Shown piece by piece: positions 1-56,397 of a stretch of DNA of 56,397 nt (the first letter of the stretch is position 1; the number at the start of each line of letters is the position of its first letter). Source of the DNA: Salpingoeca rosetta (lineage: Eukaryota > Protista > Choanoflagellata); assembly GCA_033442325.1 (NCBI GenBank), contig JAWQFM010000001.1, forward strand, positions 2,258,044-2,314,440. Reading direction: 5' to 3'. The position numbers and the translations under genes were made by a program. The notes beneath the pieces are model-generated. The model saw only the letters and a list, made by a program, of their open reading frames with translations. It did not search any database and was not told where the DNA came from.

Positions 1-57
<57 letters not shown>

Positions 58-110
58 AAATAACCAAGCACGCGTCCCAACGCAAGTTGTGCAAGCTGTG
101 CAAGCAATAC

Positions 111-849
111 CAGCATGGAGAGGGAAGCGACGGCGCAGTATGTGGAGCCACCGTGTGCCTCAAGCCCTGGCCCTTGCGCAAACCCGCCCTCATACGTCTG
201 GCTGTTGAAGATGTACTGCTTGATGGCGGCGGTGTTGACCCCGGACCAGTCGTCAAGCAGTGTGCAGATGGCGCACGCGCAGTAGACGAAGCGCATGTCG
301 TTTTCGCCACCCGTGTGCAGCGCCGTAAAGCTGCCGTCCTCCTTCTGATAGTGCTTGAGCGACGACACAATTGCTGCCCGCTCCACGCGATCAAGCGAGT
401 CCCCCAGGATGCTGAGGCTGCACAGCGCGCAGAAGGTCATGGTCAGGTGTGCGCAGTCCTCATCGTTGGCGGGCGGCGCCCCGTTGGGCCCAAGCACGCG
501 CCCGTTTGAAGGGGACCCGCGGAACCCACAGTACCCACGCGAGTACTCATCACTCGGCAACACCTGCGAGGGAGAGGCGGAAGCAAAGGCATGGGGGTTG
601 GTGTTTCGTTTGGACGAGGTGCTGAACGCATGTGTTCCCAAAGATACGACATGGGCGGCGGAATGGAACCATGCAGAACACACAAGCAGACACAGAGACA
701 CTCAAGTTCTTGCCACACAGGCAGATACAGGCAGACAGACACACAGACAGACACACAGACACACAGACACAGACACACAGACACACAGACACACAGACAC
801 ACAGACACACAGACACACAGACACACAGACACACAGACACACACACACA

Positions 850-890
<41 letters not shown>

Positions 891-1126
891 CGTACCTGCA
901 GCGAGTAGATCCAATCAATGATGCCTTGCTTCTTCGCCTCAATGTCGCCAAGACGGTCGAGGATGTCAAGCCCAGAGACTGCAAAGTGGGTCAACATCAA
1001 CCGCTGCGTGTCCAAGTGAAGAAACGCGGAAGGCAGGGCCTTGAAGAACATGAGGAACGAGGTGGCGTGCCGCTGCCACCCAAACTCCCCTTGCATCTCC
1101 GCCTTCTGCTCCCCACCGCCACTCAT
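111..1126 (-). CDS. PGGT1B: Geranylgeranyltransferase type I beta subunit (5' part; continues off the window). Exons 1126-896 and 563-111
   Basis: Spliced translation [36 protein letters not shown]|[67 protein letters not shown]. These are prenyltransferase-beta repeats with GGTase-I-type motifs, joined across a GT-AG intron. Confidence 0.9.
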
Positions 1127-1261
1127 CTTCGTTGTGTGGGTGTGTGGTTTGCTTGCTTGGTTTCTTTCGTTGTTTGCCAGTTCTTGCTGCGCACACCGCT
1201 CACGCACTCGCTGCTCACCGCTCACTGCACTCACGGAACGCACCACAGCCACTCGCTCACG
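1127..1261. promoter_or_regulatory. Putative bidirectional promoter/5'UTRs shared by PGGT1B and RCE1
   Basis: Only 135 bp separate the two divergent ATGs; contains repeated CGCTCAC motifs. Confidence 0.55.
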
Positions 1262-2209
1262 ATGCTGCTGCCTGTGGATGTGACGGCCGGCGGGGTGGTG
1301 TCAGCGCTGGGCTTGAGCTGCGGCCTGGCTGCCCTGTATCTTGTATCCTTGTACGCGCTGCCTCAGCCCAGCAACCGCAACCACCCGCGCGCGGTCATCG
1401 CCAGATGCATCGGCGCATCCGCCGCCACGATCGCCAGCCCGCTTGCGCTGTACGCTGTCTACCACTCCTCCAGCCCAGCCGCTACTGGTGTCCTCGACGC
1501 CATCTGGCTCACAAACGCACCCGCCACGCCAGCAGCCTCCTCGCTCATGGCTGGCAGCCCATGGCTCGCGCACCACACACAGGCGACGCTGCGCGGGCTG
1601 GTGCTCTTTGCGCTCCTGTTCGCCGGGCCGCTCCTGCAGGCGGCGCTGGACAGCCTCGAGTACCGACGGCAGGAGGCACGGCGCGCAGCAGTGCGGCAGG
1701 CACTCCGCAACAGCCATGCTCACCACCGCCACCCCGGCACCACTGACGGCACTTACGATGACGACAGCGACGCCCAGCACTACGACGAAGAGTCGTCGTC
1801 TCTGCACTTCCTTCGCAACGTCGTTGTGGCGCCCATCACAGAGGAGATTGTCTTCCGCGGCTGCATCACCGCGCTCATGCTGCCGCACATGTCTGTGGCC
1901 GCGTGCAACCTGCTGTGCCCGCTCATCTTCGGTATCGCACACTTTCACCACGTCCTGCGTGGCGTCCCCGTGTCTGTCGTCAGCGTGCAGCTTGTCTACA
2001 CCTCCGTCTTTGGCTCGCTCTCCTCCCTCCTCATGCTGCGCACGCACTCCCTGGCCGCCGCTGTCGCCGCCCACATGTTCTGCAACCACATGGGCCTGCC
2101 AGACTTTGAGGGCGCCCTCAACCACCGGCACAGGACGCTGGTCCTGGGCGCATACGTGTTTGGGCTCGTTGGCTTTGTTGCAGCTTTGTGCTTCCACTCC
2201 ATCGTGTAG
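1262..2209 (+). CDS. RCE1: CAAX prenyl protease 2 (Rce1/Abi family), intronless
   Basis: Multi-TM protein with the Rce1 motifs RNHP..IARC, NVVVAPITEEIVFRGC, FGIAHFHH and HMFCNHMGLP; ATG at 1262. Confidence 0.92.
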   Translation: MLLPVDVTAGGVVSALGLSCGLAALYLVSLYALPQPSNRNHPRAVIARCIGASAATIASPLALYAVYHSSSPAATGVLDAIWLTNAPATPAASSLMAGSPWLAHHTQATLRGLVLFALLFAGPLLQAALDSLEYRRQEARRAAVRQALRNSHAHHRHPGTTDGTYDDDSDAQHYDEESSSLHFLRNVVVAPITEEIVFRGCITALMLPHMSVAACNLLCPLIFGIAHFHHVLRGVPVSVVSVQLVYTSVFGSLSSLLMLRTHSLAAAVAAHMFCNHMGLPDFEGALNHRHRTLVLGAYVFGLVGFVAALCFHSIV

Positions 2210-2726
2210 CCATCCCACCTCTTCCTGGTGTGGCAGCCGGGTCAGCCGGCATTGGCTGCTCTTGACCACCAACGCGGCGAGCATGCCCCAGATGCACACA
2301 CTACGCAGGCCCTTCTTGCCGACACACCGCATCCTCCAGCCTGCGGCACGACAGCGTGCACTGCATCGCAAGCAGGCAGCCTTCTATTCACATCATCACA
2401 ACAACAGTAGCAACAGCAGCAACAAAAACCACGCACGTGCCATGGCACTGCCTATTCAACGCCATCATGCATACATGAGTGCCGCATGCACACGCGACAT
2501 CAGCCGCTGTGAAGAGACCGAGCGGAGGAGAAGAGCGGGCAACAGGCACTCACACGTGCAACAGTTACACAAAAGACGGGCCAAGACAACGGGCGACAGA
2601 GACAGACGACTAGCCATAGCCAGGCGGAGAGGCAAGAGGACAGGAGGGAGATGGAAGCGGGTGAAGGGCTGGATAAAGGTGGGTAGGATGCAAAGTGAGA
2701 CAAGAGAGCTGTGCGTGCGTGCGTGC

Positions 2727-2796
<70 letters not shown>

Positions 2797-2797
<1 letters not shown>

Positions 2798-4051
2798 TAT
2801 TCTGGATAGCCGTGCCAGGGGCGGCGCGGGGCAAGGTGGATCTTTTTGCCGTGATATCTGAACGTGACGACGCCAAAATACGCTGTTCGTGGCACACCGT
2901 CCTGTCAGCAGTGATTGGCGGTGGAGTGGTGGGGGCAGTAGGGGAAGTGCAAGCATTGGCATGGGTGAGTGAGAAAGGTTCAGGCGCACGTCGCGTGGTG
3001 CAGTGATAAACGAACACGTCATGACACGATGGCCCAAACAAAACAGGTCAGAGCAGAGGCAAGGGAGAGAGTAGAGAGCAGAGAAGCGGAACACAGAGAA
3101 GAAGAGAGAAACTGGGAGACGGCTTTGCGAACAGAATGGCAAGGCGGGCAGCAGGCGACACCTTCAAGTCGTCCATGATGCCGATGCGCTTGGCGATGCC
3201 TTCAAAGTCACCGCGGCGGTCCGCGCTGTATTCGATGCGCAGCAAATCGCCCCCGCCCCGCTCAACGTCGTCCACGTTCACCTGAAGCGCGTGGAACCAG
3301 CACGTCATGGGGTCAGCAGGCATTTGTGAACGGAGGTATGTGGGTAGCGCAAACACGAAGACGACGACACAGACACAGACACACATGCACGCAGACACAG
3401 ACAGACAAACAGACACACGCACACACACACACACAGACAGACAGACAGACAGACACACACACACACACACATGGAGCATCTACTGACGAGCTGGGCCTTG
3501 ACGTAGACTTCTTCGAGGAAAGCGAGATCATAGTTGTCCTTCAGAAGATTCGACAAGTCCTTCTGTGTAAACTTAATGTCCGCCTGTTATCACAAACATG
3601 GCAGCCGTTGGCAGCGTTTGACAGTGGGGTGGGTGGACAGGTGGTATTAGAAGCAAGCAAGGACGTGTGGGGGCATGCATGAATAGGGGCAAGCAAGGCA
3701 GCAAGCAACCAAGCGGGAGCGTGGTGCGTGCGTACGTCTGAGAGCTGAATATACTTGAGGTACTGGTCAAAGAACTGCCCGCGGGACACGCCAATCCTGC
3801 ACACCATCACAGCAGCAGTAGTGGTATGACAGACGACAGCGGTGAGAGAAGTGGTTTGGGGGGGGGGGCGGTGCCGCAGGCGAAGAAGCGACGTTGATGG
3901 TGGAACCAAGACGTGCACATGGGCGATTGAGGAACGAGAAGGCACGACCGACACAGACACAGGGAAGCGCATGCGCACAGAGGGATACAGAGACACACAG
4001 ACACACAGACACGCACACGCACAGAGGAATACAGAGACACACAGACACACA

Positions 4052-4105
<54 letters not shown>

Positions 4106-4553
4106 TACAAACAGGCCGGGCCGCACCTGCCAAACGTGCGTGTGCGGGAGATCTCTGGACGGATGCAGGCGCGCTCGCGGCGCTGCTCGTGTTCGCGCAT
4201 CCAATCGTCCCAGAACGACTGTGGCCACTTGGACGACAGCTGACGCCAGCAGCGGTGGTAATGGTGGCGATGGTGGCGATGGTGGTGATGTGATGATTGT
4301 GATGATGGTGGTGAACAGTGTGAGCTTGTGCACGGTCCACACGCACACGCAGGTGATATGTGTACATGTGCGTGCGTACGCGCGTGTGTGCATGTATGTG
4401 TGGGAAGGGGGCATGTATGCGCGCAGTCGTTGCTGGGTACCTCCTCTGTCCAGAGAGATCGGAGCATCATCCATCCAAGACCGCCGAAGAAGTCGCTCCG
4501 ATACAGCGCCTCAGGGTCCTGCACATATCCTTCCTTACCGTTGTCGTTCCACG
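2797..4553 (-). CDS. MGAT1: Alpha-1,3-mannosyl-glycoprotein 2-beta-GlcNAc transferase (GnT-I, GT13), 3' half only, 6 exons
   Basis: Exons encode [75 protein letters not shown] and [29 protein letters not shown]. No N-terminal exons found. Confidence 0.9.
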
Positions 4554-4608
4554 CTGTCAAAACCGCATCACAGGCGGCAAACAACAGACATGCGTGAGCA
4601 TACACCTC

Positions 4609-4736
<128 letters not shown>

Positions 4737-4858
4737 GCCCCCTCTCTGTCTTTCCCCCTCTCCCTGCTCTCTCTGTGTTGTGATGCGTGTGTGTGGTGTA
4801 CTTTGTCCTTTATTCATTCTTGGTGCGCGACTGTTGCACACCGCGTGTGTGCTTACAG

Positions 4859-5899
4859 CGGCGGACCCGTCACATCACGGAGGTCCGTCTGCGGAACATG
4901 GCCGTGCCCACTGACGACGACAGCCCCACCCCAGGCGCCCAGAAGTGGTTTTCCTTTTTCACCATCTCCACAGACTCAGGTGTGCGTTGTGTATGTGTGT
5001 GTGTGTGTTTGTGTGTCGTACCTTGAGCGTCTGTTCAGCACTTCAACGCCGACTCATAATGCCTGTTGTACTGTGTTTGCCCCCCCCCCCCCTCAAAGTC
5101 ATCTACCAGAGCGAAGTCACTCGATGCTACAAGGTGAGGCGAAGCGCCAGGAGCGCCGTGTTGTTGTTGCTTGCTTGCTATCTCAGCGCCGTGGCACCCC
5201 GCCCTTTCCCTTGCTCGCTCACCAATCCTCCGCCTTCACTGCTCCTTCCTTCCTCACATACACTCTGCTTATTACACAGAGCGCTTGCTGGCGCACCGTG
5301 AACCTGTCGTGCCGGGCACTTCGCACCCAAACGCGCGGCAACCGCATCGCAGTGCAGGTGTGGATCAAGCCCATCACCGCTGCCGATGGCTTTGACGTCG
5401 ACCCTGTTGAACCCAAACCCGCATCCACGGACGGATACACGCTGCTTCGCCGCTACGTTGTTGACCTCTTCGGCCTCACCCTCCTGAAACAAGCGGTGAT
5501 GACACGCGCACCATATCATCCTATGCTCATTCCATTCGTCGATGTTCACACACTCACACGCACACGCACACTCTCTGTCTGTCTGTCTGTGTGTGTCTGT
5601 CTGTATGTTTGTCAGTCTCTGTGTGTGTGTGTGTTTGTTTGTCTGTGTGTGTGGTGTGTGTGTGTGTGTCTGTCTCTCTCGCTCACACTTGTACACACAC
5701 TCACACGCATACTCACTCAAATGTGTATCATCTCTTGTATCCTCGCCAATCTCATCTGCGTGCTGATTGCACACCAGCCCGAGAACACAGATGTGCCCCA
5801 TTCCGAGAGCAACGCTCTTCTCATTGCGCTCGGCACCTGCTGGTACCTCGCATCACCGCTGCCCCCAGTCAGTCACAGATCATGCCCTTGCGTAGGCTC

Positions 5900-5963
<64 letters not shown>

Positions 5964-6420
5964 ATGTTTGTGTGTGTGTGTGCGTGTATGTTTGTGTGTT
6001 TGTGTATGTGTCTGCTTCGGATTGTGCACGTGTGTGTGTGTGTGTGTGCCTGTGTGTCGTGACCGCCCACGCGCACGTGACGTGCGTGCGTGCATCCACA
6101 GCACTTTAAGCGCACCTGTGACTCATCCACCTCCCAATACCGCCCCGCCCCGTGCAGGACGCCGTGCGAGAGCGCCTGCCGCCAAAATACCTTCGGGCGC
6201 AGGCTGTGTCCATACGGCGCATGTACACGGAGACGTCGCTGAGCCGGCTCATCAGCCTGTGCACGTCATTGGAGCAGGACACGCGCTGGGACCGACTCAA
6301 GGGCGAGGACGTCTGGCGATCGGAACACCGGTACGCTCCTCTTCTGATCGTGTGATGTTGTGATTGCGATGCGTCCATTTTGTGGTTGTGGTTTTATTCT
6401 GAATGCGTCTACACATGTGT

Positions 6421-6481
<61 letters not shown>

Positions 6482-7713
6482 TGTTGCTCTGCTGACTTGT
6501 GCTGCCTGTGCAGTTGTGATGATCACACATGCATGGCATCGTTGTCTGCACTCGAGCGAACCCACTGCCGCTGACAGCCCATTCAGCTCATTCTTCCGTC
6601 CTCTTCCCCACCGTTACCCCCTTCACTCCTAATACTTTCTGTTCACATGCGTATGCTGTACACATGCGATCGCCATATCCAGCGCCCGCCTTGAGCGAAC
6701 CCGCGCGCGCGTGTCGTTCCTCAAGCTCAAATTGGCTGCGCAGCGCACACGCACGGACCAGGAGCGGGCGCGCGTGGACAAGCAGAGGGAACAGCTTCTC
6801 GAGAAACGTACGCATGCACTTGGCATGTGCCCTCAGCTGGGGTGACACCTTTGCTGATTGCGGTGTGTCTGCGCACGTGTGTGGACGAGTGATTCACCAC
6901 CCATGTCATCTCTCCATCCTCTCACGCTGCCGCTCCTGCTGCCATCCTTGCCGCGTGTGCGTTGTTGTGCAGAGCGGGTGATGGAGAGACGATATGCGGA
7001 CTTGGACGAGCGCATCGCCGCCCTCAACGACAGAAAGGATACATTCGCAGACACCGAGCACAAGCTCAAGGAGGTGTGCGAATGTGTGCGTGTGGGATTG
7101 TGTGCGTGTGCGTGTGTGTGTGTGTGTGTGTCTCAACGAACGTTGACGTGTCGGCCATTTGGTGCTTGGCTGCGCTGCTTGTATTCGTTCACACAAGATA
7201 CAGCATCCGTGCTATTGCACAACACGCGCCAGACACATGTTACATGTTCAGCCCTCTCCATGCTCATGCAACGGTCTGTCTGCCTTGTGCACCACAGGTC
7301 CTGCTGGCACGCGACATGCGGCAGGCCGTGCTAGTGCTGGAACTCTACTCCGTCTACCACGTCAAGCCGGTACACCGCGCGTGCCACAACTTGCTCGGGT
7401 CTTGATGCGTACACACGCACACACACACACACACGCACATACACGGTCTGACAACGCAAAGTCATCGTCGTCTCATTTCGCACACGCCCATGACCGACAT
7501 ATGTTTCTGTGTTGCGTGCATGCGTGTGTGTTTTTGTCTCTGCGTGTGACAGATAACGGAGGACCTGTGCTCGATCATGGGCATTGAATTGCCGAATGGA
7601 ACGTTCACAGACAGAGACGATGATGCAATTGCCACTGCTCTTGGTAAGGTGACATTCCTGCATCCATACACACACATACACCATGCACTCGTTTTCACGC
7701 CTCACATACCACG

Positions 7714-7803
<90 letters not shown>

Positions 7804-8377
7804 NNNNNNNNNNNNNNNNNNNNNNNNNNNNNNNNNNNNNNNNNNNNNNNNNNNNNNNNNNNNNNNNNNNNNNNNNNNNNNNNNNNNNNNNNNNNNNNNN
7901 NNNNNNNNNNNNNNNNNNNNNNNNNNNNNNNNNNNNNNNNNNNNNNNNNNNNNNNNNNNNNNNNNNNNNNNNNNNNNNNNNNNNNNNNNNNNNNNNNNNN
8001 NNNNNNNNNNNNNNNNNNNNNNNNNNNNNNNNNNNNNNNNNNNNNNNNNNNNNNNNNNNNNNNNNNNNNNNNNNNNNNNNNNNNNNNNNNNNNNNNNNNN
8101 NNNNNNNNNNNNNNNNNNNNNNNNNNNNNNNNNNNNNNNNNNNNNNNNNNNNNNNNNNNNNNNNNNNNNNNNNNNNNNNNNNNNNNNNNNNNNNNNNNNN
8201 NNNNNNNNNNNNNNNNNNNNNNNNNNNNNNNNNNNNNNNNNNNNNNNNNNNNNNNNNNNNNNNNNNNNNNNNNNNNNNNNNNNNNNNNNNNNNNNNNNNN
8301 NNNNNNNNNNNNNNNNNNNNNNNNNNNNNNNNNNNNNNNNNNNNNNNNNNNNNNNNNNNNNNNNNNNNNNNNNNNNN

Positions 8378-8419
<42 letters not shown>

Positions 8420-9200
8420 TGCAGGGTATGTTTCGCACCTGGTGCTGATGATCAGCAAATACCTGCAGCTGCCGCTGCGGTATCCCATCAAGCTGCTCGG
8501 CTCGCGATCCTCAATCACAGACGACATCGCCTTTGACCGCTCCGACCGCCCTCGAAGGTCTGTGTTCCCCTCTGTGCTGGCTGCCCCACCTCACTTTCTC
8601 ATGGCAGCTCATGCGGTCGTTCAACACACACACACACACACACACATCTTCCTGACTTCCTCACCACTGCAACACTGCACCACGACGATGATGATGGTGA
8701 TGATGGTGATGATGATGGCGGTTCGCAGGTTCCCGCTGTATCCGCGTGTGAAGGACCGGTCCATGTTTGAGCGGGGCGTGTTCCTGCTGAACAAGGACGT
8801 GCAGCAGCTGCTGGAGCACCACGGCATTGGCGTGCGCGATGCGTTGGCCACGCTGCCAAACATTCGCCGCCTCATGCTCCTCCTCTACGACTTCACCAAG
8901 GTGTGCACGTACCCCTCCTGACCGCATATCACTCTGCCTTGTTGTCTGCGACATGTGTGCGTGTGTGTGTGCACGTGTGTGTGTGCGTGTGCGTGCGTGT
9001 GTGTGCATATGTATATGTGTGTGTCTGTGTGTCTGTCTGTGTGTCTGTCTGTGTGTCTGTCTGTCTATGTGTCTTGTCTGTCTGCCTTCCCCCTTACATT
9101 TTGTGTCACTCACCACAAGCAACATGCTCTGGCACTGCCACCATCAACCAACACTTTGACACGACAGCAACACAACCCGGATCATGGCACCCCGGCATAG
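4859..9200 (+). CDS. UVRAG: UV radiation resistance-associated protein (Vps38/UVRAG, PI3KC3 complex II). First exon probably missing; ends at 8921 or at a short last exon ending 9200
   Basis: N-terminal RRTRHITEVRLRN..IYQSEV..CWRTVNL (C2-like region) and a coiled coil, then C-terminal GIELPN..DDDAIATALG|YVSHLVLMISKYLQLPLRYPIKLLGSRSSITD..FPLYP..FERGVFLLNKDVQQL..TLPNI, matching the UVRAG BARA2 region. Confidence 0.85.
7804..8377. other. Assembly gap (N run) inside a (CA)n intron of UVRAG
   Basis: N run. The flanking exons join in phase (ATAL-G-YVSH), so probably no coding sequence is lost. Confidence 0.95.
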
Positions 9201-9605
9201 CGCATGGTCATCTGTTGTCCGCTGCGGCTCTTGTTGCGTTCATTTGTTTCGCGTGGTATTGTTGTAATGTTACCAATACATGGTTTACTGTTGGTTGTAG
9301 TTCAGCTGCGATGAGGTGGTTGGTGGGAGGGCAGTGAATGAAGGGGCAGTCGCGAGCGAGCAGGAATATAAATGAAAGGAAGATCGCGTACCAGACACAC
9401 ACACACACACACATAGAATCGATATGACACACCACCACGTGCACCTCATCACAATACACAATAAAACCACCACACACAACCGCGCTGAAACTAGTGCACA
9501 CACCTGCTAAAAGCACGACAAAGAGGCTTAGTACAAGGGCCAAGAGCAGATAGAGCGGCATTCAGGGAGAAAGCGGTGACAACGAAAGCAGATTCCATGT
9601 GTGTG

Positions 9606-9652
<47 letters not shown>

Positions 9653-9712
9653 GGTGAGCTGGAAGGGTGAGCTGAACAACACCGACGCTGCCTGCTGAGG
9701 CTCTCAATGTAT

Positions 9713-10075
9713 TCACTGTGGCTGGGGTGTGTTTGGGACTTGTAGCAGCTCTGTGGCAGTGCTGGCAGCTCCTGTGTTGGCCTTTGCTGCGGATGACTCG
9801 CGCGGTCGGTCTCCGCGCCGAGATCTCGCTGCAGGGACGATGGTGAGCTGGTCCACTCGTGGGTTGGCGATGAGTTCTGCGGGCCCGTCTCGCGCGCGTG
9901 GGCCTGTTCCAACAAAGATGACGTCGTCGTTGTCATCCTTGCCAATGATTGTGGCCTGTGGTGCCACCTTGGCGGTGTTCTTTGACTTCAAGTAGCTCAG
10001 CACCGCACATCCCATCCAAGCCAGTGCGCACAACACGCCCACCACAATTCCCGCGACTGGGACATGTCCAGTCAT
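9713..10075 (-). CDS. Hypothetical 120-aa single-pass membrane protein
   Basis: Repeat-free ORF MTGHVPVAGIVVGVLCALAWMGCAVLSYLKSKN..: an N-terminal hydrophobic helix followed by basic residues and a polar tail. Confidence 0.55.
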   Translation of the reverse strand: MTGHVPVAGIVVGVLCALAWMGCAVLSYLKSKNTAKVAPQATIIGKDDNDDVIFVGTGPRARDGPAELIANPRVDQLTIVPAARSRRGDRPRESSAAKANTGAASTATELLQVPNTPQPQ

Positions 10076-10597
10076 GCCGCCGCGGCTGTTGGCGCTCTTT
10101 GCTCGTGTGCCTTCTTGCTTGCTTGCCTCTTCTTCTTCTTCTTCTTCTTCTTCTTCTTCCTCCTCCTCCTCCTTCACTTGTGCTATCTCTGCCCATACAC
10201 CACCGCCATCAACACCCACTGCTGCTGGGGATGTCCTTGCTTGCCGGTCGGCCGTGAGCTTCAAGGTTGTGTCGTTGTCGTTGTGTGTGGGTGTTGTTGC
10301 CAACGAAAATCGCTCACAAACGCAAACAAACACTCGCCGCACACGAGGAAGGACAACAACATCCAAGACACTCAACAAGACAGCCAGATACACACGCCAG
10401 CGAACCAGCCAGCAGGGAGCGGGACGTATGGTGCTGGGAGAGTGAAGGGAAGACAAGCAGAGAGGAGACAACACGTTGTAAGCTTGCAGATACAGAGTGG
10501 AGTTTGAGAGACAATTGTAACCAAAGCAGTCAGTGTCACACTTGCAACAGCGGTTGACCGTTGCAGGCACGCAGCACGCATCAGCACACAACAAATC

Positions 10598-13500
10598 ATG
10601 TTCACGCTGCTGCAAACGCTTGTGCGTGGGTGCCGCAGCACACCCACAGACTTGACGCTGGGCTTCCTTGGACCCGGTTCTGCGGGCAAGACCAGTATTG
10701 CGGCCGTGATTCGCGGAGGTGCGTGTATGTGTGTGCGTGTGTGTCTGTGTATGTGCGTGTGTGTGTGTGCGTGTACGTGTGTGTGCGTGTACGTGTGCGT
10801 GTGTATCTATGTGTGTGTGTGTGCGTGTTTGCGGCTGTGATGCTGTAGAACATGTTTGATTCACTTGTGCTGGCTGCTATCTCACGGGTGTTTATGATGG
10901 TGGGGATACAGAGCCGTTGGAGGAAGTCTCAGAGACCATTGGGCAGGATGTGTTCCACTTTCGGAGAAAGAAGGCCAACATCACCGCATACGATCTCGGT
11001 GGTGGCGAGCGCATTCGTGGCATCTGGGAACGCTACTACGCAGAGGTGTGTGCGTGAGTGTGCATGTGGATGTGTGCGTGACCGTGCATGTGGATGTGTG
11101 CGTGACCGTGGTTTGGACTTGAGAGGATTCCTCGAAACGGCAGAATGTCAACTACCACATCCACACATCCACACATATACACGCACACACACATTCACTC
11201 GCAGCTGTTCTCTCTCTCACTCACATTCGTACACTCACACACGTACACACACATGTCATCCCGCCACCCAATGCAGATCCACGCGTTTGTGTTTGTCGTG
11301 GATGCATCTCAGCCTCTGTCAGAGGCACGGGAGGTGTTGTGGAACATGCTGAAGCACGACTTTGTGGGCGGGAAACCAGTGCTTATCATGGCCAACAAGC
11401 AGGATGTGGACACGGCCAGCTCGGCGCAGCTCGTCTCACGCGAACTCGCCATTTCAGACCTTGGTACGTTCACTAACACAGCTACACAAGTGCGCGCGTG
11501 TGTGTGTGTGTACGTGTGTGTACGTGTGTGTGGCTGGCCCTGAACTTCCCATCGCATCGCGGATGGCGACGACTCAACTCCTTCTTCCATCCAAATGTGC
11601 TGGGCCATGCTTGTGACAGCGTCAACACATGGCAAGAGCCCTTTCCAGCTTGTGGAAGTGTGTGCAATTCACTCTTCAAAGGCTGGCATCCTCAAGGCTG
11701 TAAGTTGAACACCACACGACATGATGCGTGTGTGCACGTGTAGTCAGCCGCTGTATGAGGCCATTTGGATTTGGTCCTCCCACCTCCATCACTCATCCAA
11801 ATTGCCTACGCACACACGCGCGTATGTGCTTCAGATTGACTGGTTGATAACGACGCTGTTGGAGGACTTTGAGGGCGCAACGCAGCGGCGCGCGAAAGAG
11901 ATGCAGCAGCAGGCGGAGGTTGAGGCAAAGGAGATGAAGGAGAAGCAAGAGCGCATTCGGAAACGAAGGGAGGAACGCGAACGAAAGCGCGCACTGGAGG
12001 AAGCAGCACAACAACAACAGGAGCAGAAAGAAGGGGACGAAGGGCAATCAGATGCACACGCAGCGAAAACACCGGCAGATGGTCAGTGTGGAATGGAAAG
12101 CGCAATCACTTTACTCCACGTTCATGCAGTCTCCAATCCACCATGGTCATACACACGCACGCAACCCTGTGCGCACGCGCAAATATCAGCATTTGTCTCA
12201 GCTTGCCCTCACCCCTCTTCCACCACACACACACACGCACGCACACACGCACACATCCACGCACACATCCACACACACACACACATGTTCCACTGCCAAG
12301 CAGAGGGCTATCCACTGCCTGGAGAGGCGGTACCGTCATCGTCGCCACCCATCACGGCTGCCCCCGTGTCCCACGACCGCATCGTGCCGCTTACAGATAC
12401 GGGCGATGGCGACGATGGTGACGATGGCACAGAGACGCAGCGAACCAGGGACGGCGGCAGCGAAGATGAGGGGGATCGTACATCGGTGAAGAACAGCGAT
12501 GACCTGGAGGTCGAGGATATGTCGATGATGGGAAGCAGAGCGGAGGGGGGTGATGCGGAAGAAAGGACAAGCGACAACAAAGACAACAGCAGTGGCACCG
12601 GTGATGGCGATGGGGGTGATGCAGCGAAGCAGGACAGTGGCGAACAACCGCAGAAGGAGCCGTTGTTCTCGCGTGTGAATCCGCCGCTTCCGCAGTCGTT
12701 GAATACAGACGACAGAATAGCCGATGCATCGAGCAGGTCAAAGAAACAACCACAACCACAACCACAACCACAACAACAACGACAGCAGCAGCAGCCGAGT
12801 AGTGGTGTGAAATTGGCGCCGCTGCATCCACTGGATATCATTTCCGCGGCCAAGAGCATCAAGGACGCATCTCTTATCGAGCTCGGTACCAACCAACACA
12901 CATACACAGTGTGTGTGTGTGTGTGTGTGTCTGTGTGTGTCTGTGCGGGTGCAGGTGCGGGTGTGTGTGTGTCTGTGTCTGTGTGTCTGTGTCTGTGTGT
13001 CTTCTGTAACATCGCATGATATTTCCACCTCTCACCCCGTGCTCGTGGCGCTGTTGCTTTGTCACTGCAACTGCTGCCGCCTTCTTCTTCTCCTGTTGTT
13101 GCTGCTGCTGCTGCTGCTGCTTCAGTGCGCGCGGCGGCGAAGGCGTACGCGACGCTCAAGGGCGAGCCCGTGCCAAGCGAAGGCGACTTGCAGTGGAAGA
13201 TGTACCGTGCAGCATGCAAGGAGTGCTGGCAGCAAATAATCAAACAGGCGCGCAAGGGCAAGCGCTTCAGCATGGATCGCCTCGCTATCCAAGCACACAC
13301 GGGCTGGTCCGCCATCGTCAAATACGTACGCGAGCACATTCATGATGCACACACAGACACTCACACACACACACACACACAGACACACACACACACTTTC
13401 TCTCGTTCCCCGGCGCATATGGTGTGTCATGTTTGTGGCCATGTTTGTGATCATGTGCTCTGCGTTCATTCCATTGTGTGCTGCCGTGACCTCATAACCC

Positions 13501-13788
13501 TTCTCACACACCTGTCCATACCCTAATTGGCTGCTGTACCAGGCGTGGGATGAGCGCGTGTACGGGCCACGACCACCGCAGCTGACGCCATCGCCAGAGC
13601 AGTGGCCGCGCGAGCACTTTGAGACAGACGCGGGATACGAGCAGTACCTGCAGCGGTGGGAGGAAGCACAGTCATTTGATGACCTCACATACGAACAGAA
13701 GGAACGCTATCGCCTCATTGCAGAGGTGAGGAAGCAGGGCATGGGGTGCAACACTGCTATGAATGGGCTTGGTCCTGCATGTCTGTGG

Positions 13789-13871
<83 letters not shown>

Positions 13872-14129
13872 GTGGGAGTGTGAATGGGTTGTGATGAAAG
13901 TGTATTCCGCCAAGAACTCACCCTGTCCGCGCATCACGATTCCCTCACCCCCAATCCCCGTATGCGCCGTTTATTGTCCGACATCAAGGTTGAGCTGCAC
14001 GTGTTCTTGCAGAAGAACCCGGCGTGGCGAAGCGTTCCCGTGAAGCACCGGCAGCAGAAGCTCTTTGAGTCGCTGCTTGTGCTCGAATGTGTTTCCCTGC
14101 ACGAGCCACAACTCTCCTCCACAGCATAG
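10598..14129 (+). CDS. ARL13B: ARL13B-like ciliary Arf-family GTPase with coiled coil, disordered region and extra C-terminal domain
   Basis: [10 protein letters not shown]-loop, [19 protein letters not shown] (Gly in place of the catalytic Gln, an ARL13 hallmark), [18 protein letters not shown], the coiled coil [15 protein letters not shown] and an RVNP motif. In-phase splicing continues to the stop at 14129. Confidence 0.85.
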
Positions 14130-14387
14130 TGTAACCAACCCCGAAGCCAAAGCCCTTACTTGATCTTGCACGCTTTGTCTCGCCTGTTGTTAGGATCGCT
14201 CGCTTCCCTCCAAACACGCGCGGATGGACTAGATTGCCGCCGCGAAAAGTTGCCGTGGCATTGGCGTGTGTTGGCGTGTAATGCGAAATGAAATTCGTCA
14301 CAAATCACGTGCAAGAAAGATCCAGAGAAGAGTAGAGAGGGTACAGCGAAGAGAGACAAACGCAAGCCGACATGAGCGTGACTTAAA

Positions 14388-15357
14388 TCAAGCTTCATCA
14401 TCATCATCATCATCATCGTCATTGTGTGGGGCTGTCTCGTCATCGTCATCGTGTGGGGCTGTCTCATCATCGTCGTGTGTGACCGCGTCCGCATCACCAT
14501 CACTCTGATCGACATCGTGGTCGTCATCATCATCCACATCATCCACATCATCATCATCATCACCATCATCATCATCATTCTCCTCTCTACTAGCATCACC
14601 CACATCCTCGCCACCATGACCATCGTCCACAACAGCTGTGTCGTCAACGGTGTCTGTCACCTCGTCGCCCTCGCCACCATCGTGTGCATCGTCGTGTTCT
14701 GCGTGGTCATGCGACGACGTCTTGACACGGTTGATGATGGCCTCCAGCTTCGCCTTGCGCTGGGCGTGCCGTTGTCTGGGTGGTGCGAAGCAAGTGAGAG
14801 CAATACAGGAGATATGGCGAGCCACGTGGATGTGCAAGGCCACTTCATTCAACCAACGAAACAAACAGACGAGCATACAAACATGCAAGCAACAACGAGC
14901 ACTAGTTATGGCCGCACGCACACACAAACACACTCACACAGTGACATACACTTGTGCATATATGCACACGTCCCTTTACAAACCCACACACACATGCAAC
15001 ACACAACACATACGCAATGCACACAGGCAGGGCGGGGCACCTTGCGGACTGGCGCTCCTGCCGTCGCTTCATGAGGTCCTCCATGCCGGACTTGTCGGCC
15101 ACCTCTGCAATGGCGCGCTGTGCGTCGAGTGTGCGCTGGCGGATGGAGTCCAGACGCGCCTGTTGCTCTGCGGCGTGCGTCTCCCGTCGAAGCTGGATAG
15201 CGAAGGGAGGGGGCAGCGGTAGTGATCATGCAAGTGAGGGCATCAGTGGCGAGGGAGGAAAGGCGAAATGGTGGCGGTTGTGGAGCAAGCGCCCGTTCAT
15301 GTTCCTCGTGAGGGTTACATGCACAAGGGATTGACGTGCATGTGCGCGGATCAGACA

Positions 15358-15404
<47 letters not shown>

Positions 15405-15564
15405 TTGCTTCTTGGCGTCGTTTCTCTTCGGCGAGTCGCTTTTCGCCGAGAATTCTCTTCTGCTGCTCTTCTGTCTCGCGTTTCTTCCGCTCGCGCTCCT
15501 CCTTTGCCTTTGCGGCCTCCGCCTTACGCGCCGCCTCCGCTGCCTCCCGCCGCTTCCTGCAGCC

Positions 15565-15653
<89 letters not shown>

Positions 15654-17107
15654 GATGACGTGAGGTGACGAAAGCGCTTGCCTCTCAATTTCAACCCTCA
15701 AGTGCATTCTTGTGATGATGCCCAGAGATACCACACACAAACACACAAAACGTTCACACTCACGCACACACGCACACACACAAACACAGATCATAAACAC
15801 AGACATGCACAGCGCACCTTTCTTCCTCTGCCTTCTTCTCCTGCTCGCGTCGCTTGATTGCGTCAAACCAGTCCTCGCCATCGTCCACAACCGCCCGCCA
15901 CGACTCTGTGTTGTTGTCGTCGTCGTTGTCGTTGTTGTTCTGTTCGCCCTTGTCTGCGGTGTGCGGTGTTGGCCCTCTGCCCTCCACCGCCTGCGGAGAC
16001 GTTGCACCAGAGGCAGCCTCGCTCCCCGGCTGCGAGCTGTCCTGAGACATGACGCGCTTGGCGGGGGAGCGACGCGCCACAGTACGTGACCCGTCCTGTG
16101 TTGTGTTGTGGTGTGGTGTGGTGTGGTGTGGTGTGGTGTGGTGTGGTGTGTGCATTGTGTTGTGGTGTGGTGTGGTGGTGTGTTGTGTGGTGGTGTGTTG
16201 TGTGGTGGTGTGCGTCGTGTATGCGTGTGTGTGTGTGTGTGTGTGCGTGCGTGTGTGCGTGTGAAGGGGAGAGGAACGCGATAGCTGCGATGTTAGTGTG
16301 GTGCGTGCTACTGCGACATTTGACTGTGTGGGTGTTCGTGGGATTGAGCGGCCGACTTTGCGTGGATTACGCGCGTTCGTGCAGAGGTGCGTGCAACAGT
16401 GGGTCGTGGATGCAATGACAACGGCTGCAATTGATGGCACGCACCTGGAAGCTCTTCAGACGGTTGTCAAGCCCCTTTTTCTTCTTGGCGAGATGGTCGC
16501 GCCTTGGCCGTGCGCCTTGCGTGCGATCCACGCCCTTGCTGTAAGATCAAGCAGCGAAAACATTAGCGCACAAGCACCACCATCATCAGGACTGCAGCCC
16601 AAAGCGCGCAACTGCATGTGCGTGCATGTGTATGCGCGTGTGTCTGTGTTTGTTTGTGCTGGCAGCCTCGCTTCACTTCAGCAATCGACGTGCGCATGCA
16701 AAGATCATTCGAGACATGCACGAGCAAATGCACAGCGGAACAGAGAGAGAGAGAGACAGAGACAGAGAGAGAGAGGCGTGCTTGGCACAAGCGCTTGGAC
16801 CCATGTCCTTGCGTACCGGGCTGGTGATCCAAGCGATGATTTGGCAGTGGACGGGCGAGACTTTGAGGAGCCTGTGGATGAGCTGGAGCTCGTGCGCTTC
16901 GACTTTGCTGCGGAAGTGGCACTCCCTGCAAAGGCACATGGTGTTGGATGTGTTGGCAATGGCAGAAGGAGGGGTGAGGCACTGCGCTGTTTCAAGCGAT
17001 GCAAGCTTGTGCCAGCGCTGATATCACTTTTCAGGCGTTGGGGGGGGGGGCGTGGGGCATCAAGAATCCGCGCACAAAACTGGATCAATGTAAAAACAAC
17101 GACAAGA

Positions 17108-17194
<87 letters not shown>

Positions 17195-17663
17195 CAGACA
17201 GACAGAGAGACAGAGAGACAGGCAGGCAGACACACACAGGCACACCAAACGCACAAACACACACAGACACACAAACACGCACAGACACACAAACACGCAC
17301 AGACACACAAACACGCACAGACACACAAACACACAAATACACACCTGGGCGGACTTGGCGGGCGGCCCTTAAAGCACGAGCACGAGCGACGGGGTCGGTC
17401 GGCAAGGCATCCTCCTTCTTTTTTTTCTTCTTCTTTGCAATGGTGGCTGAGCTGCTGCTTGTGGTGGTTGTGGCATTGCTGCTGCCACTGCTGGCGCTGC
17501 CTGTGCTTGTGCGTGTCTTCATTGCACTGGTTGGCCTTGTGGTTCTGCTCCTTGCTGACGCTGAGGTTGTGCCCGCCGACGGCGATGATTTGGCTGAACT
17601 GCCACTGGTGCCTCTGCTCGTCGTGCTGCTGCCCACCACCTTCTTCCTCCGCACATCCGCCAT
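14388..17663 (-). CDS. Low-complexity/coiled-coil protein, possibly MAP7/ensconsin-like
   Basis: Basic S/T-rich N-terminus (MADVRRKKVVGSSTT..), E/K/R-rich helical exons (KRREAAEAARKAEAAKAKEERERKK..), QRKAKLEAIINRVK reminiscent of the MAP7 motif ERKKRLEEIMKRTR, and an acidic Asp-rich C-terminal tail. Confidence 0.6.
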
Positions 17664-17873
17664 GATGGTGGTGGTTGTTGGTGCTGTTGTTGCTTTGTGG
17701 CTTTGTTGTGGTTTGTTGCGCCGGCAAATTCAAATTGAGATATCCATTTTGTGCTGTCGGAGACGGCGTGTCAAGCGGCGCGGGCGTTGCACGTTGTGCC
17801 AGCCAGCACAACACGGTTGGAGGGTTGGTGCGTTGGTGCGTGAGCTGCAGGCAAGCGACAGGACAGGAGAACA

Positions 17874-18290
17874 ATGGACCCGATGCATGGTACAACCGGC
17901 CGACGGGTCGGTGGCTCGTGGAAGTGTGGGGGTGGCCAAGTCGCTTGTGATACGGGTGGTGTCTGTGACACCAGCAGTGGCAGTGCCACACACAAAAACG
18001 GGAGCACACAGAGTGTGGAAGCCATTTCCTCCGCCATCCGCGAGACCATCTCCGAAGCTGTCCGAGCTCGCCCAGGGTTTTCCTCGGGGATGCCGACGCG
18101 ACAAAGCGACAGCGTGCTGCATCGTCGATGCGCCCCTTCACATCCTCTTGAAAAGCAACGTGCAGGGCCCCTGTCATCCATCTCGCTGCCCTGCCTTCGC
18201 CAGTACACGGTAGCTGCAGAGGAAGGCCCACAGCACCAGCGCCACGGCAGCAGCCACCAACGGCGCACTCACGCCGCCACACATGCCACA

Positions 18291-18376
<86 letters not shown>

Positions 18377-18722
18377 GCCCACGCTTGCGCGCGCAGTGTC
18401 TGAGCAGGAGTGTGAGTGTGGGTTGCTCTGTGATGGGAACAGCGAAAGTGTCGAGCGTGCAGGCATCGGGGACAGCAAGGAGCGGGCTCCTCCGCGCAGC
18501 CCCAGGCCGCGCGCCCGTGACACCGGCAAGTCTGGCAAAACGCGACCACGCCGCTCATTTCCACCAGCTCTCACGGCAGATGGCAGCATCGTGTATCGTG
18601 GAGACGACATGCCACACCGGCAGGAGTTTGAAGCGGTGGTTGCACGTGTTATGCTGTTACAGCAAGAAATGAGAGCGCAAGCATCCCACAGGAAGCCCCG
18701 CCGCACCACCAAGACCACGTGA
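17874..18722 (+). CDS. Hypothetical polyQ-containing protein (may have further exons to about 19290)
   Basis: 282-aa ORF with a (CAA)n-encoded polyQ tract and the helical segment RQEFEAVVARVMLLQQEM; exon-like segments lie downstream at about 18840-18903 and 19085 onward. Confidence 0.45.
18293..18375 (+). repeat. (CAA)n trinucleotide repeat encoding polyQ
   Basis: Directly visible. Confidence 0.95.
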
Positions 18723-18914
18723 CCACCTCACTCGCGCACATGTGCTTTCCGTCTCCCCGAACTGGAGGGCTTAAGCATGGTGGGCGGTGTACGCTCGCAA
18801 TAGCTTCCTCCCTGGCAATGGCTGACCCGTGATGGGCAGATCTCATCCAAGGCGCAGAGCAGGATGGCGGCAACAACGACCCGCAGGGCGAGTGTCCTAA
18901 AGGTGCGTGAGCAC

Positions 18915-18967
<53 letters not shown>

Positions 18968-19503
18968 TCTGTGTGTGTCTGTGTGTGTCTGTGTGTCTGT
19001 GTGTGTGCCTGTGTGGTGTTGTTTCCTTGCTCACCCACCGCTGCAATTCCTATTGCTTCTCTCCACATAAATACCCGCGTACAGAGCCAACGAACCCGCT
19101 CTCAAGTCCGCCCAGCAACGGCCGCTGGTGACGCTTGCCGACAGTGCCGGCGGTGATGTGAGCCGCGTGGTGGCTCGAATCACCACGAGGATGGGCGTGC
19201 ACGCGTTGTTGGGGGACATCAACTTGGTTTCAATGGACGAGCACGTCAGCCGCACTGTTCTGACACAGCGCGCAGAGCAATGCCAATAAAACTCGGCAAC
19301 ACATGAATGGCACAAGCTGCGTGGACAAAACAAAAAGGAAGGTCCAACACACCAACACGACCAACAACACTCTACACAACACGCCACCACAACTGACGAC
19401 ACGCCACCACACAACGCAACACAACGCAACGACCAGCCGCAAGCAGGGTGAAGAAGCACTCAGCACATTGACATGTGGCGGGGCCTGGCGGACCTTGGTC
19501 ACA

Positions 19504-22357
<2,854 letters not shown>

Positions 22358-22879
22358 GGCTGCTGGCTCGTTGCTGGTTCGTTGCTGGTACTAGTGGTGC
22401 TGCTAGTGCTGCTGTCGTCGTCGTCGTCGTTGACTGGCTGACTGACTGGCTTGCTGGTCAATGTGCCCACTGCACTTGCGTGGTGGTGGAGGTTGTTGTA
22501 GGGTGGTGTGGTTGTGGTGAACGTCTGCTGCCAGTGGGTTGTTCCACAAAGACGCTCCCTCGGTCGGTCGATCGTGCTTTGTTACCGACACGATAAAGTG
22601 CAGTAAGTAGCCAGTGACCCTGAAATCAGTGTTAGATATTCAAACACGACGACGATGACTCATCATCGAGCAAGAAGGCTGTTTTGTGTGTTTTGGCTTG
22701 CTTCTTGCGTATTTTCCTTTTCCACCACTGACGCTCCCTCTCTTCTTCTCCCATCTCCAATCCAACATCGCCTGCCTGCCTGTCGATCCCACACCACCCA
22801 CTCCTCACCACCCTTCCTCATCAACCTTCCTCACCACCCTTCCTCACTCCTCACCAACCTCACTACCACTACCAGCACC

Positions 22880-23494
22880 ATGTGCGGCCGCGGCCCTCAT
22901 CGTCGTCATCACCATCACCACCACCACCACCACCATCGCCCAGGTGTGGGTGCGTTTGTGGCTGGCGCCATGGTTGGATCGGCCGTCCGTGCAGCCACCC
23001 GCCCAGCACACCAGCGCCACGTCGTCGTGCACAGGACGGTGGTGCAGCAGCAGCCAGCGCCCCCGCCACCTGCCCAGTATGCTCCCGGCCCGTACGCTCC
23101 CCAGCCGCAGTACCCAGCATACCCACAGCCCCCACAGCAGCAGCACCAGCAGTATGCCCCGCCACCGGCTTACCCGCAGTACCCACCACAACAGCACCAG
23201 CACCAGCACCAGCAACCCCCGCCACCGGCCTCACACGCCTATCCACCAGCACAGGCACCGCCGGCCCAGCACCAGGCGCCTTACGCCCCGCCCCCTGCTA
23301 GCCAGCACCAGGCGCCTTATGCCCCGCCACCGCCAGCCCACGGTACAAGCCCATATGCGCCCCCACCAGCCACGTCTTCCCCATACGGGCAGCCGCCACA
23401 GCAGCACCACCAGCAGCCACCACAGCATCCTCCACAGTACCAACAGCAGCCGCCACAGGCCGGCCCATACGCCCAGAAGGGGCCCTACGGCTGA
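22880..23494 (+). CDS. Intronless His/Pro/Gln/Tyr-rich low-complexity protein (204 aa)
   Basis: MCGRGPHRRH10RPGVGAFVAGAMVGSAV.. followed by repeated YAPPP/QYPPQ units, encoded by varied codons rather than a simple DNA repeat. Confidence 0.75.
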   Translation: MCGRGPHRRHHHHHHHHHHRPGVGAFVAGAMVGSAVRAATRPAHQRHVVVHRTVVQQQPAPPPPAQYAPGPYAPQPQYPAYPQPPQQQHQQYAPPPAYPQYPPQQHQHQHQQPPPPASHAYPPAQAPPAQHQAPYAPPPASQHQAPYAPPPPAHGTSPYAPPPATSSPYGQPPQQHHQQPPQHPPQYQQQPPQAGPYAQKGPYG

Positions 23495-24021
23495 AAACAC
23501 CCGCGCCTCACCATCCTAGTACTGCGTGATCCATCCATTGTCATGACTACTAACTTGCAGTGTTTATGACCTTGCGCCATCGCGCGCATGTATGGTGTTT
23601 CTCATTCCATTTCGTGTTTGCATCAAATTCGCCTTCGTGCGCGTTCACATGCGACGCCCACTGTATCCTGTTGCCCCTGTTTCATAGTCGCACATAGTCA
23701 CGCGTGCTTTGCTTCATTCTTCCCATCCATCTTGTTGACTGGCGGTTGCCCGCCAGCTTTCCTTTCGTTGTGGTTGCTATCTTTCGCTTCCTGAGCAGCA
23801 GTCTCCTTTCGACACACATGCTTTGTTGATGTTTGGTGTGAATGAATGACCCTCCGCCCAATGCACATTCGTACACGCAATGCTGCGGTGTTGATGGTAT
23901 TGCGGTTGCCTCTTTTCACTTCATGCATAAACGACCCAACAACGACACGGTGAAACGCTGCGCGCCAAGTGTGTTGCTAGTGAGAGGAAAAGGAGGCACG
24001 AGGCAGTTGGCAACGATAAAG

Positions 24022-24073
<52 letters not shown>

Positions 24074-24190
24074 ATGAGGGAGGGGAAGCAGAGGACAGAC
24101 ACGCTCGCGTGGGCAAGGGCGAAGAAGAGACGTGATGGCACATCAACGCGTCTGCCGTCAGTCGTGGAGCCTGGGGTCGCAACTCAAAGC

Positions 24191-24824
24191 CTAGGCCTCA
24201 GAGAGGGCGTCAACGCCAGGGAGGGCCTTGCCTGCATCGTGTGCGGTGAAACGTCGTGCGGAGCAAGCGGTGAGGTGTTGGAAGACAAAGGATTGAAGAA
24301 GCAGAATGGATGGATGGAAGAACCACGCACCCACACATGAGTGCAGCATCAATGTGATCACAGGAGGCGCTGTCATCAGCAAAGAGCACGAAACCACACA
24401 GAGACAAGCCTGTTCTCCATCACCAACTGCAAGCGCCACTCCACACAACAACACTGCTGCACAGACAATCACCACCACCACCACCACCGTCATCACCACC
24501 AGCATCATCATCATCCATTGCCACCAGCATCGACACCCGCACGAACCTTCGAGGAGCTCGAGGGAGGCGCCGCCGCCCGTGCTGACGTGCGAGACCTTGT
24601 CCTCCGTGTTGTACTTGGCAGCGCACGTGGCTGTGTCGCCACCGCCAATGATCACGCAGCTGCCTTGCTCCGTGGCCTTCACGCACGCATCCATCACCCT
24701 GCAAAGAGCAGCGGTGGTGGTGGCAGTAGCAGCAGCAGTCCAGGTGTCAGCGGATGCGATGAGACAAGAGCATGTGTCGTATTTGGACAGAAACGGAGAA
24801 AAGGGAGGGCGAGAGGGGGACAAA

Positions 24825-24896
<72 letters not shown>

Positions 24897-26407
24897 GACA
24901 TGCGTCGCACTTGATGGTGCCGTTGGCGAACTTGTCAAACTCAAAGACGCCCATGGGACCGTTCCACACAATCGTCTTGGCGCGCAGAACAACCTCCGCA
25001 AACCTTCAGTGAACAACACACACACACACACACATACACACGCACACACACGCACACACGCAGGCAGGCGGTCGTGAGTGAAGGTGTGTAGTAACGATAC
25101 ATACAGGCGCACATGTGTGTGTACAAGTGCATAAATGTGAGTGTATGTACATGTGTGTGAGTGCGTGTGCACGGACGTGTTTGCGGACTTCTCGCCGACA
25201 TCGAGGCCGAGCCAGCCGTCAGGAATGCCTGTCTCGTCCGTGGCCGTCGACGCGTTTGCATCCGCGCTGAACTGCACGCGCAACAGCACACAAGTAGGGA
25301 GGGAAGAGGTCGGGAATTGGACGGTGAGTCGGGAGTGTTTTGTTATGCAAGAAGGTTACATGACAAGCTCGCGCAATACTAAACACACACCAACTCGACA
25401 ATGTGGTGGGAGCATTATGCAACTGGCAACGTGCACGGCACCTTGTCTGCGGTGACGTAGTCCACGGGGAGGTGGATCTGCACGTTGTTGGCCTTGGCCT
25501 TGTCCATGATCTTGCCAACAATCTTGGCACCCTCCTCGTCAAAGAGCGACGAGCCAATCTGCGCCCCGCACATCAAACACCACATCACAACACATCGCAT
25601 CATGTCATGTCACGTCACGTGTCACGCCACATCACCAACACCAACAGCAAATACATGTCGGCAGTTGCACAAGGAAACCCTGGCGGTCCGCCACACGCGG
25701 CCCTTTGCTCCAGCGCGGCGCGCAAACGCACACCCATAGAGGGAGATCAGGGAAGCAAGGGAGGGAAGCAAGGGAGGGAGTGTACATGTGTGACAGTGAA
25801 GGAGAGTACACAACACAGTGCTGTGGTGTTCGTACGTTGACGCCGTTGAGAACTTTCTTGAAGGTGTAGGCCATGCCGCCGCCAATGATCATCTCGTTCA
25901 CCTGCGCGCACACACACATGCCATGTCAGGCGACATCATTATGCAAGCATCTACACACACAAACAAACAAACAAACAAACAAACACACAAACACACACAC
26001 ACAAAAACAAACAAACACACACACACTCTCTCTCTCTCTCTCTCTCTCGCTCTCGTCCCCCAAACAGCCGCATACGCGCCCGATTTGTGCGGGCACCTTG
26101 TCGAGGAGGTTTTCGATGAGCTGGATCTTGTCTGCCACCTTTGCGCCGCCGAGAATGGCGAGAAACGGCCGCTCGGGGTTGTCCAGTGCCTGGAACGCAC
26201 AAATATAAAGGGGTGGGGGTGAACGCATGTGAGTGGCACGTGGCACCGGTGCAGACAAGGGGAAACACTGTGGTGTATGTGGTGGGCGTGCGTGTGTACC
26301 TTTGCAAAATACTCGAGCTCGCGCTTGAGGAGGAAGCCCGCGGCCTTGATGGGCAGGTCAACACCAACCATCGAGCTGTCACAGACGAATGGCACACATA
26401 CACATAC

Positions 26408-26438
<31 letters not shown>

Positions 26439-27169
26439 TACACACATACACATGCACATACACATGCACATACACATACACACGTACACATACATATACA
26501 CATAGGAGTGAGTGAGTGAAGGATGAGGCAAGGCAATGGTGGAGAGCACAGCACGCAAAAGATGTGGGAGCGAACCTGTGGGCGCGGTGGGCAGTGCCAA
26601 AGGCGTCGTTGATGTAGACGTCACCTGAACAGCCAACATGCACGCGTGCCGTGGGTGAGACCCAAAGGTGGAGGCAGCGGTGGCGGTGATGGCCGTGGTG
26701 GCTGTGGATGACGCGCAGCCAGAAAGTGTGCACAAGGATAGACAAGACAAGGTGTGAGGTGCCATGGCGGCTGTGCAGTCGTGACACACCAAGGGACGTG
26801 AGGGACGCGCGGAACTTGGCAACAGCCTCCTTCTCTGGCTTGAACTGCAACACAAACACACCCGTGATGCGCAAAGTAAGATCAGCAGTCATGACATGAT
26901 GGCATGAACCCTGGCTCGCCACGACCAAGAACACGTGCATGCACGCACACGGACAAACACAGACACAGAAGCAAGCACATACAAACACACGCAAACAAAT
27001 GCACACACACGCACCTTGTTGCCCCCTGCGTCCTTGCCCTTGCCTTCCTCTTCAGGGTGGAAGCGAAGGTTCTCCAGAAGGATCACAGTGCCTGACGACG
27101 TGCGTGTTCAGCGAGAGCGTTCTCATGTGAGCAATAGTGCCTCTGCAGGCTAAACCACGCATGCGCAAA

Positions 27170-27237
<68 letters not shown>

Positions 27238-27910
27238 AGGTGTGTCTGCATGCGTGCATGTATGCAGCATGCACGGGCGTACCTGGGGTCGGGTCCTTGC
27301 AGGCAGCCTCGACGGCGTCACCAACGCAGTCATCGAGGAACTGCACAGGCCTGTAGCAATGGATTGGTTGGTGGATGGATCAATGGGAAACGAGCAGGCG
27401 TGTGAGCAGTTGTGACCGTACGCATAAGAACATGAAGCAAAGAAAGCGTGAGCAGTGCTCACACACACACACATGGTATATTGGGATGAGAGGGCTTCAG
27501 CAACAGGTTTGTACGTGTGTGCAGAATCAGCAGAAGCACAGGTACTGCAAGAGATGTTTGAGCGGTAACGGGCTCAGAGCACACGAGCACGCGTCGAATC
27601 TCGCTCGCACCAGCTCCCCCCTCTACCCAACATGCATGGACACGAACCGGCCGAGAAGGGAGGAGAGCTCCGTGGCGACGGGCTTGAGGGACAGGCTTGG
27701 CTTGACGTTGCCCTCGGGGCGGCCGAGGTGGCTCATGAGCACAACGCTCTTGGCGCCGTGTTCCAGGGCGTGCTTGATGGTGGGCAGGGCGCCCACAATG
27801 CGCTGGTTGTTGGTGATGTTGCCCTCCTTGTCAAAGGGAACGTTGAAGTCCACCCTCATCAGGACGCGCTTGTCCTTGAGGTCGACGTTGTCAATGCTGA
27901 GCTTGCCCAT
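24191..27910 (-). CDS. PGK1: Phosphoglycerate kinase
   Basis: [85 protein letters not shown] and [17 protein letters not shown]|[12 protein letters not shown]. Confidence 0.98.
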
Positions 27911-27987
27911 GCTGGATGATGTCTGTTGCGCGCGCGCGCGTGTGTGTGTGTGTGGTGTACGTGTATGTGTGTGTGTGTGTGTGGTGT

Positions 27988-28018
<31 letters not shown>

Positions 28019-28883
28019 GTGTACGTGTATGTGTGTGTTTATGTGTGTGTGTGAGGTGTGGAACATGAAGAAAAACCCATGAGCATTGATAGCAAGCAAG
28101 ATGTGTGGTCTTGCCCAAGCCAAAGCACATAAACAACACGCACGCACATACATACATACACACAAAACGTGCGCTGCTGTGCTGCTGCTGCAAACAGAGA
28201 GCGATCTCCCTCCCTTCCTCCCCTCCTGCCCTCAGCCACAACCTTGGCAGCTGTGTGCGCTCTCGCCCGTGCTGTTGCTGTTGCTGTGAGGTGGTTGTGA
28301 TTGTGGCTGTGGCTGCGGCGTTGCACAAGGGACGACCACGACGGGCACACGCACGCAGTCAGGCGGCTTGCACGCAAAGCCAAGCCCGGAAGACGTACCA
28401 CAGGGGAGAACGTGGCTGGTGCTTGGATCAACAAGATGATGAGGGGGAGCAAGACGGAGGAGAGACGCACGTGTGGCTCTTGGTGAATGCCTGCCTGCTG
28501 CTAACGGCTCTGATAGTGAGACAAGTGCCAGTGGGAACGAAGACGAAGAAGAAGAAGCAAGCAAGTGTGTGTGTATTGCTTCTTGCTTTGCTTGTCAGAT
28601 TTTCTTCCTTCTTCACTGACAACAACCCGACACTACGCAAGACAGCAAGAAGACAAACCAAACAACATTGAGGGTGGTGTTTGCGACTTCTGCGAGGGCT
28701 GTTGGCTGCTGCTTGTTGGGTGGTGTGAGCGGCATTGTTCAGCGTGCACGACGCCGCATAGATAGGTACCGAAGGGAAACAACAGAGCGCAGGCCAAGCA
28801 AGAGTGCAAGCGCAGTGGGGGGCACACAAGACTGGCGGCACACAGGCGAGCAAGGCATCGCAGCTGCACATCCTTCGTCCAGC

Positions 28884-29069
28884 ATGCCGTCGCGCATGAT
28901 GTTGAAACTTGCGCGATACGCGCTCGTGTTTGCTGGAGGCATCGGCATTGGCATGCTGGCACACCACCTCCGCTCCACCCGCGTACATCCACACGCCTTT
29001 GTGTTCATCGTCCGTCTCAAATTCAAGGTATGTGTATGTGTGTGTGCGTGTGCGTGTGTCTGTGTGTGT

Positions 29070-29130
<61 letters not shown>

Positions 29131-29802
29131 TGCAAGTGTGTGTCCATGTGAATTTCCTTCCAGCCAGTCACGCTTGCACTCTTATACGTTTACGTAATCT
29201 GTCCCCCCCCCCCTCTCTCACACTCCCTCCACATTCTTCCCCTTTCCTTGCTCTGCAACTGGTTGCAGCCGGGCGCCGTCACCGCGTTTGTGGAGCGCTG
29301 GGCGGCGCTGGCCAGCCACTGCCGCCAGAGCGAGGAGAACACATTGACCTACGAGCTGTGCTACGACCTTGCAGACGAAGACACGGTCATGATCTACGAG
29401 CGATACTGCTCCAAGGCGGACCTCACCAATATCCACAACAAATCCGCCCCCTTTGCACGGGTACGCTGGGCACTGGCCTCCTGCGATGACAGTCATCTCC
29501 CTCATTCATTGTCTACGGGTTTGCATGCCCTTTTCTCTCAACACATCTTCTCGTGGTGACCCTCTGTTCCACTGTTCACACACTTGCGCACACTTGCACG
29601 CACACACACACACACACATATACACACATACACGAACACACACATACATGTACACACACATATACACACATACACGAACACACACACACACACAACCACA
29701 CACACACAGTTGAACAGGTGGCTGGCATCTGCAAACATTGTGCTGGAACGAGAAGTGCTTGAGTACCAAGAGTCAAATATTGGATACATCGTCAGGAGAT
29801 GA
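28884..29802 (+). CDS. Antibiotic biosynthesis monooxygenase (ABM)/LsrG-like dimeric alpha-beta barrel protein with N-terminal anchor; 3 exons
   Basis: FVFIVRLKFK|PGAVTAFVERWAALASHCRQSEENTLTYEL..DTVMIYERY..HNKSAPF|LNRWL..YQESNIGY: the typical ABM pattern EPGTLxYE..xYERY..H. Confidence 0.75.
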
Positions 29803-30607
29803 TGGCGACGTGGGTTCTGCTTGTCTCTTGCGTCTCTTCCTCCCCTCCCTTGTACCGGTTCCCTCTCCCTTGTCTCTTCTGTTGTCCCCTGATTCGCTTC
29901 CTTGTTGCTCCCGCCGTGTTGGTGTTATTCTTGATTAGCATGACGTGTCAACTTGCGTCTGTGTGCTGACGGTGTGCGCGACGAGTGCCATCTTCAGGAA
30001 TATGGATGAAGCCCTTACTCGTCCCTTGTTCCTGCATGCCATGCTGTTGCCTTCACCCAATACCCCCTTTGTTACACTCCCCACGTGCCATGCCCGCTGT
30101 GCGTTGCCACCACCAACACGCTGTTTGCCCGTTGCGGTCTTGCTGTTGTCCAGTGTTGCTTGCTCTCGCCTTTTGGCTAGCGTTTGCTGCCTTGGCTTGT
30201 GGTTCCTGAACAATGCATCCCTTGTAACCGCAGTGCCAATGTGCGGCTCGTCACGTGTGTGCGCGTGTGTAGAGTTTTCATTGGTCAGCGAAAAGAGGCT
30301 GACATAATGCGAGAGAGTATGTGTGTGTGTCTGTGTGTCTGTGTGTCTGTGTGTGTGGAGGGGGGACAGAGAGAGAGAGAGACAAAGAAAAACAAGGGCG
30401 TAATGACAATCGAAAGCAAAAGCAAAAGCAAAAACAAAGAAGCAAGCAATGAAAGGTAGAACACGTGTGGAATGCGAGAACAGCAACATCAGCTCATGTG
30501 TGAAACAACACACGACACGAGTGCCATGTCAACAACAAAAACAACAGCAGCACACACGCTATCGAGGAATCAATTACATATGGGGGCGACGCGTCGTGCC
30601 CTGCTGC

Positions 30608-30942
30608 TCACGCAACAGACTCGTAAGGGTCCGACGTCTCAATCGTGGTTGGCAGGTCCGCACTCAGCTGCGTCACAATCTGCCCGCCACCGAGTTCAAC
30701 ATCATCGCCGCCACGTGCGCCCTTGCCTCTGCCTTTGCCACCGCCATTGTCCGCGGGGGAGTGTCCGGACCCTGCAACGCCGCTGTACATGTTTGCGGAG
30801 CGGGCAAGCGGGTTGATGGTGATGCCCGCAGCAGCAGAGGCTGACGTGTGGATGTCTGCAGCGGCAACGCGCCGGTTATATGCCCCTTGCCCTGATGTGG
30901 TGGTGGTGGTGGTGGTGGTGGTGGTGGTGGTGGTGGTGGTGG

Positions 30943-30985
<43 letters not shown>

Positions 30986-32027
30986 GGTGAGGTTGTTGCT
31001 GTTGCGTTATGTATCGCAGGTGAAGATGATCAGATAGGAGAACGTACTGTTCTTGGCTTTGACGCTGACGAAGATGACGACTGCGATCAAGATAATCCCT
31101 GCAGCCACGCCGACGGCCGCGCCCGTCTCGCTACACACAGACGCAGATACACACACACACAGACACGTGTTCACACACATGCAAAACAAGAGGAGGAGGA
31201 GGAGGAGGAGGTGGTGGTGGTGGTGGTGGTGGTGGTGAGCGGAATAGTTTTGTTTTTGTTTTTTTTTGGGGGGGGGGGAGGGGGAGGGGGGGGGGCACTT
31301 GCTGCGTGTGTGAGGTGAGTACAGCACATGTGATGAGGATGGTGACGACACAACAGTTTCGCACTTACGTCATGCCCCACTTGAAACCCGCGGATCGACC
31401 TACACATCCAGCAACAACACCAGAAAGGGGTGAGTTGGTCAACGGGCTGTGTGTCTCTGTGCCTGTGTATGTCTGTGTGTCTGTGCATGTCTGTGCATGT
31501 CTGTGTTTATGTGTCTGTGCCTGTGTCTGTGTCTGTGTCTGTGTCTGTGTATGCGTATGTCTGTGTGTGTGTGCCTGTATGTGTATATGTGTGTATCAGA
31601 TCGCCAAACGCAACTCAGGACCACATTCGCAACCCATTTGTGATTCACATAGACACACACAGCACAACACCTGCTTCTGGCGTGGTTGCTGCTGGGTCGG
31701 CGGTGGTGGTCGACCCTCCGCTCGGGCCCGTGCCAGGCTGTGCACCGGTACCGCCTGTCACTGTCGTTGTCGTCGTCGTTGTTGTTGTTGTGGTGGTGGT
31801 GAACACGTCCTGTGCAATGGGGACGGGGGCGCCATCAATGTTGATGGATGCGGCGGCGAACAGGCGGCTTGACAGCACCGCCAGCGGTACATTCTCGTCC
31901 GGAACAGCGATCGTCACCCGCACACTCAGCGCATTCACCGCGCTCACCTGTGTGTGTGTGTGTGTGTGCGTGTGTGTGTTGGGGGAGGGGGTTGGGGAGG
32001 GGGTTCGTCGTGGTTCGTGTGAGTGAA

Positions 32028-32107
<80 letters not shown>

Positions 32108-33192
32108 TGTGTGGAATGGAAGTCAGTGTGCAAGTCAGTGTGCAAGTCAGTGTGCGAGAGAGTGGAAGTGAGTCAGTGTGGGGTTGGCGTGCAAGGGGTG
32201 ACGTGCTGTGTGCATGAGGGACGGGCACATGTGCGCAATGCATGTGTCACGCACGTCTGTGATGTCGATATCAGCAGTCGTTTGGAGAGCAGTCTTCAGC
32301 GCAGCAATGACGGCTGCAAGCATATCACCCAGCGACACAAGGGGCACAAGTGAGTGCATGACAACAGGCCCCACCGTACGCGTGCACATGCATGCGAAGC
32401 CTGCACCCAGAGCGAGGAACCAACAGAGGGAACAACACATGCGCACAGTGTGTACGTGTGTGTGTGTGCGTGCGTGCGTGTGTGATTGTTTGTTTACCTG
32501 CGCGCCCGTCTGTGGTGAAATCGCCTGCAGACATCTGCACAAGTACACGGGAGCAAAGCAGTGGCCGACGAATATGGTGGTGAGGACGGCACAACAGCAT
32601 CAGGGACACAAACACGCACGGAAACAGATCCCAAATGTCCACACATCCACTTACACATCCACCTGCACATCCACCTGCACGTTCACATGTATACACGGGG
32701 CACACGTGCAGCGGCACTTACATGAGGCGCCAGCATGCTCTTCAGAAAGTAGCTGTGCAACACACCTGTTGTTGTCAGAACAAACAACCACACACACACA
32801 CACACACATACACGCACATACAAACACACACACACGCACACGTGAGCAGGTATTAAGATGTGAACGAACAAAGAGCTGCAAAGCGTGACACACGGGGAGG
32901 CGAAGAAGGCAACATGCGCATGCGCATACAGCGCGTGCAATGTGACAGTGTATGCGCGTGTGCATGTTGTGCGTATTGTGTGTATTTGCACGTGTGTGAG
33001 AGCATGAACCCACGTTGGCCAAGGCAGACGCCCCGATCTGTGCATGTGTCTCCCTCGGTTTCTGGATTGCCGTCATCACACATGTTGCCACCACCCTGTG
33101 TGAACGAAACAAAGCATAGACAAAGGCGATGTTATGTGTCGTTCAACGGTTCACACGTGCGCATGTGCATGTGCGCATGTGCGCATGTGCGC

Positions 33193-33231
<39 letters not shown>

Positions 33232-34331
33232 GCACATACACACAAGCAAATACACACACAGACGCACGCACGCACACGCCATCAGTGCTTACCGGGTACT
33301 CGTCGCGCACTAGCTCACAGTTGAGCTCGCCTTCATGGTTGAAGCGAAAGAAGCAGTGCTCGCCGGTGTTTGCACAGCACGTGGCAAAGCACGCCGGGTC
33401 CTGGCGCACGTGGACAAGAAACTTGCGGCCACTGTTGCATTCGCTCTTCTTGTCGGAGATGAAGTAGATGGTGTCATTCACGGAAAAGCCCTGGCACCAC
33501 AAACCAAATCATACAGACAAGGAGGGGGGGGTTCAGGAATAAGCACGGGTTGGTTGAGCTCAACCACGCATCGAGGCCGCCCACGCCAAGCAACGCAGTC
33601 ACGCAACATTGTCCTCACGTACCGTCAATGCAATGTCTTTCCAAGGGTGCCGGTCCGGCGCCTGTGCTTGTGGAACTGGGATGTAGAGCTTCTCTGTTCC
33701 GCAGTACTTGGCTTCGCCGGCGTTTGGATCCAGGGAGGCGTCGCACTCATCGTACGCAGCCTTGTTGACGATTTGAAACGCAATGAGACCGCCAGTGCAG
33801 GACTGTGCGTACACAAACCCATTGGCGTACATCTGGTAGCGAAGAAAGGTGTCGGGAACATGAATGTCATGAGCACAAGGTCACACAACATGCGGCTCCA
33901 CTAAGCAGACGAACGTTGTGTGTGTATGTGTGTATGTGTGTGTGTGCGCGCGCATGTGTGCGCATGTGTGTTTTTGTGTGTTTCTGTGTGTGTATGTGTG
34001 TATCTGTGTGGTTTTGTGTGTGCATGTGTCTGTGTGTCTGTGTGTGTCTGTCTGTCTGTCTGTCTATCTCTGCGCATGTGTGTTGCAAGACAAGTGCCAT
34101 CATGGCATGACTGGAGAGAGTCTCTTGCCTCCTCATCCTCGAGCAACCCGACACCACCCAACACCCCAACACCACCCAACGCACCTCGTAGCCACCAGGA
34201 GGCATGGTGTCCAGATGTGGGTCGATAACGTCAATCTCAAAGGCAGGCTCAGCGCGTGTGGTCGCAGGCAGCAGCACGGCCACCGCTGCCGCCGCCGCTG
34301 CCACGGCCACTAGCAATCTCAACAACATCAT
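30608..34331 (-). CDS. Type I membrane protein: signal peptide, ephrin/cupredoxin-like domain, Cys-rich repeat, SEA-like region, Thr-rich stalk, TM helix, Tyr-containing tail
   Basis: About 11 exons joined in consistent phase. Signal peptide [27 protein letters not shown]; [47 protein letters not shown]; [19 protein letters not shown]; poly-T; [26 protein letters not shown]; tail ending DPYESVA*. Confidence 0.8.
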
Positions 34332-34400
34332 TCACGTCCTTCTGGCTTGCGCTTGTTTGCGCTTGCTTGCTTGCTTGCTTCTTGCTTGCTTGCTTGCTTT

Positions 34401-34436
<36 letters not shown>

Positions 34437-34705
34437 GTTGGTTGCTTGGATCCTGGGCTCAGCACCGTCCACCACACCACACCCTTCTTTTCTCTTTGCT
34501 GCTGCGCCAAATCCAGCTCAGGCGACGCGGAAATGTGGCCATATCTTCACGCATTCGTCCACAACCACCACTGCGAAGCAGATAAGGCAACAAGAAAGCA
34601 AAGCTGCTGAGCCTTTCGCGCGCACAGCACACACACTTGCTGAGAAACACACGTAGCACACGAAGGAACACAAAAGGGCACTGTGGTTGTTGGCGTCGTT
34701 GAAGC

Positions 34706-36152
34706 ATGGCGGCGTATTACCTGACGTATGCCGTCAAGCCCACGGCTGTGACAGAGGCGCTCACCGTCAACCTGTTTGAGGCAGACTCGCCATGCTTGGT
34801 GTTGGCCAAGTCAACCCATCTGCAAGTGTTCAAGGTGAGGTGGCTCAGCGAACCATGATGTGCATGAATGATCAAGGAGCGACAAGTGCTGGATGGTGGC
34901 AGTGACGATTGCCCTGAATGCTTGGACCCTGGTACATCCTCGGCTCCCCTTTTTGCTTTGCTCCTTCCCACAATATCTGTGTGGCTCTCACACGTTGGGG
35001 TGGGGGGGGGGTTGTTTTTTTTTTTCTGTTGTTGTTGTTGTTGTTGTTGACCTTGCGCTGGAGCACAGATGGGTGAGCAAGGGCTGGAACCTATTCACGA
35101 CTACCCCGTGTACGGCAAAGTGGCATGCATTCGCAAGATGACATTCCCTCAGGTTTGTCTTGAGCCGAGTGTGTGTGTGTGTGTGTGTGTGTGTGCCTGT
35201 GTGTGTGTGTCTGTCTGTGTGTCTGTGTGTCTGTGTGTGTGTCTGTCCGTCTGTCTGTCTGTCTGTGTGTCTGTCTGTCTGTGTGTTTGTGCTGTGCCTG
35301 TCGATTGTATGTGTCACCGAGCTCTTGCCTGCGCGCACACGAGATAAATAGCTCACGACCATGTCCATCCTCCACTCCCGCTGCTGATGCTGTGACAGAT
35401 GAAAGGCCTTGACTCGCTCTTGGTCATGACAGATGACATGCGATTTTTTGTGCTCACCTTCAACGAGCACACAAAGAAACTAGAAACACACACCAACGGC
35501 AACCTCCTTGTACGCCCATGCTACATGCCATTTGATTTTGGGTTTGCGTCATTGTTGCACACGTGCGTCGGACGTGTGTGACATGTGCGTGTGTGTTCTT
35601 GTTCGTACGCGCACGCGCGGTCGCACTTCTGTTGCCGACATGTCCACATGGGGTGTGCTCATCAACAACCGCTCCATAACGACGATGTATTGGGCTGCAG
35701 AACCCAAGCTCGTTTCCCATGGAGACCGGCCCGCTCGTTGCTGTCGACCCAGACTGCCGCGTCATTGTCATGGCAATGTACCCTGGCCTCGTCAAGGTGT
35801 GCGCACATGCATGTGTGCATATGTTTGTCCGTGTGTGCGCGAGCGTGTGTATGTGTAGCTACTCCTGTTCTCGAAGTCCCCGCCCTACTCGTGCCTCCCC
35901 CTTGCTTAATCGCCCGCGCGGTGCCCGTCCTTACTTTGCCCCACACACCCTGCCAGATTCTGCGCATCCACGGGTGCAAGTTTGAGGAGGAGGCGAGCGA
36001 GGCGCGGCTGGATGCAGACCAGGTGCTGTCCATGGCCATGCTGCACGGCTGCGCAGAGCCAACACTCGCCGTCCTCTGCCAGCGCGCTGACCAGCGCTTC
36101 GTCAAGCTCATGCGCGTCACCGTACGTGCCCGCAGAATTGCGCGTGCTTGTT

Positions 36153-36218
<66 letters not shown>

Positions 36219-39200
36219 TGTGTGTTCGTGTGTTTGTGTTTGTGTGTGGGTGTGTGACATGCATGGCTGCATGCATGCTCTATGTGAGCCTTTTAAGTGC
36301 AGTGTCTTCGCCTCTCTGGCTGTGACAACGCCTCACGTTGCCACGGTTGTACGCACATGTGCATGTGTGCGCTCATGTGCTCATGTGTGTGTGCATGCGT
36401 GTGCAGTCCCGCAATGAGCTGGTGGAGGTGTCATCTGTGTGGAAGACGCGACTCGAAGGCGCCGTGCCAGATTCGGCCCACTTTCTTCACCCAGGTACAC
36501 GCATGAGATCACATTTTCACACGGTCTTGGTTCCACGCGCTGATGCTTGCAATGCCCTGCAACATTCTGCGCTCACACGCACACACACACACTCTCTCTC
36601 TCTCACTTGCATGCACACACACTCACACATGCACACACACACATACGTGCACACTCACACATGCACACACACACATACGTGCACACACATACACAATGCA
36701 CGCCTTCGCCACTTGCCGTGCCTGCTGCCGCCGCCGCAGTGCCCAACACGAGCGAGGGGTGCCTGGTGTTTGGGGCGGACGCGGTTGTGTATGCGGATGC
36801 AAACGGATACAAGGCGGCGAGCATCCCCGAGATGATGGTGCAGGCCGTGGCCGACGTCGACGACTCGGGCGCACGCTTTCTCATTGGTGAGGGGCTGGGA
36901 TCGGCTTTTCGGCATTGGCTGGCAGGGGAATTGTTGCCGACGCATGCAAAGTGCACACACACATACTCACAATTGATCAAATTCAACCATCATCCGACAC
37001 ACTTCACAATGCAAATACACACGCGCATCGCACACACACTCACACACGCCCTTGCACATGGTTACCCTCACAAACCCCCTACCCCGCTTGGCACGTGGCA
37101 ATGCGGTGTCTGCCGGCGGTGCAGGCGACAGTCTCCGGGGCGGACTCGCGCTGCTGGTGCTGGAGCGGGAGGAGGACCAGGTGCAGCAGATTGTGTACGA
37201 GCCGTTTGGCGAAACAGTTGCGCCGTCCACGCTCGCGTACCTCGACAACAGCGTCGTCTTTGTCGGCAGCGTTGTCGGCGACAGCCAGGTGATTGCCAAA
37301 TGGGCTTGCTTGCTTGCTTGCTTGGTCGACTCTTTTGTTGTCCGGCTGGCTGGCTGAGGGTGAGAAAGAGGGGGGAGGGAGGGCTCCATGAGGAGGGTGG
37401 TCTGCAGTGTTGGATTTGTCTGCAGGCTATGCTGTTACACCGCTGATGCTCCCCGTGCATGTGCTGTTTCACTTTAGGTGGTCAAGCTGGAGACCGACGA
37501 CGACAACCAGAACAAAATCATCGTCCTTGATGTGCGTATGCTTGCCTGTGCTGCCCTGTACTCTCTTCCATTCTCCCCGTCCTCCACCCGTTGACATCTG
37601 CCCACCTGCCCACTTGGCTCACATGTGTGCAGTCCCAATTCACGTGCTGACCAATGTCCTGCGGCTGTCTATATCGTGTGTCTGCGTACGTCTGTGTGTA
37701 TGTATGCATGCCTGCACATATTGCACATATGTGCGTCTACCTGTGCGCTGGCGTGGCTGCAGACACACGAGAACATTGGGAGCGTGCTTGACATGTGCTC
37801 GCTGCCGCAAGCGTCGTTTGGCGAGACGCGGCTTGTAACGGCATCTGGGGCGGGCAAGGACGGCTCCCTGCGTGTGATCCAGCGCGGTGTCAACATCACG
37901 AGCTCGGCAACCGTGCAGCTCGACGACCTGCAGGTAAACCCCCTTCCTCCTCCCTCACCTTCATGCCCCATCTAGGACGGCTGTACACAACACACATGCT
38001 TACACGTGTACATGCACACGCACACGCGTACACGTGCATGCACATGGAATCACATGTATGAGTGTGTGTGTGACGCCGCCTCCTCCCGTCCACTGCCGCT
38101 TGTGTGGTGTGTCACGTTTCTTTGGTTTGTCTACGACTCGTTGTCTGTGTGTGTGTGTGTGTTGTTGGCCCTGTTGCCTGACATGTGTATGTGCGTGTGA
38201 CTGTTGTGATTGCAGCGTGTGTGGGTGCTCACCAAACCCAGCGGAGAAGCAGAAGCAGCAACAGAAGAGAGTTTTCTTGCCCTCTCCTTTGCCGGCGGCC
38301 TCGCTTTTCTCCAATTCGAGGGCGAAGAGGTGCGCACAACTGCGCATGTGTGTGTGTGTGTGTGCGTGTGTGCTTGCTTATCTGTCTGTTTGCCTGTTTG
38401 TCTGTTTGTCTGTGTTGCCCGTTGTCGGCATGTAAGCCGGTTGTTGCTGGTGCAGTGTGCGCATGGATGATGTAAGTTGGTGACACCTCGTTGCAGTCAC
38501 GCATGTTTACGTTGTGTTGCCCTCCTTTTGCTTGAACTCACATACGCACACGCTCGCACACACACGCACATGCACGCACACGAACATGCGACAGCTGTGT
38601 GGGTTTGAGGTTCCGTCGGCACCGTCCGACCCTGCACTACTCTGCTCCAACGTTGCAGAGAATCAGGTCCGCACCCAGCAGCTAACCGTTTCCGCGACGT
38701 CCTTGTTTTGCAAGTCACTGCACGTTACTGCCACGAATTACCCCATTTTGGACACCCATACATGCACCCAACACACTCACATCATCACCATCCGCATCAT
38801 CATCATCATCATCTTCGCCATCACTACGACCCCTACACGTGCGTGTATACGATAACGGTACCGATCAGTGGCTGTTTGTGACGGAGGATGAGGTCGTGCT
38901 GGTGTGCGCCGAAACACTCGCTCGCGTTGCGGAATGGAAAGCAGCAGAGGGACAGGTGCGTGCATGGTGAACGCAACACACAGCAGCGAGGAGGGAGGGA
39001 GCGGGATGATGGTGGTGAAGAGGTGCTTTGTTATTCATGTTGCCGTACTCATTTGAGTTGATTGAACACGGCGCACTTGTTGAGTGCCTACACCCTGTCA
39101 CATCTGCCCTCGTTAACCCCTGAAGGCCACTCTAACAACGTTCCTGTAACCACGTGCCCCATGCACCGCCCGCGATGTCACCACTGTCCACAACAGGCCA

Positions 39201-41664
39201 TCGGTGCATGCGCGTGCAGTGAGAAGCAGCTTGTGGTGTCGAGTGGACGACAGCTGCTCATCTTTGAGATTGCAAAGGGAAAACTCACGCAAACAAAGGA
39301 CACAACGCTGGAGCACGAGCTCTCGTGTCTTGGTCAGCCATGCGGTGTTGTTGTGGGCCGTGTGTTCCACGCGTCTGTGTGTGTGTGCGTGTCTGTATGT
39401 GTGTGTGTGCGTGTGTGTGTCTGTGTGTGTCTGTGTGTGTGTGTGCTGGTCATGAAAGCGTGCCTCAACGCTAGCAGCTCACATGCACCCTGTGCCTGTT
39501 TGCACATGCCTGCCTGCATGCGTCTAGACATTCTTCCCGTGAACGATGACGGCACGAGTGTGATGGTTGCGGGCACGTGGAACGTTGAAGCGAAGGTGTA
39601 CCACCTTCCCTCGATGCGCGTTGCCTCCTCAGCACCGTTCAAAGCCGGTGTTATTGCAACGTCGTGCGCAATCACGCGGCTTGGCGATCAGAACGTCGCG
39701 TTCTTCGGGATGGGAGACGGATCCGTGGTCCGCTACATCTTTGCCGAAGGCAGTTGTAAGTTGGCCGCTAGCATTGCTTTGGGTTTTGCATGTGCAAGAA
39801 GGGAACAGATACGCACACACATACACACACATGCGCATTCTCTTTCTCTGTGCACCCGTGCGTGCACTTGGGTGAACGAGAATGCTTGCTGCACCATGCC
39901 CTACCTGCTGCCATTGCGACTGCTTGCCGACTTGACATGATGTGCCGGTGTGTTTCCATCCAAACAGGGCATATGACCAACCAGCGACACGTGCATGCAG
40001 GCAAGCAGCCCGTGTCGCTTGTCTCGTGCAAGTTTGCCTCTGGCCCTGCCGTCGTCGCCCTCTCAAACACGTCCCTCCTCTTCTACGCGGACTCAGGCGT
40101 AAGTGTGTGTCTGTGTGTCTGTGTGTCTGTGTGTGTCCGTGTGTCCGTGTGTATGTGTCTGTGTGTGTGTCTGTGTGTGTCTGTGTGTATGTGTGTGCGT
40201 AGACAAATGCGCACATAGGCACATATACAACATACACACATGCATACAAGCAACATACACACGCAAGTTGCATACTTGTGTCTGTGCACTTGAAACACGT
40301 GCTACAGCTAGTGCCCCTCACCTGATGCTGTGCATTACCGTGTCCTGTGCAGCGAGTGACGTTTTCCACCTTGAACGAGGCGAACTTGACGTGCGTTGCG
40401 CCCCTGAGCACGCCCGCCTACCCTGACAGCCTCGTCTTCTCCACCCCAGCCAGCCTCGGCATTGGCCAGATTGGGCGCATGAACAACCTCCACATCAACA
40501 AGGTACCGTTCGCCTCGGCTGGCCACCCCAGACACACCCTCCACACACGTGTGCGTGCACAAGCAAAAGCATACACACACACATACCTGCATAAACCGAC
40601 ACGTTCGCGCGTTTGCACGTATGTACAAGATACACACAGCACGTGCGTTGACCACACAACTGCTGGTTCCACTGGCCCTTCGCCTCGCAGGTTGCGCTTG
40701 GCTTCTCGCCCGTGTCCCTGACGACCATCTCGGCCAACCCCTCGTATGTCGTGGTGGTAGGCCACGTCGATCAAGGTGCGTCGCTTTAAACGCGCTTCTC
40801 GGTCGTCCTGTCATGCTGCTGACAGCGTTGATTTGTTGTTGCTGTCGCCTAAATTGCTCGATTGCTGACCTTGCCTTGCGTGCTGGCCCTGTATGTTGTT
40901 CGCATGTGTATGTGTGTGTGTGTGTGTTTTGAAGAGGATGGAGGGATTGCGAGTGCCATCCGCGTGTTTGACGGGACGACGCTGGAGATGGTTGCATCGC
41001 ACGAGCTGCCGGCTCCGGAGGCCGTCAACTGCGTCATCCAGCACAAATTCAAGGACGACAACACAGAATACTTCATCATCGGTGTGTGTGTGTGTGTGCG
41101 TGTTTCTGATTGTCCTCTGTGCATGTCTTCACATCACTGCCACACCACTCATCACCGCAACGGCGTTACTGTTGTCGTCGTGTCCAGGAACGGCGTTTGT
41201 GGACCCGACGGAAACACAGCCGTCACGCGGCCGGATCCTCATCTCCAAACTCGAAAACAAGAAGGAAATCGCAATCGTCCACGAATGCGAAGCAGCGGTG
41301 TGTGTCTGTGTCTGTGTCTGTGTCTGTATGTCTGTCTGTCTGTCGGTGTGCGGCTTTGCTCGTGCTTGCCGCCTCCAGCTCACGTTGTCGTGCGTATGTG
41401 TGTGTGTGTGTGTGCGTGCGTGCATTTGCAGGGGAGCGTGTACTGCTTGACAAAGATGTGTGGGAAGGACACAGATGATCTGGTTGCGGGGATCAACAAC
41501 CAGGTTGTTCACTTCAAATACGATGCGACTGGACAGGACGCTGCCAAGAAGCTCCGAGCAGGTGACGACGACATGAGCCTCGATTGCCGTGTGCTTGTTT
41601 GCAGCCGCGCGTGCGTGTTGCATGTGCTGGTGTGGCATGCCACATGCTTAGTGCATTCATTTGG

Positions 41665-41696
<32 letters not shown>

Positions 41697-43094
41697 ACTC
41701 GCGCGCACATACACTTGCACACACACTTGCGCACATGCTCACACGTGTATTTGTATTGTTGGGTTGCGTGTGCATCATATCTGCTGCGTCGCTGCTGTTT
41801 CGTCCAAGCAGTGAGTGGCAACCAGAACTTTGGCGCCGTCGTCTCCCTCGACAGCTGGTGACTTGCAATTCCTGTTGACCACCAGTGCACCGTCGTCATT
41901 GGGACCTCTTGCCCTTGCATGACAACCCATGCCTCACACGTGCACATGTTTGTGTGTGTGTGTGTGTGTGTGTGTGCGGTGGATGCAGCGACGACATTGT
42001 GCTTGTTGGCGATATGCTCAACGCCGTCTTTGTCATGCAGAAGGCGCAGGACAAACTGCAACTCGTACGCTTCAAGCTTGTGTGTGTGTGTGTGTATGTG
42101 TGCGTGTGTGTGTGTGCGTGTGTGTGTGTGCGTGTGTGTGTGTGCCTGCCTGTGCGTGTCTGCGTAAATGTGGGTGCATGTCTGTGGGTGTCTGCGTAAA
42201 TGTGTATGAGTGTGCGTGTGTGTGCGTATGTTGTTGGGTGAGCTGATACCTGTTGGTGCAACGTGTTGCGCACTGCTGCGTACAGGTGGCTGGAAGTCAA
42301 ACAGCCAATTGGGTGTCGTCGTGCGCGCTTGTCAACGAAACAGTCTTCCTTGTCGCGTCGCATGCCCACTCCCTCTCCGTGTGCCAGGTAGGCGGTGCTT
42401 TGTCACCCAGTGTCCCCCTTGCCACGAGCCTCTTTACAGAGGGGAGAGTGTGTGAATATGTGTGTCTGTGTGAACATGTGCCTGTCTGTCCGTGTGTGTG
42501 TGCACCTTTACGTGCCTTTATCGCAGCTCATTGCAACTTCTCATTGTTGCTCTCTGTGTATGTGTGTCTGTGTCTGTGTGTGTGTGTGGCTGTGTGTATG
42601 TGTATCTGTGTGTATGTGTGTGTGTGTGTGTGTTCTGCACCCCCCCCCCCCCCAGCGCGAGTTTGAGCCCGGCTCGACCATGCAGACGCTCAACGCCAAG
42701 TTTGAGATCTACCTTGGGGAGACGGTGACCTCGTTCGTGCGTGCGGCGCTGGGCTCTGCGGCTGCCGTCGACAGTAGCATGCCGCTACGCAACACCTTCT
42801 TTGTTGTACGTTCGCCTCATAGTCATGGATTGCACACGTATACAGATTGAAAAGGCACACACGCACATGCACGCATGGTTACCGTCTGGATGCACGCATG
42901 GTGTCTGCATATGTGCATTCGCATATGTGTGTGTGTGAGAGAGTGTGTGTTGCCGGCCACGATTGTCTAATTTTGGTCTTACATGCCTGGTTTCATTCAG
43001 TTTGGCACAATGGGTGGTGGCTTGGCGTGCTTGCTGCCGCTCACACCGCCACAGACGGAACTCCTGACAGCGGTACGCTTGTTTGTCTTGGCAT

Positions 43095-43184
<90 letters not shown>

Positions 43185-43290
43185 CCATATTCGCGCGCGC
43201 ACTCACACACGCACGTAACGATGATGGTGGGTCCGAAACGGCAACACCTCCGTGTGTTCGAACAATGGTGTATGTGCTGACGATTGCCAA

Positions 43291-43366
<76 letters not shown>

Positions 43367-43971
43367 CCCCAGCTGGAGTGCAGGATGGAAGAGAAAATCG
43401 GGGGTCTTGGTGGGCTGGACCACAGGGAATTCCGGACAGCGCGGGACGAGCAGCGCATGGCGCAACAAGGTTGGGCTTGGGAGCATGCAAGGATGAAGTG
43501 ACAATGTACACTGCCTACACGCTCTCTTTGGTGTGCCTGTATGCACGTGTATCGTGTGCAAGGCTGACCAGTACTTACACACCGTGGCGTTGCATGTGCG
43601 TGCCTGCGTGTGTGCATTGATTTCAGTGAACCCACGCCTTGTTGATGGCGACCTGGTTGAGACGTTCTTGCAGCTGCCAGAAGAAGAGCAGAAGGAGGTG
43701 CGTCTTGTGTGTCTTGTGTGTCTGTCTGTCTGTCTGCTTGTGTCAGAGTGTGATTGTGTGTGTGGAGCCGCTCTTGTGTGGTTTTGTTGTGCCAGATGTG
43801 TCAGGCCACTACTCCGTCTCGTGCTCACGTCACCACGTCACACGCCAATGACACGCGACTGCGCTGCAGCTGGTGGCCGGCATGTCCCTCATGGGCGAAG
43901 ACGGCCGCCCGTACGTGGTGACCGCTGAAGTGGCCAAGGCGGCGCTTGAAGCAATGGCGCGATTGCATTGA
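34706..43971 (+). CDS. DDB1: DNA damage-binding protein 1 (CUL4 adaptor), many exons
   Basis: [133 protein letters not shown]. Confidence 0.95.
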
Positions 43972-44401
43972 ATAGGCAGGCGCGTGCTGCTGGCACGAAG
44001 CACATGCTGCTGTTGCCATGTCATATCGCCACCACACCCTACATGCCTGACGCCTTGCTTGCTTGCTTGCTTGCTTATTGGTTGATATGTCATTTAACTT
44101 TACACACCGCTCTCGGTGACCAGTTCAAGGAATGGGAGCTGGGGAGAAGCAAAGGTACACACGTGAGGGTGCAAAGCAAAGCGGGTCCTGATCATCGGAG
44201 AAGTGCCACACGTGGTGTGAACTTAACGTCTGTGAGAGCAAAATGGCCATGTGCAGTGCTTAGCACGCACGAACCAACAAACAAACAGCCCTCACGTTCA
44301 AAGCGAAACCAGATCCGCGATGCATATGGGAAGCACGACCAGGGTAGGAACACACCGACGAACGACTGCACTGCGAGGCCCTCAACGGTGGTGCGTTATC
44401 A

Positions 44402-45357
<956 letters not shown>

Positions 45358-45411
45358 CCTCTCCTTGTTTGGTGTTTGTCTCACAATCAACCGAAAATAA
45401 CCGTTCGCGTT

Positions 45412-45518
<107 letters not shown>

Positions 45519-45522
45519 TGTG

Positions 45523-45573
<51 letters not shown>

Positions 45574-45865
45574 CTGTCTGTCTGTCTGTCTGTCTGTGGC
45601 TCCTGTTGTGGCCCACTGCTTACTTGTTTGCTTGCTTGCGGTTTGTTGCTTGCTTGCCTTGATTGGTTCGCAGAGAACCAGCGCGCATGATGGTGTGTGT
45701 GTGTGTGTGCATGGCAGTGTGCGTTACAGAGAGAGTGTGAGTTGTAACAGTCGCCATGGAAGAGAAAGAGCGGGGCGGTTCTTGGCGTGCGGTGCCGGCT
45801 GTTAACGAAAAGGCGCGCGGAACATTGGGGTGGGTGGGGGTGGAGAACCACATGCGTACGCAGAA

Positions 45866-51828
<5,963 letters not shown>

Positions 51829-52310
51829 CGTATGAAAACACTGTCTGTGTGTCTGTGTGTCTGTGTGTGTGTGTGTCTGTGTGTGTCTGTGTGTGTGTGT
51901 GTGTGAATTGGGAGAAGGGGAGAATGGTGCTTGGGCTTGGTGCAAGTGTGATGTGATCTTGGTTCGCGCACAGCTTTGGTTCTGGTGTGGATCCGGCACG
52001 ATTGTTGCAGAAAATTGGCCAAATTTTTAAGTAATTGTCTGCACTGCCACAGGACAGCCTGAGCAGGACTGAGAACGACACGACTACAGAGACAAAACCA
52101 GAAGCTGTGTGCCTTGCCTTGTCCATCAACAACGAGAACGAGAAGGCATGTTGACAACGGACAATAGAGACCTTTCGTCACCACAAAAATGGCACATTGC
52201 AACCTCGAAGCAGTTTGCATCGCATGTCCAAACCACACAAACTTGGCACAAACATAACACGACTAACATGTTTTGAAACACGGCCCGCCAAAAACCAAAC
52301 GGCCACGACG

Positions 52311-53835
52311 ATGATGAGTGTGCAAAGACGGCGCAAGCGCTTGCGCCAAGCTGTGCTGTGTGGAGCTATCAGTCAACATGTTCTGATCTCGTTTGAGAGA
52401 TATGTGCGCTATCACCGTATTCCGAGAGCATGGGGTGTGGTGACTCTGATCAATTTGTCTCAGTTTGACCGAAGAACGTTTGAAGGGTTATTCCGCTTCA
52501 GATCGCTTGCCCACTTGCAGCGCTTGGCCCGCAGTTTGCAGGTGAGGGACACATACACGGGAGCATATGGCAGACACTACAGTGGACTGGAAGTGCTCGC
52601 ATTGTTGCTGCGGCGCTTAACGTACCCCAATAGGCTGAGCGATCTGCGACAGCAGCTACGTATGTGTCGTGTGCAACGGCAATGTGGGCACTCTTCGCCG
52701 ATGGTCCTTGCTTTCTGGTCGTGAAAGTTATCAGCATCACCTCACTCTCTGGTTGTCCATCGCACTTCATAGGTACCACTCATGGGGAATCCGAGCTCAG
52801 TGTGCTGATTAACAAGATTGTAACGGATCTCTACACCAAGCACCACGCTCGGCTCAGGCATTCCAAGTACCTGACACAGGATCACTTCGTGGAACAATAC
52901 AGTGCTGCTATCCACAACAAAGGCAACGCGCATGATGTGTTTGGTATGTTATATGCGTCTCGCTGCAAAGTCTATCTGTATGTGAGCGTGATGGCTTGTT
53001 TGAGGTTGAATGAGCGGGTGCATGGGTCATGTTTGCGTGAACATTGAGAGCACCGCTCACCGATGTTTGGCAGGCTTCATTGATGGTACAATGTACTGGA
53101 TATGTCGCCCAAGCATCCACCAATCAGCAGCATACACTGGGTACAAAAGAGCACACGTATTGAAGTATCAGGGAGTATCATTACCAAATGGTATGATAGC
53201 AAGTGCTACGGGGCCATACCCGGGTACGTGCTGAGTTGCGCCGTGTGTGTATGTGTGTGTGTGTGTGCATTGTGTGCATTGTGTGCATTGTGTGCATTGT
53301 GTGCATTGTGTGCATTGTGTGCATTGTGTGCATGTGCGTGTGCGTGTACGTGCGCGTGTGCGTTGCTTGGGCCACCCATCAACGATTGTGTGAGTACAAC
53401 AATGTGTGAGATCTGTGAACATCGTGCTCATCAATGACTGTATCTGAATCACCACGCTTTACCACAGGTCGCTGGCATGACTCCAGGTGCTTTTACTCTT
53501 CTGGTGTCGCCAACTGGATCGATGGCATTGTTCCAGGAATGCGTCTCGGCGGGGACAACGCATATGCAACGAGTCATCGCGTAATTGTAGTCAACAATCA
53601 CCCAGAGCTCAAGCGAGTTCGTGTTGCGGTGGAGTGGGGTTTTGGAAACGTCGCCAATCACTGGCGATTCCTGCGATTCAGCTCAAACCTGAGGGTTGGG
53701 CTGAGCCCCGTCGGGAAGTATATTGCTTTGGGGTTTCTCTTGACAAACTGCCACGTGTGCTTGTATGGATGCGAAGCGAGCACATATTTTCACGTGTCTC
53801 CACCGCGACTTGAGTCATACTTGTTCTCACCATAG
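52311..53835 (+). CDS. Harbinger (DDE_Tnp_4/HARBI1-like) transposase, 4 exons
   Basis: FRF..LEVLALLLRRLTYPNRLSDL, NKGNAHDVF|GFIDGT..ICRP..YTGYKRAHVLKYQ..PNG..GPYP|GRWHDS..GDNAY..RVAVEWGFG..FLLTNCHVCLYG. The D-D-E triad is intact. Confidence 0.92.
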
Positions 53836-54107
53836 ACTTGTGTATTCAAGTTGTTGCACATAAACACAAGCAGTGCAAACGGAACACTTGCATTCACACG
53901 CAAGCACAGACATTACAACACACAAGCATACAGGCATACATGCACACACGCATGTGCACATCCACACCCATACACACACCATACGCAAACACACGCGCAT
54001 GAGATACGTAACTATGTTTGAACAAAGCACACCCGTTCACAATACACGACCCACCATAACGTAACACGAGCAAGGTAGTCGGACTGCATGCCGCAATGGA
54101 GTAACAG

Positions 54108-55387
54108 TCACAGAGCACCAGCCACACCACGACCATCATCAGTGTCATCATTGGCACGTCCATTGTCACGCCCACGGAGCGACTTTGTCAGCTCACCCTG
54201 TATGTGGGAGTGGCAGTTGCACCATGTGAGGTGTATGAAACATGTATTTTGCATACTTGCCCACACATCTAGGTCAAACATCCACGCATATGCACACATG
54301 CACGCCACGATCGAAGAAAAAAAAGGTACATGCCCAACAGTTCATTAGAATGTGACAACAATAGAGGTTCTTACGAGCGTGGCCATGGTTGTCTGCATGA
54401 AAGCCATCATCTGTGTGTGGCGTTCGTCGTCCCTGACAGACCGGCGCTCCTCAAGCTCAAGCCGTTTGCGTTCCAATTCTATCTGCTGCTGGCGCAGATC
54501 GTGATCCCTGGTGTTGAGCGGGGTGTACATGGGAGTGTGAGACAAGTGCTATTGGTTGTTCGGGCTCAATGGGAATTCACACACCAGAAGCACACGCACA
54601 CACACACACACACACATACACAGACACACCTTGACGAGATAGCCTGAAGAACGTCGTCGTCTTCATCACCACTCGTCTCTCCCGTGGATGGGAGCATGGA
54701 CGAGTACACCAAGGCCGCATCTTCCTTCGACTTCTTTCTGCGCTGCTCATCCTTAGCATCGGTGGCCTCATCAACGCGCTCGGAAAACGTTCGCGCCGCC
54801 TCCATGATTACCTCCGGATACGGAGCCAGACTTGAGCCAGAGTGAGACTCCATCGAATCTGCCGCCTTGACATCCTCGACAACTCTCGAGACACGAGCCT
54901 GAGCAACCAGCAAAGAGAACGTCTAAGATGACTACAAAGGAAGCTTACACAGAGACACGCCAACATGTACATACTTCAGACGGATGAAAACGCATGCATC
55001 TCTCACCTGAACGGCCTTCCCTGATAGTGGGGGCTGACTTGGATGCTTCTGCTGGAACTCATTGGCGACCTTGGTCCACTCCCGACGAACCCCATGGTGA
55101 CCTTTCTTCCTGGGCAGATCATGTTGCAGGGCCAGCGCCATGAGAGCCTGAAGCTCAGCTGTGGTCAGCCGACGATGCTTGTGGATCGACCCTGTGTCTT
55201 GTTGCTGTGCCTGCTGCGGTTCTTGTGTCTGCTGCGATTGTTGTGACTCGTCCTCGCCATGATCAAGCACGTTGGAGAAGCCAGGAACCGGACGATGCGG
55301 CTGCTGCTGCTGCATCTGCTGCAGCTGTTCCTGTGTGTGACCATCCATTCTCTCTGTCTCTGTGATGTGGAAATTTTGCGATGACAT
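54108..55387 (-). CDS. Harbinger accessory Myb/SANT-like (trihelix) DNA-binding protein with C-terminal coiled coil, about 4 exons
   Basis: RRLTTAELQALMALAL..KGHHGVRREWTKVANEF..LSGKAVQ|TFSLLV; coiled coil LRQQQIELERKRLELEERR..HTQMMAFMQ; located inside the TIRs opposite the transposase. Confidence 0.78.
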
Positions 55388-56397
55388 ACGCAAAAAGGTT
55401 TGTTCCAGTGCGTTTGTGGCGGTCACAAAAGCGGATCTCGAAAGCGTGATCGGAACAAAACTGGAACGTTCCAGATACTATTTGTCGTGTCGCAAACTCC
55501 ACTTTCCACCGCGTTTGTGGCAGTTTTGTGCTGATTGCATTGTTCCACAACGTCTCTAATGCAATGCAGTCGTGGCAGAGTTGCATCCAATCAACAGAAG
55601 GGGACACGAGAACTTGCTTGTGTGATGACTTGCTGCTCTTGTATTGAGCTACAAAAAGGCTAATGGCATTTTTTAAGCAAAAAGGTCATTTATATACCTC
55701 AGCAGACGGCAAACGTCTCGTTGACTACTACCCGCACAAGACCCGGTCCGACTGGCTGCATTCACACTTGATGTTGCAAAACCAGACTAGTCTCGGCATG
55801 ATGGGACGTACAGAGGGACACGTAGTTGATGGCAATCAATGCGAAGCGTGTGGCTACTTCACAACAGACCCGGCACAAAACCGCGCGAAAGATTGCCATA
55901 TGTACTTGAGTTGTGAGGCAAACAAGGATGTAGGATGAATGAACACTCTAACAAAAAGAAACAGAGCAGGAGACAAGAATTGTCGACAACGCAAAGTGGT
56001 CACGTGGCAATGTTTGTTGAGAGTTGTGTGGTTATGTGGCGTGTTATGCAAGAGCACGTAGCAAATTGTGGTGTCGCAAAGAAAAGAAGTTAATTTAAAT
56101 GAGGGTTTGGGCACGTGTGTTGGATGTAGAAACGAATCAGTTCGTACAATATGGTTCGTGTGCGTCCCTGTTCTCTGTGCGGGCAAACAGGGCCCCGCAC
56201 ATATTACATACAAACTCTTTGAGCGATGCGTGCCCATATGGCGAGGCCCAGGCCGGACAACATCGCACACGGGACACACCTCGTGATCGTCGCTGGGTAG
56301 AATGGTGTCCCCTATCAGCCGCTCCAGTTGACGCAGCGCGACGCGCGTGCGCGTCGTTGTTAACATCACTGTTCCAGTGTCAATTGTTGCAAGTTCA

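Follow-up and report, generated by a model that had tools for sequence, protein, structure and literature searches.

Introduction

The Eph/ephrin system is a major means by which animal cells are sorted into tissues through contact with one another, and whether it originated before animals is hence a real question. A locus in the choanoflagellate Salpingoeca rosetta gives that question a concrete form: does this organism encode an ephrin-type ligand, and would such a protein have a receptor with which to signal? Among genetically tractable choanoflagellates, only one Eph/ephrin pair of pre-animal age has been proposed, and the gene concerned supplies the ligand of that proposed pair. This gene lies on contig C1 of the S. 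rosetta assembly, within a stretch of 56,397 nucleotides that was analysed as a whole and is hereafter called the window, and for which a first-pass annotation had proposed an ephrin-B-like or proto-ephrin ligand predating animals.

The proposal of an Eph/ephrin pair has been in print since 2019-2020, and the idea of a proto-ephrin older than animals is not new, having appeared already in papers of 2019, 2020 and 2022. The protein, its family and the S. rosetta gene were likewise published in those years, and what we describe is a rediscovery. The new elements are small additions with no new biology: an 11-exon model in genome coordinates, a link from accession to locus, a marine homologue with conserved introns, and a C-terminal ESVA that is shared with S. 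infusionum. Our analyses indicate that the gene is probably PTSG_11572, a member of a small choanoflagellate family of type I proteins carrying at its N-terminus a copper-free, ephrin-type variant of the cupredoxin domain. A splicing artefact is unlikely as an explanation of the gene, and it is likewise unlikely that the product is a redox copper protein.

Results

An 11-exon gene on the minus strand

Splice-site and phase logic resolves a gene of 11 exons on the minus strand of the window (34331-30608, equivalent to C1:2,288,651-2,292,374), which is the candidate for PTSG_11572. Each of the ten introns is bounded by GT-AG, with consistent phases and with lengths of 132-352 nt, and the joined frame of 1452 nt has a single, terminal stop and specifies a product of 483 aa. 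The features of the model, in window positions, are these:

34185..34331, minus strand: exon 1, with the ATG, the signal peptide and the first strand region of the ephrin-like domain, ending MPPGGYE
34331-34251, minus strand: signal peptide, aa 1-27, within exon 1
33623..33832, minus strand: exon 2, core of the ephrin-like domain (aa 50-119), with C61, C79, C93 and the motif NKAAYDEC
33293..33490, minus strand: exon 3, last strands of the domain and first five Cys of an 8-Cys module, starting GFSVND
33490-33398, minus strand: domain part of exon 3, aa 120-150, GF...YFIS...C137...KFLVHV
33014..33095, minus strand: exon 4, remainder of the 8-Cys module (CDDG...C...GVC), with GT-AG borders and a consistent frame
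32722..32765, minus strand: predicted exon 5, start of the stalk domain, with donor CAT/GTAAGT
32498..32534, minus strand: predicted exon 6, stalk domain, with AG/GTAAAC borders and consistent phase
32255..32313, minus strand: predicted exon 7, stalk domain, with AG/GTGCGT borders and consistent phase
31671..31947, minus strand: exon 8, end of the stalk domain, Thr run and Gly/Pro/Thr-rich linker, an open frame with AG/GT borders
31369..31399, minus strand: predicted exon 9, juxtamembrane, 31 nt, TAG/GTAAGT, its phase linking exon 8 to exon 10
31048..31130, minus strand: exon 10, transmembrane (TM) helix at aa ~364-386 and the basic stop-transfer residues KAKN
30608..30891, minus strand: exon 11, cytoplasmic tail with Y394, Y425 and Y479 and the C-terminus PYESVA, an open frame ending in TGA

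Exon 1 has an in-frame TGA just 5' of its ATG, encodes a hydrophobic N-terminus and ends at the donor GTGCGT. Exon 2, which starts MYANG and ends IALT, is in phase 0 between AG/GT borders; phase 0 and GT-AG borders are common to exons 1-3. The frame and phase given for exon 5 are the sole combination by which exon 4 can be joined to exon 6 with no intervening stop. Every peptide quoted in the first-pass annotation was found on the minus strand, in exons 1 (ending GGYE), 2 and 3, and the interval that it gave, 33405-34250, takes in what follows the signal peptide in exon 1, the whole of exon 2 and that portion of exon 3 which belongs to the domain. The 11-exon model also contains the stalk, TM helix and tail with three Tyr and a PYESVA end that it placed after the domain. 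The 8-Cys module, the stalk as a domain of ~90 aa and the exon count itself go beyond that earlier description.

Read from its N-terminus, the 483-aa protein comprises the signal peptide, a four-Cys domain of ~125 aa, the 8-Cys module, the stalk, the Thr run, the TM helix and the tail. The Cys of the ephrin-like domain are C61, C79, C93 and C137, and the domain contains one N-glycosylation sequon. The 8-Cys module (aa 151-212) leads into the stalk domain, which is devoid of Cys and precedes the Thr run and the Gly/Pro/Thr linker. There is a single TM helix, for which the Kyte-Doolittle 19-residue mean peaks at 2.9 at aa 361-371, followed by the basic stop-transfer residues and a cytoplasmic tail of 97 aa (aa 387-483). 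This arrangement supports the reading of the product as a type I membrane protein of the unicellular holozoan S. rosetta; the membrane anchorage that is expected of ephrins, whether by GPI or by TM helix, is present here as a TM helix.

Across window positions 30500-34400, RNA-seq-like runs account for 0.34-0.35 of sampled words, where the share of coding sequence is 0.37, and the transcriptome-derived orthologues of other choanoflagellates are unbroken across the positions of junctions 1-4. Genome sequence searches with exons 2, 3, 8 and 11 found no paralogue within S. rosetta.

CA/TG, CAGA or similar microsatellites occur in almost every intron of the gene (window 30915-34100). Intron 10 contains a (CAT)n(CAC)n run (~30915-30985), the open frames of which read poly-His, poly-Ile or poly-Thr and which is noncoding in our model. 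A neighbouring gene on the plus strand (34706-41875) is arranged head to head with the ephrin-like gene and starts 375 bp from its ATG; its first exon resembles proteins of the DDB1/CPSF160/SF3B3 family and a downstream ORF has a weak match to the CPSF_A region (E 4e-4). The upstream region shared by the two genes (~34340-34440) holds a GCTT/GCAA-type microsatellite. Elsewhere in the window, a 525-aa open frame on the plus strand (632-2206) has a match (E 3e-17) to PF02517, the family of Rce1-like CAAX prenyl endopeptidases.

Probable identity with PTSG_11572

PTSG_11572 (F2TW21) is the S. rosetta "ephrin-like" protein of Arcas, Wilkinson and Nieto (2020; PMC6993872), who reported a distant similarity to the Eph-binding domain at an HHpred probability of only 81.6%, a single TM helix, Cys suited to cross-sheet disulfides as in ephrins, and no copper site in an IonCom prediction. 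We located this accession by interpolation between two anchors on C1, namely CBP (F2TVQ2; PMC4770211), placed at C1:2,785,273 by the sole HAT_KAT11 match, and IQGAP (F2TWA6; PMC4265756), placed at C1:1,945,693 by the RasGAP_C match on C1. The order of accessions was obtained by reading their last three characters as base 36/36/10 digits, which gives 11422 for CBP, 11541 for F2TW21 and 11626 for IQGAP. UniProt accessions on C1 run opposite to the coordinate, one accession step being 4.1 kb, and linear interpolation between CBP and IQGAP puts F2TW21 at ~2,295,500, which is within ~5 kb, or about one gene, of the ephrin-like gene.

From the interpolated position, the lack of a paralogue in the genome and the matching published description, we infer that the ephrin-like gene is PTSG_11572 (F2TW21), on the assumption that accessions were issued in genome order. 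Compared by position and published description, the two agree in organism, contig and described features. The supplements of Fairclough 2013 hold no entry for PTSG_11572 and hence no value for its expression in colonies as against single cells.

A marine homologue with the same exon borders

When the whole library was searched by HMMER with exon 2, one true relative was returned, P0001, which is carried on three short ocean-metagenome contigs (L003, L004 and L005), two of which are labelled Tara Oceans. Two HMMER matches of exon 2 to repeat proteins were put down to chance. On Tara contig L003 (1-975) there is a homologue of exons 1-3 in which the introns fall at the same residues, that is, after GGYE, before GF and after YP. 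Identity to S. rosetta is 35% for exon 2 and 52% for exon 3, and the introns do not align; with exon borders shared and introns not aligning, chance does not account for the exon match. The four Cys are all conserved, the MP.GGYE motif is kept in exon 1, and this homologue too is without His or Met between the YF and final-strand segments. L003 comes from an uncultured marine organism, probably a craspedid choanoflagellate and a fairly near relative of S. rosetta. Like the microsatellite-bearing introns of S. rosetta, intron 2 of the Tara homologue (L003:499-697) is TG-rich. Scans of JGI metagenomes detected no homologue, the only matches being chance ones of 13 residues in soil contigs.

Relationship to published choanoflagellate ephrins

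Krishnan, Degnan and Degnan (2019) described transcriptome-derived, ephrin-like sequences from four choanoflagellates (PMC6485061): S. infusionum m.130281, S. urceolata m.134676, Stephanoeca m.338217 and Acanthoeca m.393972. According to that study, the sequences can be aligned with the ephrins of animals, and a search of PDB by HHpred recovers ephrins for them "with high probability"; each of the four has a TM helix, and the group belongs to an ephrin clade that is apart from monodomain cupredoxins and from apicomplexan SRS proteins (PMC6485061). The S. rosetta member is absent from the supplement of that study, as judged by a text search with test peptides; Arcas et al. list one.

Compared by eye, and at low identity, all four have their whole architecture in common with the S. 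rosetta protein and are collinear with it over the full length. They share the signal peptide, the stalk domain, a Ser/Thr-rich linker, the TM helix and a Tyr-bearing tail, together with the motifs MPPxGY, Y(D/E)xCD and GF...YY/YF and a Cys module containing CC and CDDG; the four Cys of the ephrin-like domain are visible in these orthologues as well. For S. infusionum and S. rosetta the corresponding segments, again by eye, are MPPEGY/MPPGGY, GYDSCD/AYDECD and GGICLQGAKF/ECNSGRKF, and the S. infusionum block GFEIGKQYYLAS, followed by GGIC, has a matching block of 12 residues in S. rosetta. In both species D-P-x-C...CC...C is followed by CDDG...C...G.C.G, the stalk, the linker, the TM helix and the tail; the CDDG...C...G.C.G motif of exon 4 occurs not only in S. 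infusionum but also in S. urceolata and Stephanoeca. The loops of the S. rosetta protein are shorter than those of the published four, the segment from YFIS to C137, for example, being much shorter. On such alignments the putative orthology of the S. rosetta protein to the published choanoflagellate ephrins is supported.

At the C-terminus, S. infusionum m.130281 ends in DESVA and the S. rosetta protein in YESVA, and thus the last four residues, ESVA, are identical (30608-30625 in the window). The C-termini of S. urceolata and Stephanoeca differ from ESVA. Conservation of this end between two species suggests that it may be a C-terminal docking motif.

Profile and structure searches

The coding sequence of the domain is distributed over exons 1-3, which, taken singly, gave no Pfam match to Ephrin or Cu_bind_like at E<=10, only noise. 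When all six frames of the genome were searched with PF00812, PF02298 and PF01404, no match was obtained, and control genomes were equally blank, so that this result does not demonstrate absence. Neither an ephrin nor a cupredoxin was recovered from PDB by sequence searches with exon 2, exon 3 or the first 33 aa of exon 3, nor by searches with two-sequence profiles of exons 2 and 3; the sequence and profile searches with these two exons produced one lectin match, attributable to chance. Feature searches of the Atlas with exons 2 and 3 returned nothing usable, and a protein-database homologue search with the frame holding exon 8 was blank, its length window lying out of reach of a 483-aa protein.

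The candidate receptor

PTSG_06770 was identified as an Eph-family tyrosine kinase by Fairclough et al. (2013). A 51-aa peptide of this protein, taken from the supplement of Krishnan et al., maps to C18:320601-320741 on the minus strand, inside supercont1.17:315855-321267, its published location, which marks the genome as that of S. rosetta ATCC 50818; assembly contig C18 carries the coordinates of Ensembl supercont1.17, the contig numbers being shifted by one. A single exon (C18:319353-320828, minus strand) encodes the ligand-binding-like domain, a short Cys region, a Thr-rich stalk, the TM helix and the juxtamembrane region. In comparison with animal Ephs the ectodomain is much reduced in length, and it lacks FN3 repeats. 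AlphaFold2 run without an alignment gave it a pLDDT of 35, and a protein-database homologue search with the ectodomain was blank. For the S. rosetta Eph ectodomain, a 2022 review presents a ColabFold model that comprises an Eph ligand-binding domain and a Sushi domain and was overlaid on human EphB6. In the survey of Krishnan et al., ligand-like and receptor-like genes were found together in one choanoflagellate only, and the receptor in that species is without a kinase (PMC6485061).

Discussion

The nature of the domain

Residues 61, 79, 93 and 137 form the ephrin-like pattern of four Cys that the first-pass annotation had recognized, and copper ligands are indeed absent, as it had stated, from the YFIS loop: no His or Met occurs between the YFIS and KFLVHV strands, and Ser replaces Cys at the ligand position of phytocyanins. 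The predicted disulfides, C61-C93 and C79-C137, are read from the order of these residues. C2-C4 is the counterpart of the one disulfide that phytocyanins possess; C1-C3 is, to our knowledge, specific to ephrins and absent from phytocyanins. Both Cys of this ephrin-type pair (C61 and C93) are present in S. rosetta and in the Tara homologue. ColabFold models of choanoflagellate ephrins have the features expected of the family, according to the 2022 review. The ephrin reading is thus partly supported, by the arrangement of the Cys, the lack of copper ligands, the putative orthology and the published HHpred and ColabFold results, and the domain is likely to be a true ephrin-type homologue with a putative cupredoxin fold.

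The alternative that survives best is a lineage-specific, copper-free surface glycoprotein of cupredoxin or phytocyanin type, with no functional link to Eph, whose likeness to ephrins would come from descent from monodomain cupredoxins and whose target could be the matrix, prey, bacteria or a partner in mating. Such a protein would fit the outcome of the Pfam, six-frame genome and PDB searches, none of which returned an ephrin match, and it would fit an 8-Cys module and a stalk domain that animal ephrins lack. The blocks ...V....Y..C and YF(I)x...C..G.K.x.V, moreover, are also typical of phytocyanins. It is less easily reconciled with the ephrin-like pair C61 and C93, with the published HHpred results and phylogeny that place the orthologues among ephrins, and with the existence in S. 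rosetta of an Eph-class kinase having a predicted Eph ligand-binding domain; on the genomic side, the co-occurrence of ligand and receptor in one choanoflagellate only of the survey by Krishnan et al., with a kinase-less receptor, speaks in its favour. We regard this alternative as unlikely, if well short of negligible.

Very improbable is the view that unrelated open frames have been joined, that there is no single gene and that the domain is an artefact. Exons 5, 6, 7 and 9 are short and were placed by splice-site and phase logic only, which is where doubt about a single gene arises; against this stand GT-AG borders at 10/10 introns, with consistent phases and no stop, and a Tara contig, L003, on which exons 1-3 and their borders are conserved and introns are not. 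Transcriptome-derived orthologues span junctions 1, 2, 3 and 4 continuously, and the RNA-like share of 0.35 of words against a coding share of 0.37 also argues for one gene.

A membrane-anchored, redox-active blue-copper (type 1) cupredoxin is the least probable reading of all and scarcely tenable, given that a general cupredoxin-like sequence pattern and the existence of a true Cu_bind_like protein elsewhere in S. rosetta (F2URU3; PMC6993872) are set against a segment from YFIS to KFLVHV with neither His nor Met and with Ser at the ligand-Cys position, a lone Cys in that segment which aligns with an ephrin disulfide Cys, a Tara homologue equally without His or Met there, and a negative IonCom result for F2TW21.

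A possible role at the cell surface

The domain is held off the membrane by the Cys module, the folded stalk and the mucin-like Thr run. If it is an ephrin-type homologue, as we prefer, it would be presented to the outside of the cell by a glycosylated stalk, and there it may serve as a contact ligand or an adhesion module. It would then bind a partner on another cell or surface, for which PTSG_06770 is the one named candidate, and the tail may recruit PDZ or SH2-type proteins. A role as cell-contact ligand would be in keeping with this arrangement. That the domain is the ligand of PTSG_06770 in particular is rather doubtful. It is more doubtful still that S. rosetta has a working contact system of Eph/ephrin type, predating animals, in which the ectodomain binds PTSG_06770 on a neighbour and the tail, through its Tyr and ESVA, signals back.

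Comparison with phytocyanins and ephrins

Phytocyanins (PF02298) resemble the S. rosetta protein in domain size and in possessing an ...V....Y..C block and a YF.x...C..G.K...V block. Their copper ligands, Cys, His and Met/Gln, correspond by eye to Ser, Glu and Arg in S. rosetta. The S. rosetta protein is anchored by a TM helix, whereas many phytocyanins use GPI, and unlike phytocyanins it has a second Cys pair, of ephrin type.

Among ephrins, the first-pass annotation had singled out the B class. As an interpretation of the locus it holds for the type I protein, the four-Cys pattern and the missing copper set, but not for a specific relationship to ephrin-B: the tail has in common with that class only Tyr and an S-x-hydrophobic end, lacks the YYKV end, and contains no sequence block common to the tails of EFNB1-3. 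The 8-Cys module and the folded stalk have no counterpart in animal ephrins, the region equivalent to the G-H loop has a sequence unlike theirs, and there are fewer residues in the C-D region.

The resemblance to ephrins lies in the domain itself. The four Cys occur in the same order in EFNA1 and S. rosetta (by eye), at spacings, S. rosetta against EFNA1, of 18 and 29 for C1-C2, 14 and 12 for C2-C3, and 44 and 48 for C3-C4. By eye, the human ephrin block ILYLVEHEEYQLC (EFNA1/EFNB2) lines up with a block of 13 residues in S. rosetta, in the form ...V....Y..C, and YYYIS...C.RLKVTV of human ephrin aligns with IYFIS...C..GRKFLVHV. With animal ephrins (PF00812) at large, the S. rosetta protein shares the lack of copper ligands, a membrane anchor and four Cys.
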